This document shows, piece by piece, positions 1 to 64,000 of a stretch of DNA of 64,000 nt. The position numbers were made by a program, and so were the translations under genes. This DNA comes from a virus (lineage: Duplodnaviria; Heunggongvirae; Uroviricota; Caudoviricetes). Each line of letters opens with the position of its first letter. Positions within the stretch are counted from its first letter, which is position 1. The DNA lies in the IMG/VR virus record IMGVR_UViG_2939142107_000001, positions 1 to 64,000 of that record. The stretch is one strand, 5' to 3'. Below the pieces are notes generated by a model, which was not told the origin of the DNA, did not search any database, and saw nothing but the letters and a program-made list of their open reading frames with translations.

Positions 1-861
1 ATGAATCAATCTTTTATCTCCGATATTCTTTACGCAGACATTGAAAGTAAGGCAAAAGAACTAACAGTTAATTCAAACAACACTGTGCAGCCTGTAGCGT
101 TGATGCGCTTGGGGGTATTCGTTCCGAAGCCATCAAAGAGCAAAGGAGAAAGTAAAGAGATTGATGCCACCAAAGCGTTTTCCCAGCTGGAGATAGCTAA
201 AGCCGAGGGTTACGATGATATTAAAATCACCGGTCCTCGACTCGATATGGATACTGATTTCAAAACGTGGATCGGTGTCATCTACGCGTTCAGCAAATAC
301 GGCTTGTCTTCAAACACCATCCAGTTATCGTTTCAGGAATTCGCTAAAGCCTGTGGTTTCCCCTCAAAACGTCTGGATGCGAAACTGCGTTTAACCATTC
401 ATGAATCACTTGGACGCTTGCGTAACAAGGGTATCGCTTTTAAGCGCGGAAAAGATGCTAAAGGCGGCTATCAGACTGGTCTGCTGAAGGTCGGGCGTTT
501 TGATGCTGACCTTGATCTGATAGAGCTGGAGGCTGATTCGAAGCTGTGGGAGCTGTTCCAGCTTGATTATCGCGTTCTGTTGCAACACCACGCCTTGCGT
601 GCCCTTCCGAAGAAAGAAGCTGCACAAGCCATTTACACTTTCATCGAAAGCCTTCCGCAGAACCCGTTGCCGCTATCGTTCGCGCGAATCCGTGAGCGCC
701 TGGCTTTGCAGTCAGCTGTTGGCGAGCAAAACCGTATCATTAAGAAAGCGATAGAACAGCTTAAAACAATCGGCTATCTCGACTGTTCAATTGAGAAGAA
801 AGGCCGGGAAAGTTTTGTAATCGTCCATTCTCGCAATCCAAAGCTGAAACTCCCCGAATAA
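1..861 (+). CDS. repA: Plasmid replication initiator RepA (iteron-binding, P1 R-replicon type)
   Basis: ATG at 1; 286-aa ORF ending ...NPKLKLPE, followed directly by an iteron array and then parA/parB. Size and neighbourhood match P1 RepA (recalled). The origin upstream of repA lies outside the window. Confidence 0.88.
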   Translation: MNQSFISDILYADIESKAKELTVNSNNTVQPVALMRLGVFVPKPSKSKGESKEIDATKAFSQLEIAKAEGYDDIKITGPRLDMDTDFKTWIGVIYAFSKYGLSSNTIQLSFQEFAKACGFPSKRLDAKLRLTIHESLGRLRNKGIAFKRGKDAKGGYQTGLLKVGRFDADLDLIELEADSKLWELFQLDYRVLLQHHALRALPKKEAAQAIYTFIESLPQNPLPLSFARIRERLALQSAVGEQNRIIKKAIEQLKTIGYLDCSIEKKGRESFVIVHSRNPKLKLPE

Positions 862-1146
862 GTGTGCGCTGGAGGGCAGCTGCATTCAAAAAATGTGTGC
901 TGCCGGGAAGGCTTGTCTAATTTCCCGTTTTTGATGTGCGCTGGAGGGGGATGCCCCGCAGTTTGCCAAGACTTTCCCTCCAGCACACATCTGTCCACCC
1001 GTTTTTCCCTCCAGTGCACATGTAATTATCTGCCTTTCCCTCCAGCACACATATTTGATACCAGCGATCCCTCCACAGCACATAATTCAATGCGACTTCC
1101 CTCTATCGCACATCTTAGACTTTTATTCTCCCTCCAGCACACATCG
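861..1146. repeat. incA-type iteron array: about 9 copies of a ~19-bp RepA-binding repeat (core TGTGCGCTGGAGGG / CCCTCCAGCACACAT), 3 in one orientation then 6 in the other
   Basis: Read directly: copies at 861-876, 891-911 (degenerate), 933-948, then inverted copies at 976-991, 1007-1023, 1038-1054, 1069-1086, 1098-1115 (degenerate), 1130-1146. Position right after repA matches the P1 copy-control locus. Confidence 0.85.
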
Positions 1147-1418
1147 ATGCTGCCGGGCAAGCCGTTCTCACCAGTTGATAGAGAGTGAAGCCTTGCTGCC
1201 CGTTGAAGCAGGAAATCACCAAAATGATTCAGGCTACAACCTGAACGTAGAAGAAATCCGCGTCGTTTATGCGTGGAGGATGCCAAAGCATGTTGTGACA
1301 CACCTGGCAAAGGAGTAAACATGCAGAGAATGCTATGTACAAGCATCTGCGCATACATTATTATTTTATGCAGCATTTTTAATTTAATTCAAAAATACAG
1401 CATAAAGGATGACTTTCG

Positions 1419-2615
1419 ATGAGTGATTCCAGCCAGCTTCACAAGGTTGCTCAAAGAGCAAACAGAATGCTCAATGTTCTGACTGAACAAGTACAGTTGC
1501 AAAAGGATGAGCTACACGCGAACGAGTTTTACCAGGTCTATGCGAAAGCGGCACTGGCAAAATTGCCTCTACTGACTCGTGCGAACGTTGACTATGCCGT
1601 AAGTGAAATGGAAGAAAAGGGTTATGTTTTCGATAAACGCCCTGCTGGCTCTTCAATGAAATATGCGATGTCAATTCAGAACATCATCGACATATATGAA
1701 CATCGCGGAGTGCCAAAATACCGGGATCGCTACAGCGAAGCGTATGTGATTTTCATCTCCAATCTTAAAGGCGGTGTGTCAAAAACTGTATCGACGGTTT
1801 CTCTGGCGCATGCAATGCGTGCTCACCCTCATCTTCTGATGGAAGATTTAAGGATTCTGGTTATTGACCTTGATCCGCAATCTTCAGCAACGATGTTTTT
1901 AAGCCATAAACACTCTATTGGTATCGTAAACGCAACATCTGCACAGGCTATGTTGCAGAATGTAAGCCGTGAAGAGCTGTTAGAGGAGTTTATTGTTCCT
2001 TCTGTTGTACCTGGGGTTGACGTTATGCCTGCGTCGATTGACGATGCCTTTATTGCATCCGATTGGAGAGAGCTGTGCAATGAGCATCTACCGGGTCAGA
2101 ACATCCATGCAGTACTGAAAGAAAATGTGATTGATAAGCTGAAGAGCGATTATGACTTTATCCTCGTTGATAGTGGTCCTCACCTTGACGCCTTCCTGAA
2201 AAATGCTTTGGCCTCGGCCAATATATTGTTTACACCTCTGCCGCCTGCAACGGTTGATTTCCACTCATCGCTTAAATACGTTGCCCGTCTTCCTGAGTTG
2301 GTGAAACTCATTTCGGATGAAGGCTGCGAGTGTCAGCTTGCAACTAACATTGGTTTTATGTCCAAGTTGAGTAACAAGGCAGACCATAAGTATTGCCATA
2401 GCCTGGCTAAAGAAGTGTTCGGTGGGGATATGCTTGATGTTGTCCTCCCTCGCCTTGACGGTTTTGAACGCTGCGGCGAGTCTTTTGACACTGTTATTTC
2501 AGCTAACCCGGCAACGTATGTTGGTAGTGCTGATGCATTGAAGAACGCGCGAATTGCTGCGGAAGATTTTGCTAAAGCAGTTTTTGACCGTATTGAATTT
2601 ATCAGATCTAACTGA
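1419..2615 (+). CDS. parA: Partition ATPase ParA (type Ia)
   Basis: 398-aa ORF with RBS AAAGGA; deviant Walker A (ISNLKGGVSKT); sits between repA and parB. Size matches P1 ParA. Confidence 0.9.
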   Translation: MSDSSQLHKVAQRANRMLNVLTEQVQLQKDELHANEFYQVYAKAALAKLPLLTRANVDYAVSEMEEKGYVFDKRPAGSSMKYAMSIQNIIDIYEHRGVPKYRDRYSEAYVIFISNLKGGVSKTVSTVSLAHAMRAHPHLLMEDLRILVIDLDPQSSATMFLSHKHSIGIVNATSAQAMLQNVSREELLEEFIVPSVVPGVDVMPASIDDAFIASDWRELCNEHLPGQNIHAVLKENVIDKLKSDYDFILVDSGPHLDAFLKNALASANILFTPLPPATVDFHSSLKYVARLPELVKLISDEGCECQLATNIGFMSKLSNKADHKYCHSLAKEVFGGDMLDVVLPRLDGFERCGESFDTVISANPATYVGSADALKNARIAAEDFAKAVFDRIEFIRSN

Positions 2616-2631
2616 GGAGTAAGAAACCCCC

Positions 2632-3633
2632 ATGTCAAAGAAAAACAGACCAACAATTGGGCGAACCCTTAATCCTTCAATATTAAGCGGATTTGATAGT
2701 TCTTCATCCTCTGGCGATCGAGTCGAGCAGGTATTCAAGTTATCAACTGGTCGCCAGGCCACATTTATTGAAGAGGTAATACCTCCGAACCAGGTAGAAA
2801 GCGATACCTTTGTTGATCAGCATAACAACGGGCGTGACCAGGCATCTCTTACGCCAAAATCATTAAAAAGTATCCGAAGCACTATTAAGCATCAGCAATT
2901 TTACCCTGCAATAGGTGTTAGACGGGCTACAGGGAAAATTGAAATTTTGGATGGTTCCCGGCGTCGAGCTTCTGCCATCTTAGAGAACGTAGGGTTGCGG
3001 GTTTTAGTCACGGACCAGGAGATCAACGTTCAGGAAGCGCAAAATTTAGCGAAAGACGTTCAGACAGCATTGCAGCACAGCATTCGAGAAATAGGTCTGC
3101 GTTTGATGCGAATGAAAAATGATGGGATGAGTCAGAAGGATATTGCAGCCAAGGAAGGGCTGTCTCAGGCGAAAGTCACGCGTGCTCTCCAGGCAGCGAG
3201 TGCTCCGGAAGAATTAGTCGCCCTTTTCCCTGTGCAGTCGGAATTAACCTTTTCGGACTACAAAACGCTTTGTGCTGTTGGCGACGAAATGGGGAACAAG
3301 AATTTAGAGTTTGATCAGCTTATTCAAAACATATCCCCGGAAATAAACGACATCTTATCCATTGAAGAAATGGCCGAAGATGAAGTTAAAAATAAAATCC
3401 TGCGCTTGATAACAAAGGAAGCCTCACTACTCACGGATAAAGGTTCTAAAGATAAGTCCGTAGTTACTGAATTATGGAAATTTGAGGACAAGGATCGCTT
3501 TGCAAGGAAGCGCGTGAAAGGCCGTGCATTTTCTTATGAGTTTAATCGACTTTCAAAAGAGCTACAGGAAGAACTCGACAGGATGATTGGGCATATCCTT
3601 AGAAAGAGCCTCGATAAAAAGCCGAAGCCTTAA
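2632..3633 (+). CDS. parB: Partition centromere-binding protein ParB
   Basis: 333-aa ORF with RBS GAGGAG, immediately downstream of parA and followed by parS boxes. Size matches P1 ParB. Confidence 0.9.
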   Translation: MSKKNRPTIGRTLNPSILSGFDSSSSSGDRVEQVFKLSTGRQATFIEEVIPPNQVESDTFVDQHNNGRDQASLTPKSLKSIRSTIKHQQFYPAIGVRRATGKIEILDGSRRRASAILENVGLRVLVTDQEINVQEAQNLAKDVQTALQHSIREIGLRLMRMKNDGMSQKDIAAKEGLSQAKVTRALQAASAPEELVALFPVQSELTFSDYKTLCAVGDEMGNKNLEFDQLIQNISPEINDILSIEEMAEDEVKNKILRLITKEASLLTDKGSKDKSVVTELWKFEDKDRFARKRVKGRAFSYEFNRLSKELQEELDRMIGHILRKSLDKKPKP

Positions 3634-3637
3634 ACTT

Positions 3638-3725
3638 TCGCCATTCAAATTCCACTATTAACCTACTGTTTTTAAAGTAAATCCATCTAAAATTTCAAGG
3701 TGAAATCGCCACGATTTCACCTTGG
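3638..3725. other. parS: parS partition centromere (ParB box B TCGCCA and box A ATTTCAC motifs around an AT-rich core)
   Basis: TCGCCA at 3638-3643; ATTTCAAGGTGAAATCGCCACGATTTCACCTTGG at 3692-3725 holds heptamer box A and hexamer box B in the arrangement known for P1 parS. Confidence 0.75.
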
Positions 3726-3787
3726 ATTTTACCTTCCTCCCCTACTCCCGAAAAAAATAAAAAAATTGCTTGTCACGAGAAAGTCAA

Positions 3788-3816
3788 CAAGTGACTTTCA
3801 ATAAAATCTCTTCCGA
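3788..3816 (+). promoter_or_regulatory. Candidate phage late promoter: inverted repeat AAAGTCA-N5-TGACTTT followed by a -10-like TAAAAT, upstream of the capsid gene
   Basis: Inverted repeat read directly. P1 late (Lpa-dependent) promoters carry an inverted repeat in place of a -35 box (recalled); exact consensus not verified. Confidence 0.3.
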
Positions 3817-3858
3817 AAAGGGATTCACACAAGTGCCTTGTGTTTAAGGAAGAGTAAA

Positions 3859-5565
3859 TTGAGTAACTTACGCGAATACCAGAATCGTATTGCAGATATC
3901 GCAAAACGCTCTAAAGCTGTGCTTGGCTGGGCAAGCACTGCGCAGTTCGGTACTGATAACCAATTCATTAAAGATGATGCCGCGCGTGCCGCATCTATCC
4001 TTGAAGCTGCACGTAAAGACCCAATTTTTGCGGGTATCTCTGATAATGCCACCGCTCAAATCGCTACAGCGTGGGCAAGTGCACTGGCTGACTACGCCGC
4101 AACACATAAATCTATGCCACGTCCGGAAATTCTGGCCTCCTGCCACCAGACGCTGGAAAACTGCCTGATTGAGTCCACCCGCAATAGCATGGATGCCACC
4201 AATAAAGCGATGCTGGAATCAGTCGCGGCAGAGATGATGAGTGTTTCTGACGGGGTTATGCGTCTGCCTTTATTCCTGGCGATGATCCTGCCTGTTCAGT
4301 TGGGGGCAGCTACCGCTGATGCGTGTACATTCATTCCGGTTACGCGTGACAAGTCCGAAATCTATGAAATCTTTAACGTAGCGGGTTCTTCTTTTGGCTC
4401 TTATGCTATTGGTGATGTTCTGGACATGCAATCCGTTGGCGTGTACAGCCAGTTGCGCCGCCGCTATGTGCTGGTTGCAAGCTCCGACGGCACCAGCAAA
4501 ACTGCAACCTTCAAGATGGAAGATGTCGAAGGTCAGAATGTCCCGATTCGCAAAGGTCGCACAAACATCTACGTTAACCGTATTAAGTCTGTTGTTGATA
4601 ACGGCTCCGGCACTCTGCTTCACACATTCAATAACAAAGCAGGCGAACAAATCACTGTTACTTGCTCTTTGAATTACAACGTTGGTCAGATTGCCCTGTC
4701 GTTCTCCAAAGCGCCGGATAAAGGCACTGAGATCGCCATTGAGGTGGAGATCAATATAGAAGCAGCTCCTGAGCTGATCCCACTTATCAACCACGAAATG
4801 AAGAGTTACACCCTGTTCCCAAACCAGTTCGTCATCGCGGCTGAGCACACGGTACAGGCGGCGTATGAAGCACAGCGTGAATTTGGTCTGGATCTTGGCT
4901 CCCTACAGTTCCGCACCCTGAAGGAATACCTGTCCCATGAGCAAGATATGCTTCGTCTTCGTATCATGATTTGGCGAACTCTTGCGACCGACTCCTTTGA
5001 TATTGCACTGCCAGCTAACCAGTCCTTTGATGTGTGGGCAACCATCATTCGAGGCAAATTCCAGACGGTATATCGCGGTATTATTGAGCGTATTAAATCT
5101 TCTGGTGCGATGGGGATGTATGCCGGTGCTGATGCGGCATCTTTCTTCAAACAATTGCCGAAGGATTTCTTCCAGCCAGCAGAAGATTACATCCAGACCC
5201 CATACGTCCACTACATTGGCACTCTGTTCGGCAACGTCAAAGTGTTCGAAGTACCAGAAGGTATTTGTACGAACCTGACCGCCGACGGTATCCAGTTCAG
5301 CCCAATGGATGTGCTGTGCTACGTCCGTGATGAAAATCCGGGCAAAGCGGGCTTCGTAACTGGTGATGCAGTCCCGGCTGTCCCATTCCAGCATCCGACC
5401 ACCCCGGCACTAGTCAACCGAACCACTCTGTGGGGTTCGGCTATCAACGATATGCACCCACGTAACGGCGCTGACTACTTCACGCGTGTAACTCTGACTA
5501 TGGCCAAAAATGGCGGAATTAACTTCCTGACCGGTAACATGATTGATGCCGGTGACTCTGAGTAA
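3859..5565 (+). CDS. Major virion structural protein, probable major head protein (P1 gene 23 position)
   Basis: Long ORF; likely start is in-frame TTG at 3859, preceded by RBS AAGGAAGAG (the ORF track starts at TTG 3838). About 568 aa, next to parS as in P1. Function from synteny and size only. Confidence 0.5.
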   Translation: MSNLREYQNRIADIAKRSKAVLGWASTAQFGTDNQFIKDDAARAASILEAARKDPIFAGISDNATAQIATAWASALADYAATHKSMPRPEILASCHQTLENCLIESTRNSMDATNKAMLESVAAEMMSVSDGVMRLPLFLAMILPVQLGAATADACTFIPVTRDKSEIYEIFNVAGSSFGSYAIGDVLDMQSVGVYSQLRRRYVLVASSDGTSKTATFKMEDVEGQNVPIRKGRTNIYVNRIKSVVDNGSGTLLHTFNNKAGEQITVTCSLNYNVGQIALSFSKAPDKGTEIAIEVEINIEAAPELIPLINHEMKSYTLFPNQFVIAAEHTVQAAYEAQREFGLDLGSLQFRTLKEYLSHEQDMLRLRIMIWRTLATDSFDIALPANQSFDVWATIIRGKFQTVYRGIIERIKSSGAMGMYAGADAASFFKQLPKDFFQPAEDYIQTPYVHYIGTLFGNVKVFEVPEGICTNLTADGIQFSPMDVLCYVRDENPGKAGFVTGDAVPAVPFQHPTTPALVNRTTLWGSAINDMHPRNGADYFTRVTLTMAKNGGINFLTGNMIDAGDSE

Positions 5566-5590
5566 GCACGGGAAGTTCTCCGTTTAACAT

Positions 5591-5609
5591 AGCGCCCCCG
5601 TGCGGGGCG
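5591..5609 (+). other. GC-rich stem-loop (GCGCCCC-GTG-CGGGGCGC) between head and sheath genes, no T-run
   Basis: Read directly; possible processing or attenuation hairpin. Confidence 0.3.
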
Positions 5610-5625
5610 CATAACAGGGAAAGTT

Positions 5626-7215
5626 ATGTCTCAATATTCAATTCAACAGTCATTAGGTAATGCATCCAGCGTCGCGGTTAGCCCGATCAATGCCGATGCG
5701 ACGTTATCTACCGGTGTTGCATTAAATAGCAGCTTATGGGCTGGTATTGGCGTATTTGCGCGTGGCAAGCCGTTTACTGTTCTTGCGGTTACTGAGTCCA
5801 ATTACGAAGATGTTCTCGGCGAACCGCTGAAGCCGTCTTCCGGCTCACAGTTCGAACCAATTCGCCATGTGTACGAAGCTATTCAGCAAACGTCTGGTTA
5901 TGTTGTCCGTGCTGTTCCGGATGATGCGAAGTTCCCGATTATTATGTTCGATGAATCAGGCGAACCGGCTTACAGTGCGTTGCCATACGGTTCTGAAATT
6001 GAACTTGATAGCGGCGAAGCCTTTGCTATCTACGTTGATGATGGTGATCCGTGTATTTCACCTACCCGTGAGTTAACCATCGAAACGGCAACAGCGGACA
6101 GCGCGAGTAATGAACGCTTCATCTTAAAACTGACCCAGACGACTTCGCTTGGTGTGGTAACGACCCTGGAGACACACACTGTGTCTTTGGCGGAAGAAGC
6201 GAAAGATGACATGGGCCGCTTGTGTTATCTGCCTACGGCTCTGGAAGCTCGTTCTAAATATCTGCGCGCGGTTGTTAATGAAGATCTGATTTCTACAGCG
6301 AAAGTAACAAACAAAAAATCGTTGGCGTTCACTGGTGGTACCAACGGTGATCAGTCGAAAATCTCAACCGCTGCGTACCTGCGTGCGGTGAAAGTGCTGA
6401 ACAATGCGCCGTACATGTACACCGCTGTTCTTGGCCTGGGCTGCTATGACAATGCGGCTATCACCGCATTAGGTAAAATCTGTGCAGATCGCCTGATTGA
6501 TGGCTTCTTTGATGTCAAACCGACATTAAGGTACGCAGAAGCACTAACAGCTGTTGAGGGTACCGGTTTACTTGGTACCGATTATGTAAGCTGTTCTGTC
6601 TATCACTACCCGTTCTCCTGCAAAGACAAATGGACCCAATCCCGTGTGGTCTTCGGTCTGTCTGGCGCGGCGTATGCGGCGAAAGCTCGTGGCGTCAAGA
6701 AAAACTCTGATGTCGGCGGTTGGCATTACTCACCGGCTGGTGAAGAACGTGCCGTCATTGCTCGTGCGTCAATTCAACCGCTGTATCCGGAAGATACCCC
6801 GGACGAAGAAGCAATGGTCAAGGGCCGTCTCAATAAAGTATCTGTTGGCACCTCTGGCCAGATGATCATCGACGATGCTTTAACTTGCTGCACGCAGGAT
6901 AACTATCTGCACTTCCAGCACGTCCCATCCCTGATGAATGCAATCAGCCGTTTCTTTGTCCAGTTAGCCCGACAGATGAAGCATAGCCCGGACGGTATTA
7001 CTGCGGCTGGCCTGACTAAAGGGATGACCAAACTTTTAGATCGCTTTGTCGCCTCCGGCGCTCTGGTGGCTCCTCGTGATCCCGATGCTGACGGTACAGA
7101 ACCGTATGTGCTGAAAGTTACGCAGGCGGAATTCGATAAATGGGAAGTAGTCTGGGCCTGCTGCCCGACTGGCGTAGCCCGTCGTATCCAGGGCGTACCG
7201 CTGCTTATTAAGTAA
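5626..7215 (+). CDS. Contractile tail sheath protein (P1 gene 22 position)
   Basis: 529-aa ORF with RBS AGGGAAAG; size (~58 kDa) and position between the head gene and a tube-sized gene fit P1 sheath. Not verified by domain search. Confidence 0.5.
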   Translation: MSQYSIQQSLGNASSVAVSPINADATLSTGVALNSSLWAGIGVFARGKPFTVLAVTESNYEDVLGEPLKPSSGSQFEPIRHVYEAIQQTSGYVVRAVPDDAKFPIIMFDESGEPAYSALPYGSEIELDSGEAFAIYVDDGDPCISPTRELTIETATADSASNERFILKLTQTTSLGVVTTLETHTVSLAEEAKDDMGRLCYLPTALEARSKYLRAVVNEDLISTAKVTNKKSLAFTGGTNGDQSKISTAAYLRAVKVLNNAPYMYTAVLGLGCYDNAAITALGKICADRLIDGFFDVKPTLRYAEALTAVEGTGLLGTDYVSCSVYHYPFSCKDKWTQSRVVFGLSGAAYAAKARGVKKNSDVGGWHYSPAGEERAVIARASIQPLYPEDTPDEEAMVKGRLNKVSVGTSGQMIIDDALTCCTQDNYLHFQHVPSLMNAISRFFVQLARQMKHSPDGITAAGLTKGMTKLLDRFVASGALVAPRDPDADGTEPYVLKVTQAEFDKWEVVWACCPTGVARRIQGVPLLIK

Positions 7216-7224
7216 GGGAATACA

Positions 7225-8040
7225 ATGAGCAAAAACTTTTTTCAATCCGGGGCATTTTTGGGGAATGGACTGTCCCGTTTCGCTTTGAACTCTGATCCTG
7301 TGCAGCTGATGGAGTCTGCCCGAGCAAGCGCCGAACCGCCAACAGATCCGGTTATTAATAATAATCCGGAACCGGCGGCACAGACTAACGATAACGTTCC
7401 ATCTGCCCCGGCTCCAGAGCAAATCCTGGAAGGGAAAGACGGTAAAGAATGGACCGTCGAACAGGCGCACCAGATGATTCTGGAAGCTGCAAATCGAAGT
7501 GCTATGCAGAATGCGTTGAGTGATGCGGCCGACGCCGTTTTCTCCTGGGCTGATAGCGGTGATCTGACTTTCGACTCCCTTGATGGTTTCGTTCAGGCTA
7601 TCGCTGGTATCTCTGATGACGACGACTCCGAAGTTACAGAAGAACAGGACGATGCCTATAACGAAGCATGGGCAAATGTTGCTGACTTCCTCGCAGCATG
7701 CGGTGTAGATGATGACCTGATCGAAGCACTGGCTGACGATGAAGACGACGACGCAGCTGCTGATGTTGGTGCCTCTATCGCTGGTTTAGATAGCGACGAC
7801 CGTGATGAACTGGAAGCGGCGTTTGTTGTTGCTGGCACTTCTGATGAAATGCTGACTGAAGCATTTAAGAAGGTTGTTCGTAACGGTGAGATCAAACTCA
7901 TCCGTAAACGCCTGCGGAAAAAACGTCTGACTGCGGCTCAAAAATCGGCGCTGAAAAAAGCGCGTCGAAAAGCCCAGACCGGCGCGGCAAAACTTGCCCG
8001 CAAAAAGTCAATGAAACTGCGCCGTAAGCGCCTTGGCTAA
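7225..8040 (+). CDS. Hypothetical virion-associated protein: acidic Asp/Glu-rich body with a Lys/Arg-rich C-terminal tail
   Basis: 271-aa ORF, ATG at 7225 ten nt after the sheath stop; C-terminus KLIRKRLRKKRLTAAQKSALKKARRKAQTGAAKLARKKSMKLRRKRLG. Confidence 0.5.
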   Translation: MSKNFFQSGAFLGNGLSRFALNSDPVQLMESARASAEPPTDPVINNNPEPAAQTNDNVPSAPAPEQILEGKDGKEWTVEQAHQMILEAANRSAMQNALSDAADAVFSWADSGDLTFDSLDGFVQAIAGISDDDDSEVTEEQDDAYNEAWANVADFLAACGVDDDLIEALADDEDDDAAADVGASIAGLDSDDRDELEAAFVVAGTSDEMLTEAFKKVVRNGEIKLIRKRLRKKRLTAAQKSALKKARRKAQTGAAKLARKKSMKLRRKRLG

Positions 8041-8075
8041 AGGAGGAGGCCGGAGAACTCCGGCCTTTAACTTGA

Positions 8076-8657
8076 ATGGCACCTATACCTTATGGGGTTT
8101 ACAGCCAGGCTGATGGTGTATCGCCATTTCTGAAAGTTACTTTAACGAACTCTCAGTACCAGGTTACCGGATATATCAGCCAGGGGGCAGCAATGAACAT
8201 GGCCCAGAATTGGGAAGCGCCGTTTACCGGTATGTCCATGGGGTCTGTTGCTGGTGCTTTCAGTGGTTTTGCGCAGGTTGGTACTGAAACAACGTCGGTG
8301 GCCCGTTGGAACAGCTTAATGGTTTGGGAGGGGGGAACACCGCCGACTTTCACGCTGCCAGTAACTTTCATCGCTTTGTTTGACCCATTCACGGAGGTTT
8401 CAGGAGCTATCGCCGCATTGTCAGCGATGATTAGCCCGGAACTTAAAGATGCCAGTATTGGTGGTCGAATCCCGGAGCGTGTGACGCTAAACATTGGTCG
8501 CCGGATCAACATCATTGATGTCGCTATCCAGGACATAAGTTTCGATCTCGATGCACCCAGGGACAGCAATGGGCATTTCCTGAAAAACACCGTCAACCTC
8601 CAGTTGACCGGTTCTTCGATATATAACAGCTCCGATATTGTTCGGGCGTTCCAGTAA
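8076..8657 (+). CDS. Tail tube-sized structural protein (P1 gene 21 position)
   Basis: 193-aa ORF downstream of the sheath gene; assignment by size and synteny only. Confidence 0.4.
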   Translation: MAPIPYGVYSQADGVSPFLKVTLTNSQYQVTGYISQGAAMNMAQNWEAPFTGMSMGSVAGAFSGFAQVGTETTSVARWNSLMVWEGGTPPTFTLPVTFIALFDPFTEVSGAIAALSAMISPELKDASIGGRIPERVTLNIGRRINIIDVAIQDISFDLDAPRDSNGHFLKNTVNLQLTGSSIYNSSDIVRAFQ

Positions 8658-8668
8658 AAGGATTTTAT

Positions 8669-9178
8669 ATGGGGCACAATAACACTAAGGGAAACCGTAA
8701 ATTTATTAAGGGCCGCTATACTGCCAACGCGGCCAAAGGCGAACGACTGGTATCTTCTGAATTCCAGCTCACTTTTGCAGGCCATGAAGATATCAGCGTA
8801 CTGGTTCGCACGTCGCAAATTCCTGAAATGACCCGCGAGGATGTGGAGGACTATGGTCCGAATGGTGTGAAGTTCAACCAGCACGGTCCAATTCGAAACT
8901 CTGGGGAAATCCAGGTCCAGTGCGTGGAGACTATCGAAGGCGATATTCTTCAGTTCATTAAAGATCGCATTGCGGCGAAGGACTATGTTGATATCACGAT
9001 GGCTGCGACCCCTGAATCCAAATCTTCCGGGGTTAACGCTGTGACAAAAGCTGCTACAACAATTGAAATGTTGGACTGCAAAATCTACAGTGATGCAATC
9101 GACTTTAGTACCGAAGATGTGACTGCCGCTGTGCGCCCGTCACTTCGTATCGTTTACAACTGGATTGAGTGGGATTAA
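8669..9178 (+). CDS. Structural/morphogenetic protein (last gene of the head-tail operon)
   Basis: 169-aa ORF with RBS AAAGGA; followed by an intrinsic terminator. Confidence 0.45.
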   Translation: MGHNNTKGNRKFIKGRYTANAAKGERLVSSEFQLTFAGHEDISVLVRTSQIPEMTREDVEDYGPNGVKFNQHGPIRNSGEIQVQCVETIEGDILQFIKDRIAAKDYVDITMAATPESKSSGVNAVTKAATTIEMLDCKIYSDAIDFSTEDVTAAVRPSLRIVYNWIEWD

Positions 9179-9197
9179 GAGTCATCCCTTGTATTTT

Positions 9198-9222
9198 AAA
9201 GCTCCTTCGGGAGCTTTTTTGT
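9198..9222 (+). terminator. Rho-independent terminator (AAAGCTCC-TTCG-GGAGCTTT + T-run)
   Basis: Perfect 8-bp stem with tetraloop followed by TTTTTTGT, read directly. Confidence 0.65.
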
Positions 9223-9261
9223 GCTTAAATTATGCCGGTATAGATAGATTTTGAGCATGTT

Positions 9262-9558
9262 ATGGAAATTGATTTTTCATACTCTCCTGAGACGATAGAA
9301 AGAAGATTCGAAATAATTGGATGCATAACTATTTCAGATGAGCATTATTGGGTTCTCTATGATGCCAATACATGGTTATGTGCCTTAGCAGAATGTCAGC
9401 CATCGTTATGTGTAGGGGAGGGGGCTTTTCGACATAAGGTGCTGGCTACACTTGAAGTGAACACGTTACGATATTGGTGTGTAGAAATACTTAGTGATAA
9501 CAAAGAATTGCATTTATTATTGCTGAATAAGTGTGCTTCTCTGCGCAGAAAAGCATGA
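9262..9558 (+). CDS. Hypothetical small protein (98 aa), AT-rich
   Basis: ORF with ATG start; no recognisable motifs. Confidence 0.3.
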   Translation: MEIDFSYSPETIERRFEIIGCITISDEHYWVLYDANTWLCALAECQPSLCVGEGAFRHKVLATLEVNTLRYWCVEILSDNKELHLLLLNKCASLRRKA

Positions 9559-9724
9559 GAAAACCCAACCGCTCTCCAGGAATTATCAGAAGAATATATG
9601 CGGAAAGTTATAGCTAGCTATTGAAAAGCTAAAGTAGATCGGTTAGATTTGCCTTACTCATCTACCATGTGTAGAAAGAGCGATCGAACCCGATACATAG
9701 CAATATGTGTCGGGTTCAGCTTTT

Positions 9725-10189
9725 TTATGTCCCAAGTGCTCTTTTTCTGCTTTGTTTGAGTGTTCTGATTTTACTGTCATAGGTTACAACATAGGCTGTT
9801 TTGAGAAGCCAATAGTCTCTACGTGCGGATAGCACAACAACGTAGTTTTCACACTCATTCCAGATTACCCACTCTTCAGTTGGTCCTCGTCTTTCAGACC
9901 AACATGATATATCGCAATGGTTATAATTCCTTATCATATGCGCGATCCAGCGAATTCGCTTGCACCGTTCAAGATCGGGTATACGTTCTTCTTCTTTTTT
10001 TCCCTCTGATACTAAATGCCAAAATCCGAACTCTTTCCCATCATATTCCGGTGAATAACGTAATCGAACAGGGAGACCCTTAAACGTTATATTAGAGATT
10101 AAAATGTCTTCTCTGACAACATCATATACATCGTCTATATACTCTTGCCAACTTCCATTGAAGTACAATAAATCTGGCATTTGAAGCAT
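9725..10189 (-). CDS. Hypothetical protein, distal gene of the kilA-repL operon (P1 rlfB position)
   Basis: Start ATG at 10189 overlaps the upstream stop (TGATG), indicating translational coupling. AT-rich. Confidence 0.5.
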   Translation of the reverse strand: MLQMPDLLYFNGSWQEYIDDVYDVVREDILISNITFKGLPVRLRYSPEYDGKEFGFWHLVSEGKKEEERIPDLERCKRIRWIAHMIRNYNHCDISCWSERRGPTEEWVIWNECENYVVVLSARRDYWLLKTAYVVTYDSKIRTLKQSRKRALGT

Positions 10190-10893
10190 CAGCGAGCCTC
10201 CCACACGAAAATATTAAATTTACTTTCTGTTGGAAGAGTGCTTTTTAGTAACTCCCTGTTTGTATGTGATTTTATCCTGTTTATGACTTGGATTTTTCCC
10301 GCGTTGCTATTCATTCCTCGATGAACGTAGCCTAACGCACCAATGAAAAGATCCGTTAGCTGCAATTGTTGCACTTCATGAGATCGTATATGTTGAATTC
10401 TGTTTATCGACTCATGATTGTAATCATAGCGATCATTGTGAAGAACCCCTCTTAATTTCTCAATTTTTTCAATACCTAAAGTATCTTTTATATCTAGGTA
10501 GATATTGTATGTGTTGTTACTTTCTATTATGTTTTTTAAGACATAAAAAAACATCTTATAATAGAAAGTATTATGATCTTGATGGAATCGAGCATGGTCC
10601 AGTTGCTCTTTATCAGGAACAACAACACCTCTAAAGCGCAATGCTGGGTTGCTGAAGAAGTAATCTACGACATCTAAGTAAAATTCAACTTTGGACGCAG
10701 ATACTTTAGTCCACTTGATTTCGAAATCAGGTTTTAGATTGTGTTTTAATTTTAATTCCTTGATGTCTCTAGCAATTTTTTTTGTGATAGAGCCAGGACA
10801 CCAAAGTGCACCCAATACCATGACTTTATTATGATCATTTAGTAGGTGACAGGATTCATCGCAGAATACATTAAATGTTCTTCGGTTCAACAT
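10189..10893 (-). CDS. Hypothetical protein with N-terminal FCDESCH motif (P1 rlfA position)
   Basis: 234-aa ORF, RBS GTGGAG; AT-rich; an operator-like site lies upstream at 11042-11059. Confidence 0.5.
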   Translation of the reverse strand: MLNRRTFNVFCDESCHLLNDHNKVMVLGALWCPGSITKKIARDIKELKLKHNLKPDFEIKWTKVSASKVEFYLDVVDYFFSNPALRFRGVVVPDKEQLDHARFHQDHNTFYYKMFFYVLKNIIESNNTYNIYLDIKDTLGIEKIEKLRGVLHNDRYDYNHESINRIQHIRSHEVQQLQLTDLFIGALGYVHRGMNSNAGKIQVINRIKSHTNRELLKSTLPTESKFNIFVWEAR

Positions 10894-11041
10894 GTTAACT
10901 CCACTTATTGTTAGGTAGAATTGTCCGTTAGTTGTTTATTAATTGCAATAAAGGGACGTCCAGATTTGACAACTATGTCCTCTTACCAGGACACCTATGA
11001 GTTTGCCTCATGGCAAACTAGAGGTGTTGAAAGTATGCATG

Positions 11042-11059
11042 GTTATAATTAGAGCAATT
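11042..11059 (-). promoter_or_regulatory. C1 operator-like site (ATTGCTCTAATTATAAC on minus strand) between repL and the downstream gene pair
   Basis: About 13/17 match to the recalled C1 operator consensus ATTGCTCTAATAAATTT; overlaps a TATAAC -10-like hexamer. Confidence 0.35.
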
Positions 11060-11061
11060 CA

Positions 11062-11907
11062 TTACCCTCTGAATCCTGCCGGTATACCCCATTGTTCGTT
11101 ATCTTTATTTTTGGCTAAAACCGCATTAAGAGCTTCGTTTACCGTCATGCAATGCGGCAGATTATCGAAGTTTGATATCCCGCCAATATCAGGAGAACGC
11201 TTGTTCTTCAGGAAAGCATATTTCCGCGAAGCCGCCTCTACTTTCTGCTTGAACTCATGTTTTTGAGCGCGTTTTTTGGATAACCGCAGATTGTCTGCCT
11301 TTGCTTTTGCCTCAGCGATCCAGGAAGTCAAATTTTTGAGCCTGGTCGTTCCGGCACCGCCGGAAACTGATCTTTTTGTTTTTTTAATTTGTGACTTCTT
11401 ATTCTTTATTGCCACGTCATCCTGACAGGGGGAGGGGGTATCATTTTGACATGGGGGTGTGGATAAAAAATTAAATAAAGCCAATGTCTTAGCGAGAACA
11501 GCTTTAACCTTGGTTGCCGCTGAAGAGATCTTTAATTTGCTTTCAATCAGCGCATTTTTGGCTTGTTGTGCGAAGGCCAAAAAGGATGGTGTAAACCGGT
11601 ACAGGTTAGCGCGACGTTCATGGTGATCGCCGATAACAATCTCTACAGACAGAATTCCTTTGTTTACAGCTTCACGGAATGCACGAACGACGGTTGATTG
11701 GCTATAACCAGTTTCTGCCGCGATCAGGCGGTGAGGCTTGTGAATGAAGTATTCACTGGTTGTTGCCGCTAGATTTGCACATTGCGACAGGATATGCCCG
11801 GCGCTACGGGATAGACCGGAGTGTGTTACAAAGCAGGCCAATTCATAGCCAGAAAAAGTAAAATCGCTCATCGTTATACAGCTCAGGAAAGTGACTTTAG
11901 CCAGCAT
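11062..11907 (-). CDS. repL: Lytic replication protein RepL (the lytic origin is expected inside this gene)
   Basis: 281-aa ORF directly downstream of kilA on the same strand; size and order match the P1 kilA-repL lytic replicon under a C1 operator. Confidence 0.75.
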   Translation of the reverse strand: MLAKVTFLSCITMSDFTFSGYELACFVTHSGLSRSAGHILSQCANLAATTSEYFIHKPHRLIAAETGYSQSTVVRAFREAVNKGILSVEIVIGDHHERRANLYRFTPSFLAFAQQAKNALIESKLKISSAATKVKAVLAKTLALFNFLSTPPCQNDTPSPCQDDVAIKNKKSQIKKTKRSVSGGAGTTRLKNLTSWIAEAKAKADNLRLSKKRAQKHEFKQKVEAASRKYAFLKNKRSPDIGGISNFDNLPHCMTVNEALNAVLAKNKDNEQWGIPAGFRG

Positions 11908-11936
11908 TACAATGCTGGTGGTTCTTACTACGTCTG

Positions 11937-12737
11937 TTAGCGCGTTGCCGCGACAGGTACCAGCACACCAGCATCAAGCAATCGCTTCATCAGCCACTGC
12001 TGACCTTTGCCGGTTATACGAGTCGTGAAAGAAATCCTGCTTCCATTGCTTGTATCGATCACGGTTTCTTTAAGGGTGAAATACCCACGGGATATGTATT
12101 CTTGTTTGGGGACGTTCCTGCGTTCACCGGTTGCGATCAGAATTCCGTTATCACGCAACCAGGTGAAGAGATAGTTTTGGCCCAGGCCGAGCACTTTGGC
12201 ATAGTTGCCGATTAGAACCCCGCTAGCGGTAGCAACGCGTTCGGCGAATTCGACTTTAGGTGCATCCATAAGCATTTTTTGCTCCAGCCGTTGCTTTTGC
12301 TCTGCCAGGTCGGCAGCCAAACGGAGAGCTTCAGGGAGACTCTGCGGAATAGCTGGTTGTAATCTTCCGGCTCGATAGTCGATAAATGTCTGGTTTACCT
12401 TCAGCCGAAATGCGGGAGAAATCCAGCCTGCGTACTCCACAGCGAGCAATTCATGGGCAAAAGTGCCGCCGCCACGGCCTTCGAACGAAACTATGCAATT
12501 CTGCATAGTTTCTTTTTCAAGCTCTTCGATGAGCTGTTTGGCTGACAGCGTTCTTAGCCATTGAGCTGGCGCTTTATGGGCACCGAGTCCGCTCGCTCTG
12601 TGTAGAGCATTAAGGTTGTAACGGCCAGCGCAGTCGGTCGTAATTTCAACACCACAAATAACAGGCAGAGTGGTTGAAGGATCGACATTTTGATGAAGGT
12701 TTGATATATTCATATCCGCATTGAATGTTTGTTGCAT
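11937..12737 (-). CDS. kilA: KilA (KilA-N domain protein with antirepressor-like C-terminal domain)
   Basis: 266-aa ORF, RBS GGAGAA; its C-terminal half is clearly paralogous to the C-terminus of the adjacent Ant protein (shared ...PQSLPEALRLAA(D/E)LAEQK...GNYAKVLGL...). Size matches P1 KilA. Confidence 0.75.
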   Translation of the reverse strand: MQQTFNADMNISNLHQNVDPSTTLPVICGVEITTDCAGRYNLNALHRASGLGAHKAPAQWLRTLSAKQLIEELEKETMQNCIVSFEGRGGGTFAHELLAVEYAGWISPAFRLKVNQTFIDYRAGRLQPAIPQSLPEALRLAADLAEQKQRLEQKMLMDAPKVEFAERVATASGVLIGNYAKVLGLGQNYLFTWLRDNGILIATGERRNVPKQEYISRGYFTLKETVIDTSNGSRISFTTRITGKGQQWLMKRLLDAGVLVPVAATR

Positions 12738-12806
12738 TTTTTCTCCAAATTTGCATCAACCTTCAATCACCAGCTCGAAATGGTGATTCTTTGCACTTAG
12801 AAAACG

Positions 12807-12823
12807 AAATTTATTAGAGCAAA
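12807..12823 (-). promoter_or_regulatory. C1 operator (Op53-like) upstream of kilA-repL
   Basis: Plus strand AAATTTATTAGAGCAAA is the reverse complement of TTTGCTCTAATAAATTT, 16/17 to the consensus. Confidence 0.7.
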
Positions 12824-12900
12824 TTTTTCTGACTCGATCCAGATCGGGTTGGACGATCTGCTCAGAAACCTGCCAGTTAGCTGGCAGGTTTTTTCTTTTG

Positions 12901-13935
12901 TTAACCTATTGCTACTGGTTTTAACAAACCAGCATCAAGTAGCTTGCGAGTTAACCACTGCTGGCCTTTACCCGTTAATTGGGGCGTCAGCCGTATCTGG
13001 TAGCCATTTTCATCATCCAGCACCACTTCTTTCACCGTGAAATACCCGGCGTTGATGTACTGTTGGCGCGGTACGTTTTTGCGCGCTCCAAAAGCCATGA
13101 GAATGCCGTTCTGGCGCAACCATGAGAAAAGGGCGTTTTGCTTAAGTCCAACGACCTTTGCAAAGTTCCCGATCAGGATTCCATTGGCCACTGATACCCG
13201 GTCGGCAAAATCGACTTTAGGGGCTGCGGCCACCAGCTGTTGTTCCAACTGCATTTTCTGTTCTGCTAACTCGGCAGCCAGGCGTAGGGCTTCTGGTAAT
13301 GTCTGGGGGATCGATGGGGTAGGGGAGTTTGCCTGCTGTAACTCTTCCAGTTTGTCGATCAGCGAACGGCGGACCGCTTTTGACTCGCGCGCGGCAACTC
13401 GCAGGGCTTGTTTGTAGGTCATGGTTATAATATCTATTTCTGCGCCGTTTTTTTGACCTACGAAAATTTCGTAGGTTTCTCCTTCAAGCTCATCCTTAAC
13501 TCTGGCAATGAAATCATTGTTGCGAACTGGTTTTTCGCTACATAATTTCCGTGCCTCATTGACCATCTTCAACAATGTTTGGCTGTCGATTGTGTCTCCG
13601 GTGTTTGGGATGACATTCAGGGCTGGTGCTGGCGTAGCTGAAGCAACAGGTGCTGGTTTTTCAACATTTAAATTATTACCGGTCATTCTATGTGCCTCCT
13701 TTCTCATTTCTGCTGCCACTGTTGCGTAACGTAGACGTCCTTGTTCAATCAAATAATCCCTGATCTCGGCTATCAGTAGCCTGTTGATCACAGCCTTATC
13801 TGTTCGGGTATAAAAACGTCTGGTTATCATGAAATAGTTAGCAATTGCGCCGGGGATCTCCCGTGTCGGCATACAGGCAGTATGCAAGGCGATCGCTTCG
13901 ACTATTTCATTACGGGTGACGAGAGGTGTTTTCAT
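12901..13935 (-). CDS. ant1: Antirepressor Ant (Ant1/Ant2 of immunity region I)
   Basis: 344-aa ORF, RBS AGGGGGG; start overlaps the icd stop (ATGA); C-terminal AntA-like region shared with KilA. Confidence 0.65.
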   Translation of the reverse strand: MKTPLVTRNEIVEAIALHTACMPTREIPGAIANYFMITRRFYTRTDKAVINRLLIAEIRDYLIEQGRLRYATVAAEMRKEAHRMTGNNLNVEKPAPVASATPAPALNVIPNTGDTIDSQTLLKMVNEARKLCSEKPVRNNDFIARVKDELEGETYEIFVGQKNGAEIDIITMTYKQALRVAARESKAVRRSLIDKLEELQQANSPTPSIPQTLPEALRLAAELAEQKMQLEQQLVAAAPKVDFADRVSVANGILIGNFAKVVGLKQNALFSWLRQNGILMAFGARKNVPRQQYINAGYFTVKEVVLDDENGYQIRLTPQLTGKGQQWLTRKLLDAGLLKPVAIG

Positions 13936-14153
13936 AAACCCCCCTGAACGTCGGCAGAGAAGGGGAGGCTCCAGTAACTAAGTGAATTGCGCGAGTTAGT
14001 TGAAAAACGGGCAGTAAAAATGCAGGGGCCATCAGGCAATTGAGAGCGTGCTTCGTCTTCTGTTGCTGCGATAACGAAGTGATAGTGGTGTTTTTTACAG
14101 GAATAGAAACGCCAGATGAATTCTTGGCGTGCGCAAGGATTGGCATTAACCAT
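13932..14153 (-). CDS. icd: Icd (cell-division inhibitor, leader gene coupled to ant)
   Basis: 73-aa ORF immediately upstream of and overlapping ant; size matches P1 Icd. Confidence 0.65.
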   Translation of the reverse strand: MVNANPCARQEFIWRFYSCKKHHYHFVIAATEDEARSQLPDGPCIFTARFSTNSRNSLSYWSLPFSADVQGGL

Positions 14154-14159
14154 AGTTAC

Positions 14160-14420
14160 GGCCTCGTAAGTTGATAAACAACCTGCGACCCGCTGCTAAA
14201 CAGGTGGCAGGACGTGACGGGGTTAGCAGACTGGCACTTACGAAACCAGCAGGCCGAAGCCTCCCCATCACGCCCCACCATAATTCGGGCGTAACGTGGT
14301 TTACGGACACAAAAATACCGCAATATCGGAAATCTGCGGTTGTCCGCGTAAGTATTCAGGCTGCTAAACCCGGTCGCAGAATTTGCTACGACGGCGGAAC
14401 TATAAGCCTGAACGATTAAA
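14160..14420 (-). ncRNA. c4: Region expected to encode the c4 antisense RNA and its target sites (boundaries approximate)
   Basis: Upstream of icd on the minus strand with no plausible ORF; short mutually complementary motifs (plus strand CTGCTAAAC at 14193 and 14361, GGTTAGCAG at 14221) fit a c4/target arrangement. Exact 5' and 3' ends not determined. Confidence 0.35.
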
Positions 14421-14465
14421 AGGTCAATATGATGCGAAAAGATAGCATTCGCGACTTAAAAATAC

Positions 14466-14482
14466 AAATTTATTAGAGCAGA
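14466..14482 (-). promoter_or_regulatory. C1 operator (Op51-like) controlling the c4-icd-ant operon
   Basis: Plus strand AAATTTATTAGAGCAGA; 15/17 match on the minus strand. Confidence 0.6.
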
Positions 14483-14763
14483 TTAGTGTCGTGCAATAGA
14501 TATATTATTTGTGATGAAAAATAATGCAGAGGGATATTGTAACTTTAAGATGGATATCAATAGTCGATACATAAATTAAGTTAGCAATAAACTATTAACT
14601 TAAGAAATAATGCAGATGGTGAACTTGTCTCTGACTTTTCAGCTATACACAATAAGTTAGGGATAGCTTATAAAAAGTTGATTAATTGATATAAGTCAAT
14701 GGGAGTATTCTTGTTTACTTTTCGTTCTCGTGGTAACTTCTCGCCGGTTTTTGTTTTTCTGGG

Positions 14764-15285
14764 ATGATTCTTATGTCTAAAAAGTATACTTTATGCGCTC
14801 TTGTTGTATCTGCAATTCTTCTTTCTGGGTGTCAATCTAGCGGTGCTGATTATGCTGCCGATGTTTATGATACCGCTCAATTGAATTCGAAGCAGGAAAC
14901 AAAGACAGTCAATATTATCTCTGTGCTTCCAGCTAAAGTGAAAGTTGATAATAAAGCTAATAAAGAAGCGGCACAGACATTTGGTGCGGTACTGGGAGCT
15001 GTTGCTGGGGGCGTTGCCGGTTATAATGTTAAAGGCACATCGACACTGGGTGCTGTAGCTGGCGGTACTGGTGGTGCGGCTCTTGGTGCAGCGGCTGGTT
15101 CTTTGGTTAGTGATAAAACAATTGTTGAAGGTGTTTCACTGACTTATAAAGAAGGAACTAAGGTGTTCACTTCAACTCAAGTTGGTAAAGCATGCCAGTT
15201 TACAACGGGGCTTGCTGTGCTTATTTCAACTAAAGATAATGAAACTCGAATTCAGCCAAATGCTACTTGTCCAGAAAAGAAATAA
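14764..15285 (+). CDS. Glycine-zipper outer-membrane lipoprotein (SlyB/Pcp-like)
   Basis: Signal peptide with lipobox LSGC followed by Q; Gly/Ala-rich core GAVLGAVAGGVAGYNVKGTSTLGAVAGGTGGAALGAAAGS; AT-rich gene. Confidence 0.6.
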   Translation: MILMSKKYTLCALVVSAILLSGCQSSGADYAADVYDTAQLNSKQETKTVNIISVLPAKVKVDNKANKEAAQTFGAVLGAVAGGVAGYNVKGTSTLGAVAGGTGGAALGAAAGSLVSDKTIVEGVSLTYKEGTKVFTSTQVGKACQFTTGLAVLISTKDNETRIQPNATCPEKK

Positions 15286-15288
15286 TTT

Positions 15289-15828
15289 ATGAATAAAATT
15301 ATTTTATTTCTAATCTTTTCTACGTTTAGTGTAGGCACTGCCTTGGCTAACTCGTTGCAAAGTCAAATTGCTGCTATTGCTCAAGCGGAAAATGAAGGGC
15401 GAGCTAAAGAGCAGCAAGCTGAGGATGCCAGAAAAGAACTTATTCGCCAACAAGCACAAGCTGAACGTATTAGAAGAGAAAAAGCAGCATCTGCCGCTGC
15501 TGCACGCGAAAAACAGCGTGTTGCTGCAGAAAATGAACGTAGAGCGAAACGAGAAGCCGAGCTAGCAAATGACAAGAAGCGAGATCAAGCTTATGAGGAT
15601 GAGCTTCGCAAGCTGCAACTCGAAAGCATGAAACTCGAACTGCAAGCAAAAGCGGCTCGTGTCCAGCGAGAAAACGATTTTATAGAGCAGGAGTTGAAGG
15701 AGAGAGCAGCTAAGACAGATGTAATTCAGTCTGAGGCTGATGCAAATAGAAATATTTCTACAGGAAGTAAAGATTTACTGCAAAGCGAAGGAAAAGCTAG
15801 AGAGAAGAAAGCTAGCAGTTGGTGGTAG
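15289..15828 (+). CDS. Secreted or periplasmic charged coiled-coil protein
   Basis: N-terminal signal peptide (MNKIILFLIFSTFSVGTALA/NS) then an E/K/R/A/Q-rich helical region; starts 4 nt after the lipoprotein stop. Confidence 0.55.
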   Translation: MNKIILFLIFSTFSVGTALANSLQSQIAAIAQAENEGRAKEQQAEDARKELIRQQAQAERIRREKAASAAAAREKQRVAAENERRAKREAELANDKKRDQAYEDELRKLQLESMKLELQAKAARVQRENDFIEQELKERAAKTDVIQSEADANRNISTGSKDLLQSEGKAREKKASSWW

Positions 15829-15867
15829 TAATCACTACGATTGCGAGCATACTGTCACAAATGACAA

Positions 15868-16475
<608 letters not shown>

Positions 16476-16485
16476 GGGAGCTGAT

Positions 16486-17097
16486 ATGGGGCTTAATGTT
16501 GCTTCAGTAAAGTCTTATGTATCTTCGGCATTAACGACGACATTATTTGGCTCCGGCGTTGGTGAGCGGGAAGTTGGTAAGCTGACGTCAATCATCATGA
16601 ACAAAATGCTGTTCGCGCAAGGATGGCAGTTCTCTGTCGAAGTTGATGGTCTGGAGGGGGCAGACTTCTTTGCTAAAGACATTACCTACCACGATTACAG
16701 CATCGAATATGAAACGATTAAAATCGGCGGAGGGAATATCCTTCAGCCAACGGAGCGTTCGCCTGGGCAGATAACAATGATGGTCAGGGATACCGTTGAT
16801 GGCCTCGTTTTGGACTGGTTTAAGACGGCAAAAAGTCGGGTGATCAATCCGGACGGTACCGGGAATATACCGTCTAAATATTTGCTCAATGTGCGTATTT
16901 ATCGGTTGCTGTCCTCCGGTTTAACCAAACTGGAAAATGAGATGACGGTATTCCCGGTCACTACCGGCGATGTCACCTATGCGCGAGATCAGGTTACTGA
17001 ATTTAAGTCATTCCCAATGACCTTCGCATTGCACAGCACGTTTAACCAATCCTCAAGTTCTTTGGCTTCCCTTCTGGGCTTTAGCTTTTCTCTTTGA
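16486..17097 (+). CDS. Tail/baseplate morphogenesis protein (hypothetical)
   Basis: 203-aa ORF, tightly packed with neighbours. Confidence 0.4.
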   Translation: MGLNVASVKSYVSSALTTTLFGSGVGEREVGKLTSIIMNKMLFAQGWQFSVEVDGLEGADFFAKDITYHDYSIEYETIKIGGGNILQPTERSPGQITMMVRDTVDGLVLDWFKTAKSRVINPDGTGNIPSKYLLNVRIYRLLSSGLTKLENEMTVFPVTTGDVTYARDQVTEFKSFPMTFALHSTFNQSSSSLASLLGFSFSL

Positions 17098-17111
17098 ATT
17101 AAGGAGCAAGG

Positions 17112-17993
17112 ATGCTTTTACCTCTTTTCCCGCTACCATCGCGGCCAACTGAATTGATCCAGTTCCGTCAGCCAAATATTGCTGATGCGATGCGTTTCAA
17201 CTCGATAACACCGGAGGAACAAGAACAACAGACAACGGCGTATTTAAAAGCCTTGCTGGCTGAACCCGCGAAACATGATCCCCTGACATGGACGGCGCAG
17301 GACCGGATTACCGCGTTATGGTGGATATTTACCGGCTCCCGTGAAACACCGGTCGAGACATTCACCTACACCTGTAAACATTGCGGTAAAGAGCATTATT
17401 ACGATTGCGATATGAATGCTCTGGCTGAAGATATCCAGGTCCTGGAAGTGGAACCTTTCATTGACGATATTGAGGTGTCTGTAGAGGGAGTACCTTATCA
17501 ATGGCGTATCGTGCCGCTTGATGGTTGGGCAATGGAAATGCTGGAGATGCGCCGTGCAGCATTGCCACCTGAAGACGACGCGGAATTCAAAGAAGCGATC
17601 GTTGATTTGCGTTTTTGGGAATTCGCTTATCAGTGTGAGCTTTATAACGATGTTAGCGGTACTCGTGAAGATCAGGCTGAGCGTCGTTATGAAACGATTA
17701 AACGGATGGCCATTGATACTGAATTTATGAAGCTGGCGGCACACATCCGACTGGCTCATGAAAAGCTCGAGCATGGTTTACCGTGCTACATCGATAAAGG
17801 TGAAATGCGTCTTCGTCTCCCGCCGCATAAATGCCCAAATCAGGATAAAAAGGAGTCCACAGAGGGTGCATATACCCGTCTGTGGGTGCCCTTTCGGGCT
17901 ACCGACTTCATTCCACAGGTGGGGATTGAAAAGCTATCAGACCTTAGTGTCCAACCTGGTTTTGTATGGGGGTATACCGATTCAGGACGCTGA
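17112..17993 (+). CDS. Tail morphogenesis protein (hypothetical)
   Basis: 293-aa ORF upstream of sit. Confidence 0.4.
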   Translation: MLLPLFPLPSRPTELIQFRQPNIADAMRFNSITPEEQEQQTTAYLKALLAEPAKHDPLTWTAQDRITALWWIFTGSRETPVETFTYTCKHCGKEHYYDCDMNALAEDIQVLEVEPFIDDIEVSVEGVPYQWRIVPLDGWAMEMLEMRRAALPPEDDAEFKEAIVDLRFWEFAYQCELYNDVSGTREDQAERRYETIKRMAIDTEFMKLAAHIRLAHEKLEHGLPCYIDKGEMRLRLPPHKCPNQDKKESTEGAYTRLWVPFRATDFIPQVGIEKLSDLSVQPGFVWGYTDSGR

Positions 17994-18074
17994 AAGGCTT
18001 ACTGAATCCTATGCGTTTTTCCTGTTGGAGAAACTGGAAGAAAAACTTAAACCGAAACGGTAGGCGATAAGATC

Positions 18075-21000
18075 ATGGAAAGAAAAAACGCCAATATTGA
18101 CGATATTATAAGGACAGTTGAAACCGCCAGCGCGAAAGAGCTGGAAGAGCTTGCAGGTATTCGGGAAGCTGTTGAAGATTTGAAAGGGGAACGAGTTGCA
18201 ACTGTTGACCCAGTATCTCGCAGTGTGTCGGCATTAAATCGCACAATCGAAAATTCACGTCCTGACTTTGTGACCAATGCGCCATCAGTGGACCCTATTG
18301 TTGACGCAATAAAACGGCTTAATTTAGGGGACGTTTCTCGTATACGGGAGGACAAAGTCACTAACCGTGAACAGCAGGCTGCACCAACAGCGCACAATCC
18401 CCCAAATAGACGAAGAGAGGCAATAACAGAGGATGTTAAAGCACAGCGGTTAGAAACGGTCAAACTCGCTCGTGATTTGAAAGGGGAACGCGTTGCAACG
18501 GTTGACCCAGTATCTCGCAGTGTGTCGGCATTAAATCGAACAATCGAAAATTCCCGGCCAGACTTTGTGGCCAATGTGCCATCAGTAGACCCTATTGTTG
18601 ACGCAATGAAACGGCTTAATTTAGGGGACGTTTCTCGTGTAGTTCAGGAGGGCATTGCTCAACAGGAACAGCAGGCCAAATCAACTACACCAAAGGGTAA
18701 AAAACGACGCAGGAAGGCTATACCAGAGGATATAAAGGCACAACGGACCGAAGCAGCCGAACACGCTCGCGAAATGTTCGATCAAAAAGGCGGTGCGCAA
18801 AAAAGCCAAAACCAACGCGATGCGCGTGGTCGTTTTATTGGAAAGTTAGGGAGTAAGGCCGCAACGGAAGATGCCCGTGCTGAACGTGCTGAAAAGGCCA
18901 GGCGCAAAGAGGATGATGAGCGTCTAAATGCTGAATCAGGTTTATTAAAAAAACTGTCAAAAGTAGCTGAAGGCATAGGTAACCCTTCAGAGACTCGTGC
19001 CGTTGATGCGTTAGGTTATGCCGTTGCTGGTCCATTGTGGGCAGCAGGGAAGGAGCTTGGCGGGATATCAAAAGAAGTTGGTGGATCGCTTAATGGTGCC
19101 AGAAAGTCTATTGCCGATGTGATTCGTGGCAATGACGATAACAGCCGTAGAAAAGGTTTTTTTAGGCGTAAATCGCAAAATAGTGCCGATGTCGTTCAGG
19201 TTAACACCCAAAAACGGACAGTTCAGGAACTTCAGGAGCAGACCAGCGAAATTAAAGAGGGCAATGACAAGATTCTCAGCGCCCTTGATCAGATAGCCAA
19301 AAACACCGGGAAAAAGAAGGGCGGCTTGCTGTCCAAACTATTTAGCCTGTTAGGGAAGGGGGCCGGTGGCGTCGCGTCGTTGTTAATGGGGCGTGGCATG
19401 CTGAAAAAAGCTGGAGCACTCGCTTTTGGCGCTCTGGGGGCAAAGAAACTTGTAGGAATGCTACGCGGTGGTGGCAAGAAGACTATCGCCCATGAAGGTG
19501 GAGATTTGGCTGCCCGGGCAGCAGGTAAACTTGGATTAAAGGCAGTTGGTAAAGGGGCGTTACGCGCAATTCCCTTAGTCGGCACAGTGGCTGGAGGTAT
19601 TTATGATGCGGTAACCGGTTGGAATGATACAGAAGCGCAACGTCGAGCGTTTGGGCTTAAATCAGGACAAGATCCATCATTCCAGCAAAAAGCCGCTTAT
19701 ACGTTAGCCAATGTTCTTGATATGGGGGGACTGGTATCTGGTATTAGCAGCGCCATTGGTGAGGTTCTCAAATCACTTGGATTTGAGGATATCGGCAATA
19801 TGTTGCAATCATTTTCGACGGAAAGTATTGCCCAGGCCATTGATAGTGGGATTACCAACTTAGAAACATATATTTCTAACCTTGGCGACACCATTTCTAC
19901 CAAGTTCGAAGATTACACAGCAAAGATTGGTGATGCTGTTTCAGCATGGTTTAGCGATACATCTAATAAGCTGCTTGAAAAGCTGGATGCCATCAAAGAC
20001 TTCTTTACTGTTGATAACCTGAAACAGGTTTTCAGTGATGCAATTGATAGTGCAATTGATTTCATTAAGAACCCAGGGAAACACATTAAAGAGGCGGCTG
20101 GTAATATTTGGGATGGGGTTAAAAATTTACCTGGTAAAGCATTAGATGCAGCGGTTGATGCCGTTAAAAATACCCCTGCGGCAATGATTGTATCAAAAAT
20201 ACCCAATCCGATCGGCGAGGCTAATGCGAAAGAAATCACTCCAGAGTTAAAAGCTCCGGTTAATAGCGAGGCTAATGCGAAAGAAATCGCTCCAGAGTTA
20301 AAAGCTCCGGTTAATAGCCACCAGGAGACATCTGATTCTAAAACTGAATCCGATGCCAAACAGACTAATATTGCTACCCGCGTGATAAATGCGGCACTGG
20401 ACACAGCGAAAGATAGCAATAAAACAGTTAAACAAACTGCCAATCAGATTATCAATGCAAATGCCGTAGAAACGGGCAATAGCGCGTTGCAGAAAATTGA
20501 TAAAGCTATTGGTCAAAATAGCTCGTCATCATCCTCGCTTAATACCACTGGCACCAGGAATGACATTCAGAAAGCTGCGGATACCTACAATAATGGCAAC
20601 TTGTATGTAAAAGTCGGAAGTCTTGGCGCTGAAGGTAAGGCAAATCTCGATAAGTTGGCTCCGTATTTTGCTGAACTAGAGAATAAATATGGCCTTCCTG
20701 AAGGTACTCTTTACGCGATTGCTGCAACTGAATCTGGTGGTAATCCGTATGCAAAATCCCAAACCGGTGCTCTGGGAATGTTTCAGTTCACGGGGATTGC
20801 TCGTGAAGAGACTGGCTTAGCTGAAGGTGAATCGTTTGATCCTGTGAAATCGGCAGAAGCTGCGGCTCTTCTCATGAGCAAGTATCTGAAGCAAGCCAAT
20901 GGAGACTTAAACGAGGCCATCACTGCATATAACGCTGGGTTTGGCACTATCAATAAGTGGAAAAAAGGCACAGGTGACTTATCGAAAGAAAACCGTGAGT

Positions 21001-21815
21001 ACGCGATCAAGGTCAATACTCATCGTGCTCGCTATTTAGGTGGTGAAATCTATACACCTGGAGCAGGAGCACAGGGTGGGGCGCAATATGGAGTGAGGGG
21101 ACCACTGCCTGATAACGCTGTTATCGATCAGTCTACTGGCCTGGCGTTTACCCCTGGTGATAGCCCGTTTGAGAAAGGCGGTCTGGTAGACAAAATCGGC
21201 AATGCTGTTGGCGTTAACGATCTGGTCAACAAATTCATGAATGGCCGGGGTATGCGTCGGGAAGTCGTTCAGGGAACGCTCGAAGAACGTGCACGAGGGA
21301 AGGGGACCGCAACAGCAGCTGGCAATGTGTATGTTGATACTCCGATGCCAGTTGAAGAGGTGCGTCCGGTGGCCAGCAACTCAAGTTACTTTGACCAACT
21401 CGGCGCACAAATGGGGATTGATGGACTATTCGATAAACTCCGCAACTCGCCGGGGATGCGGAAAAATAATGCGACTGAACCAGCCTCCACGTCCAAGGTG
21501 ACGACTGCCGCCAACGATTTGCAGCAACCAACCGGTCGTATGCAGATAGACGGGCAGGTTATTAGTGACCTTGGCGGTTCCGGTGCCAAGCCGACAATGC
21601 AGTTGGCTGATAATACCGTTTCACTTGATGGTGAAACGAAGCGGCTGTTTGCGCAGATGACCTCATTGCTTGCCAGGATTGAAGAGCACACCAAAGACTC
21701 GGCGAAAGGCCAGGGAACTGTCGTAAAGGTCAGCACGCCTCAGCCGGGCGTTATGCGCACGGTACCACTGTCAATTGATGATCCGTTGATGAATGACTAC
21801 GCGAGAGTTGATTGA
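18075..21815 (+). CDS. sit: Sit: structural injection transglycosylase / tape-measure-like protein with a lytic transglycosylase domain
   Basis: 1246-aa ORF; SLT-type motif ...ESGGNPYAKSQTGALGMFQFTGIAREETG... near residue 880; internal in-frame duplications. Confidence 0.8.
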   Translation: MERKNANIDDIIRTVETASAKELEELAGIREAVEDLKGERVATVDPVSRSVSALNRTIENSRPDFVTNAPSVDPIVDAIKRLNLGDVSRIREDKVTNREQQAAPTAHNPPNRRREAITEDVKAQRLETVKLARDLKGERVATVDPVSRSVSALNRTIENSRPDFVANVPSVDPIVDAMKRLNLGDVSRVVQEGIAQQEQQAKSTTPKGKKRRRKAIPEDIKAQRTEAAEHAREMFDQKGGAQKSQNQRDARGRFIGKLGSKAATEDARAERAEKARRKEDDERLNAESGLLKKLSKVAEGIGNPSETRAVDALGYAVAGPLWAAGKELGGISKEVGGSLNGARKSIADVIRGNDDNSRRKGFFRRKSQNSADVVQVNTQKRTVQELQEQTSEIKEGNDKILSALDQIAKNTGKKKGGLLSKLFSLLGKGAGGVASLLMGRGMLKKAGALAFGALGAKKLVGMLRGGGKKTIAHEGGDLAARAAGKLGLKAVGKGALRAIPLVGTVAGGIYDAVTGWNDTEAQRRAFGLKSGQDPSFQQKAAYTLANVLDMGGLVSGISSAIGEVLKSLGFEDIGNMLQSFSTESIAQAIDSGITNLETYISNLGDTISTKFEDYTAKIGDAVSAWFSDTSNKLLEKLDAIKDFFTVDNLKQVFSDAIDSAIDFIKNPGKHIKEAAGNIWDGVKNLPGKALDAAVDAVKNTPAAMIVSKIPNPIGEANAKEITPELKAPVNSEANAKEIAPELKAPVNSHQETSDSKTESDAKQTNIATRVINAALDTAKDSNKTVKQTANQIINANAVETGNSALQKIDKAIGQNSSSSSSLNTTGTRNDIQKAADTYNNGNLYVKVGSLGAEGKANLDKLAPYFAELENKYGLPEGTLYAIAATESGGNPYAKSQTGALGMFQFTGIAREETGLAEGESFDPVKSAEAAALLMSKYLKQANGDLNEAITAYNAGFGTINKWKKGTGDLSKENREYAIKVNTHRARYLGGEIYTPGAGAQGGAQYGVRGPLPDNAVIDQSTGLAFTPGDSPFEKGGLVDKIGNAVGVNDLVNKFMNGRGMRREVVQGTLEERARGKGTATAAGNVYVDTPMPVEEVRPVASNSSYFDQLGAQMGIDGLFDKLRNSPGMRKNNATEPASTSKVTTAANDLQQPTGRMQIDGQVISDLGGSGAKPTMQLADNTVSLDGETKRLFAQMTSLLARIEEHTKDSAKGQGTVVKVSTPQPGVMRTVPLSIDDPLMNDYARVD
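18180..18639 (+). repeat. In-frame 297-bp (99-aa) tandem duplication within sit; first ~162 bp of each unit about 93% identical (18180-18341 and 18477-18639)
   Basis: Read directly; also produces the spurious antisense ORF 18047-18574. Confidence 0.8.
20217..20318 (+). repeat. 51-bp x 2 tandem repeat within sit (EANAKEI(T/A)PELKAPVNS x 2)
   Basis: Units 20217-20267 and 20268-20318 differ at 2 positions. Confidence 0.85.
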
Positions 21816-22171
21816 TGGCCAACAATAACGAAATTGATCCTTTGCTGACGCTGGAGTTATCCGGCGTAAAAACGTATGAGTCCCAGGAGGAGGCCTGGGG
21901 CGCTCGTTTATATGAGTGGCTAAACACTTATCAGGGTGAGGTATACGGAGATCCGTCATGGGGCAATGTTTTACCGCAGTTTAAACACGAACCGACCAAC
22001 TTGTCGCATGTTCAAATTGCGGTTGAGGCAATGCTGTTGCAAAAACTGACGGTAGATTTACCTGACATACCGATTTCTGGCTTGTCAGTAGCCGAGGGAG
22101 ATGCTTTTGATAAGTTGAAAATATCCATTCGTATCAGGGATATAACTATCACACAGGACGTGGTGCTATGA
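21812..22171 (+). CDS. Small baseplate/tail assembly protein (hypothetical)
   Basis: 119-aa ORF overlapping the sit stop (ATGA) and the next gene. Confidence 0.4.
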   Translation: MMANNNEIDPLLTLELSGVKTYESQEEAWGARLYEWLNTYQGEVYGDPSWGNVLPQFKHEPTNLSHVQIAVEAMLLQKLTVDLPDIPISGLSVAEGDAFDKLKISIRIRDITITQDVVL

Positions 22172-23601
22172 GTAAAACAACACCGACTAAAGACAGTATT
22201 CGTGCAGAGTTTGAAGAGCTTGTCGAGAAAGATTCATTCTGGTCGAAGTTTGTCGGCTCTCAATTTGTCTCGATGCTGACATTGTTTATTACCCAGATTG
22301 TCTACAGGTGCTTTCAGTATGCCGATGCGGCGCTGGCTGAAGGCTTTATATCGACCGCGACGCGGCGTTCCTCTATCCTGGCAGCGGCAGAAACGAATAG
22401 TTACGTTGGTACCAAGCCAACACCGTCATCGGGGATGATTGAGATCACCGCCACAAGTGAAGATGCCCCAGCGGTAATCCCCAAAAACATGCCTTTAATA
22501 TCTGACGACCAGTACCCTTACATGACTATGGATGTATGCAGGTTGGTTGACGGCACCGGTACGGTAGAAGTGGCACAGTTGGAAATCCAGGAGGTGACAT
22601 ATACCGTTACGGCAGCCAAAGAATTTCTGGAAGTCGTGTTATCAAAGGCTCTTACTGCTGTCTGCTATAAGCTGGAAGTATTCGTGACGACCGATGGTAA
22701 GACCACGCAGTGGTCTTCCAGCACTATGTTCCGGTTAGCCGGTAGTAAAAGCCAGGTCTACGTTGAGTTTTATAAACCATCCGAGCAGTTGGGGGTTCGA
22801 TTCGGCGATGGGCTAATTGGGCAAATACCGCCAGAAGGTTCGACAATTACGCTTAAGGTATGGTGCACCAACGGCGATATAACCCTGGTTGCTGGCCAAA
22901 ACCTGACGCCTGTCGATTCTGCGGCTAATTTAGCTAATTTGATTTCAGTTAAGACAACGACACCTATAACCGCAGGTACCGATGCTGAAACAACGGAGAT
23001 CACACGTAACCGTGCACAATATTACCTTGCCTATGATGATCAGGTCGTATGGGGCGGGGACTATACGTATTTTCTGGTTCGTAACATCCCGGGGCTGTCC
23101 TGGGTAAAGGCATGGGGCGAAGGCCAGCAAGAGAAATTAGATGGTGCTTATAATGTTCAGAATATCAATAAGATATTTATTTCAGGATGGCATCCAAATA
23201 AAAGCCAGTCAGAGCTTGAAGAAATGATCCTGACTGCCTTTAAGAAGGTACCGAATGAACTGAACAAGAAATTCTCTTATAAAGAGGTCAGAAAACTACC
23301 ATTTAAGATAACCATCACCGGGCGGATATCGGCAAGCCTGACTATTGAGAACGTGACTGATGAGTTGAAGTCGGCACTGGAAACAAAATTTGGGCGCGAC
23401 TCAAATTTCTTTGATCCGAACGGTGTCGGCAAGTACATCCTGATCAAGAAAAAAGACGTTTGGGCATTTATCGAAACGCTGGGTTATTTCCGCGACTTTT
23501 ATCTGGAATTTGTCGAGTGGAATGAGTCCAACGGCTTTTACGATTTCGTTTATCTGGATACAGAAAACTCCACCTTTAATATTTCGTATGAGGAGGAGTG
23601 A
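22168..23601 (+). CDS. Baseplate protein (hypothetical, 477 aa)
   Basis: Translationally coupled to flanking genes; position between sit and the tail fibre genes. Confidence 0.45.
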   Translation: MSKTTPTKDSIRAEFEELVEKDSFWSKFVGSQFVSMLTLFITQIVYRCFQYADAALAEGFISTATRRSSILAAAETNSYVGTKPTPSSGMIEITATSEDAPAVIPKNMPLISDDQYPYMTMDVCRLVDGTGTVEVAQLEIQEVTYTVTAAKEFLEVVLSKALTAVCYKLEVFVTTDGKTTQWSSSTMFRLAGSKSQVYVEFYKPSEQLGVRFGDGLIGQIPPEGSTITLKVWCTNGDITLVAGQNLTPVDSAANLANLISVKTTTPITAGTDAETTEITRNRAQYYLAYDDQVVWGGDYTYFLVRNIPGLSWVKAWGEGQQEKLDGAYNVQNINKIFISGWHPNKSQSELEEMILTAFKKVPNELNKKFSYKEVRKLPFKITITGRISASLTIENVTDELKSALETKFGRDSNFFDPNGVGKYILIKKKDVWAFIETLGYFRDFYLEFVEWNESNGFYDFVYLDTENSTFNISYEEE

Positions 23602-24437
23602 TGCAACGTTCCTGGTTTAATAATCGGCTTACATCAGCTAAGCAAAAGTCATTGCTCTATAAATCATTGGCTGATTTGGTTCAGTCAATGATGGACACCT
23701 TTGTTGACCCATGGTTGGAGCGAATTACCAACCGGAAGTCTATTTTTTCCATGAGCAAGGAGGATCTGGAGACCAGGACAAATGAACTTGGCCAGTTCTT
23801 TACTATCAGAACCTCAAACTCATCTTCCGTTCCGATGTTGTTACAACAGCGGCTTGATGAGATTCACTTTAAGGGGACTGAACGCCCTATAAACCAGACA
23901 ATTTACCGCGAATTTAATGGTATTTCTGTTTTATGGGATCCGATATATGCACCGGTGGACCTTGAACGTCATCCCTATGGCACAGTTCTAATACCAGAAA
24001 GCACACTGGAAACTACCGGCGGCACATTCGGCGAGATGTTTCTGACTTCCAGAGGGATGATCAGTATTCCCATAAACGACCTGGCCCGGACAATGGGTAT
24101 TACTGGCACGATAGATCAGTCCGCAATTACAGAAGAAATTCTCAGAAAGTTTAATCAGTTCGTAAAGCCTCTACTGCCACTGCATATAGTGTTTGATGGG
24201 CTTACGCTCTATTTGTCGGTTGTTGTGAATGAACAGGCCGACATGATCACTTTGAACGAGATTTCTGATACCGAAAAAGCGTACTGCTGGTTTGAAACTT
24301 CGGATACAACTTCGCTTACTGGAGTTACGTCGATTAGCGCCCCGATCACCGCAACGCCTGGTGGCACTATTGTGAAAGCGACACCTACGTTTGATCGCAC
24401 ACGCGCAGATGATTTGTTGCTGGATAGCGACGCCTGA
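23598..24437 (+). CDS. Baseplate/tail-fibre attachment protein (hypothetical, 279 aa)
   Basis: ATGA overlap with upstream gene. Confidence 0.4.
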   Translation: MMQRSWFNNRLTSAKQKSLLYKSLADLVQSMMDTFVDPWLERITNRKSIFSMSKEDLETRTNELGQFFTIRTSNSSSVPMLLQQRLDEIHFKGTERPINQTIYREFNGISVLWDPIYAPVDLERHPYGTVLIPESTLETTGGTFGEMFLTSRGMISIPINDLARTMGITGTIDQSAITEEILRKFNQFVKPLLPLHIVFDGLTLYLSVVVNEQADMITLNEISDTEKAYCWFETSDTTSLTGVTSISAPITATPGGTIVKATPTFDRTRADDLLLDSDA

Positions 24438-24515
24438 CAATCACCCCGTCCGCAGGGCGGGGTGACAAGTTACTTCTCTTACAATGAGGCTTCACAACAT
24501 TGATTAGGGAAAATC

Positions 24516-24950
24516 ATGTCTGACGTCTCAACAAACCTCTATAAGAGTCAGTTGTTGGACTATTACTATCAGCGGCGCGCTGAATCGTCCATTAACAAAG
24601 GCTCTCGATTTTTAATCAGCAAGGCCGTTTTCGGTACCAGTTCACTGGTTACTAAGAAAGGAGATGGCACTTATGAGATTGGAGAACTGCCAAAGGCTTT
24701 CGATCTGGCAGAACTGACCAGTAAATTTTGCACCATCAACCTCGTCCCAACCTACTCAGGCGGGATAATTACTGTCCGAATGGACCTTGATCAAAGCCAG
24801 TTGCAGAAAGGGAAAAACTACCCATTCAACACTCTGGTTGTTCTGGATAACGAGAACAAGCCAATCGCCATTATTTGTGTCCAGGAAGACTCGCTGTATG
24901 TGGGCAAAACATATACCGCAGTTATGGCCATAAACACGACTACAGCATAA
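24516..24950 (+). CDS. Tail fibre-associated protein (P1 R position)
   Basis: 144-aa ORF immediately upstream of the tail fibre gene. Confidence 0.45.
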   Translation: MSDVSTNLYKSQLLDYYYQRRAESSINKGSRFLISKAVFGTSSLVTKKGDGTYEIGELPKAFDLAELTSKFCTINLVPTYSGGIITVRMDLDQSQLQKGKNYPFNTLVVLDNENKPIAIICVQEDSLYVGKTYTAVMAINTTTA

Positions 24951-24961
24951 GGATATGCTTG

Positions 24962-27900
24962 ATGAATGACGTTACAGTTGTCACATCGGTTACTTACCCA
25001 TCACCCGAGTCGTTGGCTCTGGTGGCTGATGTGCAATACCACGAACCATATCTGTCAGCCGCGCTAAACCGAAAATTCAGGGGAATTGTTGACCCTGGAT
25101 TTTATGCCGGTTTTTTTCCTAAGCCTGGCGGTGGGATGAACCTGTTAATCACCTCAGTGGATGGTGATAAAACCGCTGGCGCGGCGTCAGTGAATATTGG
25201 TGAATTCTACCAGGTAACTATTCAGCAGCGTAAGGATATTTCTCTTGCACTTAGCGCAGGTAAGAAATATGCAATTGTGCTGAAGGGAAGATACCTCCTT
25301 GGAGAAGATTCTTATCAGGTTAATACCGCGTCACATATTCATGCGGCTGAATTTGTTGCCAGAACCTATACCGATTCATATCAGTTAGGAGATGGGGAAC
25401 TGCTTGTTTGTACGGTGAATATCCCTGCTGGCGTATCTGCTATTACTAAGGAAATGATAGATGTATCCGACCGCATCGATCTCGCGATAGGCATTGAAAT
25501 TTCCGACTCTGTAACCAGTACCAGAAGTGATGTCGCTGCAAGTTCGCTGGCGGTTAAAAAAGCCTACGATCTGGCTAAAAGCAAGTATACGGCGCAGGAT
25601 GCAAGCACAACACAAAAGGGATTAGTTCAGCTCAGTAGCGCAACTAACAGCGACAGCGAAACAATGGCGGCTACCCCTAAAGCCGTTAAGTCTGTAAAAG
25701 AGCTGGCTGATACCAAAGCGCCAATAGAAAGCCCGAGTCTGACAGGAACGCCAACCGCGCCGACGGCAGCGCAAGGTACAAACAGCACGCAGATCGCAAA
25801 TACAGCCTTTGTTAAGGCAGCTATAACGGCACTTATCAACGGTGCACCTGGCACACTGGATACGCTTAAAGAAATAGCTGCTGCGATCAATAACGACCCG
25901 AATTTCAGCACAACTATCAACAATGCTCTGGCTCTTAAAGCTCCTTTAGCAAGTCCTGCATTAACGGGAATACCTACTGCGCCTACCGCTGCACAGGGTA
26001 CGAATAACACGCAGATTGCTACGACCGCTTATGTAAGAGCTGCTATCTCTGCATTGGTCGGCTCATCACCTGAAGCTCTTGATACCCTGAATGAGCTTGC
26101 AGCAGCACTGGGCAATGACCCGAACTTTGCGACAACAATGACAAATGCGCTGGCAGGCAAACAGCCTCTGGATGCAACTTTAACCGCGCTTGCTGGTCTT
26201 GCGACAGGCGCAAATAAATTGCCGTACTTTACCGGTACAGACACTGTTTCCCAGACTGATTTAACGTCAGTCGGTCGCGATATCCTGGCTAAAACAAGCA
26301 CACTGGCTGTTATCCAATACCTTGGTTTAAGAGAAATCGGAACCAGCGGCGAAAAGATCCCCCTGTTGAGCACAGCTAATACCTGGAGTTCTCAACAGAC
26401 TTTCAAAGGTAAGACAGCGTTTTCAGCCGCTGCTACATTTAGTGCCGGGATAGCAGGAGCCATCGAGCCGGAAAAAATTGGCGACCAGACGGTTGATCTT
26501 AACAACCTGACCATCAGCTCAGATGTCGGGGCAATTAAATATTATTATTGTCCAACCTTTGGAGGTGGTGCAAATATCACCAACAAGCCTGACGGCGTAA
26601 ACGGTAACTTTTTGCTCCGTGTAGAGTCGACTCGCAAAGTTTCTGCTTCGGATTATGCGAACATGCAAACGCTGATCAGCAACGACACAAAACGTATATA
26701 CGTTCGCTTTGTTGTTAATGGAAGCTGGGCAGCGTGGAGTCAGGTTGTTGTTTCCGGATGGGGTCAGGATGTAAGTGTTAAGTCTCTTAGTGCCGTGGCT
26801 CTTAGTGGATCTTTGACAGGTAATGCATCCACCGCCACAAAACTGCAAACAGCACGCACAATCGGCGGAGTGTCGTTCGATGGTAGTGCCAATATCGACC
26901 TGCCGGGCGTGAATAAAGCAGGTAATCAGAGCACTACCGGCAATGCTGCAACCGCTACGAAACTGCAAACAGCCCGCACAATCAACGGTGTTAAGTTTGA
27001 TGGTTCTGCGAACATTTCGATACCAACAATTACGTCCAGAGGGCGTGTTACTGCGCTCACCGATACAACACAAGGTGCTGCTACTGGATTGCAGATGTAT
27101 GAGGCGTACAACAATAGCTACCCGACCGCGTATGGCAACGTATTGCACATGAAAGGTGCGAGTGCTGCTGGTGAGGGCGAGTTGCTTATTGGCTGGAGTG
27201 GTACGAGCGGTGCACATGCGCCGGTTTTCATTCGCTCCCGAAGAGATCACACTGATGCGGCATGGTCAGCGTGGGCGCAGGTATATACATCAAGGGACTC
27301 CATTCCTGGTGTGAATGCCACTGGCAATCAGAATACAACTGGCAATGCAGCAACTGCTACAAAACTACAGACGGCAAGAACTATCGGCGGAGTTAGCTTT
27401 GATGGTACTGCGAATATTAATTTACCTGGTGTTAACGTTGCGGGTAATCAGAATACATCCGGTAACGCGGCTACAGCGACCAAGTTACAAACCGCTAGAA
27501 CTATAAATGGGGTGTCGTTTGACGGTTCTAAAAACATTGAGCTAACTCCAAGGTCTATAGGCACGATCAACTCAATAACAATGTCTTTTAGTGGTGGTGC
27601 TGGATGGTTCAAGCTGGCAACTGTAACCATGCCACAGGCCAGTTCCGTGGTTTACATAAGCCTGATTGGTAGTTCTGGATATAATGTTAACTCCCCTATG
27701 CAGGCTGGTATATCTGAACTTGTTCTTCGTGCGGGAAATGGGAATCCAAAAGGTCTTACTGGTGCGTTATGGCGACGGACATCGGTTGGATTTACTAATT
27801 TTGCATGGGTGAATACATCCGGTGATACCTATGATGTTTATGTTGAAATAGGTAATTTCGCCACGGGTGTAAATATCCAGTGGGATTATACCAGTAACGC

Positions 27901-29662
27901 CAGCGTAACGATTCATACATCACCATCTTATACAGCGAATAAACCAACAGGCCTGACAGATGGAACTGTATATGTAATTTACAGTTCGCACATTAAACCG
28001 ACCGCCACGGATGTCGGCGCATTACCAATAACCGGAGGAAATCTCAACGGCGGTTTAACGGCTACTGGTGAGATCATTTCAAAATCGGCGAATGGTCTGC
28101 GTATTGCCTACGGAAACTACGGATTCTTTATCCGAAACGATGGTTCAAACACATATTTCATGTTGACCAATTCGGGTAACAGCCTGGGAACCTATAATAA
28201 TTTAAGGCCGCTTATCATTAACAATGCCAATGGTACTGTTACGATCGGTAATGGACTCAATGTTACTGGCGGCATCAATGGTAGTTTGAACGGTAATGCT
28301 GCAACTGCAACAAAACTGCAAACAGCACGCACAATAGGCGGAGTGTCATTCGATGGTAGTGCCAATATCGACCTGCCAGGTGTGAATAAAGCAGGTAATC
28401 AGAGCACTACTGGCAATGCTGCAACTGCAACAAAACTGCAAACAGCACGCACAATCGGCGGAGTGTCGTTCGATGGTAGTGCCAATATCGACCTGCCGGG
28501 CGTGAATAAAACAGGTAATCAGAGCACTACCGGTAATGCAGCTACGGCTACCAAATTGCTAACAGCGCGTACCATTAATGGGGTTTCATTTGACGGTTCT
28601 GCGAATATTTCACTGTCACCAGCAAATATTGGTTGCCCGGCATCTCCTACTGGTTGGTTAAAAACAGGTAATAACGGTGAGTCAATAACGACAGCTCAGT
28701 TAGTTACTTTGTTGCAAAATAATGGGGCATTCAATACGAAAGCATGGTTCGCTCGTTGTGCATGGTCGTATGCAACTAGTGCATCCATACCAGACAGTGA
28801 AACTGGTTGTGGCATTATTCCACTGGCGGGTGCTGTGATAGAAGTATTCAGCAATAATACCGACAATTACACTATTCGAATAACAACAGCCACGACGACA
28901 AGTGTCTCTGGTGCACTCACTAATGCGGAGTTTATCTATGTGTTTAACGTGTCTGGCAGCACAAGTTATTCACCTGGATGGCGCAGAGCGTATAACACTA
29001 AAAATAAACCTACTACTACTGACCTTGGCTTGAGCGATGAAAGTGGATACGTTGGGCGCCTGATAAGCACTAGGGTTTTCACGTCATCAGGTACGTACAT
29101 CCCGACGCCAGGAACAAAACGGCTCAGGGTCACAATAACGGGCGGCGGTGGCGGAGGGGGCGGCTGCAAGGCTACATCCAATAATGAAACGTTTTTCGGT
29201 GCTGGCGGTGGGGCCGGTGGAACAATAATTTCAATAATGACCCCGACACAGAATAGTTATCCAGTCACTATCGGCGCAGGTGGGGCCGGTGGTGTTAGTG
29301 CGACGAACGGCACCAGGGGCGGGAATAGCGTATTCGCATCGTTAATTGCTCCTGGTGGCGCAGGCGGCGGGAAAGTGGGTGTTACAAACACAAACGGCGG
29401 TAACGGAGGTGTGCCGAGTACTGGCGATATCCGCATCACTGGTGGAGATGGAGGCGACGGTCAGTCCGGAAATATCAGCGTCAGCGGTGAAGGCGGAACA
29501 TCGCACTGGGGCGGCGGTGGACGCGCAGGCGCTGGCGGTGGTGTTATCGGTAAAGCATATGGTTCAGGCGGAGGTGGCGCATACGATGCCGGTTATAGCG
29601 GAACCAGTATGACGGGCGGGAAAGGTGCTTCAGGGATTTGTATTATCGAGGAGTTTGCATAA
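24962..29662 (+). CDS. S: Tail fibre protein S: P1-like conserved N-terminus, central 40-aa tail-fibre repeats, C-terminal glycine-rich adhesin-like domain
   Basis: Probable start ATG 24962 with RBS AAGGA (ORF track begins earlier at 24875). N-terminus MNDVTVVTSVTYPSPESLALVADVQYHEPYL... matches recalled P1 S. Repeats GNAATATKLQTARTIGGVSFDGSANIDLPGVN recur at least 7 times. C-terminal ~170 aa are Gly-rich (GGGGGGGG, GAGGGAGG...). Confidence 0.8.
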   Translation: MNDVTVVTSVTYPSPESLALVADVQYHEPYLSAALNRKFRGIVDPGFYAGFFPKPGGGMNLLITSVDGDKTAGAASVNIGEFYQVTIQQRKDISLALSAGKKYAIVLKGRYLLGEDSYQVNTASHIHAAEFVARTYTDSYQLGDGELLVCTVNIPAGVSAITKEMIDVSDRIDLAIGIEISDSVTSTRSDVAASSLAVKKAYDLAKSKYTAQDASTTQKGLVQLSSATNSDSETMAATPKAVKSVKELADTKAPIESPSLTGTPTAPTAAQGTNSTQIANTAFVKAAITALINGAPGTLDTLKEIAAAINNDPNFSTTINNALALKAPLASPALTGIPTAPTAAQGTNNTQIATTAYVRAAISALVGSSPEALDTLNELAAALGNDPNFATTMTNALAGKQPLDATLTALAGLATGANKLPYFTGTDTVSQTDLTSVGRDILAKTSTLAVIQYLGLREIGTSGEKIPLLSTANTWSSQQTFKGKTAFSAAATFSAGIAGAIEPEKIGDQTVDLNNLTISSDVGAIKYYYCPTFGGGANITNKPDGVNGNFLLRVESTRKVSASDYANMQTLISNDTKRIYVRFVVNGSWAAWSQVVVSGWGQDVSVKSLSAVALSGSLTGNASTATKLQTARTIGGVSFDGSANIDLPGVNKAGNQSTTGNAATATKLQTARTINGVKFDGSANISIPTITSRGRVTALTDTTQGAATGLQMYEAYNNSYPTAYGNVLHMKGASAAGEGELLIGWSGTSGAHAPVFIRSRRDHTDAAWSAWAQVYTSRDSIPGVNATGNQNTTGNAATATKLQTARTIGGVSFDGTANINLPGVNVAGNQNTSGNAATATKLQTARTINGVSFDGSKNIELTPRSIGTINSITMSFSGGAGWFKLATVTMPQASSVVYISLIGSSGYNVNSPMQAGISELVLRAGNGNPKGLTGALWRRTSVGFTNFAWVNTSGDTYDVYVEIGNFATGVNIQWDYTSNASVTIHTSPSYTANKPTGLTDGTVYVIYSSHIKPTATDVGALPITGGNLNGGLTATGEIISKSANGLRIAYGNYGFFIRNDGSNTYFMLTNSGNSLGTYNNLRPLIINNANGTVTIGNGLNVTGGINGSLNGNAATATKLQTARTIGGVSFDGSANIDLPGVNKAGNQSTTGNAATATKLQTARTIGGVSFDGSANIDLPGVNKTGNQSTTGNAATATKLLTARTINGVSFDGSANISLSPANIGCPASPTGWLKTGNNGESITTAQLVTLLQNNGAFNTKAWFARCAWSYATSASIPDSETGCGIIPLAGAVIEVFSNNTDNYTIRITTATTTSVSGALTNAEFIYVFNVSGSTSYSPGWRRAYNTKNKPTTTDLGLSDESGYVGRLISTRVFTSSGTYIPTPGTKRLRVTITGGGGGGGGCKATSNNETFFGAGGGAGGTIISIMTPTQNSYPVTIGAGGAGGVSATNGTRGGNSVFASLIAPGGAGGGKVGVTNTNGGNGGVPSTGDIRITGGDGGDGQSGNISVSGEGGTSHWGGGGRAGAGGGVIGKAYGSGGGGAYDAGYSGTSMTGGKGASGICIIEEFA
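28292..28531 (+). repeat. Two near-identical 120-bp tandem units within S, with a third close copy at about 26818-26937
   Basis: Read directly from the sequence. Confidence 0.85.
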
Positions 29663-30072
29663 TGAATACGTCATATGCAGTTATTGAAAATGGGATGGTT
29701 GTGAATGTCATTGTCTGGGATGGCGAGGCTGAATTCACAGTGCCGGATAATCAGCAGCTCATTAATATTTCTGATATCAGTGAGCAGCCCGGAATCGGCT
29801 GGGTGTATTCAGACGGGGGATTTACTGCGCCACCCACTCCGGAACGTTCTCATGATGAACTGGTAGCTGACGCTGAACAGAAAAAAAAGTCGCTGATTGA
29901 TACCGCAATGGCTTCCATTAGTCTTATTCAACTGAAATTACAGGCCGGACGGAATCTTACGCAGGCTGAAACCACCCGTCTTAACGCTGTGTTGGATTAT
30001 ATCGATGCGGTGACCGCAACGGATACCAGCACTGCACCAGATGTCAATTGGCCAGCGTTCCCGGAGGCGTAG
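29662..30072 (+). CDS. U: Tail fibre assembly chaperone (U/Tfa-like)
   Basis: ATG at 29662 overlaps the S stop (TAATG); 136 aa; N-terminus MNTSYAVIENGMVVNVIVWDG... is typical of tail fibre assembly proteins. Confidence 0.7.
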   Translation: MNTSYAVIENGMVVNVIVWDGEAEFTVPDNQQLINISDISEQPGIGWVYSDGGFTAPPTPERSHDELVADAEQKKKSLIDTAMASISLIQLKLQAGRNLTQAETTRLNAVLDYIDAVTATDTSTAPDVNWPAFPEA

Positions 30073-30490
30073 CCCATTAAAAAAATATCTGGAGCGCTGG
30101 AAGTAACGACTGGTTCCAGTGCATCCAGATAAGATGATTACTGTTCATGCTTCAAGAGCGAGCGCATACTGCATCCAGGCCAATCTAACTTTCATTCGAC
30201 CAGAGTGTCACCTCTCAAAAGCATTTTTTAACTCTGGTCGTTCAGCCTTTTTGCCGCTCGCCTTATCCTCAAAAATTAGCTCACATCCTGCGCTTTCAAG
30301 GGCATTTCGTTGCTAAGCAGTGTTTTGTTCATTTGTTGATACGCGTACATAGCCTATTAGCATATTTTCTACTCACTATCGTTATTTATAGCAAGCTGCG
30401 GATTTTGATTAACAGAAACCAGTGTGTGTGGAAATCACAAAGTGCATACCGTGCCCCAATGATGTTTTATTGAAAAGCGGGGGTACTTTA

Positions 30491-30772
30491 ATGTTTGATT
30501 TAACAATATTTTTTATAACCATCCTTGGAGGCGTGCATTCGTTTCTGAATGGGGTTCGTGAAAAACGTTACGAAGCGTCATGCAGGCAATTGATGGCCGA
30601 GTGTATTGCTGCCGTACTTGCAGGCTTTATAGGCATGTATTTCGCGGAATATAAGGGTATGGATGAAAGTCTTCAGAATTGCGTGACTATTATTTGCAGC
30701 ATCAATAACAAGCTCATTCTTGAAAAGTCACAAAGGATTATCGATTCGTACCTCAATAGAAATGCCTCTTAA
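30491..30772 (+). CDS. Holin-like small membrane protein (paralogue of LydA)
   Basis: About 93 aa from ATG 30491 (RBS GGGGG); hydrophobic segments MFDLTIFFITILGGV... and IAAVLAGFIGMYFA; similar topology to the next gene. Confidence 0.4.
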   Translation: MFDLTIFFITILGGVHSFLNGVREKRYEASCRQLMAECIAAVLAGFIGMYFAEYKGMDESLQNCVTIICSINNKLILEKSQRIIDSYLNRNAS

Positions 30773-30813
30773 GCAACAAATGACCGGTTGAGAAGTTACT
30801 TTGCATACCATTA

Positions 30814-30833
30814 CCTCCTGACAACGTAGGAGG
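30814..30833 (+). promoter_or_regulatory. Hairpin pairing the lydA RBS (CCTCCT-N8-AGGAGG)
   Basis: AGGAGG at 30828-30833, 6 nt before the GTG start at 30840, is complementary to CCTCCT at 30814-30819. Confidence 0.35.
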
Positions 30834-30839
30834 GAACTT

Positions 30840-31169
30840 GTGCTTGACACACAGGAATTAGCTCCAGTTGCTATTGCGTTCCTGCTTTCAGTAATTGGTG
30901 GGATAGGCACGTTCCTGATGGATGTCCGAGACGGTCGCCAGTCTGGCAATTTGTTGGGATTGGTTACGGAGATCTTTGTTGCAGTGACAGCTGGCGCGGT
31001 GGCGTACCTATTGGGGCAACACGAGGGCTGGGAGTTATCAATTACGTACTTAATGGTAACGATAGCCAGCAATAACGGTCATGAGGTGATTTCAGGGATG
31101 AAACGAGTGAATATCGATAGCATTCTGAATGTTCTTACAAGTTTGGTGAAAAAGGGAGGCGGGAAATGA
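30840..31169 (+). CDS. lydA: Holin LydA
   Basis: 109-aa ORF with GTG start, two hydrophobic segments, followed by a 147-aa gene and the darA operon as in P1. Confidence 0.6.
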   Translation: MLDTQELAPVAIAFLLSVIGGIGTFLMDVRDGRQSGNLLGLVTEIFVAVTAGAVAYLLGQHEGWELSITYLMVTIASNNGHEVISGMKRVNIDSILNVLTSLVKKGGGK

Positions 31170-31609
31170 TTGGCTGGGGTGTATGCGTTCTTGCGTTAGC
31201 CTTAGCCGATCGCTGTTTGCTAAAACGCAAGGACATCACGCATTTAGAACTTGGTGATGTGGAAATTAAACCGGGTTTCATCCGAGTGCCGTTCAAATAC
31301 CGGTCTAAATTCCCGTTTTTGCGCGGCGCAACGGTCAGATATTGGATCCGCGATGTTCAGAAGCCGACGACAGTGATTGAAGGCGAACAACGTTGTCTGA
31401 CGTCGGCTGAACAGGGCGAAAACAGTGAATGGTTGTACATACCCACTGAATATATGGGTATAGGAGATCGACTGTGGCATTTCAACGTCATGGTTACGCA
31501 TGGCGACTCGTTCATTAACCCGTTGTATCGGATTTTCCCTGTTACTCAGCAAATCCGCAGAAGTTACGTAATAAATCTCGCACAGGATGTGTCAGATGAC
31601 GAAAAATAA
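31166..31609 (+). CDS. lydB: Antiholin LydB
   Basis: 147-aa ORF overlapping the lydA stop; size and position match P1 LydB. Confidence 0.55.
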   Translation: MIGWGVCVLALALADRCLLKRKDITHLELGDVEIKPGFIRVPFKYRSKFPFLRGATVRYWIRDVQKPTTVIEGEQRCLTSAEQGENSEWLYIPTEYMGIGDRLWHFNVMVTHGDSFINPLYRIFPVTQQIRRSYVINLAQDVSDDEK

Positions 31610-32198
31610 GTATGCAACGGTCGATTTTGACCAGGTTAATGAAAAGGGGCTGAAATCCCTTATCGCGGCGATCAATAAAACCGGGGTTACGGTAATTGAG
31701 GTTGACTCCAGCAACCGCGCAACAACGAAAGATGGCGTTAAAGTTAAAACCGCAAAGCTGGTTCTTAACGACGGACAAATTCTTGCCATACAGGTAAACG
31801 ATACTGGCGATATATCGTCTGTGAAACTGAATGGAAAAGCTATTCCTAACGCTCAGTCGCCGGATATCAAGACGCTTGGTACCGTCATGGGACAAGCGGC
31901 CCGCAAAAACTCCGCAAAATTCCAGAAATCACTGATCGCCAAAGCGAAGCGTGTTGCCAATCCGGTAGACAAGAAACCGGCAGTTAAATCCAACTTTCAG
32001 CGCCTGCAAGAAGCAAAACAGCGGAATGCTCAGGTGGTTGCCGCTTATAAGTCCGCGCAGAATTCGGTGTCTTTCAATCAACAGCAGATCACTGATTTGC
32101 GGGCGAAGCTGGATAAGGAGACGGGCCGACTCAATAACGAAAAGGCACGGAATGGCGAACTCAAACGTCGTCTTAAGCAACTGAAAGCAGGAAATTAA
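31596..32198 (+). CDS. hdf: Hdf (homologue of a DarA fragment)
   Basis: Probable start ATG 31596; shares the motif KNSAKFQ and flanking coiled-coil with the downstream DarA (AARKNSAKFQKSL vs LAEKNSAKFQRAQ). Confidence 0.6.
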   Translation: MTKNKYATVDFDQVNEKGLKSLIAAINKTGVTVIEVDSSNRATTKDGVKVKTAKLVLNDGQILAIQVNDTGDISSVKLNGKAIPNAQSPDIKTLGTVMGQAARKNSAKFQKSLIAKAKRVANPVDKKPAVKSNFQRLQEAKQRNAQVVAAYKSAQNSVSFNQQQITDLRAKLDKETGRLNNEKARNGELKRRLKQLKAGN

Positions 32199-32199
32199 C

Positions 32200-34119
32200 A
32201 TGGAACAGTTCAATATCAATAAAGGGGTGACGATCAAGCCCGGGCTTGACGTGCTTCCCCCGCCAGTGACTGATGATGAATATCGCGCATTAATGGCCGG
32301 TGAGGACCGCTATCTGATGACGGAATCCAATACCCTGGAGGAAATCGAGGCTACGTTCTTCTATGACACGCCGATCCACTGGTGTGCTACGGATTTACTG
32401 GAGGCGATTAGTTCTACTCGTTTGCAGTTACACCGGACCATGCAGGCATTTGTCCGGGCATTGAACCAGAAGCTGAATGGTACCGGAATCTCTGCGGGGA
32501 GTGATAAAACGGGGGATGTGGCCCAGAACGGTGCACGCGCGATCGGCGGTGCTGAAATTGGCCGGGCACGTAACGTTAACGGGCTGCCGGTCCTGCCAGC
32601 CATTATTCCGCTCAGTGATGGTCAGACTATCAGCATTTTGTTTCATAGCCCGACAGCGGAAAACCGGATCACCAATAGCGATACGCTGGTTGCTTTCCAG
32701 TTCTTACTGAATAAAAAAGACGTTACTCACACCGTTGCTCCGATGAGTGGACGTGATATGACGCTGGCGCAGGTCACCATGAAACTTGCCAACCTTGCAG
32801 AGAAAAACTCGGCAAAATTCCAGCGTGCGCAGAAGAAGAAAAAAGCCCTGGTTGATGAAATAACCCAACTACAGGCTGACAGTGACCAGAAAGAGGATGC
32901 CATGAGCGACCTCGCGGATCAGGTGGCAGCGGTAGAAGGCCAGAAGGCAGATCTGGAGCAGAAAATTAACGCGGTTGCTTCGGAAGCGGATTCTCTTTAT
33001 CAAGAAAATGAGCGTTTGCAGGCGGAGATTGATCAGCTCAATCGTACTGGTGGGCGCGATACCATTGCTCCAGCGGGGATGACTGGTGGGCACTCTCGCG
33101 CGCTAACGGATCGCCTTGCCAGTATCAAAAATCGTATGCATATGGACGGGGAAGCGACGCTCAGTAATGGTGCATCAATGAAGCAATTCATTGGGGATGG
33201 CGAAGGGTATATCCAGTTAACCGATCCGGATGGCAGCGTATACATGATCAAGGCTAAATCCATACAGGGTGTGGACATGGCAGATGCGATCGGCAAGCTG
33301 TTTAAAGCCTATAAAGCGGGTAATGTATCGGAATATTTGGTCCAGCCAGAAGAACATAAACCAGAAAACGTCGAACCTGAACCAGCGGAGGATACCGGTA
33401 GCTCTTCGCCTGAACCAGAAGTCTCTGTAGGTGCATATCGATATGCCCTGCAAATGCGTCCGGCGGCCCCTGGCGCGATACCTGAAGGTAACAAAGCAAT
33501 TCTTCCGCGCCCTGATGAAGGTGACCCGTATTATGAATATGCACGCTACGGCATTGCTACTTACGATACCCCGCTTTCTGATCAGCAAATGAGTGAGTAC
33601 GACCTGAAGTTATTGCCTCGCGAGGATTCTTTCGACTTCCTGGCGAAGACACTTACTAATGGTCCGTTTGGCAAATATGCACAAAAAGCTCTGGAGCTAG
33701 CCACCAGCTCACCAGACGAGTTCCGCGTAATGCTGAAAACTCAGTTTCAAAAAACTTTCCCCAATATTGCGTTTCCAGGGGGCGCTGGCATCGAGAAAAT
33801 GGTGCAGAGCATGATCAATGCATTGCAGGCCGAAGTCGGTGAGATTACTCAACCAGAACCGGTCCCGGCACAGCCTGATGAAACGGTTAGCGAAGCAGAT
33901 GCAGAGGCTAATAAAGCCATTGAATATCTCAATAGCGTGATGGATATGCAAAGCACTGACATGGCGGAGATCCGTAACGCCCGGGGTAATGTCCGGGAAG
34001 CGATTGCAGCCCTTCAGGCTGCCGGGCGTTTTGAGGAAAACGAAGAGCTGGTTAATGGCGCAGCTCGCCACCTGGCTGATCTGCTGGTAGCAATCCAGAA
34101 AGCGGGGGTAGCGGCATGA
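32200..34119 (+). CDS. darA: DarA (virion-packaged antirestriction protein)
   Basis: 639-aa ORF in the order hdf-darA-ddrA-ddrB; size matches P1 DarA. Confidence 0.7.
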   Translation: MEQFNINKGVTIKPGLDVLPPPVTDDEYRALMAGEDRYLMTESNTLEEIEATFFYDTPIHWCATDLLEAISSTRLQLHRTMQAFVRALNQKLNGTGISAGSDKTGDVAQNGARAIGGAEIGRARNVNGLPVLPAIIPLSDGQTISILFHSPTAENRITNSDTLVAFQFLLNKKDVTHTVAPMSGRDMTLAQVTMKLANLAEKNSAKFQRAQKKKKALVDEITQLQADSDQKEDAMSDLADQVAAVEGQKADLEQKINAVASEADSLYQENERLQAEIDQLNRTGGRDTIAPAGMTGGHSRALTDRLASIKNRMHMDGEATLSNGASMKQFIGDGEGYIQLTDPDGSVYMIKAKSIQGVDMADAIGKLFKAYKAGNVSEYLVQPEEHKPENVEPEPAEDTGSSSPEPEVSVGAYRYALQMRPAAPGAIPEGNKAILPRPDEGDPYYEYARYGIATYDTPLSDQQMSEYDLKLLPREDSFDFLAKTLTNGPFGKYAQKALELATSSPDEFRVMLKTQFQKTFPNIAFPGGAGIEKMVQSMINALQAEVGEITQPEPVPAQPDETVSEADAEANKAIEYLNSVMDMQSTDMAEIRNARGNVREAIAALQAAGRFEENEELVNGAARHLADLLVAIQKAGVAA

Positions 34120-34481
34120 CACTATCAGCTATTGAGTTAATGGACCTCAGCGACAAGTTGGATTCTCTGATGTCCAAAGCTGCTACCGCGAGTGGCATGG
34201 AGTTGCTGGATATCAGCGATGAAATTGACCAGATCATGCAACAGATGGGGTACGGCGCGTCCGGCGGCGGTAGTGGCGAGGAAAAACAACCTTCGGTACA
34301 TGATGGTGTGCCAAAACTGGTTGCTGATTTCCTGGCTGATAAATTCGTCGATCAGAGCACCGATGCATTTATCGGTACGTTGCAGGACTTGAGTCAATAT
34401 GTTGGCACATACATCGATCTGGACCAGGTTAAACAGCACACGGCGGCATGGATAGCCGCCAACATTAAAGAGGCAGCATAA
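34116..34481 (+). CDS. ddrA: DdrA
   Basis: 121-aa ORF with ATGA overlap to darA. Confidence 0.55.
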   Translation: MTLSAIELMDLSDKLDSLMSKAATASGMELLDISDEIDQIMQQMGYGASGGGSGEEKQPSVHDGVPKLVADFLADKFVDQSTDAFIGTLQDLSQYVGTYIDLDQVKQHTAAWIAANIKEAA

Positions 34482-34493
34482 GGCGTAACAGGG

Positions 34494-37481
34494 ATGAGCT
34501 TAAGCGATCAGGTGGTAATGGCCACCAGCATAGAAACGCTGATCGAGCTGCTAAAAAACCTGCCCAATTACGGGCGGGTTTCGTATGTGGTGACAGCGAA
34601 GGGAGACGAGGTAAAAACAGCGTTTGATATCGTCGATGCCTCAGCTCTTTTGGTATCCAATACTCTGGACGGGAAAATTAACCCTGACTATCCCCAGGAA
34701 CTTCAGCCGCGCGACCGGACCCGCGCATCCAATCTTCTTCAGGTCAACCAGATATCCAAGGATTTGCGTCCTGCCCAGCTTACCGATTCCGGTTTATCCA
34801 GCCATGGCGCGCCGATAATTGGTGAGGACAATGCCGTTGAGTCAGGTAATGGACGGACCATGGGGATCATCAAAGCCTATCAGGACGGCAATGCGGATCG
34901 GTATCGTGAGTACCTGATTGATCATGCGACCGAATTCGGCATACGACCTGAAAAGGTTGAATCAATGGCGGCTCCGGTACTGGTGCGCCGACGGTTAACT
35001 AAGGTTGACCGCGTTCAGTTTGCCAAGGACTCAAATATTTCTGATCTTCAGGAAATGGCAGCCAGTGAAAAGGCTTTTGTTGATGCTGACAGCATAACTC
35101 CGGCGATGATGGCGCTGTTTAACCCATCAGAAAGTGGAGATCTGCTTAGCCGCAGTAATGACGCGTTTATTCGCGGATTCATGACGCAAGTTGGTGCCAC
35201 ACAGGCTGCTGGCCTTGTAACGGAAGATGGGCGACCAACACGGCAACTTGTAGACCGTATACAAAACGCGATCTTTGCCAAGGCATATAAGGATGCGCGC
35301 CTGGTAAGGATGGTTGCAGAAGAACCTGATCCGGATATGCGTAATGTTCTGACGGCGCTTAATGCGGCAGCCAATGATTTTGTCCAGATGCAGGCTTTGT
35401 CAGGAGAAGCGCACAAGCAGGCTGTGACAACTATTGTTGATGGCATTGAGACAGCGGATAGCCTCGATAAAAAGGCGCTGGCGGCATTGAAAGATGCGGT
35501 AGACCTGGTAAGGCAATCGAAGGAGTCAGGCCAGCATATTACCGATGTTATTGCTCAGGGGGATATGTTCAGCGAAACGGCCCCGGAAGTGAAAGCACTC
35601 GCGTTGTTTATCGTCGCGAATAACCGTAGCGCGAAGCGTATGGCCACCGCCTTTAAGTTGATGGCGCAACGTATCAATGATGAGTTACAGCACCAGGGCC
35701 AGGCGCTCGGGGATATGTTTGGCGGCGGCGATGTGTCGTTACAGGATATCCTTCGCCAGGTGTCTCAGGAACTGGAAAACGAAGGCATGCAAGGGATATC
35801 CGGCGGTCTTTTCGAGTCCGTTTCCGGCGGTAGCTACAACGGTGTTGCTCCGTATACCAGTTTGCTATTACATCGGGCATCCGGCATCAAAGACATTATT
35901 CATCTGATCAGGCTGCTTTCCCGCACAGATCCCCAGGATGAACAGCTTGTACAAGTGCTTGCGCATTTTGTTCGAATGCCTGTTGCCGACGTGAAAAAAT
36001 GGTGCCGATTATTCGGTATCAGCAATTCGTTACTTCGCGGCTTGTTAAATCACGCATCCTCCCTTGGGCGCGATGGCTTTGATGAGATAGCGCAGGCGAT
36101 AAAAAACGGAGATATGCCACCAGCTATTGACTGGTTTTCCATTCGCCCAACCAGGGTGAAAGCATTCCTTAGCGCGGCGCATACGGCATCACCATTGGCA
36201 GAAATGGTTCAGAGGCTGTCGCTCATATTCACAGATCATACCGCGTTGGGTGATCTGACTCTTGACGAGATGAAAGAAGCATCCATTCAGTGGGCCGATC
36301 AACAAAATGAGGTTAACTCTGACTTCTTGCCAGCATTCAGGAAGGCCGTTAGTAAAGCGGATGATGCCCGTGGAATTCTGAAGGCATTTAAGGCATTGCA
36401 AAGTCGGGTTAATAAACATGTCGGTGATATCGATGGGGTAACGGCGGAAGGCAGGGATATCCTTAAAGAGCACGGCATAACGCCAGAGTTTATTGATGAG
36501 ATCAGGACTGATATGCAGCGTGAGGTCGTATCGTCCCTGCAAATCGTAGCCAGAGCGTTGGCGGATGCTAATCCGAAGAGTGCGGCCATTGTTAACCAGG
36601 TTATTGGTGATATTGAAGCATCGGAGGGCATGGGGGCGCTGAAACTCTTCCTTTCGCGAGCGTTTAATCCTAACGGCAATATTCTCCCTGGCATTATTGG
36701 TGAGGCTAAAAAGTATGTCAGCGAAGAAGAACTTGAGCATCTTGACCAACTACTTAAGCGATTCTCATATAACCCGCAGACACGCTGGCAAATGAATCAG
36801 CGAAGTATGGGTTCGGTCCACGAGAAAGTGTTATCTGCCATGAACAGTGCGATCGCCAACTCATCCGTATCTGAAGAAAAAGCTCTTGAGTGGGCCGACT
36901 CTTTTATCACGGAAGAAGTGGAAGAAGCCCGCGCTGGACAGAATGGTGGGATAAACCTGCGCAAGGAACTTGCTGATATTTATCGCCTGACTGGCGGGAA
37001 AATATCGACCTTATCAAAGGTGGTTCACCACCAGGGAAGGGCATATGCAAATCTAAATGGTGTTGTTGCTGTCAATTTGAACGATGAAAATGCAAGAGCA
37101 CTGTGGCACGAGCTGGGTCATCATCTTGAGTACAGTAACCCCGGTTTGTTAGAGAAAGCCCGGTCATTCCTGAAGGCCAATGTTGAAGGGGGTAAGCTAT
37201 CTTTCGTCAATATCGGTGGGCGTGGCAAGCCTGAATGGTGCTTCAGATCTCGATTGAGTAATATTTATATGGCGAAGGTATACCCGCCAGTCTCAGTGAG
37301 TAACTCCGGGAAAATTCGGCAGAAATCACCGACTATTTCCAAAACGTCAGCAACGGAAGTATTCTCTATGGCTCTTCAGTTGTATCATGACAAAGAGGCC
37401 GCTGCCGCATCACTGATGAATGGTGACGGATTGCTGGAACTGTTATTAGGTGTGGCAAAGGAGCTAAATAATGCAGATTAA
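34494..37481 (+). CDS. ddrB: DdrB (large Dar-associated protein)
   Basis: 995-aa ORF downstream of ddrA. Confidence 0.6.
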   Translation: MSLSDQVVMATSIETLIELLKNLPNYGRVSYVVTAKGDEVKTAFDIVDASALLVSNTLDGKINPDYPQELQPRDRTRASNLLQVNQISKDLRPAQLTDSGLSSHGAPIIGEDNAVESGNGRTMGIIKAYQDGNADRYREYLIDHATEFGIRPEKVESMAAPVLVRRRLTKVDRVQFAKDSNISDLQEMAASEKAFVDADSITPAMMALFNPSESGDLLSRSNDAFIRGFMTQVGATQAAGLVTEDGRPTRQLVDRIQNAIFAKAYKDARLVRMVAEEPDPDMRNVLTALNAAANDFVQMQALSGEAHKQAVTTIVDGIETADSLDKKALAALKDAVDLVRQSKESGQHITDVIAQGDMFSETAPEVKALALFIVANNRSAKRMATAFKLMAQRINDELQHQGQALGDMFGGGDVSLQDILRQVSQELENEGMQGISGGLFESVSGGSYNGVAPYTSLLLHRASGIKDIIHLIRLLSRTDPQDEQLVQVLAHFVRMPVADVKKWCRLFGISNSLLRGLLNHASSLGRDGFDEIAQAIKNGDMPPAIDWFSIRPTRVKAFLSAAHTASPLAEMVQRLSLIFTDHTALGDLTLDEMKEASIQWADQQNEVNSDFLPAFRKAVSKADDARGILKAFKALQSRVNKHVGDIDGVTAEGRDILKEHGITPEFIDEIRTDMQREVVSSLQIVARALADANPKSAAIVNQVIGDIEASEGMGALKLFLSRAFNPNGNILPGIIGEAKKYVSEEELEHLDQLLKRFSYNPQTRWQMNQRSMGSVHEKVLSAMNSAIANSSVSEEKALEWADSFITEEVEEARAGQNGGINLRKELADIYRLTGGKISTLSKVVHHQGRAYANLNGVVAVNLNDENARALWHELGHHLEYSNPGLLEKARSFLKANVEGGKLSFVNIGGRGKPEWCFRSRLSNIYMAKVYPPVSVSNSGKIRQKSPTISKTSATEVFSMALQLYHDKEAAAASLMNGDGLLELLLGVAKELNNAD

Positions 37482-37788
37482 AATCGCGGCGCCATTAGGC
37501 GGAGATGCCATTATCGAATTTGATGATAATGAAGAAGTTTCCGGGCGTTTAAGCATTATCTCCGGTGACATTACCGAGGACATGATCGCTGAAGCCATAG
37601 CTGGGGCAAATCCCAATAGCTATATGGGATTCGTTAACACCCTTGATGCTCCCGCAAGTGATGTTCTCCGAACGCTGCATCTTTACGCTGGCTGGTTTGT
37701 TGATTGGCCAGCAGTAGAGGGTGGCGATGAGGACGACGACGATGACGACGATGATTTTGGGGATCATGTAGACCAGATCGTATATTGA
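37471..37788 (+). CDS. Small highly acidic protein with a poly-Asp tract (DEDDDDDDDDFGDH)
   Basis: 105-aa ORF overlapping the ddrB stop, last gene before a strong terminator. Confidence 0.45.
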   Translation: MQIKIAAPLGGDAIIEFDDNEEVSGRLSIISGDITEDMIAEAIAGANPNSYMGFVNTLDAPASDVLRTLHLYAGWFVDWPAVEGGDEDDDDDDDDFGDHVDQIVY

Positions 37789-37790
37789 AG

Positions 37791-37821
37791 AAATCCCGCC
37801 AATCGGCGGGATTTTTTTTAA
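37791..37821. terminator. Bidirectional rho-independent terminator (AAATCCCGCC-AATC-GGCGGGATTT + T8)
   Basis: Perfect 10-bp stem, flanked by A-run and T-run, between convergent genes. Confidence 0.75.
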
Positions 37822-38612
37822 TCGCTTTCCACTTCTTCCGTAGTGTTTTCTTGCAGTTCTGTTAATGCAGCACGACACAGGTTCCGGGCATTGGCTATAG
37901 CCACACTTTTGACTTCATCCGTCATCGTGCAGGTAATGTACTGATCGAGTTCTTCAGCGCGGATGATGCTTTTGCCAATCAGAAACTGTATTTGCCAGAG
38001 CAGATCAGCATCCATAATCAGAATTTCTGCCGGGCCTTCAGGACCAGCCGGGAAGGAAACATAAGACTGTTTGCCCAGGCCGATAACTCGACAACTTGCT
38101 TCAAGAATTGCGCGATTGAGGTCTGACTTTGTAACTGAAACAGGTTGATTTTCACCTGTGATTACGCCGTTGACATGGATGTGGAATGGCATGTAGCTTG
38201 AAATTCGCTCTACTTTCCATACGCCAGCAAGCGATCCTTCATGCAGCACAATGGGGGTAACCGCGAGTTTCATCTCACCATATAACTGCTGGCAGATAGC
38301 TGGATTGCTGAATACATCCAAAGGTTCACACTCAAACAGCGGCGCAATCTGTATGAGGTCCATCATGGTCATACCAGGGGTACGAGCAGTAATGAATCTG
38401 CGCATGCCAGTATCCATTGTGCGCCAGATAGCTACACCATGCTTTTTGCTCACTTCTTCAGTAAAGCCAAGGTGGCACATGATGGTTTTTTCGATAGCCA
38501 GATCAGAGATAGAAACCTTTTCGCCAGGTACACCATCATTATTGATGGTCACTTCTACACTCTGGCCATTACGCAGGCGGTATTGAATGGTTTTAGTATT
38601 TTGTGCTGTCAT
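37818..38612 (-). CDS. Hypothetical protein (264 aa), co-directional with and downstream of ssb
   Basis: ORF only; no recognisable motif. Confidence 0.5.
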   Translation of the reverse strand: MTAQNTKTIQYRLRNGQSVEVTINNDGVPGEKVSISDLAIEKTIMCHLGFTEEVSKKHGVAIWRTMDTGMRRFITARTPGMTMMDLIQIAPLFECEPLDVFSNPAICQQLYGEMKLAVTPIVLHEGSLAGVWKVERISSYMPFHIHVNGVITGENQPVSVTKSDLNRAILEASCRVIGLGKQSYVSFPAGPEGPAEILIMDADLLWQIQFLIGKSIIRAEELDQYITCTMTDEVKSVAIANARNLCRAALTELQENTTEEVESD

Positions 38613-38814
38613 AGTCTTTTCTCTGCTTAAAAACTGATGTATTGCGCCTTCAGGTTGGTTAGGAATGTTTTCCCACCAGCGAAAGCAATATCTCGGGGTG
38701 TTCTATTCGTTAAAAGCGCGTGCCATTGCCAACTTTGGCGTTTGTTTGCGAGTTCGTGCTTTTGTCGGCGTCTTGACCACCGCTTTTCTTTCAGTCGTTT
38801 TTTACTCATAAACT

Positions 38815-39303
38815 CTAAAACGGAATATCGTCGTCAAAGTCCATTGGAGGTTCGTTATTGGCGTTGCTCTGAGGTTTACCGCCACCACTGTATTGCTGGT
38901 GGTTTTGAGGTTGGTTCGATTGCCCCCAGCCATTTGAGGACTGTGAATCGTCACGGCGAGCGCCGATCATTTGCATGGTGCCGCCCTGGCTGACGATAAT
39001 TTCCGTCGTGTAACGTTCTACACCGGCGTCATCTGTCCACTTACGGGTTTTAAGTTTCCCTTCGATGTAGACCTGAGAACCTTTTCGTAAATACTCACTC
39101 GCAATTTCAGCAAGTTTCCCGAACAAAACGACTCTATGCCATTCTGTTTGCTCTTTCTGTTGGCCCGTTTGCTTGTCGCGCCATGATTCATTTGTTGCGA
39201 TGCTTAGTCTTCCGACCGCTCCGCCATTTGGTATATACCTGATCTCCGGGTCTTGCCCCAGGGTACCAATCAGGATGACTTTGTTTACACCGCGTTGTGC
39301 CAC
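38815..39303 (-). CDS. ssb: Single-stranded DNA-binding protein
   Basis: 162 aa, GTG start with RBS AGGTAAG; sequence closely resembles E. coli SSB ([23 protein letters not shown]...[29 protein letters not shown]...DDDIPF). Confidence 0.92.
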
Positions 39304-39322
39304 TTATCTTACCTAATAAAAT

Positions 39323-39339
39323 AAAATGATTAGAGCAAT
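39323..39339 (-). promoter_or_regulatory. C1 operator-like site upstream of ssb (ATTGCTCTAATCATTTT on minus strand)
   Basis: About 15/17 match to the consensus. Confidence 0.5.
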
Positions 39340-39471
39340 AATGTATATCTTTGAAACGTAGCTAACAAGTGATTTGCATTATCCTGTGCCTTCTAAAGGG
39401 ATCGAGTCAGTCGGTATTGGCTGTGAATGGGTGTTTGTCCTGGAGCGTAAAAATTCGCTTATGAGGTCTTT

Positions 39472-40029
39472 ATGAAGGGAAAAACAGCCGCAGGAGGCGG
39501 TGCAATTTGCGCTATCGCGGTGATGATTACCATCGTAATGGGTAATGGCAATGTGCGAACCAACCAGGCGGGGCTTGAGCTGATTGGTAACGCTGAAGGT
39601 TGCCGACGTGATCCATACATGTGCCCGGCGGGGGTATGGACTGACGGGATCGGTAATACACACGGGGTAACGCCGGGTGTGCGAAAAACCGACCAGCAAA
39701 TCGCCGCTGATTGGGAAAAGAATATCCTGATCGCTGAACGCTGTATTAATCAGCACTTCCGGGGCAAAGACATGCCCGATAATGCCTTTAGTGCAATGAC
39801 AAGCGCGGCATTCAATATGGGATGCAATAGCTTACGGACCTACTACAGCAAAGCGCGAGGCATGCGAGTCGAAACGTCCATCCACAAGTGGGCGCAGAAA
39901 GGGGAATGGGTGAATATGTGTAACCATCTCCCTGATTTTGTGAACAGTAACGGCGTGCCCCTGCGAGGTTTAAAGATTCGCCGTGAAAAAGAACGCCAGC
40001 TTTGCCTGACGGGACTGGTCAATGAATAA
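39472..40029 (+). CDS. lyz: SAR endolysin (T4-lysozyme-type muramidase with N-terminal signal-anchor-release domain)
   Basis: 185 aa; Gly/Ala-rich N-terminal segment (TAAGGGAICAIAVMITIV) then lysozyme catalytic region (ELIGNAEGCRRDPYMCPAGVWTDGIGNTHG); matches recalled P1 Lyz. Confidence 0.85.
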   Translation: MKGKTAAGGGAICAIAVMITIVMGNGNVRTNQAGLELIGNAEGCRRDPYMCPAGVWTDGIGNTHGVTPGVRKTDQQIAADWEKNILIAERCINQHFRGKDMPDNAFSAMTSAAFNMGCNSLRTYYSKARGMRVETSIHKWAQKGEWVNMCNHLPDFVNSNGVPLRGLKIRREKERQLCLTGLVNE

Positions 40030-40320
40030 ACTCCGGCAGCTCCGCAGACTTTCGACAATGAAGTTATCGCTGGCAGCGATAGTTTTCGACTCGATTTTCA
40101 TGGCGGTATATGTGCTTAATGAAACGTGGCCACTGGAACCGCTATTGTATGCCGGGCTTCGGCTGTGCCTGACATTTTTGAGCATGGCCGCGAGATTGAT
40201 GCAGCAGAAAGAAACCGCTTCAGATTGTCCACGCCGCGCGGTGCGCAAATATATGGCACGCAGGCGAAGTCGATAATAGTTAACGAGAACCCCGGCACTC
40301 GCCGGGGTTATTTTTGGTGG

Positions 40321-43051
<2,731 letters not shown>

Positions 43052-43118
43052 TTAATTAGAATAATTCGTATCGTGTTTGAACGGAAATTTAACACTAGTC
43101 ACTTGTTAAGGATTACCA

Positions 43119-46100
43119 ATGAACAAGCTATCTATGGGAGTGTTTCGCTGTTCAAGTGTCAGCGAAATATTGAAATACATTAGGGCAATAACATCTCACC
43201 GAGCGCCGATTAAATACGGCGTGGAAAAGGTGGAAGGCAAAAGCTATGACCGACTGCGCCGTGAGGCGAATCAGAAGGCGATAGATTTGCTTAATTCGCT
43301 GGTGGACGGCGCGACACTGACAGATGAACAGCGCCAGATCCTGGCTGGGTACACCGGTGAAGGCGGCATTGGCGGGTCCGTCTCCGAATATTACACACCA
43401 AAGCCGATCGCTGAAGGTGTCTGGGAGATCATGAAGCTCTACGGCGCGGACGTAGGTAACACTCTGGAACCATCGGCGGGAACCGGCGTTTTTAATGAGA
43501 CAAAACCGGTTGGTACGGTGATGACCGCGACTGAGATCAGCAGTGTTTCCGGTCGTATAAACCAGCTGTTACATCCGGAAGACAGCGTACAAATTTCCCC
43601 GTTCGAACAACTGGCTGTAAGCACGCCTAACGATTCATTCGACCATGTTGTGGGTAACGTTCCGTTCGGCGGTCGTGATAACACACGCAACATCGATAAG
43701 CCTTACGCAGAAGAAACGGACATGGGGTCTTACTTCATGCTCCGCATGTTGGACAAGATAAAGCCTGGCGGATTCATGTGCGTGATTGTGCCGCCGTCCA
43801 TTGTTTCAGGTTCAAACATGAAGCGGTTACGCCTGCGCCTATCCCGTAAAGCTGAATTTCTTGGTGCCCACCGCTTGCCTACCGGTACTTTTGACGCAAA
43901 CGGGACCAGTACGGTCGTTGACGTGGTGCTGATGCGCAAACATCCGGCGGAGATGGCTGAGAAAATCCCCCTGGTGGATGAGAGCACTCTTGAATCGGCA
44001 AATGTGCTTTGGCCAACGTTTATTTCTGGCAAGTGGTTTGAAAAGGATGGCCGCCGGTTTGTTCATGGCACCCAGGAAAAGGGCTTCCAGGGGCGTATTG
44101 AGGTTCGTGCCGACGGTCAGATTGATAACCAGGCTCTTAAAGCGAAGCTGATTCATCGTTTCGAAAGCCGTATCGACTGGTCTTTGCTCGATATGGCTGA
44201 ACCGTCACCGACCGCAGATGTTGTTGATGAAGGGGAAATGCGCCTGATTAATGGCGTATGGCAAAAATATGCTGGTGGTCGCTGGATTGAAGCTGATGCC
44301 GGGAAGGAGCTGAAGATTGAGGTTGCCAGTTATGGCGCGGATAGCTGGGAGGCTCTTCAGCGTAACCTGACTACAACAGAAGGCCGTCTCGGTATGACAT
44401 TTACCCAGATGGCAAATGTCCGCGATAAGTACACCACATCAATCAGCGACGATATGGTGCAGCTGGTGGACTGGATTAACAGCCAGCCTGAAAAATACCG
44501 TGAACGCTTGTATCGTGGAGCGATGATTGGCCGGATGTTAATTGAATATCAGGATATGAAGGCCGCCGGGCATAGTGCTGAACAAATCGAACAGCAGCGC
44601 CTTTCTCTGGTATCCCGTTTGCAGGCAGAGATTGACCGTTTTGGTAACCCCGGTCGCGGTCCGATAGCGAAATTATCGGGGAGCGGTGCGCGCGCCTGGT
44701 TTGCTTTCCGTGGTGCAATTAAGCTGGATGGCACTATTTCTGACGAGCTGACAGGAAAACTGGTTACGCATGATTCCAGCGCCAGTTATGACTCTACCAG
44801 CTATCAGGACACCCTGCGTTATCTCTACAGTGATCTCACTCGCGATCCAATCCAGCTCGATGATTTCCGCCTTGCGTTTACCGGCGAACTGCCAGCCAGT
44901 GATGACGAGTTGCTTAATTTATTGGCCAGCACCCCTGGCATTGCGGTTTCACCGTATGGCGGGATTGTTCCGTTCGCCCGCGCCACCAGCGGCGACATTA
45001 ACGAGATAGTGGCTCCAAAACAGGAATTCCTCGCCACGCTCCCCGACGGTCCAGTAAAGAACAACGTCCTTAATCAGCTGGCAGCGATCGAAGAGAAGCG
45101 CATCAAGACGCCAGCAGAGAATATCCGGTTTAAGCTCAATAGCCGTTGGTTCGACCGTTCCGTCATTCTGGAATTTTTGCAGGAAAACGGCTATCCGGAT
45201 CTGCGCTATGTGCAGTCAGTGCAGCTGGAAGGCGACGAAATGGTTTCTGACACCTATCACGGTGGTGATGGTCTGTTCGTCGGGCACCGATACGGTGTCG
45301 TCCAGCGTAAGGATAAAGAAACAGGCGAGATCCGCTACGAGTGGGACCGTAAATCAGGTGAAAACGCGACCGGGTTCCCGGCACAGCTGGAAAAGTATCT
45401 CAATGGTGCGCGTATCGGTGGCAAAGATAGCGCGACGGCGAACGGCTACCGCGAGCAGATGGCACTGCTTGAGGACCAGTTCAATAAGTGGATCAAGACG
45501 CACGATCGCTACGATGAGCTGGTTGCCAAATACAACGATGTGTTCAATAGCAATATCCCGTATGAACACTCTGGCGATCCGCTTGGGTTGAAGGGATTAA
45601 GCGGTAAGCGCCAGCCATTTGATTACCAGAATAGCGAGGTGCGCCGACTGTCCGAAGATGGGCGCGGCATCCTGGGCTTCGGCACCGGGCTGGGTAAAAC
45701 CACGACCGCGCTGGCGCTTGAGGCGTTCAACTATGAGAACGGTCGCTCCACCCGTACTGCGTATGTAGTGCCTAAATCAGTGCTGGAAAACTGGTATTAC
45801 GAAGCAAAAGAATTCCTGAGTGAAGAGGCATTCAGTAACTACCTGTTCGTCGGTCTTGATGTGCTGATGGATGGCGATCAGATTCGCCAGGTGCCGGTGC
45901 TCGATGAGAACGGTAAACCTGTTCTTGGTACTGATGGCACTCCAGTTATGCGCGATGCCCTAAAACTGGCAGATGAAGCCACTATCACGGCGCGGATGAA
46001 CGCGATCCCGCACTCAAATTACCGTGCAGTCGTGTTTACCAAAGAACAATACGCCCGCATTCCGCTACGTGATGACACCGTAGATGAGCATGCACAGGAT

Positions 46101-49100
46101 ATGCTTTATGACTTCGTTGCCGCCGGACGCGTAGCCAGCGCAATGGACTCCGACTCCCACCGCAAAGAGGCCGCGCGTCGCCGGGTATTGTCGGAGTATT
46201 CAGATACCGGCACCGAAAAAGCAGAGAAGTATCCGTACTTTGAGGATATGGGCTTCGATAGTGTGATCGCTGACGAAGGTCACAACTACCGCAATAGCTA
46301 TAAAAATGGTCGCGAAGCGTCACAACTGGCCTATCTGCCCACCAGCGCGGTGGCGCAATCGGCGCGAGATATGGCAATTAAAAACGCGTACCTGATGAAA
46401 AAGAATGGCGGGCGCGGGCCGGTTCTCCTGACTGCAACGCCAGTCGTTAACACCCCGATCGATGCATACAACATGCTTTCTCATGTTCTGCCGAAGGAAT
46501 ACTGGCAGAACATGGGGATCTACGGTCCTGATGACTTCGTTAAATTCTTCGGCAAGACCAGGCTGGAAACGGTACAGAAAATTAGCGGTGAAGTTGAAGA
46601 AAAAATGGCGCTGATGGGCTTTGAAAACCTTGATGCGCTGCGCGGTATATTCCATCGCTGGGTAACGCTTAAAACGGCGGAAGACGTTAAGGATACCGTG
46701 GAGATCCCGGAGCTGGACGAACACCAGCAGGATGCACCACTTACTGAAGAACAACTGGCGGCGTATGAAGAATTGCGTCAGCAGGCGGAAGCGGCGGCCA
46801 AAGCCAACAATGGCGTAACGACCTCGGTCAATGAAGACGGCGTGATTGAGCACGAGAAAGCCCGTCCGATCTTCTCAATAATCAGGGATATGGACCGCGT
46901 ATGTACTGACATGGACCTGTACTATCGCCGGATCACCTATCGTTTCCTGCCGGAGTACGCCGATGCGGTGCAGCAGCTGGCGGACAGTTTGCCTAAACAA
47001 GCCACCAGCGAAGACGACGACAGTGATGATTCAATCACGCAGCAATCGCAATACTCCCTGATAGATAAGGGCGAGTTTATTCAGTTGCAGGTTCCGGAAG
47101 CGTTCGAGCAGGAAGTGAATAAGCGCCTGGCCAGGTTTGGCATTGACGAACAGACCGTAACTCACCCCGTTACGCCCAAATACGCGAAGCTGATCGCCAC
47201 GCTGAAGGAGTTTTTCCCGGAAGGTAAGCAAATCATCTTCACCGATGAAAAAACGCAGCACCAGAAGCTCAAGCGCATTATCTGCAATGCTCTAAACCTT
47301 GAACCTTCAAAGGTGGGGATCCTGAATGCTCAGACGGTTGCCGAGGCAGGTAAAACCGGTAAGAAACTGAAAGCGGTTAAACCGCCGAAAGAGCTACCGG
47401 ATGAACCAACAGATGCACAGATAGCGAAATACAACGAGCAAATGGCTCTGTATGACGCCTATATCGCGCAGCAAAATGAAATGTCGTTGGGCGGTCTGGA
47501 AAAGATTGCAGCCGACTTCCAGGAGGGCCGGACTCCGATCATCATCTGCAACAAAAAGGCAGAGGTGGGTATCAACCTGCATCGAGGAACGACGGATATC
47601 CACCACCTGACGTTGCCGTGGACACCAGCCAGTATCGCACAGCGTAACGGTCGCGGTGCCCGAGTTGGTTCCAACCGTGCAAGCGTTCGCGTTCACTACT
47701 ACTGCGGCAAGGGGTCTTTCGATGAATACCGACTGAAGACGCTGAAGCGTAAAGCAGGCTGGATCTCCGATATCCTCCGTTCAGATAAGTCAGAAATGGA
47801 GAACGCCGACGCCAATGACATGATCGAAATGCAGATGTATACCGCGAAGGATGACGGCGAACGTCTGGCAATGATGCAGGTTCAAATGGATAAGGCGAAA
47901 GCTGCGAAACGCGCTCGCCAGAAAGAACAGGCTACTATCGACCTTCAGAACTACATCAAGGCGCAGCACGCAGCTGGCGAGGATGTGGAGGTACTTACCG
48001 CTGAATTAGAGCGAAGCAAAGCGGAACTTGAAAAGACCACCGCCGAGGTAGCTAAATTCAAACAGGCGGCAATGGCCAAGGCAGCGGATAACGCAGACTG
48101 GAAGGCCCGCTGGGGGAGTGTCCATCACACAGACCGTATGTTGTTAGCACAGTATCGCGCGTCGTTGAAAAGCGCCATTCAGCGCAAGGCTAATATCTCT
48201 CAGGCCATCTCCCGCTATGAGAAATTATTGAACCGTACTCAGAAGGCCGCGACGGATATCAAACGCCTGCGCCCGCTGGTGGAGGATGCAATAAATAAAG
48301 GCATTCTGGATGTTGATCCTGATCTGGTTAACCATGCGAATGAGTTCCTTGTTATCGGCGATCGCTCATGGCGTGTAGGCCAATACTACGATTGTGCCGG
48401 TGATATCGTTCGCATTAAGTCGCTGGACTTCGACAGCCAGCGCGCAGACGTGGAGATCATCTTTACCTTAAGAGGCACCAAATCGGGTAACTGGGATGTG
48501 AAGACGCTGGATAAACAGGTGGATGTAACTCCCGATGAAGATGCTGTTATGCAGAAAATCAGTGGTGGCGTCTCCATCGCCGGGATTAACGACATCATTT
48601 CCTGTGACGATTTCTACCGTTTCCAGCAGCGCGGCATGATCAAAATCACTGACTCATACGGCGTTCAGACTACAGAGTCAGGCTATAGCATTGATTTTGT
48701 TGGTACCTATACGGACCCACTGAAGCATGCGGTTTACCCGGATCGCCGTGACGGCGCGCTGAAGTCGTCAATTGCAAAATGGGTGCTTGGTATGATGTCG
48801 GAAGGGAATAACCGCCAGATCCGTTCGGCAGAAACATTCCTGGTTGAATTGTTTGGCTCCAATTATGGCGATGTAATCGCGTCATACGGAGATACGCTAT
48901 CCCCTGAAGCAATTCAGGAGAAAATAGCGGATGCGATCGCAAAAATGCCGGAGAAAACAAGCCAGGGGGCTACTCGTAACGGGGATTCTGAACTTGAGGT
49001 CACCAATGCCATTTTCGGTACCCATGAGTTCCGGGCGTCAGATTATGAGATCACCACAGCACAGTTTGGCACCATTGGCATTTACAGCAATAAAGCCGAG

Positions 49101-49886
49101 ATCAAGCAGGCAATGGACGCAGCAAACGCGCGCATCGCAGCAGAACGGGAAGCCAATCTGAATCATGCAGTCGCCGCACTGACTCAATCGTGGGTAACAG
49201 CAATCAGGGAGGCCGCCACCACAGGGAAAATCACACCTGCAATTGCGGATGTCGTAAACGCCGGCTCTAAATTTATGGATGCCTATCAAATGGATGCGGT
49301 GCAGTTGCCATCAGCCTATGGCCAACTCAGCTATCGCATGACCTACAACCTGGTATCAATGTTTTCCGACCTTGCCATCCTTGGGCTGGTGGATCTTAAC
49401 GAGGTTACGCCGGAATTGCTCAGCATGCGCAAGAATCATGTGGAGATATTGCAGAGAATTAACACGGTTCTTGCCGGGCGCACCGATGAAGAGAAACAGG
49501 CCGACGCTGATCGGATAAACCTGGCCCTTGGCAACATCACGGAGGAAGAAATTGCCGCCAGAAACGAGAAACAAGAAGAGTTATCATCAATACAGGGTGA
49601 TGCCACCAGCATAGCTCAGTCTCTTGGTCTGAATTATCGCGTATCCACCGCCGACCTGAAGATGATGTACGCACCGAAATTCGCCGCTGGCGAGGTATTT
49701 GGGCTTCAGGAAGCCTCAGGCATGAAAGGCGTTCTTTTCCGTGCGAAAGACGCAATCAAGGCGAAATTCGGCGCTCGCTGGCTGCCAGCGAAGGCGAAGA
49801 ACAGCGATTTCCCGGGTAACTGGTGGATTATCGAGACAAAACACAACGTGGCGGACGTTCTGGCCGTCATCCAACAATACGCATAA
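43119..49886 (+). CDS. darB: DarB: giant virion-packaged antirestriction protein with N6-adenine methyltransferase-like and helicase domains
   Basis: 2255-aa ORF with RBS TAAGGA; MTase-like motif DHVVGNVPFGG; helicase motif I GFGTGLGKTTTALAL and motif II DEGHNYRN. Length matches P1 DarB. Confidence 0.85.
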   Translation: MNKLSMGVFRCSSVSEILKYIRAITSHRAPIKYGVEKVEGKSYDRLRREANQKAIDLLNSLVDGATLTDEQRQILAGYTGEGGIGGSVSEYYTPKPIAEGVWEIMKLYGADVGNTLEPSAGTGVFNETKPVGTVMTATEISSVSGRINQLLHPEDSVQISPFEQLAVSTPNDSFDHVVGNVPFGGRDNTRNIDKPYAEETDMGSYFMLRMLDKIKPGGFMCVIVPPSIVSGSNMKRLRLRLSRKAEFLGAHRLPTGTFDANGTSTVVDVVLMRKHPAEMAEKIPLVDESTLESANVLWPTFISGKWFEKDGRRFVHGTQEKGFQGRIEVRADGQIDNQALKAKLIHRFESRIDWSLLDMAEPSPTADVVDEGEMRLINGVWQKYAGGRWIEADAGKELKIEVASYGADSWEALQRNLTTTEGRLGMTFTQMANVRDKYTTSISDDMVQLVDWINSQPEKYRERLYRGAMIGRMLIEYQDMKAAGHSAEQIEQQRLSLVSRLQAEIDRFGNPGRGPIAKLSGSGARAWFAFRGAIKLDGTISDELTGKLVTHDSSASYDSTSYQDTLRYLYSDLTRDPIQLDDFRLAFTGELPASDDELLNLLASTPGIAVSPYGGIVPFARATSGDINEIVAPKQEFLATLPDGPVKNNVLNQLAAIEEKRIKTPAENIRFKLNSRWFDRSVILEFLQENGYPDLRYVQSVQLEGDEMVSDTYHGGDGLFVGHRYGVVQRKDKETGEIRYEWDRKSGENATGFPAQLEKYLNGARIGGKDSATANGYREQMALLEDQFNKWIKTHDRYDELVAKYNDVFNSNIPYEHSGDPLGLKGLSGKRQPFDYQNSEVRRLSEDGRGILGFGTGLGKTTTALALEAFNYENGRSTRTAYVVPKSVLENWYYEAKEFLSEEAFSNYLFVGLDVLMDGDQIRQVPVLDENGKPVLGTDGTPVMRDALKLADEATITARMNAIPHSNYRAVVFTKEQYARIPLRDDTVDEHAQDMLYDFVAAGRVASAMDSDSHRKEAARRRVLSEYSDTGTEKAEKYPYFEDMGFDSVIADEGHNYRNSYKNGREASQLAYLPTSAVAQSARDMAIKNAYLMKKNGGRGPVLLTATPVVNTPIDAYNMLSHVLPKEYWQNMGIYGPDDFVKFFGKTRLETVQKISGEVEEKMALMGFENLDALRGIFHRWVTLKTAEDVKDTVEIPELDEHQQDAPLTEEQLAAYEELRQQAEAAAKANNGVTTSVNEDGVIEHEKARPIFSIIRDMDRVCTDMDLYYRRITYRFLPEYADAVQQLADSLPKQATSEDDDSDDSITQQSQYSLIDKGEFIQLQVPEAFEQEVNKRLARFGIDEQTVTHPVTPKYAKLIATLKEFFPEGKQIIFTDEKTQHQKLKRIICNALNLEPSKVGILNAQTVAEAGKTGKKLKAVKPPKELPDEPTDAQIAKYNEQMALYDAYIAQQNEMSLGGLEKIAADFQEGRTPIIICNKKAEVGINLHRGTTDIHHLTLPWTPASIAQRNGRGARVGSNRASVRVHYYCGKGSFDEYRLKTLKRKAGWISDILRSDKSEMENADANDMIEMQMYTAKDDGERLAMMQVQMDKAKAAKRARQKEQATIDLQNYIKAQHAAGEDVEVLTAELERSKAELEKTTAEVAKFKQAAMAKAADNADWKARWGSVHHTDRMLLAQYRASLKSAIQRKANISQAISRYEKLLNRTQKAATDIKRLRPLVEDAINKGILDVDPDLVNHANEFLVIGDRSWRVGQYYDCAGDIVRIKSLDFDSQRADVEIIFTLRGTKSGNWDVKTLDKQVDVTPDEDAVMQKISGGVSIAGINDIISCDDFYRFQQRGMIKITDSYGVQTTESGYSIDFVGTYTDPLKHAVYPDRRDGALKSSIAKWVLGMMSEGNNRQIRSAETFLVELFGSNYGDVIASYGDTLSPEAIQEKIADAIAKMPEKTSQGATRNGDSELEVTNAIFGTHEFRASDYEITTAQFGTIGIYSNKAEIKQAMDAANARIAAEREANLNHAVAALTQSWVTAIREAATTGKITPAIADVVNAGSKFMDAYQMDAVQLPSAYGQLSYRMTYNLVSMFSDLAILGLVDLNEVTPELLSMRKNHVEILQRINTVLAGRTDEEKQADADRINLALGNITEEEIAARNEKQEELSSIQGDATSIAQSLGLNYRVSTADLKMMYAPKFAAGEVFGLQEASGMKGVLFRAKDAIKAKFGARWLPAKAKNSDFPGNWWIIETKHNVADVLAVIQQYA

Positions 49887-49919
49887 CAGGAGCGCCCGGT
49901 TCGCCGGGCGTCGCATAAT

Positions 49920-50360
49920 ATGGCCACACTATCTGATACAATAAAACCGAATAAAACATATCTTGAGGCGGTACTCCGTACAGCGTTGTTAGGAAAGACA
50001 GAAGACGAATACGTTGATTTCTTCCTGTCAGGGCTACGCGGGCGATTACTGAAAAATCCCCGCCTGTACCGCAGCTATGGTCCATACTGGCCGGAAATTA
50101 AAAAATTATTACTGGAGCGCGGTTATGGTAATTTCGGTCGTCTCGTTGACCGTGACGTTCGCAAAATTTACCGTTATGACCGCCCGGCTCTAACACTCAT
50201 AGCCGCGACGCTCTACAGCCAGGAGCGTTTTGATAATGGTCAGATATACTCAGCCTGGCATTTACTGCCAGTGCCTGAAGAAGTTGACGACCAGGACTAT
50301 GAATTTGAGTCTTACGATTTGGAAGTTGAAGCCTTGGCACAGGCTGGAGAGAAAACTTGA
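49920..50360 (+). CDS. Hypothetical protein downstream of darB (P1 ulx position)
   Basis: 146-aa ORF, 33 nt after the darB stop. Confidence 0.45.
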   Translation: MATLSDTIKPNKTYLEAVLRTALLGKTEDEYVDFFLSGLRGRLLKNPRLYRSYGPYWPEIKKLLLERGYGNFGRLVDRDVRKIYRYDRPALTLIAATLYSQERFDNGQIYSAWHLLPVPEEVDDQDYEFESYDLEVEALAQAGEKT

Positions 50361-50605
50361 AAAAGCGATACTACACAGTAAAGCATGGGACGCTACGAGC
50401 ATTACAAGAGTTTGCTGATAAGCATAACGTTGAGGTGCGCAGGGAAGGGGGAAGTAAAGCTCTGCGCATGTACCGCCCGGACGGGAAATGGCGTACGGTC
50501 GTCGATTTCAAAACTAACAGCGTTCCCCAGGGCGTCCGCGACCGGGCATTCGAAGAATGGGAGCAAATCATCATAGATAATGCATTGCTCCTGAATGCTG
50601 ATTAA
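50357..50605 (+). CDS. Small protein at the P1 lxc/bof position (82 aa)
   Basis: 82-aa ORF with ATGA overlap to the upstream gene; size equals recalled P1 Bof/Lxc; sequence identity not verified. Confidence 0.4.
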   Translation: MKKRYYTVKHGTLRALQEFADKHNVEVRREGGSKALRMYRPDGKWRTVVDFKTNSVPQGVRDRAFEEWEQIIIDNALLLNAD

Positions 50606-50613
50606 GTTTGTCT

Positions 50614-50638
50614 AGCCCGGTTAATACCGGGCTGGTTT
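50614..50638. terminator. Hairpin terminator between convergent genes (AGCCCGGT-TAAT-ACCGGGCT)
   Basis: Perfect 8-bp stem, read directly. Confidence 0.5.
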
Positions 50639-50663
50639 AGACATCTTAAGTGGGTGTTAATTT

Positions 50664-51173
50664 TTAATTATGGTTAATCATATCTAACAGTATTTTTAGC
50701 TTCCTGCATGTGTTATCAATATCTTTACATAATATGACATCAAGGATGTTTGGTAGTCCTAATACCATATGAGAAATGAAACCCTCGCCAACTTGTAGAT
50801 TATGGGTAGTCTCATCTGGATTCACGTATTCAATGGTTTTAGTTTTATTTATCCCATAATCTTTATAACAGATGATTACAGGAATGTTCTTCTGTTCAGC
50901 AATCTGCAACTCTATTCCTAGCCCTGTTGATGGAAAACTACATTCTGCAATTATTACATCAGATTTCTCAACCATATCTCTGTCCCAAATGTAACAAAGT
51001 CTAGATTTGTTACTTTCAGGGCGCTTTGATAATTCTGGGTCACTATTTATCAAAGCATATTTTACGTTGTTATTTTGAGATAGACCTTTTGCAAGGCTGT
51101 GAATCCAATTACTGTACTCATGGAAAATTTCCCTTGGAACATGAGTTAAAGCGCATGCGATATATATATTCAT
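50664..51173 (-). CDS. Predicted nucleoside 2-deoxyribosyltransferase/Rcl-like (flavodoxin-like) fold protein, 169 aa; distal gene of a two-gene AT-rich operon at the res-mod position
   Basis: Start ATG overlaps the upstream stop (TAATG). N-terminal strand MNIYIACAL and C-terminal motif AECSFPSTGLGIELQIAEQKNIPVI resemble the NDT/dNMP N-glycosidase signature (buried Glu in a Gly-rich loop). Very AT-rich codon usage. Confidence 0.55.
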   Translation of the reverse strand: MNIYIACALTHVPREIFHEYSNWIHSLAKGLSQNNNVKYALINSDPELSKRPESNKSRLCYIWDRDMVEKSDVIIAECSFPSTGLGIELQIAEQKNIPVIICYKDYGINKTKTIEYVNPDETTHNLQVGEGFISHMVLGLPNILDVILCKDIDNTCRKLKILLDMINHN

Positions 51174-52213
51174 TAAGAAGCAGACCTTACGTTTGGGATA
51201 AGAAATTGGTGTCCAGTAATTTCAGATGAAATTGCATCTATAAACTGTGACGGAGATTGTTGAATAAATTCAGCAATAATCCAGTTTTCTTTTTCATTTA
51301 GTAACTGTCTTAGCTTAAGTGGGTCATACCGACATAGCTCACTTAATCGATGCATAGCTGCTAGGGTTATAACCAATGGCGATATTGAAACAGAAGTATG
51401 CTCAGATTGATTGTTTTTACGTTTGAGATACCAAAGAGTCTCTGCGCCATTGATATAGTAAAGATCTCTTCTTATTTTTTGATGAAATTCAGTTAATTGC
51501 GGCATGTTGGACGATTGATTTTCATTAAAATCAAGTAATGATTCTACTGATTTTATTTTGTACTTTTCTCTTTCAAACAATTCGAACGCTGGCGGTAGAA
51601 TGTCGAAAACTGTGTCGAACCGAAAATCCTTGGATAAAATCGCAGTGAAAAACAGGCTATTGTCTGACTCATTCAAAACGAACTCAGCATCGATCAGTGG
51701 AATAAATATATCATCAGTTACATCATAAGTAAGGCAATATGTACGATGAATATATGGCAATCCAGAAAAAAGGTTTTTTATATTGTACACCCCCTCATGA
51801 GAGGTGCCGTCAATATATTTTGAAAAAGACGGAAGTATACCCTCATTTTTTATTTTTACTTTTATATCAGATAAGTTATCAATTTGGGCTGTATTTTCAC
51901 CCCTAGCAACACCATGATGCTGTTTGAAGTTTATATTGCGAGATGAAAGTAACGCCTTTACTGCATTCATGAATGAATAATAGTGCAAAAGTGGGGCTGA
52001 TTGGTTGGGTAAACCATTGGCCGCCTGATTAAATACTTTTGCTTGCTCCCAATAAAAAAGAGCCTCATCTTTTTCGTTTCGCTTTAACCAGAGTTCGACA
52101 AAATCCCAATGACTGTATGTAAGTACATTCCTTGCGGTTAGGTCAGGGTTTAATAATGCTTTATGAGGCTTCATGACCTTGTTCCTAATTTTCAGCGGCT
52201 TAATATTCATCAT
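51173..52213 (-). CDS. Hypothetical protein, 346 aa, proximal gene of the two-gene operon; no recognisable family (weak R-x6-H motif RKNNQSEH)
   Basis: ATG 52213 with RBS GGAGGA 8 nt upstream; putative promoter TTGTGG-N17-TACAAT at about 52233-52261 on the minus strand; AT-rich. Confidence 0.55.
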   Translation of the reverse strand: MMNIKPLKIRNKVMKPHKALLNPDLTARNVLTYSHWDFVELWLKRNEKDEALFYWEQAKVFNQAANGLPNQSAPLLHYYSFMNAVKALLSSRNINFKQHHGVARGENTAQIDNLSDIKVKIKNEGILPSFSKYIDGTSHEGVYNIKNLFSGLPYIHRTYCLTYDVTDDIFIPLIDAEFVLNESDNSLFFTAILSKDFRFDTVFDILPPAFELFEREKYKIKSVESLLDFNENQSSNMPQLTEFHQKIRRDLYYINGAETLWYLKRKNNQSEHTSVSISPLVITLAAMHRLSELCRYDPLKLRQLLNEKENWIIAEFIQQSPSQFIDAISSEITGHQFLIPNVRSAS

Positions 52214-52303
52214 TGTAATAATCCTCCACCCAAAGTTACTAGATTGTAAAATATATATTTTTGTTCCACAACAAAAATCTCTATTGGCTACTGACGTAAT
52301 TAA

Positions 52304-52945
52304 TTATAAATAGTTTTCTTTGCCGGTAAGTAAGCCTTGAGGAACTCGCTTGTCGGCTAGACATTGGGTTCCGCGAATTATGTTAATCAGAGGGCTTAGT
52401 AACGATGGTTCCTGGCGGGCCTCAACTTCTCCAGCCATTGCCCTGATGTAGTCGGCGCTTGCAACGTTGTTATATTCCGTTGCGAAGCAGCATAACAACG
52501 ACAGAACGTGCTCTGTCGTTATTTCGCTCCAGTTGATGTTGAAAAATTCATCGCCTTTTTTGTCGTGTTCGGAATCGAAGATGCTTTGGTGGAGGATGTA
52601 TTTGCCGGATTCTTTGCGCGGTAACTTGATCGCTTTCTGGCGTTCCAGCTCCTTGTAAATCTGCATTGCTTCAATTAGTACCGGCCTGCCGTTCATGAAG
52701 GGATCGCGCAACCTTACACGCTGGCCAACTCGACCCGTAATAAAGCTGTTTTCCTCTTCCACCAGCACGATAAAACCCTTTTCCTCTTTTTCTTGCAATT
52801 CGCGCAGCAGCTGGAGTTCCATATCGCGGCGGCGTTCAGGGTAGCTGGTCCGCTCAGCCATTATCAGCTCATTGTTGATCCATGCGGCAGTCATTGACGC
52901 CGGTTTGCCGACGCTCATCGAAACAACGCATATTTTCTTATCCAT
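52304..52945 (-). CDS. Hypothetical protein at the P1 mat position
   Basis: Probable start ATG 52945 (RBS AAGGGG), 213 aa; lies between ref and the two-gene operon. Confidence 0.45.
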   Translation of the reverse strand: MDKKICVVSMSVGKPASMTAAWINNELIMAERTSYPERRRDMELQLLRELQEKEEKGFIVLVEEENSFITGRVGQRVRLRDPFMNGRPVLIEAMQIYKELERQKAIKLPRKESGKYILHQSIFDSEHDKKGDEFFNINWSEITTEHVLSLLCCFATEYNNVASADYIRAMAGEVEARQEPSLLSPLINIIRGTQCLADKRVPQGLLTGKENYL

Positions 52946-53134
52946 AGCGCCCCTTATAAAAAAGAAAAGCCACCAGCGGCGGCTTAGCAATACAACTGAA
53001 GGTAGCGCCCGGTACTCAGACTGTGCCGTCCATGGAATATTTGAAAAGGGATCCATCCGTACCGGGCATGTGATGATTCTGACTGAAGTCACTTGTCAGT
53101 TGTCAATTATTTCAGATTAAAAATAATATATTTA

Positions 53135-53695
53135 TTAGTGCATGATGTTTGCCATCTCATAAGCGTCAGCCAGCAACTCCATCTCTGACTTGTTCAGCAA
53201 GGTGAATTCTTTCTTGCCTCCAACCACACCATCGGCATGAACAGGGACCAGCCAGGGGTATTTTTCTCTTACTTCAGCCGGTGCTGCATGCTGGTGGTGC
53301 CATCTACAAAGTGGCAATTGCTTTTTGTGACAACCAGGCGCGGTACGACCGGAGATATGGTGCAGAGACACCTCTTCAGATATTACTCCATGCATATAGC
53401 AGGCAATGCAGGGGAGAGCACCAAGAGCATTGGCTATGCGCCGCTCCTCCGCCGTCGGTGTTCGTCCCTTCAAGCCACGAGATTTTATTTTTACCGCGCT
53501 TTTCCGCGTTTTGCTGGCTGGTGGGCGCTCTTTCTGTTTAGCGATACGGCGGTCGATAGTATTCCGCATTTTCTGATATTGAGATTCTCGCCAGGCCGGA
53601 TCAGCCAACTTCTCCCGTTGCCGAGCGATCGCTCGTTCTCTGGCTGCCTTCTGCCACTTACGGTGCTGTTCAATTTTTTGTTCGATTGTTTTCAT
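53135..53695 (-). CDS. ref: Ref (HNH-type endonuclease, recombination enhancement function)
   Basis: 186 aa from the internal ATG at 53695; His/Cys-rich HNH-like region (CIACYMHGV...HHISGRTAPGCHKKQLPLCRWHHQ); operator-like site upstream; position next to cre as in P1. Confidence 0.7.
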   Translation of the reverse strand: MKTIEQKIEQHRKWQKAARERAIARQREKLADPAWRESQYQKMRNTIDRRIAKQKERPPASKTRKSAVKIKSRGLKGRTPTAEERRIANALGALPCIACYMHGVISEEVSLHHISGRTAPGCHKKQLPLCRWHHQHAAPAEVREKYPWLVPVHADGVVGGKKEFTLLNKSEMELLADAYEMANIMH

Positions 53696-53793
53696 ATGGC
53701 AAAAAAAAGGCGGCCTGATGGCCGCCAATGATGTCAAGGAGTTAAGTAATGGCAACGTCTTCGTAGTTGACAAAAACTGCGGCTCAATTATAG

Positions 53794-53810
53794 CAATCAA
53801 TTAGAGCAAT
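53794..53810 (-). promoter_or_regulatory. C1 operator-like site upstream of ref
   Basis: Core ATTGCTCTAAT on the minus strand; partial match to the 17-mer. Confidence 0.45.
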
Positions 53811-53941
53811 GGTAGATATTTTGTTTATCGCGAATCACATTTTTTCACTTCAGTACCTGTGTGCTATACTCCTTCTTGATTGATTGGATGCGGAATACAA
53901 ACCCGCTCTTTTGTGCAGCCTGGCTCCTTGCCAGGCTTTTT

Positions 53942-54253
53942 TTATTTCATCATGGAAGCTGTTAATGCTTTGGACCTTGCTGAACTGATTGAGAGGGCTT
54001 TGTCAACGTGCCCCAAAAATTCGCCAAACTCAGACATCACTTTAGCAAAACCGCGCCGTGCTTCTTCCTCGGTGGCATTCATCACGAAATGTTCAGCACT
54101 ACGCATACTTCTGACAGGGAACGCAACGGATATTGAGTCAATATCAGGCATTCTATCGCTCAGCTTTACAGTGACAATGACGGCTGGCGACTGAATATTA
54201 GTGCTCACTGACAGCACTACATATTTTCCGTCGATGTTGAAATTCTTTCTCAT
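53942..54253 (-). CDS. Small protein between cre and ref (P1 cra position)
   Basis: 103-aa ORF; an operator-like core (ATTGCTCTAAT) lies upstream at 54269-54285. Confidence 0.45.
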   Translation of the reverse strand: MRKNFNIDGKYVVLSVSTNIQSPAVIVTVKLSDRMPDIDSISVAFPVRSMRSAEHFVMNATEEEARRGFAKVMSEFGEFLGHVDKALSISSARSKALTASMMK

Positions 54254-54303
54254 ATGTCGCCATAAATATCAAAGAATTAGAGCAATCATTTACGCGTTAA
54301 TGG

Positions 54304-55335
54304 CTAATCGCCATCTTCCAGCAGGCGCACCATTGCCCCTGTTTCACTATCCAGGTTACGGATATAGTTCATGACAATATTTACGTTGGTCCAGCCACCA
54401 GCTTGCATGATCTCCGGTATTGAAACTCCGGCGCGGGCCATATCTCGCGCGGCTCCGACACGGGCACTGTGTCCAGACCAGGCCAGGTACCTCTGACCAG
54501 AGTCATCCTTAGCCCCGTAAATCAATCGGTGAGTTGCTTCAAAAATCCCTTCCAGGGCGCGAGTTGATAGCTGGCTGGTGGATGATGGCGAGGCAACACC
54601 ATTTTTTCTGACCCGGCAAAACAAGTAGTTATTCGGATCATCAGCCACACCAGAGACGGAAATCCATCGCTCGACCAGTTTAGTTACCCCCAGGCTAAGT
54701 GCCTTCTCTACACCTGCGGTGCTAACCAGCGTTTTCGTTCTGCCAATATGGATTAACATTCTCCCACCGTCAGTACGTGAGATATCTTTAACCCTGATCC
54801 TGGCAATTTCGGCTATACGTAACAGGGTGTTATAAGCAATCCCCAGAAATGCCAGATTACGTATATCCTGGCAGCGATCGCTATTTTCTATGAGTGAACG
54901 AACCTGGTCGAAATCAGTGCGTTCGAACGCCAGTGCCTGTTTTGCACGTTCACCGGCATCAACGTTTTCTTTTCGGATCCGCCGCATGACCAGTGAAACA
55001 GCATTGCTGTCACTTGGTCGTGGCAGCCCGGACCGACGATGAAGCATGTTTAGCTGGCCCAAATGTTGCTGGATAGTTTTTACTGCCAGACCGCGCGCCT
55101 GAAGATATAGAAGATAATCGCGAACATCTTCAGGTTCTGCGGGAAACCATTTCCGGTTATTCAACTTGCACCATGCCGCCCACGACCGGCAAACGGACAG
55201 AAGCATTTTCCAGGTATGCTCAGAAAACGCCTGGCGATCCCTGAACATGTCCATCAGGTTCTTGCGAACCTCATCACTCGTTGCATCGACCGGTAATGCA
55301 GGCAAATTTTGGTGTACGGTCAGTAAATTGGACAT
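54304..55335 (-). CDS. cre: Cre site-specific tyrosine recombinase
   Basis: 343-aa protein MSNLLTVHQNLPALPVDATSDEVRKNLMDMFRDRQAFSEHTWKMLLSVCRSWAAWCKLNNRKWFPAEPEDVRDYLLYLQARGLAVKTIQQHLGQLNMLHRRSGLPRPSDSNAVSLVMRRIRKEN... recognised as P1 Cre; loxP lies about 410 bp upstream. Confidence 0.97.
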   Translation of the reverse strand: MSNLLTVHQNLPALPVDATSDEVRKNLMDMFRDRQAFSEHTWKMLLSVCRSWAAWCKLNNRKWFPAEPEDVRDYLLYLQARGLAVKTIQQHLGQLNMLHRRSGLPRPSDSNAVSLVMRRIRKENVDAGERAKQALAFERTDFDQVRSLIENSDRCQDIRNLAFLGIAYNTLLRIAEIARIRVKDISRTDGGRMLIHIGRTKTLVSTAGVEKALSLGVTKLVERWISVSGVADDPNNYLFCRVRKNGVASPSSTSQLSTRALEGIFEATHRLIYGAKDDSGQRYLAWSGHSARVGAARDMARAGVSIPEIMQAGGWTNVNIVMNYIRNLDSETGAMVRLLEDGD

Positions 55336-55342
55336 TTAACAC

Positions 55343-55564
55343 TCAGATAATGGTTTTAAGTAAAGTGTACAGGATCGGCTCTGCCTTTACCTGTTTATGG
55401 TTCTCGTCATAGAAACGCCAGCGACCGCGCGTGCGTTCTATTTTCTCTTCACCGCGCGATAATGACAGTTGACAACTATCACGATCAAACCCTTTTGCCC
55501 GCCAGTAACCACGGTTTTTCTCAAGCTCAAGATGAGTGGACACTTTAGCAGCTGAATATCCCAT
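55343..55564 (-). CDS. Possible small ORF (73 aa) between loxP and cre
   Basis: ORF only; may be non-coding leader. Confidence 0.2.
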   Translation of the reverse strand: MGYSAAKVSTHLELEKNRGYWRAKGFDRDSCQLSLSRGEEKIERTRGRWRFYDENHKQVKAEPILYTLLKTII

Positions 55565-55744
55565 TTTTCACCTCTGATTGATTGGTGGTGCTAAGTGCGC
55601 TACGCGAAATCTGGAGCACTAACACTGCCAACATTTCGCAGATTTTACGTAGCGCAACCTTGATCAAATGATCACTATTTGACCTGTAAGGTATTGAACT
55701 GTATGGATTTACAGGTAAATTGATCATGTTCAATAACCCTTTAG

Positions 55745-55778
55745 ATAACTTCGTATAATGTATGCTATACGAAGTTAT
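55745..55778 (+). other. loxP: loxP recombination site (ATAACTTCGTATA-ATGTATGC-TATACGAAGTTAT)
   Basis: Exact 34-bp loxP read directly: two 13-bp inverted repeats around the asymmetric 8-bp spacer. Confidence 0.98.
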
Positions 55779-55821
55779 TAGGTCTGAAGAGGAGTTTACG
55801 TCCAGCTGCGCATAAAAATCA

Positions 55822-55838
55822 ATAATTATTAGAGCAAT
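55822..55838 (-). promoter_or_regulatory. C1 operator (Op99-type)
   Basis: Plus strand ATAATTATTAGAGCAAT; 15/17 match on the minus strand. Confidence 0.6.
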
Positions 55839-55898
55839 AAATTTTGAGAGAAAAATCCCACTCCACCAGCCAAAAACTGGATTGTTTTTCATAGTTGT

Positions 55899-55925
55899 TT
55901 GACAATTGCTCTAATAAATTATAGT
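55899..55925 (+). promoter_or_regulatory. C1-operator-overlapping promoter directed toward coi-c1: -35 TTGACA, operator ATTGCTCTAATAAATTA (55905-55921), -10 TATAGT
   Basis: Read directly; operator is 16/17 to consensus; spacer about 15 nt. Confidence 0.6.
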
Positions 55926-56080
55926 TTTGCCGCCGTTTCGTAATACGACTTTGGATTCACTATTTAATGTGTCTTCAGCGTTGTAGAGCGGCTCAGAAGG
56001 AAATGAGCAAACAGGGAAACCTTATACAACGGCATTACAGCTATGCATTGCTCATCTTACACACAGCGCAATGTTGTTAG

Positions 56081-57275
<1,195 letters not shown>

Positions 57276-57358
57276 TTAGATTACCCCAGCATGGATCATG
57301 GGTGAAACAGTAGGTCAGAGCTTCAGGCTCTGTGTTGTCAATACAGTGAGGCATAATT

Positions 57359-57568
57359 ATGGCTTTCATTCCACCAACCATCGACGACGTTAGACATTGC
57401 TCTAACGCTTTATCTGTAGACCCCGCCGAAACCGACGCTGCCCGCGCCATTGCTGAACACTACTCAAAGATATCCAATCAGGAGTACCGCATCACCCAAG
57501 ACGACCTGGATGATCTCACTGACACAATCGAATATCTCATGGCCACTAACCAGCCAGACTCACAATAA
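57359..57568 (+). CDS. coi: Coi (C1 inactivator)
   Basis: 69-aa ORF immediately upstream of c1; size and position match P1 Coi. Confidence 0.8.
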   Translation: MAFIPPTIDDVRHCSNALSVDPAETDAARAIAEHYSKISNQEYRITQDDLDDLTDTIEYLMATNQPDSQ

Positions 57569-57678
57569 ATGCACTAATAAATCTATTATTTTCGTTGGAT
57601 CCTTCTATAATGGTGGCCAACAACTCCCAGTGTAATCCGCTGTGAGTTGTTGGCCATGTCAATTCTGGAGGAGGATCA

Positions 57679-58530
57679 ATGATAAATTATGTCTACGGCG
57701 AACAACTGTACCAGGAGTTCGTCAGCTTCAGGGATCTCTTTCTAAAAAAAGCTGTTGCACGCGCCCAACACGTTGATGCCGCCAGCGACGGTCGTCCTGT
57801 TCGCCCGGTTGTCGTTCTGCCGTTCAAAGAAACGGACAGCATTCAGGCTGAAATTGATAAATGGACTTTAATGGCGCGGGAACTGGAACAGTACCCAGAC
57901 CTCAATATCCCAAAGACTATTTTATATCCAGTGCCTAACATCCTTCGCGGTGTGCGTAAGGTTACTACTTATCAGACAGAAGCTGTGAACAGCGTCAACA
58001 TGACCGCTGGCCGCATTATTCATCTGATTGATAAGGACATTCGCATCCAGAAAAGCGCGGGGATCAATGAGCACAGTGCGAAATACATAGAGAACCTGGA
58101 AGCAACAAAAGAGCTAATGAAGCAGTACCCGGAGGATGAAAAATTCCGTATGCGTGTACACGGCTTTAGCGAAACAATGCTGCGCGTCCATTACATTTCC
58201 AGTAGCCCTAACTACAATGATGGTAAATCAGTTAGTTACCATGTGCCGCTGTGTGGTGTGTTTATCTGCGATGAAACTCTCCGTGATGGAATCATCATCA
58301 ACGGTGAATTCGAGAAAGCAAAATTTAGCCTTTATGACTCTATAGAACCGATCATCTGCGACCGCTGGCCGCAGGCAAAAATATATCGCCTGGCAGATAT
58401 TGAAAATGTAAAAAAACAAATTGCCATCACTCGCGAAGAGAAAAAGGTCAAATCAGCCGCATCAGTTACGCGCAGCCGTAAAACTAAGAAGGGGCAGCCA
58501 GTAAACAGCAACCCCGAAAGCGCGCAATAG
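57679..58530 (+). CDS. c1: C1 repressor of lytic functions
   Basis: 283-aa protein MINYVYGEQLYQEFVSFRDLFLKKAVARAQHVDAASDGRPVRP... recognised as P1 C1; the window contains multiple copies of its 17-bp operator. Confidence 0.93.
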   Translation: MINYVYGEQLYQEFVSFRDLFLKKAVARAQHVDAASDGRPVRPVVVLPFKETDSIQAEIDKWTLMARELEQYPDLNIPKTILYPVPNILRGVRKVTTYQTEAVNSVNMTAGRIIHLIDKDIRIQKSAGINEHSAKYIENLEATKELMKQYPEDEKFRMRVHGFSETMLRVHYISSSPNYNDGKSVSYHVPLCGVFICDETLRDGIIINGEFEKAKFSLYDSIEPIICDRWPQAKIYRLADIENVKKQIAITREEKKVKSAASVTRSRKTKKGQPVNSNPESAQ

Positions 58531-58555
58531 TTTTCCATCCGGCATGGTCAAATTG

Positions 58556-60040
58556 TTATTCATTAAGCCATGCCAGAGCTTCATCAACCTGCGCTTCGTC
58601 TTCGACGCTAAGCACTTCATCTTGGGGAACATAGTTCGCCAACATAGCGAAACAATATGTATCCCAATGGTCCGGTGAGTGCAGGTTGAGTTTTTTCTTC
58701 ATATCTTCCTTTGACATCACCTTCCATTGACCTGCGGAATTTATCCCTACCGGTATCTTTGATGCTTCCTCTATAGTCGCAGCCCCCTTATCAAGCCTCA
58801 TACGCCCTGATTTTACAGCTTCTGCCGCCTGAATATTCGCGAAAGCGCGCATATCGAAATAAAGGCTTTTATCTTCACGGCTGTGCATCTTTTTACCCCA
58901 GCGGATACGCTGGACGGTAATGCCATAGCGTTCGTACATTAGATCAGCCGTCGATTTCCCCAAGCCATCGCCATCAATAGCTATGGTTATGTTCGGGAAC
59001 CGTTCTGGGTTACATTCTGCGAAAATCTTGGCGGCTAACTGCGTTTCTGTAACGTCTGTGTATTCCAGCATACGATAGTTGATTACACGGCGTTTATTTC
59101 GCTGGCCGGACACCATCATGATATTAATAACGGACTTATCTCGTCCTGTGCCACCAGCAACGTCAACACATGCAACCCAGCCCCATCCTTTGGCAATCTT
59201 GACCTTTCGCCGCGTCGCCCGCTCAACCTCATCACGACCAAGAAGAAAGCCATCTTGAGATTTGGGAAATTCACCACGTACTTTGATCATGTACATGGGG
59301 TTATCACGACCGCCATACTCCGCAAGTTTTGCTCGTATAAATTTTGCATCTACAAGCGGAGATTCTTCACTATTCAGTATTATCGCAGTAAACAATCCAT
59401 CAGGATTTCCCGGGCGAATAGCTAGTCTGTGGTGTGAATCGTAGAAATAGCCTGAAGGTCGCGTAGGCTGGGAAAGAAGCAGAATACGGTTATCCTTACC
59501 GGTCAGCGCACCTGTTATCACACTGAATGCTTTATCACTCACACCCGACGCTTCGTCGATGATATACAAGAGATGATCGGCGTGTTCACCAGCCAACGCC
59601 TCCTCATTTCCGGGGCGACAGGACTTTATCAATATTGTCCAAACACCCTTGCCAGTCACCTCAAAAAAAGACGTTTCTGTAAGAATGAAATACTTCGACA
59701 ACCACGGGAATCTGCTAACAGCAGTAGCCCAATTGCTCTTTATGTATTTGAAAATACCATCAAGGACTTGCTGTCTTTTGTTAGCGACCAGAATGACGCG
59801 AGCGCCGGGGAAAAACATGATGAAGAGTATTGCAATGATACTCGTCATATCCGATTTACCAGTACCATGGCCGGAGGTCACACTTGTCCAACTGCCGTCC
59901 TGCTGCGTGGACTCAATGATCTCATCCTGCTGCCAGGTTGGTGTCTTCCCAAACAACACATCAGCGGCCGCAATCCAGTCATAACGATATAGCGCCACCA
60001 GCTCGCGCCAACGTGGGTCCGTTACGCAACTTCTGGCCAT
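58556..60040 (-). CDS. pacB: Terminase large subunit PacB
   Basis: 494-aa ORF downstream of pacA with overlapping stop/start; ATPase-like Walker A region (SGHGTGKS); size matches P1 PacB. Confidence 0.8.
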
Positions 60041-61233
60041 TAATCATCATCCCCGTACAGTTTGCGGGTAACTTCTTCGTCTTCCTCCTCGTCTTCGTCC
60101 AGATCCTGTTCAAGCCATGCTTCGTTTGATATGCCTTCCGCATCGACATCACCATAACCACCTGTATCGACGATATCGGCAATTTCTTCTCTACGATGCT
60201 CAATCCACAATGCCGCATCAGCGCGGCGGCTGGCGGCCCGTTCTCGCGCGATTTTATCCAGATCTTCAAGTGATGGAGCGCCAGATGCTGTTTGGTTTTC
60301 CTCATCATCGGTATTGGTCTTAGGAGCACGCAGATCGGCTTTGATTTGCTCCAGCATCAGGGGCGGCACTTTTCCTCCATGCGCCTCGATGAATTCAGCC
60401 GCTTCCAGCACTGACCAGTTATTTTCACGCTTTCGTTCGTATGCCAGCTTAACAATGCCAGCTTGCCCCATAGATAAAGCGTGCTTTTCCGCCTCCCGGC
60501 TTTCTTTTCGATAGTTATTCCGGATGCTGTAAATGGTGTTGATCAGGCTGCTTATCTGCGCGGAACAGCTGTTTAGCATGCTCGCGATACGGTATTCAGG
60601 CGGAGTACCTTCATCATCGTCTTTTTGCTGATCGCGCATTTCCTGCACTAGGCGAATACACGTATCCCTGGCGTTCTCCAGCATAAGGAGATGAGAAAGA
60701 GACTTTTCCAGAAGAGTGGTTTCCAGAACATCGGCCCCGGACCGACGCAACATAGCGCGCGCGGCCTTCCGCGCTTCAACGTTATCTATCAGGTAATCGC
60801 CAGCTTCGAATTCAAAGCGTTCACCATCATCATCCAGGGTGTCGCGTTCCAGGCGATCACGTAAGGTCCGGTGGGCGCGGGTGATCACGTCATGATCATC
60901 TGAACGATCATTTATGCGCTTATTTTGGCGCTTCGCATTCTCGACTGCGGCACTGACAACGGCATTAACTCTTTGTTTTTCCGCTATTTCAGCCGAAATG
61001 TGATCACCTGCATGTTGATCATTAGAGTGATCAATGATCATGCTTTTTAGTGGCTTCCTGACTGGCTTATTTGGCTTGCGGCTGTCCGTAGTCCTGGTGT
61101 CTTCTTTGAAGGCACGGAGATAACGACGTGCGGTATTAGGGTTAAGATTAAACTCGGCGGCATACTGTGCGATGGTGTAACCACCATCTCGCGCCAGGCG
61201 AGCAAAATTCTTCTTGTGATCGTCCCAGGTCAC
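60040..61233 (-). CDS. pacA: Terminase small/pac-recognition subunit PacA (contains the pac site)
   Basis: 397-aa ORF with GTG start; highly acidic C-terminus; pac hexamer clusters lie in its 5' part. Confidence 0.8.
60853..61040. other. pac: pac packaging site: two clusters of Dam-methylatable TGATCA/CGATCA hexamers
   Basis: Hexamers at 60853, 60882, 60893, 60905 and at 61001, 61016, 61028, 61035; matches the 4+3 hexanucleotide architecture known for P1 pac. Confidence 0.75.
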
Positions 61234-61318
61234 TTATGCTTCCTTTCGTAAAAACTCTTTTTGACGCGAGGGTAACGAAAGTCACATGTCAAAAGGCCCG
61301 GAACGGGCAAGCAATCAA

Positions 61319-61771
61319 TCAGATACGTGCGGATGTGGCATTACCGTAATGACGGTGCTGACGGGCCACCTTATTGAAAAGTTGACGCGCCATTACCCAA
61401 GGCTGGTGCTCCCGGCGTTCCTTTTCGTCCTGCGTCATATAGAGTTCGTTCTGGAGTTTTTCATCAAACCGGCGCGGAGCGCGGCTACGGCGAAAGAATT
61501 CAGGATTCAGAGAGTGGATCTGAAATCTACGTGGGCGTGTACTGTCATCTATCAAAACAGACGAATACTTAGACACAGCGATAGCCTTTAAGCGCAGATA
61601 AACATCGCGCTTATCGACATCCAGATGCGGGTATTCCTTTTCAAGAATTGCTGCGAGTTCTTTCGCTGATAGAAGAGATTTAGTGCGGATCATGTAATCC
61701 GCAATCTCGTACGATGTTATTCGTGAGTGATTTATTTCCATGAAGTGGCGTCCCTGCCAGTTAAGTAACAT
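61319..61771 (-). CDS. lpa: Late promoter activator Lpa (gene 10 position)
   Basis: 150-aa ORF directly upstream of pacA with a C1 operator about 75 bp upstream; assignment by synteny. Confidence 0.55.
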   Translation of the reverse strand: MLLNWQGRHFMEINHSRITSYEIADYMIRTKSLLSAKELAAILEKEYPHLDVDKRDVYLRLKAIAVSKYSSVLIDDSTRPRRFQIHSLNPEFFRRSRAPRRFDEKLQNELYMTQDEKERREHQPWVMARQLFNKVARQHRHYGNATSARI

Positions 61772-61841
61772 CCTGTCACCTACTGATTAGCCCATGTCAA
61801 CTAATCAACGTGGAATATAATACCCTAGATTAAAGAAATAG

Positions 61842-61858
61842 CAATACATTAGAGCAAT
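61842..61858 (-). promoter_or_regulatory. C1 operator-like site upstream of lpa
   Basis: Minus strand ATTGCTCTAATGTATTG. Confidence 0.55.
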
Positions 61859-61859
61859 T

Positions 61860-62903
61860 TTATCTAACACTCGACGAATGACTTGTGATAACGCCCACTC
61901 CAAGCGCGTAATCAAAGAACAATCGTTGATGCATCGCCAACCTACCGTGCGTCTTCTCCCAATTATCGCGGTCACGCTCAATATCACGCTGGCATGACTG
62001 GCACAGAGGAATTGCGTAAATGTCATGCGCGCATAATCGACTATGACGAACGATATAAGGCGTAATGTGAGCGCCAGCTCCCGCAGCTCCACACCCACAG
62101 CATGGACGGGAAGCAACAAAGTCCATGTACTCAGGTAATTTTAGCGATTGCAGTTTTGGTATTTTGAAATGCGCCATGCCAGGGTCGGAGTCAACATCCA
62201 CAGGGCATACTTTTGCACGCATCGGCGCGGCGCGTTCTTCCATCATCTGAACATATGCTGTAGCGCGATCGTCATACGGGCGAATATCCGCCTCTTTCAG
62301 AGGTCCGCTATCCTGCGGAGTAGCCTTCATCTTATTTATTGATATGCGGCAGACTTCTTCCGGCATCAGGTGCATCATGTTGCGCATGAAAGCCCACCAG
62401 CACAGCTCCTGAATACTTAAATCATGGCTATTTGAAAGGCCCATTTCCTGACGGGCGACATCCAGTATCCAGTTAACGCGATTATTGTGCAGCGTTTCTT
62501 TCAGCTCATTAAAACCACGCATCCGGTAATGGTTATCGTGATGCCAGCACAACAACACCGCGCTATTGTCTCGTTCAGCGTGGACAATATGGTTGTCACA
62601 CCAACTACGATCTGCGGCCTGGCATTGACCCTCTTTCCTACGCAACCACGCCACCAGCGCGTCAATTCCACCAATACGGCGAAACAGTTCATCGCTGTTA
62701 AAAAACGGCTGCAACGCCTCATTTGTTGCCATGGTTTGCTCGGTAACAACGAGGCCGTCTTCCATGTGCTCGATTAACTCACGCGGCACCGGCTCCATAA
62801 TAAATTTACGGCCAGCCTCCACCAGCTTTCTGACCTCCTGATCCACTTTGAACGTGGCGAGGCCAAGCTCTTTCTGTACAAATGGAGTAATTACGGCTTT
62901 CAC
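61860..62903 (-). CDS. Hypothetical Cys/His-rich protein (347 aa)
   Basis: ORF; contains [12 protein letters not shown] and several Cys/His clusters. Confidence 0.45.
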
Positions 62904-62930
62904 ATCACACCTTTAATCACTGATTGGGCT

Positions 62931-63131
62931 TTATCTGCTGCCCGGCATTCTCTGTTTAAGCACAACCATTTCCTGACGGCATAACACAGCAATAGCTGTC
63001 CTGGCACCAATTTGCTTACCAACCAGGTATTGCTTTACCTTGCGGCGACTCACGCCATCAAGAAGCATCTTTAACGCTTCACGGGACAACTTGTTGTATT
63101 TGCGTGCCATTAATCTACTCCGCAGAACCAT
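62931..63131 (-). CDS. Hypothetical small basic protein (66 aa)
   Basis: ORF overlapping the doc stop region. Confidence 0.3.
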
Positions 63132-63495
63132 ACAATCTACGTAACGTGTCGGCGACAGAAGATACAGATATCTCGCCAGTCGCAGCGCCTACGGTAAGGT
63201 CTGCCAGTTCAGGTGAATCAAATACCTGCACCCCGTTACGGCGTAGAAATAGCAGCGCACTGTTTAGCGCGGTACGCTTATTGGCATCATTGAATATATG
63301 CCCTCTCGCTGTAGCCACCAGGTAGGTGGCGGAGACTTCGAAAAGGTCGGTGATCTCTTCGTAGGCAACTCTGGCCTGAACTCTCCCGATAATGGCCTCT
63401 GCCCTACCCGGATCAGACATTCCCGGCAGGCCGCCGTAGCGGCTTATATTCGCATCATGAAGCGCAATAAGTTCTTCCGGTGATATATGCCTCAT
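63115..63495 (-). CDS. doc: Doc toxin (Fic-fold kinase) of the phd-doc addiction module
   Basis: 126-aa protein [40 protein letters not shown]...[14 protein letters not shown]... recognised as P1 Doc. Confidence 0.9.
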
Positions 63496-63716
63496 TATCG
63501 GTTAACCAGTTCCTTGTTGGTGGAGTCCAGGGTGTCAAACAGGGATGCAAATTCAGCATCCAGCGCCGCTTTTTTGTAGGCTTCGAAAGTAGCCTTGCTG
63601 ACAATTACTGCTGGCTCACGGCCTCTGCGGGTGATTTCAACCTCTTCCCCGGCTTCAACATTGTTGAGCACTTCAGAAAGGTTGCCACGCGCGGTACGGA
63701 AGTTAATGGATTGCAT
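63495..63716 (-). CDS. phd: Phd antitoxin
   Basis: 73 aa from [52 protein letters not shown]...; stop overlaps the doc start. Confidence 0.88.
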
Positions 63717-63788
63717 AAACACCTCGTGTACTCGTTATGTGTACACAATTATAAACTTCACAGGCATAAAGCACCAGCCCTTTGCAGC

Positions 63789-63992
63789 TTAAATAACCGG
63801 ACAATCATCAAACTCCCCACTTCTGGCATCATTGATGACATGAGTGATCACACCAAAAACAGCATTACTGCCCGTGTATCCATCGTCATCTACTGGTAAC
63901 GCCTCTTTCTTCCCGGTGCTTAAATCCTCCAGGTGCTGGCGCGGATACTTCCTGTATCTCTTTATGCGATATTCACCCTCCATAGCGCACAC
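63789..63992 (-). CDS. Hypothetical protein upstream of phd
   Basis: 67-aa ORF starting near the window edge. Confidence 0.3.
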   Translation of the reverse strand: MCAMEGEYRIKRYRKYPRQHLEDLSTGKKEALPVDDDGYTGSNAVFGVITHVINDARSGEFDDCPVI

Positions 63993-64000
63993 AAGCAGAG

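Follow-up and report, generated by a model that had tools for sequence, protein, structure and literature searches.

A mosaic S tail fibre in a P1-family phage-plasmid: a repeat-jointed shaft, a predicted Pam3 gp24-like tip and an apparently lost inversion switch

Introduction

P1-like phage-plasmids, which owe their host range to S, spread resistance genes and find use as vehicles for DNA delivery. In phage P1, Sv, U, U' and Sv' make up a C segment that is invertible by the Cin/cix system. Among fibres with a glycine-rich end, cyanophage Pam3 gp24, accompanied by its chaperone gp25, is a minimal fibre of 280–289 aa with a helical anchor (PDB 7ypx, 7yfw; PMC9608196), and the same source describes the gp24–gp25 fibre/chaperone mechanism. 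The T-even adhesin gp38, represented by that of Salmonella phage S16 (PDB 6F45), is a separate subunit seated on the tip of gp37.

The DNA analysed here, referred to as the window, is a viral stretch of 64 kb. Positions 26818–29662 probably make up the last two-thirds of an S gene from a pCARB35_01-type E. coli phage-plasmid of the P1 family, a gene in which the P1 constant part (Sc) is continued by a fixed, repeat-jointed shaft and a Pam3 gp24-like tip–Tfa cassette, the inversion switch having been lost.

The S gene and its operon

S is preceded by R and a late promoter:

24467..24485, + strand: late promoter LPs, upstream of R (match to annotated P1 LPs)
24516..24950, + strand: gene R (tail fibre attachment or assembly), 144 aa, syntenic and of the same length as P1 R
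24962..29662, + strand: S tail fibre gene, intact ORF of 1566 aa (PHROG 454, tail fibre, E 0)

The ORF runs from the ATG at 24962 to the stop codon at 29660–29662 and by translation encodes 1566 aa, against 987 aa for P1 S, which agrees with the initial annotation of a protein of about 1566 residues, far longer than its P1 counterpart. The exact protein is present in nr, on 91 contigs and under the name tail fiber protein; neither S nor Tfa, the tail fibre assembly protein encoded downstream, matched an NCBIfam model. The −22 box and the −10 hexamer of LPs are identical to those of the annotated P1 LPs, with a single mismatch, located in the spacer, and the operon order behind LPs is 16-R-S-chaperone, followed by lydC/A/B, which is the P1-type position. 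R, S and Tfa form an operon in the place known from P1, behind the P1 late promoter.

The long S gene could also be viewed as decaying, unused recombination debris left in a defective prophage-plasmid after loss of the C segment. The pseudogene state of cin, described below, speaks for this view, as do the partial or pseudogene marks that PGAP placed on S and Tfa in several records. However, the flagged end points vary by record and the 4701 nt of S contain neither a stop nor a frameshift, and the flags therefore look like artefacts. S was covered to at least 80% in 37 complete E. coli genomes, the best 30 of these 37 each span exactly 4701 nt, and variants at 99.1–99.2% identity still have an open frame. 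Given also the intact late promoter, the overlap of the Tfa start with the S stop, the full length of Tfa relative to its homologues and the recurrence of the exact S protein, decay is unlikely, and we rejected a pseudogene status for S. The uniform length of the best 30 of the 37 assemblies likewise led to the rejection of assembly artefacts as the source of the repeats in S, a possibility raised in the initial annotation.

The P1-type N-terminal part and the Cin/cix switch

The P1-derived elements in and around S are as follows:

24962..26409, + strand: P1 Sc-type constant N-terminal part (baseplate-proximal), with Phage_fiber_2 repeats (P1 alignment, Pfam PF03406)
26313..26332, + strand: orphan cixR recombination site (20 of 20 bases as in P1 cixR)
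30162..30363, − strand: cin invertase remnant, ~200 nt from the 5' end, with 11 nt deleted (alignment with P1 cixL-cin)

The P1-like character of the N-terminal region, noticed at the outset, is confirmed by 93.6% nt identity to P1 Sc over S nt 1–1448 and by PF03406 (Phage_fiber_2) matches in two stretches of this part. At the protein level, S shares 74% aa identity with P1 S over 676–701 aligned residues. The P1 homology of S stops near 26409, 77 nt beyond the conserved cixR at the Sc/Sv junction. Neither P1 Sv nor Sv' aligned with S beyond aa 1356, so that a C-terminus following Sv/Sv' along its whole length, the outcome that would have spoken against a mosaic fibre, was not found, and the view of S as a mosaic with a P1 N-terminus holds.

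The cixR site is the sole cix copy in the 64-kb window. Both cixL and the remainder of cin were absent in the alignment with P1 cixL-cin, RefSeq annotates the cin remnant as a recombinase pseudogene, and neither an Sv'/U' alternative segment nor a second cix site was found within the window. As judged from the sequence, the C-segment switch of P1 is dead, with an orphan but intact cixR and a frameshifted cin stump of ~200 nt as its remains. In place of the Cin-invertible C segment (Sv/U/U'/Sv'), S has one fixed continuation of 3.7 kb, and the toggling of host range by DNA inversion would be gone. The loss of the Cin/cix switch and the presence of an intact cognate Tfa gene had both escaped the initial annotation.

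The shaft

Past Sc, which takes up the first ~483 aa, the fibre continues as a chain in which copies of a 40-aa repeat link globular segments:

26411..26818, + strand: globular segment 1 (aa 484–619), presumed knob (translation; no Pfam hit)
26819–26938 and 26939–27058, + strand: 40-aa repeats R1 and R2 (repeat comparison)
27059..27340, + strand: globular segment 2 (aa 700–793; translation; no Pfam hit)
27341–27460 and 27461–27580, + strand: 40-aa repeats R3 and R4 (repeat comparison)
27581..28291, + strand: shaft segment with a T4 gp34-type trimerisation domain (Pfam PF21446, aa 1009–1086)
28292–28411, 28412–28531 and 28532–28651, + strand: tandem 40-aa repeats R5, R6 and R7 (repeat comparison)
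28652..29041, + strand: distal pre-tip domain (aa 1231–1360; PDB sequence hit, phage comparison)

The expectation of at least seven repeat copies proved right, as seven (R1–R7) are present in a 2+2+3 arrangement. The near-identical tandem pair of 120-bp units and the third copy about 1.4 kb upstream, also predicted, correspond to R5/R6, with 94% DNA identity and an exact run of 41 nt, and to R1, which lies 1473 nt upstream, is 92–94% identical to R5 and R6 and shares an exact 81-nt run with R6. The remaining copies show 52–72% DNA identity. TRF reports a period of 120 nt with 2.3–2.7 copies, and the repeat core has four matches in the window against none expected, all four inside S.

No Pfam model matched the 40-aa repeat or the globular segments between the repeats, and a search of the repeat region against PDB sequences returned only a weak match to the phage L Dec stalk (E 0.14). 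The alpha-helical repeats of gp34 and gp12 (PMC5537660) and the 40-aa repeat appear to be different motifs. Globular segment 1 is presumably a knob; a related S protein is named 'pyocin knob domain-containing' in RefSeq. The PF21446 match at aa 1009–1086 scores 99.2 bits against a cut-off of 27, and aa 1008–1111 match the PDB sequences of T4 gp34 (4uxe, 5nxf) and Mu S (5yvq). More distally, aa 1204–1359 match PDB entry 8ju3, 'Tail fiber protein S/S'', and the pre-tip domain is ~44% identical to P1 Sv', D6 and lambdoid side tail fibres.

The glycine-rich tip and its chaperone

The fibre gene ends in the tip and is directly followed by the gene for its chaperone:

29051..29659, + strand: tip, TNF-like beta-sandwich plus glycine-rich lattice domain (Gly_rich_2, Pam3 gp24-like; Pfam, profile search, AlphaFold2)
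29662..30072, + strand: tail fibre assembly protein (Tfa), 136 aa (sequence; Caudo_TAP; PHROG 188)

The glycine-rich ending described earlier is evident, with 64 of the 191 residues at aa 1375–1565 being Gly (33.5%). Gly_rich_2 (PF21722) matches at 44.6–46.1 bits against a gathering score of 24.3, over profile positions 2–224 of 226. In phmmer the tip alone matches Pam3 gp24 with E 0.004, and a profile of 51 family members matches it end to end, to the last residue, with E 1e-22. The AlphaFold2 model of the tip, a monomer, reached a pLDDT of 90.7 with the diverse alignment of 51 sequences, the only one that worked; a shallow alignment of 24 homologues, more than 82% identical, gave 36.7. For the last ~200 aa of S, the TNF-like plus glycine-rich fold known from cyanophage Pam3 gp24 is predicted with high confidence.

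Searching a set of 5.8 billion proteins with the 51-member profile added no diversity, as only near-identical E. coli proteins of 308 aa were found, and a tblastn search of the tip against a phage collection, subject to low-complexity filtering, covered only the pre-tip domain apart from a partial hit to phage Goslar. In all, 1089 representative proteins match the Gly_rich_2-type tip at E ≤ 1e-10, and among those listed the domain sits nearly always at the extreme C-terminus. S has the same arrangement as the Gly_rich_2/Pam3 gp24-type fibres, a C-terminal tip followed by the gene of a Tfa-type chaperone. The reading of its C-terminus as a tip of the receptor-binding type is supported.

The initial annotation had likened this segment to the gp38-type adhesins, and in the strict form of this proposal a T-even gp38-type adhesin, a polyglycine-II sandwich as in S16 gp38, would have been fused to the fibre. 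Pfam GP38 gave no hit in S even at E ≤ 10, PDB sequence and profile searches with the tip (E ≤ 1–10) found no gp38 chain, and 6F45 is absent among the 50–60 structural matches listed for the tip. Pam3 gp24 itself is reported to overlap with gp38 over only 52 residues (PMC9608196). That the tip is a gp38-type adhesin is very improbable, and the resemblance is confined to the structural class of glycine-rich PPII-type bundles (PMC9608196; bioRxiv 10.1101/2023.11.25.568672).

The stop codon of S and the Tfa ATG at 29662 overlap (TAATG). Caudo_TAP (PF02413) matches residues 32–135 of Tfa at 78.6 bits against a cut-off of 22.1, and PHROG 188 spans residues 1–135, its full length. The exact Tfa sequence occurs on 243 contigs. 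Tfa has no similarity to P1 U and U', and its matches among PDB sequences were at chance level, without a hit to Pam3 gp25 or Mu Tfa. With the Tfa encoded after a 308-aa Gly_rich_2 fibre it shares 86% identity over 134 aa; homologues travelling with Gly_rich_2 tips are 86–98% identical, N-terminal part included, and full-length ones adjoin Gly_rich_2 fibres in SfV-like and P2-like prophages. By analogy with Pam3 gp24–gp25 and Mu S–Tfa, the fibre would be a trimer, the glycine-rich tip would be clamped by the N-terminal domain of Tfa, whose conserved C-terminal helical domain may gather the three chains so that folding begins at the C-terminus. We infer this two-domain mechanism from Pfam membership combined with the analogy.

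Mosaicism and the role of recombination

The distal end of S is shared with a resident of the E. coli chromosome:

28626..29525, + strand: block matching, at 100% identity, the H tail-fibre tip of a P2-like prophage in the chromosome (gapless comparison, NZ_CP158344.1, L009)

In this comparison, which is neutral as to the direction and timing of exchange, each 150-nt block is 100% identical through 29525, identity is 96–97% over 29526–29825, and it amounts to 78–82% over the rest of Tfa. SfV-like prophage fibres share the tip–Tfa cassette at ~88% nt identity. The tip and Tfa form one cassette, a tip of ~345 aa plus its own Tfa gene. Between otherwise identical plasmids, S differs only in the tip, with 41–42 differences all located within 28766–29632 and none in the first 3.8 kb. 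This tip-only divergence fits S being a host-range determinant, as had been proposed.

The shaft bears traces of exchange as well. Homology with P7, RCS47 and D6 extends to S nt 2457, inside R3, and that with CMS-2020a begins at S nt 2376; altogether, R3, R5, R6 and R7 are where the mosaic boundaries with P7, CMS-2020a and related plasmids are located. Related plasmids have two repeat copies at the R5–R7 position, where the window has three, and the fibre of plasmid p2_035123 lacks exactly one repeat-to-repeat block of 1593 nt (531 aa). These comparisons support a role of the repeats as recombination joints on an evolutionary scale, and to this extent the earlier suggestion that they are recombination substrates stands.

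The same suggestion extended to changes of fibre length within a phage population, and the near-identical 120-nt units could in principle allow frequent switching of repeat number that would replace Cin inversion. The exact runs of 81 nt and 41 nt common to the copies and the differences between lineages by whole repeat units or repeat-to-repeat blocks are in its favour. However, the near-identical copies of S in the best 30 of 37 genomes are all equal in length and include no variant in repeat number; the variants observed separate diverged lineages with flanks at most 95% identical, and two tandem copies with an exact run of 41 nt are a weak substrate. Frequent length switching is therefore highly unlikely, and this part of the suggestion found no support.

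With the fixed fibre favoured here, a change of host range would come only through homologous recombination, either at the repeats (gain or loss of blocks) or at the tip (replacement by alleles from co-resident prophages). It is conceivable, though distinctly unlikely, that the plasmid lineage uses RecA-type recombination between the DNA of the 40-aa repeats or with tip alleles of co-resident P2-like or SfV-like prophages as a working host-range switch, the orphan cixR also being usable in trans by Pin- or Gin-type invertases. A single lysogen would then re-assort the length and the tip specificity of its fibres with a frequency that can be measured.

Distribution and significance

Of 5426 complete E. 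coli genomes, 37–71 contain the S lineage, and many of these are clinical. The lineage shows that the classic inversion switch can be lost, a fixed fibre taking over. Together with its small Tfa, the TNF-like/glycine-rich tip of the Pam3 type is a common portable cassette of P1-like, P2-like and SfV-like E. coli prophages, shared at up to 100% nt identity, and the conserved 40-aa repeats are the seams at which fibres re-assemble. Such knowledge may be of use in the prediction and engineering of host range, as well as in the repair of annotations ('carbohydrate kinase' names, spurious pseudogene flags).

Comparison with known systems

A close known system is S of phage P1 with its Cin/cix switch (also P7 and p15B Min), which the present S resembles in operon position, late promoter, cixR inside the gene and modular repeat architecture, the N-terminal constant part common to both being 93.6% identical. 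In contrast to P1 with its invertible C segment, S here is without an invertible segment, Sv'/U', cixL and a working cin. It has 1566 aa instead of 987, its C-terminal 1080 aa are of other origin, and its chaperone is unrelated to U/U'.

The tip follows Pam3 gp24, but here it caps a shaft of 1360 aa, and the PDB search gave no match between the sequences of Tfa and gp25. Similar domains occur in more distant settings. In mycobacteriophage Bxb1, gp33 ('tail wing brush') and the gp29 tail spike (PDB 9d93) differ in host, virion position and surrounding domains, and the TNF-like/glycine-rich ('TG') domain of ALK/LTK (PDB 7lir, 7nx3, 7ls0) belongs to the ectodomain of an animal receptor tyrosine kinase, has a larger lattice and shows no functional relation. 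T-even gp38 shares with the S tip its place at the receptor-binding end, a glycine-rich PPII-type scaffold and variable loops; gp38, however, is a separate subunit with a beta-solenoid and a ten-helix PGII sandwich, whereas the S tip is fused in the S ORF, paired with a Tfa chaperone and predicted to be a TNF-like sandwich, with undetectable sequence homology.

Close relatives of the tip are found in E. coli prophages. The 308-aa Gly_rich_2 fibre of SfV-like prophages with a Mu-type baseplate has a tip 83–93% identical to that of S, and a P2-like prophage has an H fibre gene that is 100% identical to the S tip region over ~900 nt; both are followed by the same Tfa of 136–138 aa as here. SfV orf21 was rejected as a named relative, as only the N-terminal anchor is common and it has no glycine-rich domain. 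The N-terminal anchors and shafts differ, taking up 90 aa of the SfV-like fibre, ~410 aa of the P2-like one and ~1220 aa of S. The fibre described here is a good example of the already known shuffling of tail fibres and leaves the known picture of their evolution unchanged.

Organization of the fibre locus

The window matches pCARB35_01, an E. coli P1-like phage-plasmid (NZ_CP031654.1), with identical coordinates over the compared stretches. The P1 gene order is kept: sit, pmgA, bplA, 16, R, S, and the chaperone gene, then lydC, lydA, and lydB. The bplA homologue (22168–23601) is called 'bleomycin hydrolase' in NZ_CP031654.1, probably a misannotation.

Main features of the region
24467–24485: P1 late promoter LPs, conserved upstream of gene R
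24962–29662: tail-fibre gene S (ATG 24962, stop 29660–29662), 1566 aa
26313–26332: cixR, 20 bp, identical to P1 cixR, inside S
29662–30072: tail fibre assembly gene Tfa (ATG 29662), 136 aa, start overlapping the S stop codon (TAATG)
30162–30363, minus strand: cin remnant after the chaperone gene, about 200 nt of the 5' end with an 11-nt deletion

The S protein has 1566 aa versus 987 aa in P1. The initial annotation ascribed a P1-type N-terminus to it, and this was borne out, as S nt 1–1448 are 93.6% identical at the nucleotide level to the constant part (Sc) of P1 S.

Loss of the inversion switch

In P1, cixR is located at the Sc/Sv junction, and the 4.2-kb C segment, composed of Sv-U and the inverted U'-Sv', ends at cixL beside cin. 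In the window, P1 homology in S ends 77 nt past the cix crossover point, no second cix site occurs in the 64 kb, and comparison with P1 revealed neither cixL nor the remainder of cin downstream of the chaperone gene. The cin remnant is listed in RefSeq as a recombinase pseudogene. Since a single orphan cixR is left, cin is truncated and partly deleted, and cixL is absent, the fibre is locked in a single configuration. The same arrangement was found in the 71 of 5426 complete E. coli genomes in which the tip-Tfa-cin query was covered to at least 80%.

The orphan cixR is perfectly kept inside S despite the dead cin, and Pin-, Gin-, or Min-type invertases from other prophages could conceivably act on it. 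Between position 30078, where the P2-like cassette homology ends, and the cin remnant starting at 30162 lies a junction of about 80 nt (30079–30161), into which some matches to chromosomal prophages extend (as far as ~30132).

Shaft domains and the 40-aa repeats

Shaft features of S
Sc part: Phage_fiber_2 repeats (domain search)
aa 620–699: 40-aa repeats R1 and R2
aa 794–873: repeats R3 and R4
aa 1008–1111: matches to T4 gp34 and Mu S (PDB sequences)
aa 1009–1086: T4 gp34-type trimerisation domain (domain search)
aa 1111–1230: repeats R5, R6, and R7
aa 1204–1359: match to the S/S' structure 8ju3 (PDB sequences)

No Pfam model was found for the segments between the repeat groups; a related S protein is labelled 'pyocin knob domain-containing' in RefSeq. 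The shaft is probably built of globular segments with the repeat linkers as joints.

The seven repeat copies (GNAATATKLQTARTIxGVxFDGSANI...) show a 2+2+3 layout, each group being followed by a non-repetitive segment. TRF and a repeat finder both recovered the same units, and within the window the repeat core was found inside S only. R5 and R6 (28292–28531) are 94% identical at the DNA level, and R1, 1473 nt upstream, is 92–94% identical to both and has an exact 81-nt run in common with R6, which agrees with the copy number, tandem pair, and upstream copy reported initially. The other copies show DNA identity of 52–72% and protein identity of 60–88%. That the repeats might be assembly artefacts had been raised as a possible objection; they are not, because S is present at no less than 80% length coverage in 37 complete E. 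coli genomes, spans exactly 4701 nt in all 30 best listed, and has an exact protein match on 91 contigs in nr, deposited as tail fibre. A search of PDB sequences gave no solved close relative of the repeat and one weak match, the phage L Dec stalk (E 0.14).

The points where similarity to other fibres begins or ends lie in or beside these repeats. Similarity to P7, RCS47, and D6 stops at S nt 2457, in R3; that to CMS-2020a covers S nt 2376–3648, from R3 to R7; and that to related plasmids stops at S nt 3516, 3594, and 3650, in R6 and R7. Plasmid pSvP1_F is devoid of the block 26410–27353 and rejoins at R3 and R5. The fibre of p2_035123 corresponds to window 25715–27018 (95%) joined to 28409–29662 (99.4%), and because the two blocks overlap in a single repeat pair, exactly 1593 nt (531 aa) between R1-R2 and R6-R7 are missing. 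Several other relatives differ in length by exactly 120 nt. No length variants were seen among near-identical S copies (the 30 best listed). The comparison supports the suggestion that the repeats are recombination substrates altering fibre length, on the evolutionary scale only.

The tip and its chaperone

The glycine-rich C-terminal segment noticed initially was confirmed (33.5% glycine in the last 191 aa), and the domain search assigned aa 1375–1563 to Pfam Gly_rich_2 (PF21722). When 1.84 billion representative proteins were searched exhaustively, 1089 relatives emerged at E<=1e-10, and nearly all of the listed ones end with this domain. A solved structure homologous to the tip, fibre gp24 of cyanophage Pam3, aligned with it end to end (phmmer against PDB sequences, E 0.004) and matched a profile from 51 diverse family members at E 1e-22. 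AlphaFold2 gave no usable tip model on a shallow alignment; the 51-member alignment led to a confident one (pLDDT 90.7, pTM 0.83). The Pam3 fold is a TNF-like beta-sandwich, the strands of which run out into six glycine-rich loops; these form a stacked lattice in which the stem is conserved and the distal end, the proposed receptor binder, varies (PMC9608196).

The tip had also been likened to T-even gp38 adhesins. No Pfam GP38 match to S was found even at E<=10, PDB sequence and profile searches with the tip returned no gp38 chain, and 6F45 (gp38) was absent among the 50–60 matches listed by fold searches. Moreover, gp38 is a separate subunit, whereas the tip is fused to the fibre. Hence, the analogy holds for the design principle and not for family membership.

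Tfa matches Caudo_TAP (78.6 bits); it does not resemble P1 U or U' in sequence, and PDB sequences gave no match. If Tfa acts like Pam3 gp25 and Mu Tfa (PMC9608196), the tip would be clamped by its N-terminal domain, and trimerisation, starting at the C-terminus, would be driven by the C-terminal helical domain. PGAP/RefSeq calls are inconsistent: S is given as a pseudogene 'missing C-terminus' and Tfa as 'missing N-terminus' in NZ_CP031654.1, NZ_CP158325.1, and NZ_CP101260.1, the flagged S ends being 28495, 29401, and window-equivalent 29527 (record 24219), respectively. Both ORFs (24962–30072) are in fact intact despite these flags. The Tfa label is very probably wrong, since PHROG 188 covers the full length of the protein, which also shares 86% identity over 134 aa with the 138-aa Tfa behind a 308-aa Gly_rich_2 fibre of SfV-like prophages (Mu-type baseplate).

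Exchange of the tip cassette

The tip together with Tfa is a portable cassette. The stretch 28626–29525 shows 100% identity with the distal part of the H fibre gene carried by a P2-like prophage on the strain 116333 chromosome (NZ_CP158344.1; L009 4501–5400); beyond 29525, identity is 96–97% (S end and Tfa start) and 78–82% (rest of Tfa). Strain 116333 also bears a plasmid of the window's lineage, in which the tip allele is slightly different. In two plasmid variants compared over S and Tfa (S 99.1–99.2% identical to that of the window), all 41–42 S differences (26–28 non-synonymous, 13–16 synonymous) lie in 28766–29632, the first 3.8 kb of S being free of them. This distribution indicates that the tip is under replacement or diversification while the remainder of S is constant.

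The 308-aa Gly_rich_2 tail fibre is encoded, e.g., at L004 5001–5927 (SfV-like prophage, E. coli chromosome). In NCBI records, this fibre and hundreds of related proteins widely go by the name 'carbohydrate kinase'; their genes occupy the fibre position, between the Mu gp48 homologue and a Tfa gene. The short tail fibre of SfV itself (orf21/orf22; L008 2501–3563) has only the N-terminal ~103-aa anchor in common with them, whereas its C-terminus and Tfa are unrelated, a further instance of tip-cassette exchange.

Comparison with known systems

For P1, P2, Mu, and T-even phages it is established that fibres are mosaic at conserved motifs, that Sv parts vary, and that Tfa modules travel with their tips. 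The tip fold has already been solved in Pam3 and Bxb1, and lydC-cin-Sv'-U'-U-S has been counted among the hypervariable regions of P1-like plasmids (PMC9603915). Specific to the present locus are a widespread clinical plasmid lineage that has lost its Cin switch, a P1 fibre bearing a Pam3-type tip, and a tip common to a P1-like plasmid and a P2-like prophage at nucleotide identity.

Follow-up and report, generated by a model that had tools for sequence, protein, structure and literature searches.

We propose that the window, i.e. the whole 64,000-nt stretch of DNA analysed here, is a near-copy of pCARB35_01, a P1/P7-like IncY phage-plasmid in which an ancestral P1-type C-segment inversion switch is now destroyed; we put the probability of this reading at about 0.88. 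The loss of the switch is secondary, because the spacer downstream of the fibre genes is a readable switch fossil, made up of the end of a second fibre-assembly gene (delta-tfa') and a broken invertase gene with its enhancer (psi-cin), and because an orphan crossover site (cixR) persists within the tail fibre gene S.

The window is a near-copy of an IncY phage-plasmid

Megablast of positions 24000-32000 against phages matched P1, P7, RCS47 and SJ46; against plasmids, the same query matched 776 entries, mainly from E. coli, with two 89,643-bp plasmids at 100%. The coordinates of NZ_CP031654.1 (pCARB35_01, IncY) coincide with those of the window, and a direct comparison over 64 kb showed the two to be identical except for one SNP (position 28482) and one IS5 insertion. 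The sequence past base 64000 was therefore represented by the remaining 26.8 kb of pCARB35_01, the window making up ~70% of the element. The backbone synteny of a P1-like (Punavirus) phage-plasmid was found, with repA/parAB, Cre, c1, R-S, lydCAB-dar, portal and terminase, and phd/doc, and the whole-plasmid annotation of pCARB35_01 includes an IncY replicon. Both flanks of the fibre locus are 93-99% identical in DNA sequence to P1 and P7.

The IS5 element that is missing from pCARB35_01 occupies positions 56081-57279 of the window (1199 bp, of which 1195 bp are the element and 4 bp its TTAG target duplication), with its transposase ORF on the minus strand at 56227-57243. The junction of this insertion had no 100% match among the plasmids and E. 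coli genomes searched. With C1-operator-like inverted repeats (55815-55928) upstream of it and the coi/c1 immunity genes shortly downstream, the element might affect c1 expression. In a whole-window inverted-repeat scan, short AT-rich pairs (ATTGCTCTAATAAAT-like) were observed at 53120-53143 / 57569-57592 and at 55815-55838 / 55905-55928. These repeats resemble P1 C1 repressor operators and may be of that kind.

Switch debris between the chaperone gene and lydC

The features of the region that follows the fibre gene S are:

29662-30072, plus strand: tfa/U-like chaperone gene, 136 aa, whose ATG overlaps the S stop codon (TAATG)
30074-30157, minus strand: delta-tfa', the decayed 3' end of a second, convergent fibre-assembly gene (homology, translation)
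~30157-30363, minus strand: psi-cin, the 5' ~215 nt of a Cin DNA-invertase gene (tblastn, nucleotide alignment, RefSeq)
30363-30225, minus strand: cin nt 1-139, 130/139 identical to P1
between 30225 and 30224: site of cin nt 140-150, deleted in the window (frameshift)
30224-30163, minus strand: cin nt 151-212, 49/62 identical to P1
~30157: point at which homology to P1 is lost, beyond cin nt ~217
30274-30345, no strand assigned: Cin recombinational enhancer sequence (sis; cin nt 19-90), 68/72 identical to P1
30364-30490, no strand assigned: intergenic region between the divergent cin and lydC, with homology to the stretch of P1 that carries the predicted P1cin and P2cin promoters
30491-30772, plus strand: lydC (holin-like), Pfam Phage_holin_3_3, in the position of lydC in P1/P7
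30840-31169 and 31166-31609, plus strand: lydA and lydB, start of the dar operon, 93-99% identical to P1/P7 (identity, annotation)

The stop codon of the tfa/U-like ORF (TAG, 30070-30072) and the lydC ATG at 30491 are separated by 418 bp. The earlier note on this DNA had described a fibre-assembly gene, ~420 bp of non-coding DNA and then holin-like genes. Both neighbours were correctly named: the gene before the gap (29662-30072) falls in the Pfam family Caudo_TAP and that after it (30491-30772) in Phage_holin_3_3. As to the gap itself, no intact gene was found between the end of tfa (30072) and the start of lydC (30491), but the DNA is not featureless: it consists of debris of a convergent tfa' (its 3' end) and of cin (its 5' ~215 nt).

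The cin remnant is recognisable in some detail. Minus-strand translation from 30363 yields P1 Cin with Leu17 changed to TAG, and the start codon, promoter region and enhancer of cin are in the canonical position and orientation relative to P1/P7. Three lesions are present, namely the TAG at codon 17 (30315-30313), the 11-nt frameshifting deletion and the truncation near codon 72. In RefSeq, pCARB35_01 carries at 30195-30363 on the minus strand the annotation ‘recombinase family protein; frameshifted; internal stop; missing C-terminus’. From 30163 onward, identity to P1 is ~93%, and the gene order after lydC (lydA, lydB, hdf/odaE, darA) matches that of P1 and P7.

Next to the stop codon of the chaperone gene, the ~84-bp delta-tfa' has suffered a deletion within it and a frameshift. 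Its DNA is homologous through 30132 to P2-like prophage loci, in which PGAP annotates a truncated minus-strand tfa at the corresponding place; the minus-strand translation of delta-tfa', ending in ...SYLDALEPVVTSSAPDIF, matches the conserved Tfa C-terminus of locus L013, ...WLDYLYAPERSDTSGTSDIKWP.

A single ORF of at least 50 aa lies wholly within the spacer (30119-30316, plus strand, 65 aa). It was rejected as a gene, having no Pfam match and being antisense to psi-cin. A promoter and terminator scan of the spacer gave counts not above those of shuffled sequence.

One crossover site and no partner for inversion

One further switch component was located, inside the coding sequence of S:

26310-26335, no strand assigned: orphan cixR crossover site within S, 26/26 identical to cixR of P1 and P7

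We searched for its partners both in the window and in the rest of pCARB35_01. Allowing up to 7 mismatches to each of the P1 26-mers and scanning both strands, we found no second cix site. The invertase queries P1 Cin, P7 Cin and SJ46 Pin gave no tblastn match (E<=10) other than the fragment at 30363-30153, and the recombinases in the whole-plasmid annotation of pCARB35_01 are limited to Cre. Neither blastn nor tblastn detected an inverted copy of Sv or U, the Sv and U queries matching only themselves and direct repeats inside S. Inverted repeats of at least 20 nt were absent from 24000-31000, and the whole-window scan revealed none that bracket the fibre genes, only short pairs, some of them C1-operator-like.

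Measured against a working switch, the locus thus retains codons 1-~72 of a small serine invertase that, when intact, has ~186 aa with a catalytic N-terminal and a C-terminal DNA-binding domain; a single cixR in place of two inverted cix sites around a segment; and ~84 bp of the tfa' 3' end in place of an inverted Sv'/U' alternative cassette. The Fis-dependent enhancer in cis is present as a candidate, at the level of sequence only (30274-30345), and is moot without the remaining switch parts. Invertases of the Hin/Gin/Cin family need two sites and an enhancer in cis on one supercoiled molecule. With one cix site, no invertase and no alternative cassette, inversion is therefore not expected, and a chromosomal Pin-type invertase acting in trans would find neither a second cix site nor an alternative cassette as its substrate.

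These results uphold what the earlier note had claimed from the window, namely that it has neither cin nor any invertase-sized ORF (tblastn gives only the broken 5' fragment), that it has no inverted copy of the S 3' end (the Sv and U searches and the inverted-repeat scans were negative) and that host-range switching by DNA inversion is probably absent, as the stub with its stop and frameshift, the one cix site and the missing Sv' indicate. The search it had proposed for serine recombinase genes and cix-like sites had a divided outcome: there is no intact invertase, but one perfect cixR persists.

The same note had named a cin-like gene and inverted S/U copies outside the window as the finding that would overturn it. 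Since the window is only ~70% of the element, an intact switch, with a cin-like gene and inverted Sv'/U' copies, might sit in the other ~27 kb of the plasmid. We regard this as exceedingly unlikely. The other 26.8 kb of NZ_CP031654.1, a plasmid identical to the window over 64 kb save for the SNP and IS5 and annotated with Cre alone, contain no serine recombinase match at E<=10 and are likewise free of Sv or U copies and of cix-like sites; moreover, the broken cin occupies the canonical position.

A single mosaic fibre and its chaperone

Upstream of the chaperone gene, the fibre operon comprises:

24516-24950, plus strand: R, first gene of the fibre operon, ~95% identical in DNA to P1/P7, annotated CDS
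24962-29662, plus strand: S tail fibre, 1566 codons, uninterrupted ORF, with Pfam Phage_fiber_2, Gp34_trimer and Gly_rich_2

Homology to P1/P7 runs at 95-96% across 24000-26409, covering the P1-like constant part (Sc) of S. Beyond it, distal stretches of S are 70-86% identical to P7 Sv and Sv', while another is 91% identical to Yersinia phages. From ~29006-29025 on, the glycine-rich tip of S is 87-92% identical to P2-like E. coli prophages, and this match, which spans the final ~215 codons of S, continues through tfa as far as position 30132. The ORF being uninterrupted over 1566 codons and its segments matching P1 Sc, P7 Sv/Sv', Yersinia phages and P2-like prophages, the earlier description of a single long mosaic fibre holds. 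One phage donor for the whole of distal S was considered and rejected: blastn against phages gave patchy mosaics, and the search of E. coli genomes pointed to P2-like prophages.

The middle of S (26812-28608) contains four direct repeats of ~204 nt, 69-87% identical, which start at 26812, 27334, 28285 and 28405. Among plasmids that share the tfa/psi-cin junction described below, S is 1566 (window), 1515 (CP020522) or 1394 aa (pSvP1) long, and the alignment of S breaks in the repeat region, which suggests repeat-mediated length change.

The 136-aa chaperone matches Caudo_TAP (PF02413) over profile positions 25-131 of 131, with E=7e-22 and 78.4 bits, the gathering score being 22.1. With this score and its position directly downstream of S, it belongs to the Caudo_TAP chaperones (lambda Tfa / P1 U / P2 G).

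PGAP calls both genes pseudogenes, S as 24962-28495 ‘missing C-terminus’ and tfa as 29722-30072 ‘missing N-terminus’, and an older PLSDB table lists 27629-29662 as a separate ‘glycine-rich domain’ CDS. The tfa gene has an in-phase ATG at 29662, and, for S at least, the partial call seems to be an annotation artefact caused by the mosaic make-up of the protein. The SNP at 28482 was rejected as the cause of the call on S, being an Ala/Val change that creates no stop.

The 1566-aa S and the 136-aa Tfa are predicted to be functional. A late promoter, LPs, mapped upstream of R by homology from the P7 annotation, would drive R, one S and one Tfa in a fixed orientation, and each virion lineage would show one receptor-binding tip only.

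The same junction in other plasmids

We then asked how widespread the tfa/psi-cin junction is. With positions 29860-30300 as the query and a requirement of at least 80% coverage, it was found in 43 PLSDB plasmids, of the ~776 that match the locus at all; pSvP1 (NZ_MN510446.1) is among the 43. The junction arose once; the window, pSvP1 and CP020522 share both the junction and the site of a deletion in cin, the deletion comprising 10-12 nt depending on the plasmid. Like the window, pSvP1 has an orphan cixR, whereas the TAG at codon 17 is specific to the window lineage when compared with pSvP1 and CP020522. A shared junction with a lineage-specific TAG fits ongoing neutral decay.

The intact state is also well represented. 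Cin-like DNA of at least 90% identity occurs in ~245 plasmids, and six sampled at at least ~95% are all essentially full-length; with full-length cin in the sampled plasmids and the junction in 43, both states are therefore common.

Invertible regions are mixed in sequencing reads and can mislead assemblers. An invertible segment with long inverted repeats could on such general grounds have been collapsed or mis-joined here, hiding cin and a second cassette, but the chance of this is practically negligible. The same junction recurs in 43 complete plasmids, each assembled independently, as well as in one chromosomal insertion; the stop, the frameshift and the lineage-specific indels in the remnant are marks of real decay; and an assembly collapse would not cut cin at codon ~72.

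The chromosomal case is NZ_CP097001.1 of E. coli (locus L010, 1-15508), where the same tfa/psi-cin junction lies in a P1-like segment beside TnAs1 and IS26 remnants. There, a phage-plasmid or part of one has been captured by transposon-mediated rearrangement.

Much of this has been reported before. Venturini et al. (2019) found the C-segment of pSvP1 incomplete, noted a ‘partial invertase orf’ and judged tail switching to be ‘presumably lost’ (PMC6906374), and a survey of 54 representative P1-like phage-plasmids recognised lydC-cin-Sv'-U'-U-S as a hypervariable region (PMC9603915). The loss of the switch, this junction and the call of a recombinase pseudogene are thus already in the literature or in RefSeq. 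The earlier note, sound as to the absence of the switch, had overlooked both this published or annotated status and the fact that the spacer is the wreck of a switch, so that the loss is secondary and not primitive.

How the junction may have arisen

All DNA between the 3' end of the convergent tfa' and cin codon ~72 is gone; it comprised most of tfa', the Sv' cassette and cixL, together with two-thirds of cin on its 3' side. The cin that remains has decayed further by acquiring the codon-17 stop and the 11-nt frameshifting deletion. As to the event itself, the tip, tfa and delta-tfa' were probably imported as one block from a P2-like prophage in which tfa' was already truncated, an origin that we slightly favour over internal deletion; the right-hand junction of the import, an illegitimate one, would have fallen inside cin.

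The other origin, for which we would give somewhat less than even odds, is one internal deletion of ~2.5 kb from tfa' to cin nt ~217 in an intact C-segment, with the same functional outcome. Its model is pSBF45b (NZ_CP067234.1), a plasmid with the same type of tip and tfa (88% identical), followed by a full convergent tfa'', Sv', cixL and a full-length cin of 561 bp, which is plausible as an ancestral-type arrangement; the homology of the window to pSBF45b ends at position 5161 of locus L015 and restarts at position 7692, which is cin nt 212. However, 88% identity is low for the tip and tfa module of a parent, and delta-tfa' is longer by 25-43 nt in the window and CP020522 (~84 and 102 nt, respectively) than in pSBF45b (~59 nt). 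This extra stretch resembles the delta-tfa' of the P2-like prophage STN0717. Given the longer delta-tfa' of the window and CP020522, the exact layout of pSBF45b is therefore not the parent. The delta-tfa' of pSvP1 equals that of the window, both being 18 nt shorter than the one in CP020522.

Possible retention of the remnants

The 5' fragment of cin, the enhancer and cixR could be under selection, whether because they regulate lydC or because they offer Pin-family invertases of the host a landing site. Nucleotides 1-139 of cin are still 93.5% identical to P1 and the enhancer is conserved at 68 of its 72 positions; a 5' remnant of cin is found also in SJ46 and, in shorter form, in phi456; cixR is retained in every relative examined; and the homology of SJ46 breaks exactly at cixR. 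Selection of this kind is nonetheless very unlikely. An identity of 93% is the divergence of the flanking backbone, so that no extra constraint is evident, and cixR lies within the coding sequence of S, which is enough by itself to explain its conservation. Moreover, Ro157c2YLVW is without any cin, phi456 with only 19 codons still plaques, and the invertase family requires the two sites and cis-acting enhancer mentioned above on one supercoiled molecule.

A more specific version, in which cixR, the enhancer and the cin stub form a docking site where Pin-family invertases of resident prophages bring in P2-like or e14-like fibre-tip cassettes, is less likely again. If it were true, slow cassette capture would replace fast inversion. 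It is without positive support, because the remnants are no better conserved than the backbone and the stub is partly or wholly missing from other lineages.

Significance

Virions of this plasmid lineage are expected to bear one fixed receptor-binding tip, and their host range in infection and transduction to be narrower and more predictable than that of P1. A fixed tip bears on the spread of such phage-plasmids among E. coli, resistance-carrying relatives included, although the consequence is modest. The locus is a clean example of the decay of an inversion switch, whose leftovers are a 5' gene stub, an enhancer and, within coding sequence, a crossover site, the last two both orphaned. Besides, it illustrates how tip and chaperone cassettes pass between P2-like prophages and P1-like plasmids. 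Neither is new in kind.

Comparison with known systems

The C-segment of P1/P7 (cin, cixL, cixR, Sv/U and Sv'/U') occupies the same locus as the spacer and fibre genes studied here, in the same flank order, with R-Sc on one side and lydC-lydA-lydB-dar on the other. In contrast to P1/P7, cin of the window breaks off at ~codon 72 and carries additional inactivating lesions, there is no cixL, Sv' or U', and distal S and the chaperone are unrelated modules.

Closer in state are phi456, vB_EcoM-Ro157c2YLVW/JL22 and SJ46, all of which, like the window, combine a P1 backbone with a single S and chaperone and an orphan cixR. They differ in what is left of the invertase gene. In phi456, which is without a working Cin, 19 cin codons are left and the breakpoint is unlike that of the window; in Ro157c2YLVW, cin is entirely gone and an acetyltransferase gene and a U' fragment are found instead. 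In both, cin was lost independently, at other breakpoints. The phage phi456 plaques on MC1061 (PMC10967188), and a cin-less P1-like phage can therefore be infectious. SJ46, on the other hand, keeps 69 cin codons and has gained a complete foreign pin cassette, hence it is still invertible. Its homology to the window and P1 stops exactly at cixR (window 26336; locus L005, 3811-3837 and 7838-8062), and its 69-codon cin stub adjoins the imported pin cassette, which has the opposite orientation. This layout fits an exchange of cassettes at the crossover site.

Among chromosomal prophages carrying the tip and tfa, the inversion switch appears to be decaying too, in P2-like and other elements. At two such loci (L011, 6211-7285; L012, 5588-6650), a ClpP-like protease gene comes after the truncated tfa', along with a recombinase pseudogene that has an internal stop and lacks its N-terminus.

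Finally, P2-like E. coli prophages such as those of strains 1297KP and STN0717-20 have the tip, tfa and the truncated convergent tfa' in common with the window, at 87-92% identity. In the prophages, this cassette sits on a P2 H-type shaft within a P2 tail operon, whereas in the window it is joined to a P1 Sc shaft via the repeat-rich middle of S. Haggard-Ljungquist (in 1992) and Sandmeier (in 1992/1994) reportedly found tip and chaperone cassettes to be exchanged horizontally among P1, P2, Mu and lambdoid phages. The sharing of tip and chaperone between the window and these prophages fits such horizontal cassette exchange.

Follow-up and report, generated by a model that had tools for sequence, protein, structure and literature searches.

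A widespread and unstudied pair of genes, carried between lxc and mat by a P1-like phage-plasmid of E. coli, is a probable new system of defence against phages. The first gene encodes a YaaC-family protein with a HEPN-like fold and the second a small protein with the NDT/DNPH1 fold; the interval that they occupy is a site at which other P1-like phages carry validated defence systems. A fuller reading, in which the cargo is a self-contained two-gene system whose YaaC component senses or regulates and whose N-glycosidase component depletes a nucleotide or NAD+, stands in our judgement at about an even chance.

Organization of the Cargo

The window (the whole 64,000-nt stretch of DNA analysed here) belongs to a P1-like E. 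coli phage-plasmid identical to pCARB35_01 (record NZ_CP031654.1). A cargo island of 1.7 kb lies exactly between the stop codons of lxc and mat (Table 1), an interval that is filled by res and mod in canonical P1, so that an earlier note on this DNA was right to place the cargo in the position of res-mod; the element that it gave as IS1 in that region of P1 is an IS5, inside mod, in the reference record. The island holds the two minus-strand ORFs described in that note, on the strand of cre, with a TAATG overlap indicating translational coupling of the YaaC and NDT genes, and both also appear as CDSs in the PGAP annotation of NZ_CP031654.1. In comparisons with P1-like phages, backbone homology runs up to the stop codon of lxc (50605) and restarts at ~52293–52304, at the mat stop; the extent first given for the cargo thus essentially coincides with its boundaries. 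The GC content of the cargo is 0.34–0.38 (50600–52400; ~35%) against ~0.48–0.54 on either side, which bears out its description as AT-rich, and this composition, together with the turnover of the hotspot, fits accessory defence cargo of foreign origin. Carriage by a transposon was rejected, as no direct or inverted repeats flank the cargo.

Table 1. Features of the lxc–mat interval and its surroundings (window coordinates).
Feature	Coordinates	Strand	Remarks
lxc	50357..50605	+	conserved left flank of the hotspot
GC-rich hairpin separating the convergently oriented lxc and NDT genes	50602..50649		dG −21.2 kcal/mol
Gene 2, NDT/DNPH1-fold protein, predicted nucleotide N-glycosidase, 169 aa	51173..50664	−	ORF
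TAATG stop/start overlap of the two genes	51171..51175	−	one base in common; from sequence
Gene 1, YaaC-family protein, 346 aa	52213..51173	−	ORF
RBS GGAGG	52223..52227	−	9 nt upstream of the YaaC ATG; read from sequence
Putative sigma-70 promoter TTGTGG-N17-TACAAT	52271..52243	−	−35 weak (3/6), −10 good (5/6)
16-nt inverted repeat	52250..52285		overlaps −35 and spacer of the putative promoter
mat	52304..52945	−	conserved right flank of the hotspot; upstream of the cargo, same strand
cre	54304..55335	−	same strand as the cargo genes

The ribosome-binding site proposed earlier for the first gene is present. The sequence of the proposed σ70 promoter is likewise there, but it falls below the threshold of a consensus promoter scan, which found 4 promoter-like sites in the region against 7.7 expected from shuffles, that is, fewer. 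The element taken for a flanking terminator is a strong hairpin (z = −5.86; 0 of 200 shuffles equally stable) but has no U-tract, and the terminator scan gave no call; it is specific to this cargo, RCS47 and SJ46 having different hairpins at the same place. Promoter and terminator are plausible and statistically unsupported. The inverted repeat might act as an operator or mark where the mat transcript ends. As had been noted, no C1 operator lies near the promoter: there is no operator-like 17-mer (≤3 mismatches) within 50600–52310, and the nearest candidate is at 53794–53810. The cargo is probably expressed in the lysogen. With mat upstream on the cargo strand, read-through from mat is also possible.

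The lxc–mat Interval as a Defence Hotspot

The lxc–mat interval is a genuine defence hotspot. Its lxc and mat flanks are 94–98% identical among P1-like phages, and the cargo between them is interchangeable and includes validated defence. The slot holds type III restriction-modification (R-M) in P1 and P7, CapRel(SJ46) in SJ46 (identical to PDB 7ZTB; PMC9712102; bioRxiv 10.64898/2026.04.06.716658), and a PIN/PDC-S34-like protein, a DUF2971/PDC-S31 protein or an AraC+EAL pair in other relatives; in RCS47 it is empty. The hotspot suggested earlier for this position is thus borne out across the P1-like phages. CapRel(SJ46), in which a toxSAS toxin and its antitoxin are fused, and EcoP1I, a type III R-M system, are both unrelated to the cargo in their proteins and mechanisms; since they occupy the same slot in sister P1-like phages, however, they presumably share its ecological role, namely protection of the lysogen. 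The cargo was found in 109 of 5,426 complete E. coli genomes (~2%) and in ~16% of those with a P1-like mat. On plasmids, YaaC and NDT are a commoner cargo of the slot than res-mod, and ~8 times commoner than CapRel(SJ46).

The Small Protein Has the Fold and Catalytic Residues of NDT/DNPH1 Enzymes

The 169-aa protein matches PF05014 with E = 1.8e-4 (22.1 bits, below the gathering score of 28.8), and many of its homologues have precomputed matches to the same family. A family profile compared with the PDB matched Rcl/DNPH1 (E = 4.6e-5), with the Asp and the Glu aligned. The AF2 model (pLDDT 96.1) has the flavodoxin-like NDT fold, and Foldseek matched it to DNPH1, BcmB and bacterial NDTs with probability 1.00, E ~1e-5 and target-normalised TM ~0.6–0.77. 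E88, in GLGIE, aligns with GVGYE of DNPH1 and D64 with the Asp of EQD; both residues are invariant in 43 small-protein sequences, as is Y4. The conserved Glu that the earlier note had singled out in the small protein is E88, the predicted catalytic nucleophile, and Y4, from its position, may be the equivalent of DNPH1 Tyr24.

DNPH1/Rcl and MilB/BcmB are the closest solved structures and the sole significant PDB sequence matches, but identity to them is only ~15–18%, and the small protein differs from them in its N-terminal loop, its obligate partner, its mobile defence context and a family-specific insertion of ~40 residues (~105–145) that carries an invariant Y-x-NPD...LQ-x-G-x-G. The phosphate-binding loop of DNPH1 is SIRGG; in the small protein the loop after strand 1 reads LTHVPR, an apparent replacement that would weigh against the substrate assignment made below. 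The small protein has no counterpart in deposited phage genomes, even at the protein level. Longer NDT-like proteins (P0321–P0392) were considered as Rosetta-stone fusions and set aside, the additional parts being charged helical tails without similarity to YaaC.

The Large Protein Is a YaaC-Family Protein With a HEPN-Like Fold

The 346-aa protein matches the Pfam YaaC-like family (PF14175) with 157.6 bits against a gathering cut-off of 27, over residues 34–332 and profile positions 18–307 of 307; all 44 aligned YaaC homologues match PF14175, and PGAP names the protein 'YaaC family protein'. In its predicted model a HEPN-type four-helix up-down bundle (residues ~35–91 and ~279–333) is split by an α/β insertion of ~180 aa. 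Both proteins can thus be placed in named families or folds, although the earlier note had recognised no motifs of any named system in either. Foldseek searches, including viral BFVD, found no structural match for the insertion; the YaaC model had nothing below E = 0.5 among BFVD viral structures, and PDB sequence searches with the single sequence and with a profile gave no match.

The canonical Rx4-6H motif is conserved nowhere in the HEPN helices of the 44 YaaC sequences. The sole frequent occurrence of R-x(4–6)-H is at residue 12 (23/44), whereas a reversed H288-x6-R295 is found in all 44, and Pfam HEPN families match four of the 44 members, at E 0.085 or worse. The invariant polar residues (H100, H156/R157, H288, R295, E315, D326, E331, and R343) are numerous, and YaaC may have an enzymatic activity of its own instead of only regulating its partner. 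HEPN-based abortive-infection (Abi) and toxin-antitoxin (TA) systems (HEPN-MNT, AbiD/F, AbiA, and RnlA; PMC3710099) similarly place a HEPN-type bundle in a two-gene mobile conflict module; YaaC is unlike them in its want of Rx4-6H, in its large insertion and in its partner, a Pfam scan of the cargo having found no NTase domain and the NDT-fold protein being the only partner.

Conservation of the Pair and Exchange of the Partner

YaaC lies immediately upstream of the NDT gene, co-directional with it and abutting or overlapping it, in 47 of 52 related genome loci, which we assign to at least 10 bacterial phyla; the same order is found in E. coli chromosomes, Bradyrhizobium and Chryseobacterium. 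In several loci from MAGs (L014, L024, and L056), where assembly errors are possible, YaaC is frameshifted while the NDT gene is intact, which argues against an NDT that is a constitutively lethal toxin in need of YaaC as its antitoxin. IS1-truncated remnants of the NDT gene also exist.

In a minor clade, on three independent contigs, the NDT-like enzyme is coupled, by a 4-nt overlap, to a dCTP-deaminase-like (DCD) protein and not to YaaC. The enzymes so coupled are ~60% identical to the small protein of the window and 71–72% identical among themselves. That the DCD-like partner is a diverged YaaC was rejected (hhalign probability 0.1%), and the DCD-like proteins have no PADLOC model at E ≤0.001. 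This exchange of partner ties the enzyme to deoxypyrimidine or nucleotide-depletion chemistry; dCTP deaminase is a known defence (PMC13276650).

Genomic Neighbourhoods and Novelty

Annotated neighbours of the pair in E. coli chromosomes, Bradyrhizobium and Chryseobacterium include BrxR with Dpd genes, Gabija-like genes, and PycTM. In a single tally pooled over 47 loci, of 239 ORFs no more than three genes away from the pair, strong PADLOC matches comprise GajA/GajB, PycC, type I R-M, dGTPase, HamA/HamB, JetC/JetD, mad2/mad3, E1-E2, and several PDC candidates; the named systems often near the pair are Gabija, Pycsar, dGTPase, R-M, Hachiman, and Wadjet. dGTPase genes adjoin the pair in two loci, and SoFic and an MTase/ResIII pair adjoin the DCD variant. 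Around the pair there are also many genes with ordinary housekeeping roles.

PADLOC-DB v2.0.0 has no family at E ≤1 for YaaC or the small protein, and YaaC relatives are also negative; this absence is neutral as to novelty, but the database holds no validated relative of the pair. Scans of both proteins against NCBIfam and PHROGs gave nothing useful. A literature search on YaaC, PF14175 and the pairing of deoxyribosyltransferase with HEPN found no description of the pair ('YAAC' in integron papers denotes a DNA consensus and does not refer to the protein), and in a 2013 survey of HEPN proteins, which does not list YaaC, NDT domains figure solely as toxins in fusions with the N-terminal domain of AbiJ (PMC3710099). 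With its place in a hotspot, its recurrence beside defence genes and its absence from PADLOC models and from the literature, the pair keeps the standing first proposed for it, that of a candidate uncharacterised defence or Abi module.

Proposed Mechanism

We propose that YaaC and the small protein are made in coupled amounts and probably act as a complex. The small protein would be the enzymatic effector and, as an N-glycosidase of the DNPH1/NDT fold, would release the base of a nucleotide; its likeliest substrates would be (deoxy)nucleoside monophosphates, possibly a pyrimidine or a phage-specific 5-hydroxymethyl-pyrimidine dNMP, with NAD+ as the alternative. YaaC would serve as sensor or regulator, its HEPN-type bundle and family-specific insertion holding the enzyme off, or directing it, until a phage cue is received; activation would then drain the nucleotide or NAD+ pool, block phage replication and so protect the lysogen and the phage-plasmid. 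A gene order of regulator followed by enzyme bears some slight resemblance to that of type II TA and Abi operons.

The effector of retron-Ec86 (Eco1) is likewise an NDT-fold N-glycosidase, which is inactive with its partner and upon release kills by depletion of NAD+ (reviewed in PMC13276650). The cargo, in contrast, consists of two ORFs with no reverse transcriptase and no msd/msr, and its partner protein is YaaC/HEPN-like; a retron was rejected because there are only these two ORFs from lxc to mat, Rfam gave nothing at E ≤1 in 49800–53200, and there is no PADLOC retron match at E ≤1. The dCTP deaminase and dGTPase defences (Tal et al., 2022, reviewed in PMC13276650) resemble the proposed system in the predicted starvation of the phage by destruction of nucleotide precursors, but the window has no deaminase, and the predicted chemistry is N-glycosidic cleavage rather than deamination or triphosphohydrolysis.

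A variant of the proposal to which we give a low probability is that the small protein corresponds, in bacteria, to human DNPH1 and hydrolyses modified nucleotide precursors specific to phages (for example the 5-hydroxymethyl-dCMP or 5-hydroxymethyl-dUMP of T-even-like phages and others that hypermodify their DNA), with YaaC sensing or delivering the substrate, in a non-suicidal immunity that sanitises the pool. Were this the case, starvation would be confined to phages whose DNA is modified, which evade the type III restriction that the cargo replaces, and a human nucleotide-sanitising enzyme would be linked to prokaryotic antiviral defence.

Alternative Explanations

The division of roles might be reversed, YaaC being a HEPN-type RNase or another nucleic-acid-targeting toxin and the NDT-like enzyme a regulator or antitoxin, for instance one that makes, destroys or binds a signalling nucleotide; the pair would still be a defence or Abi module. 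We regard this as unlikely, given the missing Rx4-6H and the few and poor Pfam HEPN matches of YaaC, and given that the NDT-like enzyme, which keeps its full catalytic set and also pairs with a DCD-like protein, looks like the constant active module; antitoxins, moreover, usually come first in their operons, where YaaC stands here. A compact operon of two overlapping genes on a low-copy plasmid prophage would also suit a TA-like addiction or stabilisation module for the phage-plasmid or for genomic islands, with no specific anti-phage role: the pair is patchily distributed and horizontally spread, the operon could regulate itself through an operator in the inverted repeat that covers the putative promoter, and TA modules are also present in defence islands. 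P1, however, has an addiction system of its own, the lxc–mat slot is otherwise filled by bona fide defence systems, and with YaaC disrupted beside intact NDT in some loci and NDT truncated by IS1 in others neither partner looks strictly addictive, so that we consider such a module distinctly improbable. TA function and defence can coexist and are not mutually exclusive.

The pair might instead serve the phage-plasmid itself, in counter-defence or nucleotide housekeeping, for example by breaking down a nucleotide used in host immune signalling or by sanitising or salvaging pools during P1 replication. The cargo adjoins the anti-restriction genes ulx and darB; DNPH1-family enzymes sanitise pools in eukaryotes, and PDB entries name DNPH1 a 5-hydroxymethyl-dUMP N-hydrolase. 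Since the cargo lies downstream of mat, for which the P1 annotation gives Omat and LPmat (a late promoter), late expression by read-through is also conceivable. Homologous pairs, however, occur in chromosomal defence islands with no obvious prophage character (in Bradyrhizobium with rpmB on one side and Gabija-like genes on the other, in Chryseobacterium beside Pycsar), and a gene absent from deposited phage genomes, in an AT-rich cargo at a site of turnover, looks more like accessory defence; service to the phage-plasmid is accordingly very improbable.

Implications

If confirmed, the defence reading would mean a new and compact defence system of two genes, in which a nucleotide N-glycosidase resembling DNPH1 is combined with a member of YaaC (PF14175), a family with no function assigned so far. 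YaaC would thereby gain its first functional context, and N-glycosidic cleavage would join the means of nucleotide-depletion immunity beyond the retrons; the natural swap to a dCTP-deaminase-like partner offers a handle on substrate and mechanism. The lxc–mat interval of P1-like phage-plasmids is documented here as a hotspot that can be mined for further defence systems.

Cargo of the lxc-mat interval

The window comes from an E. coli P1-like phage-plasmid, and positions 50600-52310 recur with 100% identity at the same coordinates in plasmid pCARB35_01 (NZ_CP031654.1). Alignment to relatives places the end of backbone homology at the lxc stop codon (50605) and its restart at ~52293-52304, at the mat stop. 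The interval holds the two coupled ORFs that the earlier note had described on the cre strand, one base of their TAATG stop/start overlap being common to both, and the fall in GC content to 0.34-0.38, against ~0.5 on either flank, extends over this cargo. In canonical P1 the same interval is occupied by res and mod, on the strand opposite to mat, which bears out the proposal that compact cargo stands in place of res-mod; the element interrupting mod in the P1 reference record is IS5, not IS1 as had been supposed. For mat itself, PGAP and P1-like annotations give a shorter gene than the longest ORF.

The regulatory details proposed in the earlier note are weaker than it suggested. The promoter sequence is present, but its −35 element matches the consensus at only 3/6 positions and is therefore not reported by a consensus scan, which found no excess of promoter-like sites in the cargo region; likewise, the flanking hairpin is very stable (z = −5.9) but lacks the U-tract of the terminator it was taken to be, and each aligned relative has its own, different hairpin directly after lxc. 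Just past the mat stop, an inverted repeat of 16 nt (88% complementarity, loop of 4 nt) overlaps the −35 element and spacer, and could be an autoregulatory operator or a mat transcript terminator. As had been noted for the promoter, the cargo contains no C1 operator-like site at ≤3 mismatches. The operon follows mat on the same strand, and mat of P1 is annotated with a late promoter as well as a C1 operator, so that read-through from mat could express the operon. Ten C1-operator-like 17-mers (≤3 mismatches; 0.29 expected by chance) occur in the window, as would be expected if the P1-type immunity circuit of this element is intact.

Coordinates of features in the window and in related loci
Feature	Source	Coordinates	Strand	Details
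ORF 1 (YaaC)	window	52213..51173	minus	346 aa
ORF 2 (NDT-like)	window	51173..50664	minus	169 aa
Putative promoter	window	52271..52243	minus
Hairpin	window	50602-50649
Inverted repeat	window	52250-52285
mat, longest ORF	window	52304-53092		GTG start, 262 aa
mat, as annotated	window	52304-52945		213 aa
C1-operator-like 17-mers	window	12807, 14466, 39323, 43173, 53794, 55822, 55905, 57568, 59328, 61842
DCD+NDT module	L019/L076	9009-10540
DCD+NDT module	L077	237-1717
DCD+NDT module	L078	100-1607
YaaC relative, no NDT gene	L074	6004-8197
YaaC relative, no NDT gene	L075	5956-6987
DUF2971/PDC-S31 gene beside YaaC+NDT	L073	7680-8348

A variable defence hotspot

Comparison of the mat-to-lxc interval across P1-like phages (loci L009, L010, L064-L067, and L079) agreed with the view of this position as a hotspot: cargo varies and includes known defence systems. 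P1 and P7 carry a type III R-M system, and SJ46 a 373-aa protein identical to PDB 7ZTB, the experimentally characterised fused toxin-antitoxin defence CapRel(SJ46) (PMC9712102; bioRxiv 10.64898/2026.04.06.716658). Other occupants are a PIN_12 protein weakly matching the PADLOC defence candidate PDC-S34 (JL22), a DUF2971 protein matching candidate PDC-S31 (MH422554), and an AraC-HTH + EAL pair (Ro157c2YLVW); RCS47 has none, just 39 bp. The record titled 'P1 isolate del res del mod' (L011, OP279344.1) is not empty and carries AraC-HTH + EAL, as Ro157c2YLVW does.

In a megablast survey covering 5,426 complete E. coli genomes, counting matches at any position in a record, the P1-like marker mat was found in 694 genomes, YaaC + NDT in 109, P1 res in 88 (57 places on plasmids), DUF2971 in 62, PIN in 30, and CapRel(SJ46) in 14. 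The most frequent of the counted cargos was the AraC + EAL pair (140 genomes), which is not an obvious defence system. DUF2971/PDC-S31 genes, an alternative cargo of this slot, also lie directly beside YaaC+NDT in L073 and three second-batch loci (within L037-L058), and the two may travel or work together.

Two proteins of recognisable families

The earlier note had seen in neither protein the motifs of a system that it recognised; both can nevertheless be placed in recognisable families. Over its full length the 346-aa protein matches Pfam YaaC-like (PF14175, E = 6e-46), for which we know of no assigned function. Its AlphaFold model (44-sequence alignment, pLDDT 92) predicts a helical bundle in two parts, ~35-91 and ~279-333, separated by an alpha/beta insertion of ~180 residues that found no match among solved or viral structures. 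Only one secondary sequence signal recurs in the family, a very weak one to Pfam HEPN (4/44 members, E ≥ 0.085). The canonical HEPN motif Rx4-6H is not conserved in the 44-sequence alignment; invariant instead are a reversed H288-x6-R295 and many further polar residues.

The 169-aa protein matches PF05014 below threshold only. Stronger evidence comes from its family profile, which finds Rcl/DNPH1 in the PDB (E = 4.6e-5), and its model (pLDDT 96) resembles bacterial NDTs, the 5-hydroxymethyl-dUMP N-hydrolase DNPH1, and the CMP N-glycosidase BcmB (Foldseek E ~1e-5, TM up to 0.77). Both D64 and the nucleophilic Glu, E88 (within GLGIE), line up with their DNPH1 counterparts and do not vary within the family; Y4 occupies what we take, from position only, to be the place of DNPH1 Tyr24. 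A conserved insertion (~105-145) is peculiar to the family, and an N-terminal LTHVPR loop stands where DNPH1 has its phosphate loop, SIRGG, so that the substrate is not assignable from the loop. A sister family (P0321-P0392, 250-565 aa) embeds the whole NDT-like domain, followed by long charged helical C-termini, with Asp and Glu retained and the N-terminal Tyr replaced by Phe; no YaaC-NDT fusion was found among these longer proteins.

Pairing, partner exchange, and neighbourhoods

Homologues of the small protein keep 50-70% identity even between very distant bacteria, and pairing is obligate: in 47/52 loci from species-representative genomes a YaaC gene lies immediately upstream, co-directional, and abutting or overlapping, four of the others being uninformative (contig ends or N-masking) and one (L019) having a different partner. 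The loci span at least ten phyla as assigned from record titles (Bacteroidota, Alpha-, Beta- and Gammaproteobacteria, Cyanobacteria, Planctomycetota, Acidobacteriota, Campylobacterota, Myxococcota, Spirochaetota, Armatimonadota, and Nitrospirota). Among P1-like IMG/VR contigs, three have a 99%-identical YaaC gene, each with the NDT gene following it; the small protein was found in no deposited phage genome, even with tblastn. Three PLSDB plasmids (CP057283.1, NZ_CP122640.1, and CP057689.1) keep no more of the NDT-like gene than its final ~60 codons (87% identity), which on one plasmid lie under an IS1A transposase annotation; these remnants look like IS1-mediated truncations of a diverged cargo copy.

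In the variant clade (L019/L076, L077, and L078) the NDT-like gene, whose product is ~60% identical to the window protein (71-72% within the clade), is translationally coupled by a 4-nt overlap to a gene for a 322-331-aa partner with an N-terminal dCTP-deaminase-like domain (PF22769, E = 1.6e-26). None of the three partners matches a PADLOC model, and kinship with YaaC was rejected (hhalign probability 0.1%); the ~165-aa C-terminal region of the L019 partner ends in hydrophobic, possibly transmembrane, segments. No NDT gene accompanies two viral-contig YaaC relatives (~36% identity to the window protein), one of which (L074) is followed by a 292-aa protein without Pfam or PADLOC match; YaaC may pair with other effectors. 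From this swap and these relatives, the NDT-like enzyme appears to be the catalytic module that stays constant while its partners are exchanged, a kind of exchange that is common in defence systems.

On E. coli chromosomes the pair adjoins BrxR, integrase, and Dpd genes, in Bradyrhizobium Gabija-like genes, and in Chryseobacterium Pycsar; the L019 variant adjoins SoFic and an MTase/ResIII pair. PADLOC models applied to the 239 ORFs lying up to three genes away from the pair (47 loci) gave strong matches to GajA/B, PycC, type I R-M, dGTPase, HamA/B, JetC/D, mad2/3, E1-E2, type IV DinG, and several PDC candidates. Housekeeping genes are also frequent neighbours, and the neighbourhoods are qualitative evidence, suggestive of defence.

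Proposed mechanism and alternatives

The best-supported model, to which we give about even chances, describes a defence of two components: the DNPH1/NDT-fold enzyme would be the effector, stripping the base from a nucleotide, and YaaC would sense a trigger or regulate the enzyme, probably within a complex. The folds, the conserved catalytic residues, the obligate pairing, the partner swap, the hotspot, and the neighbourhoods are established by the analysis; the complex, the sensing and killing roles, the substrate, the trigger, and the phenotype are inferred. By analogy, the pair would work most like NDT-effector or nucleotide-depletion defences: the NDT-like effector of retron-Ec86 stays caged by its partners until released, when it depletes NAD+, and dCTP-deaminase and dGTPase defences act by nucleotide depletion (PMC13276650). 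That a dCTP-deaminase-like protein naturally takes the place of YaaC as partner hints at deoxypyrimidine nucleotides as the putative substrate. A retron was rejected (no RT or ncRNA at the locus), as were HEPN-MNT (no MNT) and a catalytic HEPN RNase (Rx4-6H not conserved).

The main rival, which we consider unlikely, reverses the predicted sensor and killer roles, so that YaaC would be a non-canonical HEPN nuclease. A pure addiction module is less probable again, and a phage-serving role in counter-defence or pool sanitising slightly less probable still; against both stands the occurrence of the pair in chromosomal defence-island contexts.

That no named system was recognised agrees with PADLOC v2 (2023 release), in which neither protein matches any model or family. 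The only names they carry in public sources are 'YaaC family protein', 'hypothetical protein', or 'nucleoside 2-deoxyribosyltransferase', and no description of the pair was found in open-access text or bioRxiv; a recent one under another name may exist. We rate the pair as a candidate defence system of known fold types in a combination undescribed in these sources. Such new candidates now turn up often; YaaC+NDT is one that is common, compact, located in a validated hotspot, and immediately testable.
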